Shown: one piece after another, positions 1-64,000 of the stretch
How the letters are laid out: the number at the start of each line of letters is the position of its first letter
How positions within the stretch are numbered: position 1 is the stretch's first letter
Notes under the pieces: generated by a model
What the model was told of the DNA's origin: nothing
The model's database searches: none
The model's input: the letters and a program-made list of their open reading frames with translations, nothing else
Translations under genes and position numbers: made by a program
Source of the DNA: Eledone cirrhosa
Lineage: Eukaryota
Assembly (NCBI GenBank): GCA_964016885.1
Contig: OZ024766.1
Location: 6,696,001 to 6,760,000 of the forward strand
Reading direction: 5' to 3'
DNA: 64,000 nucleotides

Positions 1-12499: not shown

Positions 12500-14075
12500 A
12501 GAGTGGGGGGGGGTGAGAACGAGATTTAGAACCAGGAGGGTGGAGGAACGAGAATTTGAAGAAGAACGAGAATTTGAATGAGGGAGAGATAGAGATATGG
12601 TGAATATAGAAGAGTAAGTTGAAGGAGTATACTGTGGTGAAGAACGAGACGAGAAGGAGAGTGAGATATGGTGGATATAGAAGAGTAAGTTGAAGGAGTA
12701 TACTGTGGTGAAGAACGAGACGAGAAGGAGAGTGAGATATGGTGGATATAGAAGAGTAAGTTGAAGGAGTATACTGTGGTGAAGAACGAGACGAGAAGGA
12801 GAGGAAGGGGAGATGATGAGTAAAGTTGAATAAGGAGGAAGAGAGAGAACGAGAAGTGAACGAGAGTGAGATATGGTGAATATAGAAGTTGAAGGAGTAT
12901 ACTGTGGTCGAGAACGAGGAGAAGAATGAATAAAGTTGAAGGATAATGGTAAGGAAGGAGTATACTATGGTGAAGATTTTGAAGGATAATAAGAAAGAAG
13001 TGTACTATGGTGAAGAACGAGTAAGAACGAGAAGAAGAATTTGGAGAGATAATGGGTATAGAAGAATGAAGAGGGAAGAACGTTGAGGGAGAGAACGAGA
13101 AGTGAACGTGAACGAGAGTAAGAATGAGTTGAAGGAGGGAGAGAGAGATATGGTGAATATAGAAGAATGAGGGAAGAACGTTGAGGGAGAGAACGAGAAG
13201 TGAACGAGAGTAAGAATGAGTTGAAGGAGGGAGAGAGAGATATGGTGAATATAGAAGAATAAGTTGAAGGAGTATACTGTGGTGGAGAACGAGAAGATTG
13301 AGAACGAGGGGAAGAATTTGAAGGAGAGATGGTGAATAAAGTTGAATAAGGAGGAAGGGAGAGAACGAGAAGTGAACGAGAGTGAGATATGGTGAATATA
13401 GAAGAATAAGTTGAAGGAGTATACTGTGGTCGAGAACGAGGAGAAGAATGAATAAAGTTGAAGGATAATGGTAAGGAAGGAGTATACTATGGTGAAGATT
13501 TTGAAGGAAAGAGAGATGGTGAATATAGAAGAATAAGTTGAAGGATAATAAGAAAGAAGTGTACTATGGTGAAGAACGAGTAAGAACGAGAAGAATTTGA
13601 AGGAGAGATAATGGATATAGAAGAATAAGGAGGGAAGAACGTTGAGGGAGAGAACGAGAAGTGAACGTGAACAAGAATGAGTTGAAGGAGGGAGAGATAG
13701 ATATGGTGAATATAGAAGAATGAGGGAAGATCGTTGAGGGAGAGAACGAGAAGTGAACGTGAACGAGAGTAAGAATGAGTTGAAGGAGGGAGAGAGACAT
13801 ATGGTGAATATAGAAGAATAAGTTGAAGGAGTATACTGTGGTCGAGAACGAGGAGAAGATTGAGAACGAGGGGAAGAATTTGAAGGAGAGATGGTGAATA
13901 AAGTTGAATAAGGAGGAAGGGAGAGAACGAGAAGTGAACGAGAGTGAGATATGGTGAAGAACAAGAGTAAGAATGAGATGAAGAATTTGAAGGAGAGATA
14001 ATGGATATGGAAGAATAAGTTGAAGGATAATTATGAGAAGGAAGAAGTATACTGTGGCGAAGTACTAGTAAGAAT
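12500..14075. repeat. Purine-rich mosaic minisatellite
   Basis: Shuffled modules GATATGGTGAATATAGAAGAATAAGTTGAAGGAGTATACTGTGGT and GAGAACGAGAAGTGAACG. Confidence 0.85.
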
Positions 14076-14079
14076 AAAA

Positions 14080-15895
14080 TGAAGGGGGTGAATGGAGACG
14101 TGAACGAGAGCACAAGAACGAGAGTAAGAACGAGAATTTGAAGGAGAGAGATAGATATAAAGGTTGACGGGGGTGAATGGAGAAGTGAACGAGAGCACAA
14201 GAACGAGAATTTGAAGGAGAGAGATAGATACAAAGGTTGAAGGGGGTGAATGGAGATATGAACGAGAGCACAAGAACGAGAGTAAGAACGAGAATTTGAA
14301 GGAGATAGATAGATAGATATAAAGGTTGAAGGGGGTGAATGGAGATGTGAACGAGAGCACAAGAACGAGAATTTGAAGGAGAGAGATAGATATAAAGGTT
14401 GAAGGGGGTGAATGGAGATGTGAACGAGAGCACAAGAACGAGAATTTGAAGGAGAGAGATAGATATAAAGGTTGAAGGGGTGAATGGAGATGTGAACGAG
14501 AGCACAAGAACGAGAGTAAGAACGAGAATTTGAAGGACAGAGATAGATATAAAGGTTGAAGGGGGTGAATGGAGATGTGAACGAGAGCACAAGAACGAGA
14601 GTAAGAACGAGAGCACAAGGAGAGTAAGAATGAGAATTTGAAGGAGAGAGATAGATATAAAGGTTGAAGGGGGTGAATGGAGATGTGAACGAGAGCACAA
14701 GAACGAGAGTAAGAACGAGAATTTGATTGAGAGAGATAGATATAAAGGTTGAAGGGGGTGAATAGAGATGTGAACGAGAGCACAAGAACGAGAGTAAGAA
14801 CGAGAATTTGAAGGAGAGAGATAGATATAAAGGTTGACGGGGGTGAATGGAGAAGTGAACGAGAGCACAAGAACGAGAATTTGAAGGAGATAGATAGATA
14901 CAAAGGTTGAAGGGGGTGAATGGAGATATGAACGAGAGCACAAGAACGAGAGTAAGAACGAGAATTTGAAGGAGATAGATAGATAGATATAAAGGTTGAA
15001 GGGGGTGAATGGAGATGTGAACGAGAGCACAAGAACGAGAATTTGAAGGAGAGAGATAGATATAAAGGTTGAAGGGGGTGAATGGAGATGTGAACGAGAG
15101 CACAAGAACGAGAGTAAGAACGAGAATTTGAAGGACAGAGATAGATATAAAGGTTGAAGGGGGTGAATGGAGATGTGAACGAGAATTTGAAGGAGAGCGA
15201 TAGATATAAAGGTTGAAGGGGGTGAATGGAGATGTGAACGAGAGCACAAGAACGAGAGTAAGAACGAGAATTTGAAGGAGAGCGATAGATATAAAGGTTG
15301 AAGGGGGTGAATGGAGATGTGAACGAGAGCACAAGAACGAGAGTAAGAACGAGAATTTGAAGGAGAGAGATAGATATAAAGGTTGAAGGGGGTGAATGGA
15401 GATGTGAACGAGAGCACAAGAACGAGAGTAAGAACGAGAATTGGAAGGAGAGAGATAGATATAAAGGTTGAAGGGGGTGAATGGACGTAAGAACGAGAGC
15501 ACAAGAACGAGAGTAAGAATGAGAATTTGAAGGAGAGAGATAGATATAAAGGTTGAAGGGGTGAATGGAGATGTGAACGAGAGCACAAGAACGAGAATAA
15601 GAACGAGAATTTGAAGGGGGTGAATGGAGATGTGAACGAGAGCACAAGAACGAGAGTAAGAATGAGAATTTGAAGGGGAGAGATAGATATAAAGGTTGAA
15701 GGGGGTGAATGGAGATGTGAACGAGAGCACAAGAACGAGAGTAAGAACGAGAATTTGAAGGGGGTAATGGAGATGTGAACGAGAGCACAAGAACGAGAGT
15801 AAGAACCAGAATTTGAAGGAAAGATATAGATATAAAGGTTGAAGGGGTGAATGGAGATGTGAACGAGACCTCAAGAACGAGAGTAAGAACGAGAC
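14080..15895. repeat. ~85/72-bp purine-rich minisatellite (>20 copies)
   Basis: Unit GAAGGGGGTGAATGGAGATGTGAACGAGAGCACAAGAACGAGA(GTAAGAACGAGAA)TTTGAAGGAGAGAGATAGATATAAAGGTT. Confidence 0.95.
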
Positions 15896-17056
15896 CTTTA
15901 TTGTATTATAGGAAAATAGATTCTATTCAAAATTAAATATAAACAAATAGCATTGCCTTTCATCCTTACGGGGTCGATAAAATAAAGTACCAGTAATACA
16001 CTGGGTATTTGCTGGCCTTGTGCCTAAAGCAGAAACAATTATATATAAGGGATTCACTTGTAATATAATGTATATCAACACAAAGATTTTAGCAGATTGG
16101 AGCTGGAAACAACTTTACATTTTTCTAATTCCTATCAAATACAATGTCGTCAACATCATTCTTCGACTACTGTCGAGATGATGGACCTCACTCTCATGCC
16201 CCCAGAATTCCCTGTCCCCCCCCCCCCCCCCATCGCTGCTCCCAGGTCCTGTCTACTGTTTTCCGTATCCCTAGAGATCATTATGATCAGAAACAGGACC
16301 CGGCAAAGCAGGGGCTGGACCTATATCAACAGGTATACCATATAGTGTGGTTCCCTGAGGAACAGGAACCCTGGTGCAGTTAGTTGCGAAATCCAGCATC
16401 TTTTCAAATAGCTAATAATGTGTGTGGGCGCCACTACTACACAATATACAACGTAATCGCTCGTTAGCTCCCCTTAATATAGATCAAACTCACTCCCGGA
16501 AATTAAACCGTTAGAAGAATCACTCCACAGCAACTTGAAACCCTGATATCAATATAATAGGACCGATATACAATCCATGGCTGTGACTGATTAAAAACAT
16601 TCACACTAATAAAACATAGCCAATGTAATGGAAAAGATAGCAATAACATTGATACTCTCAGCACATATACAGTTGAACATTACAGAAACAATTATCACAC
16701 TACATCCACCATAAACCCATAGTTTTAATACAAAAACAGCTTTGCCTTGCTAAAATGCATTTGCACTCTCTCAACGCTTGCATATGTACTGCTAGTGTCC
16801 TCGTTTTACGAGTAAATTTCTACCCTAATGCCTCTTTAATTGTTATACTATTCCCTTATAATCTCTGTCGCTTGCATTCCACTCTGAACCTTTGTAATTT
16901 TTAATTTTTAATTTTAATTATTACACAATTCTCTTGTAATCTATGTCGCATCCATTTCACCTTGTAAATGCGAAACTGTTGACAACATTAATATCCATGT
17001 ATCTATATGATTGTTCAGTTGAATAGGAGGTTAATTATATGTACACACATTGCTAC

Positions 17057-17103
17057 TGCTCCGATGATTCCAAACTATCGTTTGGAAGAAACGATTGTCA
17101 GCA
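17057..17103 (+). ncRNA. Type I hammerhead ribozyme, CCGATGA core variant
   Basis: TGCT-CCGATGA-TTCCAAAC(TATC)GTTTGGAA-GAAA-C(GATT)G-TC-AGCA, followed by ATTAAA. Confidence 0.75.
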
Positions 17104-17261
17104 TTAAAATGATTTGAACATAGCTTTGATTGTGTAATTTATAATATATATTTATTAAAATAACAGATTAATGCATATTTGCTCTACGGTTCTTATATAT
17201 TTGATATATATTTATCCTTATCGAGCCCTCTTTGGATTTTAGTCTTCAAATTTATTATTAT

Positions 17262-17301
<40 letters not shown>

Positions 17302-17303
<2 letters not shown>

Positions 17304-17510
17304 CGAAGGAAATGTGGTAAGGAACCAGGTGGACCATAACGCACCAAAGTACTCAATACTTAGGGTAGTAGAGTGGGTAATAGGAACGAGTAGGACCCCG
17401 ACGGCTGAGCTCAAGCCGTTTCGACGGCTAATTCTGGACTAAACTTTTTAGTCCTGAATTAGCCGTCGAAACGGCTTGAGCTCAGCCGTCGGGGTCCTAC
17501 TCGTTCCTAT
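17302..17510. mobile_element. Fold-back mini-element family P1
   Basis: Same sequence as the 7565 copy with a longer inverted arm; (TA)n on both sides. Confidence 0.85.
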
Positions 17511-17526
17511 ATATATATATATATAT

Positions 17527-17917
17527 GTAAAAGGTAAACAGAAATAACAACACAATCGGTACAGTATATGGAAGGGATATATTAGGTTAACGCTTGATAC
17601 AGCAGGAAGATGGTCTTAACGTTTCGGACGCTAGTCCTTCATCAGAAAAAAAGAATGAGAAATAAGATAGATTGAGGGGACGGGCGGGATGGAATTGGAA
17701 AAAATGTCTTTAGATAAAAATAACAGGTTCATTCATGTTGACATCTCTTATTCCACCTGATACATCACCTCAATCTATTTTATTTCTTATCCTTTCTTCT
17801 GATGAAGGACTAGCGTCCGAAACGTTAAGACCCTCTTCCTGCTACATCAAGCGTTAACCTGATATATACCTTCCATATACTGTACTGATTGTGTTGTTAT
17901 TTCTGTTTACCTTTTAC
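17527..17917. mobile_element. Diverged inverted-repeat element (arms ~150 bp) with a hammerhead in each arm
   Basis: 17527-17677 is approximately the reverse complement of 17768-17917. Confidence 0.85.
17795..17830 (+). ncRNA. Minimal type I hammerhead lacking a stem III loop (mirror copy on minus strand 17614-17649)
   Basis: TCTT-CTGATGA-A-GGAC(TAGC)GTCC-GAAA-CG-TT-AAGA. Confidence 0.85.
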
Positions 17918-17945
17918 ACACACCGTCGGGGTCCTGAATCTTTTC

Positions 17946-17993
<48 letters not shown>

Positions 17994-18250
17994 ACATATA
18001 TATGTGTATATATATGTATATATATGTGTATATATGTATATATATATATATGTATATATATATGTGTATATATATTTGTATATATGCATATGTATATATG
18101 TATATATATATGTATGTATATATGTATATATATATGTGTATATATATGTATATTTGTATATATATATTTGTATATATATATATATTTGTATATATATATT
18201 TGTATATATATATATATATATTTGTATATATATATATATATATATATTTG

Positions 18251-18281
<31 letters not shown>

Positions 18282-18380
18282 ATATATTTGTATATATATA
18301 TATATATATGTGTATATATATTTGTATATATATATATATATATGTGTATATATATTTGTATATATATATATATATATATT

Positions 18381-18419
<39 letters not shown>

Positions 18420-18564
18420 ATATATATATATATATATATATATTTGTATATATATATATATATATATATTTGTATATATATATATATATATGTGTATATA
18501 TATATATATATGTGTATATATATTTGTATATATGTGTATATATATGTGTATATATATGTATATT

Positions 18565-18605
<41 letters not shown>

Positions 18606-18952
18606 ACACACCTGTTGCTTGAGAGAGCAGTAACAGAAACTTCGAAGTCACTAACAATGTTTAACGTTTCAAATACACTGGTATTATAAGACACCCACGT
18701 CAATATATATATACTCATCCATACACACACCTCTCTCTCTCTGTATATATGTGTATATATACATATATATATACATATATATATATATATACATATATAT
18801 ATATGTATATAAATACATATATATATACATATATATATGTATACACATATATATATATATGTATATATATACACATATATATATATATATACATATATAT
18901 ACATACATATATACATATATATACATGTATATATATATATACATATATATAC

Positions 18953-19005
<53 letters not shown>

Positions 19006-19062
19006 CATATATATATACATATATATACATATATATATACATATACATATATATATATATAC

Positions 19063-19107
<45 letters not shown>

Positions 19108-19173
19108 CATATATATTATATATATACATATACATATATACACACACACATCTTTATCAGTAACAAGACGCTG

Positions 19174-19291
19174 TGACGTCAGAGGCGTTTTATCCTTCTT
19201 TCAAGTTTCTCTGATGAAAGATATTTAATGATAAGATATTGGTGGGCGTGGTTTGAGTGATGGGAGGTGGGCGGAGCTTAATTTATTATAA
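19174..19291 (+). promoter_or_regulatory. Promoter-like motif cluster
   Basis: CRE TGACGTCA 19174, inverted CCAAT (ATTGG) 19238, GGGCGTGG 19244, GGGCGGAG 19269, TATTATAA 19284, all in a unique island between microsatellites. Confidence 0.5.
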
Positions 19292-19393
19292 TTAGGTTTG
19301 GAAACCCAGTCGGGCGGTTTGTGTGTGTGTGTGTTTGTTTGTGTGTTTGACTGTGTGTGTGTTTGTGAGTTTCTGTGTGTGTGTGAGTTTCTG

Positions 19394-19451
<58 letters not shown>

Positions 19452-19556
19452 TGTGTGTGTTTTCTGTGTTAGTGTGTGTTCTTGTGTGTGTAGGTGTTTG
19501 TCGGTGTATGTCTGTCTATATATATGTGTCTATGTCTGTGTGTGTATGTGTGTGTA

Positions 19557-19602
<46 letters not shown>

Positions 19603-19972
19603 TGTGTGTGTGTGTATATGTGTGTGTATGTCTGTGTGTGTATGTCTATATATATATATGTGTGTGTGTATATGTGTATATATGTGTGTGTATGTCTATA
19701 TATGTGTATATGTCTATATATATATATATGTGTGTGTGTATGTCTATATATATGTGTATATGTGTATATGTGTGTGTATGTCTATATATATATATGTGTG
19801 TGTATGTCTATATGTGTGTGTATGTCTATATATATATATGTGTGTGTGTATATGTGTATATATGTGTGTGTATGTCTATATATATGTGTATATGTGTATA
19901 TGTCTATATATATATATATGTGTGTGTGTATGTCTATATATATGTGTATATGTGTATATGTGTGCGTATGTC

Positions 19973-20005
<33 letters not shown>

Positions 20006-20192
20006 TCAGTAGGGTTTTTGTTAGGTTTTTGTTAAGTATATGGAGGGGGGGGGGGGGTAAGGTATTTTTTTCTCCGGTTCAATGACTTCCATGGTTGATT
20101 TCCTTGGAGAAAAAGGTAGACCTTCCTCATATAATCTTATTCAACAAGTGTGTATATATATATATATATGTGTGTGTGTGTATATAGTCAAG

Positions 20193-20224
<32 letters not shown>

Positions 20225-20233
20225 CATAGTCAA

Positions 20234-20271
<38 letters not shown>

Positions 20272-20275
20272 TGGG

Positions 20276-20348
20276 TCGTCAAATATGAAATTTGTGGAAA
20301 TTTGTGTTTTTTCTGCAAATTTCTACAAATTTCATATTTGACGATCCA

Positions 20349-20400
<52 letters not shown>

Positions 20401-20518
20401 TGTGTGTGTATATATATATATACAATACATATATATGTATGTGTGTTGTGTCGTCAAATATGAAATTTGTAGAATTTTGCAGAAACAACAGAAATTTCTA
20501 CAAATTTCATACTTGACA
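20276..20518. repeat. Two copies of a ~70-bp imperfect hairpin
   Basis: GTCGTCAAATATGAAATTTGT.GAA...TTCTACAAATTTCATA.TTGAC at 20276-20345 and 20450-20518. Confidence 0.8.
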
Positions 20519-20582
20519 CAATATGTGTGTAGTGTAGTATATATGTGTATGCATGTGTTTGTGTGGGCAAATATATATATAT

Positions 20583-21340
20583 ATATAAAACTGAGTATGT
20601 CCGTCTGTGTGAGTATGAATCCCTAAAACTCGAGAACCACCCAACCGACTGTTTTCAAACGTTACACATGTAATACTTATGTTTCAGGGAATGTTCCGAG
20701 CAAAAAAATTTCAAATTTTCTATGCCCCAGGGACCGCATTAGGCGATTTAGCGATCTCGCTCTATAATTCTTAGTCTTTCTCTTTTTAGATAGATACATA
20801 CATATAATGTCGCGCCCTTATAATATCTGTCTGTATGTCTGGCTGTCTGACTTACGTCACTTCCCTGAGGATGTCTGTCTGTGTGTGTCTGTGAGTTTGA
20901 ATCCCTAAAACTCGAGAAGTACCCAACCGACTTTTTTCAAACTTTACATGTGTATTACTTATGTTTTGATCTCCTAGGTGAAAAACGGCGTTTTTTTCCG
21001 CTTTTCAGGGGTTTTTTGAGGCGTTACGTCAGACCGATTTCCTTGAAATTGTAACTATGTATTAGTCAGTCTCTTCTTCATAGCGTTAGCAAAGAAAATC
21101 CAACTTTTTTATGGCCTGGCCCGCATTAGGTGAAAAACTTCATGTTTTCAGCTTTTTAGGGCTTTTTGGAGGCATTACATCTAGCCGATTTTCCCGAGAT
21201 TTCAAGGCATATTATGACATAAAAAAAATGCATTTTCTTGATCCCCTAGGGCCCGCATTAGGTGAAAACCTGCATTTTTCCTGCTTCTGCCTACTGACTG
21301 TAGGTTTCGTTTTGTACTTAGGCAAGGCGGGTTTCTGTAT
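20583..21340 (+). mobile_element. Non-autonomous Helitron-like element with internal duplications
   Basis: 5' ATATAAAA...TGTCCGTCTGT, duplicated GAATCCCTAAAACTCGAGAA..ACCCAACCGAC block, decayed GC-rich 3' end (GGCAAGGCGGG..TCTG). Family assignment is from recalled resemblance. Confidence 0.5.
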
Positions 21341-21661
21341 TATATATATATATATATATGTATATTTGAAAAAGGAAAAGAAAGACTTCACTTGTAGATT
21401 TAAACAATTTGATTTAATTCTACCAAAATCGTAATATTCTAAAATTGAATCCGAGGTTGACTTTGCCTTTCATCCTTACGGGGTCGATAAAATAAAGTAC
21501 CAGTAATGCACTGGATAATTGCTGGCCTTGTGCCTAAAGTAGAAACAATTATAAAATTGAATCAAATTGTTTAAAACTATTTCATTCTTTTCCTTTTTTT
21601 CAAATATACCTAAGTGTACCAAGGGTTTCATACATTATCTAATATAATATATGTATATAGC

Positions 21662-21843
21662 AAAAGAGTCAGGACCCCGACGGCGGAAGTCTGGCCGTTT
21701 CAACGTTTGGATCTAGCTTACGAAATGGCCGGAGCTCAGCCGTCGGGGTCCTCACTCTTTTCCTATTACCCACTCTACTACCCTAAATATTGAGTACTCT
21801 GGTGTGTTATGGTCCATAAGGTTTCTTACCACACGCTTTGTTT
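21662..21843. mobile_element. Fold-back family P1, diverged subfamily, opposite orientation
   Basis: AAAAGAGT.AGGACCCCGACGGC ... GCCGTCGGGGTCCT.ACTCTTTT then CCTATTACCCACTCTACTACCC. Confidence 0.8.
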
Positions 21844-21885
21844 TATATATATATATATATATGCGCTGTCTAATGACTGAAATGT

Positions 21886-21975
21886 GGTGCCCCAGCATGG
21901 CCATGGTCCAATGACTGAAACCAGTAACAGGCATAAAAGAATGTCGTCCCCCAGAATGGCCACACTCTAATGACA
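21886..21975 (+). mobile_element. SINE 3' tail (also 58712-58773)
   Basis: GGTGCCCCAGCATGGCC...A.TG.CTGAAAC..GTAA...AAAAGA motif, repeated. Confidence 0.6.
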
Positions 21976-23155
21976 GTAAAGACTTTAATATTTAATGTGA
22001 TGTAGTCATAGTGTTGTTTTGTACTAAATGTTTATAGTATCTTTACTGGTGGACAGATTGTTGTGAATATTTACAGTATTACAGTAAAGACTTTAATATT
22101 TAATGTGATGTAGTCATAGTGTTGTTTTGTACTAAATGTTTATAGTATCTTTACTAGTGGACAGACTGTTGTGAAAATTTACAGTATTACAGTAAAGACT
22201 TTAATATTTAATGTGATGTAGTCATAGTGTTGTTTTGTACTAAATGTTTATAGTATCTTTACTGGTGGACAGATTGTTGTGAATATTTACAGTATTACAG
22301 TAAAGACTTTAATATTTAATGTGATGTAGTCATAGTGTTGTTTTGTACTAAATGTTTATAGTATCTTTACTAGTGGACAGGCTGTTGTGAAAATTTACAG
22401 TATTACAGTAAAGACTTTAATATTTAATGTGATGTAGTCATAGTGTTGTTTTGTACTAAATGTTTATAGTATCTTTACTGGTGGACAGATTGTTGTGAAA
22501 ATTTACAGTATTATAGTAAAGACTAATATTTAATGTGATGTAGTTATAGTGTTGTTTTGTACTAAATATTTATAGTATCTTTACTGGTAGACAGATTGTT
22601 GTGAAAATTTACAGTATTACAGTAAAGACTTTAATATATAATGTGATGTAGTCATAGTGTTGTTTTGTACTAAATATTTATAGTATCTTTACTGGTGGAC
22701 AGATTGTTGTGAAAATTTACAGTATTACAGTAAAGACTTTAATATATAATGTGATGTAGTCATAGTGTTGTTTTGTACTAAATGTTTATAGTATCTTTAC
22801 TGGTAGACAGATTGTTGTGAAAATTTACAGTATTACAGTAAAGACTTTAATATATAATGTGATGTAGTCATAGTGTTGTTTTGTACTAAATATTTATAGT
22901 ATCTTTACTGGTGGACAGATTGTTGTGAAAATTTACAGTATTACAGTAAAGACTTTAATATTTAATGTGATGTAGTCATAGTGTTGTTTTGTACTAAATA
23001 TTTATAGTATCTTTACTGGTGGACAGATTGTTGTGAAAATTTACAGTATTACAGTAAATACTTTAATATTTAATGTGATGTAGTCATAGTGTTGTTTTGT
23101 ACTAAATATCTATAGTATCTTAACTAGTGGACAGATAACTGTGAAAATTTTCAGT
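21973..23155. repeat. 108-bp AT-rich minisatellite, ~11 copies
   Basis: ACAGTAAAGACTTTAATAT... at 21973, 22081, 22189 and onward. Confidence 0.97.
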
Positions 23156-23643
23156 GAACAGAATTCAAAGCTAGAATATTGTTTTCTTATATGATACAAA
23201 GTTGCTTTCTTCTTTTGAAGAATGTCTTGCTAGCGCGACTTCGTGTGGAACAGGGCTATTAAGAGATAATTTTCTCATATAGGCAGTTCTGTTCATCTAG
23301 CAGGTGGAACACTCTTCGTAGGATCTGACGAAAATCCAATAATAAGAATATTTCATCATAAAAGAAGTCGGTTTCTATATCATATTTTTTTGTTACGATG
23401 AGGTCTCCTTACGGTTGAAACACGGCTTATTAGACATGAAAAGATATTCTACGCATGTTTGCTCATGTATGTATAATGAGTTCTTTATCAAGAATATATA
23501 TAATAGGGTTCTGTAAGTAGATGGGGCTTGAGGGGTGTTGAACTGAGCTTAATACAGAACATATACAATTATATATAGTTGCGTATATATATATATATAG
23601 TTGAGTATATAAAAAAAAAATATATATATATATATGTATATAA

Positions 23644-23683
<40 letters not shown>

Positions 23684-23795
23684 AATTGTTGCTTAGTCAA
23701 GGTATATGCTTATTATACTTGTAAAGGCAGAGATAGACACGTTTGTTACAAACATATATATATGTGTATATATATGTGTATATATATATATATAT

Positions 23796-23847
<52 letters not shown>

Positions 23848-23924
23848 GTATAGGTATATATGTATGTATATATGTATATATATATAATATTGTTTGCAAT
23901 ATATGAATAAATATAACTATTACT

Positions 23925-25322
23925 ACAACTGGAGCCACTACTACTACCACCATTACTACTACCACCATTACTACTACCACCACCACTACACCACCACTAC
24001 ACCACCACTACACCACCACTCCACCACCACTACACTACCACTACACCACCACCACACCACCACCACTACATCACCACTACCACCACCACCACTACACCAC
24101 TACCACCACCACCACCACTACCACCACTACCACTACCACCACTATCACCACCACCACCATCACCACCACCACCACTACACCACCACTACACCAACACCAC
24201 CACTACACCACCACCACTACAACACCACCACTACAACAACACCACCACTACAACAACACCACCACTACACCACCACCACCACTACACCACTACACCACCA
24301 CCACCACTACACCACTACACCACTACCACTACAACACCACTACCACCACTACCACACCACCACCACTACACCACCACCACCACTACACCACTACACCACC
24401 ACCACCACCACACCACTCCACCACCACCACTACCACACCACTCCACCACCACCACCACTACACCACTACCACCACTCCACCTCCACCACCACTACCACTA
24501 CAACACCACTATCACTACCACCACTACCACACCACTCCACCACCACCACTACCACACCACCACCACTCCACCGCCACCACTACCACACCACTCCACCGCC
24601 ACCACTACCACACCACTACACCACTACCACCACTCCACCTCCACCACCACTACCACTACAACACCACTACCACTACCACCACCACCACACCACTCCACCA
24701 CTACCACACCACTACCACACCACTACCACACCACCACCACCACTACACCACCACCACCACTACACCACCACCACCACTACACCACCACCACCACTACACC
24801 ACCACCACCACTACACCACCACCACTACACCACCACCACTACACCACCACCACTACAACACCACCACCACTACACCACCACCACCACTCCACCACTACAC
24901 CACCACCACCACTACACCACTCCACCACCACCACCACCACCACTACACCACCACCACCACACCACCACCACCACCACCACTACACCACCACGACCACCAC
25001 TCCACCACTACACCACCACCACTACACCACTCCACCACCACCACCACCACCACTACACCACCACCACCACCACTACACCACCACCACCACCACTACACCA
25101 CCACCACCACCACCACTACACCACCACCACCACCACCACTCCACCACCACCACCACTCCACCACTACACCACTACCACCACCACTACACCACACCACCAC
25201 TACACCACCACCACTACACCACTACCACCACCACTACACCACTACCACCACCACTCCACCACATCACACCACCACCTACACCACTCCACCGCCACCACCA
25301 CTCCACCACCACCACCACCATC
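23925..25322. repeat. Degenerate (CAC/CTA)n microsatellite (similar tracts at 27040-27420, 40467-40972, 54546-54845)
   Basis: Directly visible. Confidence 0.95.
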
Positions 25323-25566
25323 CTGACTGGGATTTTGATAGCCACTAAATTAAGTTCTAATTGTCATTTATAGATTATTTAAATATATTTATGTTGTGAT
25401 TATATCTGTGTATATATATATATATGTGTATATGTGTATGTGTATATATATATATATATATGTGTGTATATAAATGTATATGTATATATATATATATATG
25501 TGTGTGTGTATATAGTCTGCACAGATACACTCATAAATATGTATATATGCACCAGGTCTGTCTACA

Positions 25567-25613
<47 letters not shown>

Positions 25614-25724
25614 GTGTATGAGGGGGTGTATATACACACGTTCCTAGATAACAGATAAAGATGCGGATTTTTAAAAGCTTTACAATGTGTATATATATAG
25701 ATATTTATATATACACACACACAC

Positions 25725-25773
<49 letters not shown>

Positions 25774-25888
25774 TATATATATATATACAAACATATACAT
25801 ATATATATATATATACACACATATATATACACATATATATATATATACATATATATATATACATATATATATATATACATATATACAC

Positions 25889-25946
<58 letters not shown>

Positions 25947-64000: not shown

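Follow-up and report, generated by a model that had tools for sequence, protein, structure and literature searches.

Penelope-like elements (PLEs) of the Hydra clade are described as carrying RWK and DKT motifs, a CxCx5C linker, and CxxC plus CxH motifs, and as inserting into (TA)n targets (Craig et al., 2021; PMC8557442). In its accessible portion, that paper lists as open questions how tandem and inverted PLE structures arise and what part the hammerhead plays; statements about the other papers cited here likewise refer to the accessible portion of each. Covariation to U3-A8 in the hammerhead core has been reported for the Cercyon PLEs of Schistosoma, with about 1300 matches (Cervera and De la Pena, 2014; PMC4209133). 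In Drosophila virilis, the terminal repeat of Penelope contains an internal promoter that includes an initiator (Schostak et al., 2008; PMC2377424), and the fly initiator is TCAGTT or TCAGTY-like (PMC10290830). In L1 elements, an extra G marks capped full-length inserts, that is, copying of the cap (PMC11702581). Metazoan non-LTR retrozymes are tandem units of 170-400 nt, each with a complete hammerhead (preprint 10.64898/2026.07.22.740005; PMC7229834). The clade, the one-sided tail, the inverted copy, the internal starts, and U3-A8 are in print already, and among the papers listed in searches of the literature outside subscription papers, none ties PLE inversions to twin priming or places a transcription start inside the hammerhead.

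The locus at 17302-17509 lies in a 64-kb window, which is the whole stretch of DNA that was analyzed, from a 3.0-Gb, microsatellite-rich host genome. It consists of a 130-nt palindrome with a 79-nt tail on one side only and is set in (TA)n (17264-17301 on the left and 17510-17527 on the right). Two arms stand head to head, a - strand arm from -44 to +97 and a + strand arm from about -44 to +18, where position 0 is the first base 3' of GUC, past the predicted cut. The sense of the element is the - strand, opposite to the reading in the first-pass annotation of this repeat (family P1), and the tail is the element's 3' end. On the - strand, the 79-nt tail (+19 to +97) occupies 17302-17380, and its end at 17302 is putative priming site 1. 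The tail arm continues with the stem I 3' strand and a linker to putative priming site 2 at +18 (17381-17399), with a segment containing GAAA (17422-17419), helix III with its palindromic loop, and GUC (17402-17400; whole segment 17400-17422), and with the helix II 3' strand and a remnant of loop II that ends at -44 (17423-17443). The cut on this arm is predicted between 17400 and 17399 (-), and the A (-41) of an initiator-like motif is 17440. The tail arm is identical to a full element at 140 of 142 positions. A junction of one non-parental base plus a T run (17444-17449) leads into the tail-less arm (17450-17509, +), in which A(-41) is 17450, GAAA is 17468-17471, GUC is 17488-17490, and the end is at +18. 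GUC thus ends at 17490 on the + strand and at 17400 on the - strand.

All eight P1 copies claimed in the window are present at their places. Besides 17302-17509, these are a subfamily B-type copy whose two arms diverge past the cut site (7566-7763, -), a diverged two-armed copy of subfamily C type (21663-21843, +; end approximate), a two-armed copy whose left arm is missing the sequence flanked by two 7-nt direct repeats (28019-28202, +), two-armed copies with a long A/T-run junction (37042-37270, -) and with a direct arm-to-arm join (41675-41868, -), two adjoining degenerate copies with GAAA altered or missing (48438-48687), and a single-arm copy of subfamily C type that starts with G plus A(-41) (59485-59625, +; end approximate). 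The half-motif of GAAA, stem III, and GUC that had been ascribed to these copies is found in most arms, with intact GAAA absent from 2 of 14 (48439 and 48664). The reported lack of CTGANGA was confirmed within 130 nt upstream of the matched arms (0/14), the variant core UUGANAA described below is likewise absent from the 130 nt examined upstream of the window arms (0/14), and none of the 14 arms has the 5' half of a type I hammerhead core in cis. The window also holds hammerhead-like motifs with the canonical core from other repeat families. An opposed pair with a CTGATGA...GAAA core lies at 17622-17645 (-) and 17799-17822 (+), and further motifs of several families lie at 34614-34638 (+), 36544-36572 (-), 36972-36994 (+), 39323-39345 (-), 39350-39372 (+), 41621-41648 (-), and 59731-59752 (-); some of these directly adjoin P1 copies in the same (TA)n. 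Among the 150 of 870 Rfam matches listed, there were only microRNA-like matches on microsatellites and one palindrome. A tRNA search found none, and repeat-finder output was dominated by microsatellites.

P1 almost certainly originates from a Hydra-clade PLE. Four of the first 30 main-subfamily loci extend upstream with shared sequence that ends in an endonuclease C-terminus, and ORF pieces (loci L143, L149, and L151) show an RT motif, YRDD, followed by an endonuclease motif, AYIG. Pfam returned no family for the ORF pieces (4/4), and the RT/GIY-YIG assignment is of motifs read by eye. The ORF bears the Hydra marks RWR, DKT, CxCx5C (CNCPDGSIC), CxxC (CNLC), and CxH (CKH/CRH), and the insertions show the traits of the clade, namely a (TA)n target, a pLTR, an inverted 5'-truncated copy, and a one-sided tail. 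The order in the parent is ORF, 3'UTR, full hammerhead, P1 segment, tail, 93 nt, and ATG (+190). Because the pLTR-hammerhead-P1-tail unit sits directly 5' of the ATG (15 of 29 ORF-start loci), P1 forms the front part of the 5'UTR, with both +97 and +18 at internal positions. Judged from its sequence, P1 is a hammerhead plus 5'UTR piece of a Hydra-clade PLE inserted in (TA)n. Identity with the metazoan non-LTR retrozymes was rejected, as P1 copies are dispersed, head to head, and without the core. At one place (G000:C20:16252917-16313041), four near-identical ORF-start copies lie 15-30 kb apart with shared flanks, likely as a segmental repeat.

Genome-wide, there are 6583 exact matches to a 40-nt piece of the main subfamily and 0 to its reversed control; the sibling subfamilies C and B have 666 and 680 matches, respectively, with 0 for their controls. 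Short copies stand to long arms at about 5:1 (80/96 short). The proposal that P1 comes from a retroelement and retains the 3' half of its type I hammerhead is supported, and long copies carry the whole motif. These copies had been expected to hold a stem I 5' strand plus CTGANGA; the strand is present, and the core is a U3-A8 variant, so that the expectation failed in its letter only. Because the core is UUGANAA, searches for CTGANGA miss the parent hammerhead. One such search upstream of the half-motif gave 55 matches; the ones inspected belonged to junctions or neighboring sequence and not to the parent.

The core of long arms reads UUGANAA (U3-A8) or, in one lineage, CUGANAA (C3·A8). Core position 8 is A in 6070 matches and another base in 110 (with slightly different search patterns), position 7 takes all four bases, position 10.2 takes three, and position 3 is U in 76 and C in 24 of 100 rows scored by eye. 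The U3-A8 arms conform to the type I core, whereas the 3-8 base pair is lacking in the C3·A8 lineage. A C3·A8 mismatch would be expected to impair the hammerhead. About two-thirds of main-subfamily long arms belong to this lineage (e.g., L083 and L278), which is linked to most of the short copies there. We rejected C3·A8 as a general cause of short copies: the counts are 61 short and 5 long against 4 and 7 (P = 8e-5), but short copies also predominate in subfamilies B and C, which have U3-A8. In a structure drawn by hand for 25 distinct but related arms, 87% of cells are paired (95, 89, and 87% for helices I, II, and III), and three pairs of helix II change on both sides among these related sequences. 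By predicted energy, another fold is preferred over the hammerhead (z -0.3; -19.7 against -24.6 kcal/mol); helix II alone is predicted at -9.7 kcal/mol, and loop III is palindromic, with dimerization predicted.

We plotted the upstream ends of the first 96 of the 100 listed main-subfamily matches, all of them tail-bearing arms on C1. The ends are clustered and not uniform, as the first-pass annotation had anticipated: 62 lie at -47 to -34, 10 at -2 to +1, 8 at -33 to -3, 1 at -48 to -130, and 15 further upstream. The main hotspot lies inside loop II, past helix II, and has a sharp upstream edge. Truncation had been placed 15-35 nt upstream of GAAA; the clustering stands, and its position is corrected to a hotspot 11-24 nt upstream (62/96) with a second peak at the cut site (10/96). 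The events also appear independent, as had been suggested, with 64 of 67 junctions distinct. The same hotspot is found in subfamilies B (18/30) and C (12/30), where ungapped extension undercounts old copies, and in subfamily C loop II differs with the initiator-like motif retained. Some arms reach -46 to -48, and some subfamily C arms reach -48 or further. By contrast, only 1 of 28 arms that run on into the ORF, not each necessarily through the whole of it, ends in the hotspot, compared to 62 of the 78 tail arms that reach -33 (P = 5e-13). Three arms at two loci, which begin within ≈220 nt downstream, do end in the hotspot.

Two further candidates for breakpoint features were discarded. A pile of ends at -381 (7/96) was taken as an alignment break at an indel, because the alignment of many long arms is interrupted near -389/-380 and then continues. 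We also rejected a splice acceptor at -40 or -35, as arms retain the would-be intron bases and share no common upstream exon. Another data set, which may derive from the sample used for the assembly, yielded contigs with loose ends located at -45, +20, and +99; these contigs are uninformative on transcription starts. At L307/L308 (G000:C1:27009638-27009929), tandem units from -44 to about +215 look like the outcome of a jump after repeated run-off at the hotspot. In a full element at L324, a short deletion coincides exactly with the hotspot (at about 1375-1390 in the oriented locus) and is possibly a template-jump scar.

The motif T(T/C)AGT(C/T) at the hotspot is kept in all three subfamilies while the loop diverges. 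It resembles the fly initiator, a type that may also be used by this group of animals. The motif is at the same time paired in the upper helix, whose last base is the main peak at -44, and because of this placement its conservation may be structural. No DPE-like motif was read from the sequence at +28 to +32. Where the base before A(-41) is non-parental (non-T), it is G in 49 of 100 rows compared to 14 of 100 before a -38 control (by eye; P = 1e-7). About 25 of these 49 G rows cannot derive from the partner arm and about 24 could, and the cases explained by neither the partner arm nor a parental variant number about 25 G, 5 C, and 3 A (by eye). Before A(-41) in subfamily B, there are 3531 matches with G versus 2468 with A or C, the second pattern having one more 3-of-4 letter, and in fetched loci G, C, and A occur 15, 17, and 6 times. 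The commonest main-subfamily class ends at -44 with an added T and not G (17/17); main-subfamily arms that end at -41 have G in only 2 of 7 cases, and a C or G just upstream of -44 is infrequent, with a mixed picture (274 matches). Taking these patterns together, we lean toward the view that the hotspot marks a capped transcription start at the A of T(T/C)AGT(C/T) in loop II. In a single arm at L064 (about 6950-6990), the 5'-terminal 13 nt, with G before A(-41), are repeated three times.

The second peak lies at the cut site. Ten of 96 arms start at -2 to +1, compared to 8 within the adjoining 31 positions (P = 7e-6), under a search pattern that rules out starts past +1. In 38 loci with an arm adjoining (TA)n, the start is precisely 0 in 17, either 0 or -1 in 5, and elsewhere in 16 (by eye). 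This peak probably records RNAs cut by the ribozyme in vivo, and a stall in helix III or C-to-T decay of -1 could contribute. A tail type linked to the C3·A8 core is found in 17 of 20 C3 long arms and in 8 of the 10 cut-site arms, and the latter count leaves room for cleavage in trans.

Most P1 insertions have two arms. An inverted arm lies near 67 of the 96 tail arms, and 49 of these 67 inverted arms end in the same hotspot. Exactly one arm is tailed in 84 of 91 pairs, and the outer ends are fixed at +97 and +18. Fourteen long two-armed loci, picked for having two cores, end at +97 and about +19. The first-pass annotation attributed the inverted copies to stalling or self-priming of reverse transcription in a strong stem II, by which the second arm would be a copy of the first. 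Such a route fits the haplotype common to both arms in 73 of 74 pairs and the recurrent -41 to -35 junction with a 6-nt loop, which occurs in 25/100 and about 45/100 rows (by eye) and resembles snap-back. R2 proteins do snap back, after full-length cDNA (PMC11371274), and this behavior also points to the end of the template. However, a snap-back copy cannot exceed its template, so that two cDNAs are needed at least where the tail-less arm is longer and holds sequence absent from the tail arm. This is the case in 17 of 67 short pairs, compared to 22 with the longer tail arm and 28 within 3 nt (threshold >3 nt), and in 8 of the 14 long pairs, compared to 6 with the longer tail arm, by up to kilobases. 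Moreover, the second arm ends at one fixed site, and the breakpoints lie beyond the lower helix. A stall would be expected at the base of that helix (-23), where only 4 of 96 arms end, yet 62 of the 78 arms reaching -33 copied the whole lower 3' strand before ending in the hotspot; helix II is modest at -9.7 kcal/mol, and on the ORF side the hotspot takes only the 1 arm in 28. Stalling with self-priming is therefore contradicted as the general route and quite improbable as the explanation of P1, and snap-back may explain a subset of insertions. Instead, the paired arms very probably reflect twin priming on one RNA type, as read from their ends and lengths. Arms from different RNAs were dropped as proof of twin priming, being seen in only 1 of 74 pairs, and a third priming site near -46 was dropped with only 7 loci. 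At L198 and at 7566-7763 in the window, the two arms of an insertion have different bases at subfamily-type positions, as though two RNAs had been copied.

On balance, we favor the interpretation that P1 copies are twin-primed 5'UTR pieces made by run-off at a capped start inside loop II of a PLE hammerhead. A (TA)n target would be cut, and reverse transcription would be primed from both target ends at two fixed 5'UTR sites, +97 and +18. The RT would run off the RNA 5' end, which would be the capped start within loop II, and end repair would join the two cDNAs head to head, accompanied by slippage along the T run. The 5' copy in such a transcript would contain the substrate half only, and the 3' copy a complete hammerhead; with the substrate half only, the 5' copy would be unable to cut itself. 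A single linear mRNA that starts at -41 predicts that most ORF-continuing arms end in the hotspot, against the observed 1/28, and long copies consequently need another template or a block confined to the first pass. In the proposed scheme, they would come from templates that lack the loop II end, such as a circle, a read-through transcript, or a template jump. A first-pass roadblock would account directly for the 62/78 tail-primed compared to the 1/28 ORF-side arms: the RNA would extend upstream, the ribozyme fold or an element protein would stop newly primed RT atop helix II, and later passes would be free. The main peak at the last base of the upper helix agrees with this reading, as do the protein-assisted ribozyme of the anole PLE and the use of unprocessed RNA as its main substrate in vitro (PMC11167929). 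The roadblock is nevertheless doubtful, because it leaves unexplained the excess of G before A(-41) and the sharp upstream edge (1/96 in -48 to -130), and because the same hotspot occurs in subfamily C despite its different loop and helix II is modest. Another reading makes P1 a self-propagating non-autonomous element with an internal promoter at -41, mobilized by PLE protein without involvement of the full-length mRNA. Both the fixed 5' end and the ORF-side result would follow, and short copies do prevail about 5:1 over long arms. We regard this reading as distinctly unlikely, since there is no master junction (64/67 distinct), short and long copies have subfamily haplotypes in common, and the 3' ends match internal sites of the parent.

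The first-pass annotation had also offered the half-motif as a substrate strand for a trans-acting catalytic half. Given a start site inside loop II, this alternative would become more plausible. One elaboration, which we consider unlikely, is a hammerhead split by design, in which the 5' substrate half and the 3' enzyme half of an mRNA would pair and cut off the capped leader. The resulting unit-length RNA would circularize and give rise to the long copies, and P1 copies would be aborted strong-stop products; alternatively, a sibling U3-A8 copy could supply the enzyme strand. Co-folding of the two halves into helices I-III is predicted at -25.9 kcal/mol, compared to -12.7 and -4.7 kcal/mol for the halves alone.

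Under our favored interpretation of run-off at a capped start, thousands of dead copies log the start, stop, and cut sites of one PLE family to the base. It predicts that capped transcripts start at -41, that both target strands prime synthesis, at +97 and +18, that RNA ends fall at the cut site, and that long copies use a second class of template. If the start truly lies inside the ribozyme, this would explain how the 5' end of a PLE transcript stays uncut while its 3' copy can cut. In addition, searches limited to CUGANGA overlook the ≈6000 core-bearing arms of this family.

Retroviral minus-strand strong-stop DNA is a short cDNA whose synthesis begins internally and stops at the RNA 5' end. 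P1 would resemble it as a short cDNA that reaches the 5' end of its RNA, and would differ in being target-primed without a tRNA primer. As in L1 twin priming, P1 has inverted arms that imply two primings and joining by end repair, with an extra G at run-off; unlike in L1, both primings would occur at fixed internal sites, with arms that cover the same stretch of RNA (PMC11702581). The green anole Poseidon element PAc likewise has AT-rich targets and two internal RT starts downstream of the hammerhead that set the tail, and both of its target strands are cut and extended, as proposed here (Frangieh et al., 2024; PMC11167929). In PAc, however, the ribozyme contains the ATG and the sites fall within the ORF, whereas here the sites are in the 5'UTR; in the accessible account no PAc reads ended at the cut site, where genomic arms pile up here. 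The D. virilis Penelope shares the internal promoter with an initiator, a putative feature here. Its start precedes by 46 bp an intron whose end is at helix I, and thus lies upstream of the ribozyme, in contrast to a start that would lie inside the ribozyme here with no DPE match (PMC2377424). The parent hammerhead agrees with those of other PLEs in being type I within pLTRs, with a long helix II with G10.1-C11.1, a palindromic loop III, opposite-strand pairs 100-700 bp apart, and U3-A8 covariation. It differs in its long, 6-bp helix III and its loop II of about 40 nt, and half-motifs ending in loop II are found here that the accessible account does not describe (PMC4209133). Finally, the element matches the Hydra clade in its C-terminal endonuclease, RWK-like, DKT, CxCx5C, and CxxC/CxH motifs, (TA)n targets, pLTR hammerhead, and inverted 5'-truncated copy with a tail at a single end. 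By contrast, its core is U3-A8 or C3·A8 where the clade's is called canonical, and its tail is 79 nt compared to 30-40; a breakpoint hotspot, a start site, and a cause of inversion are absent from the accessible description of the clade (PMC8557442).
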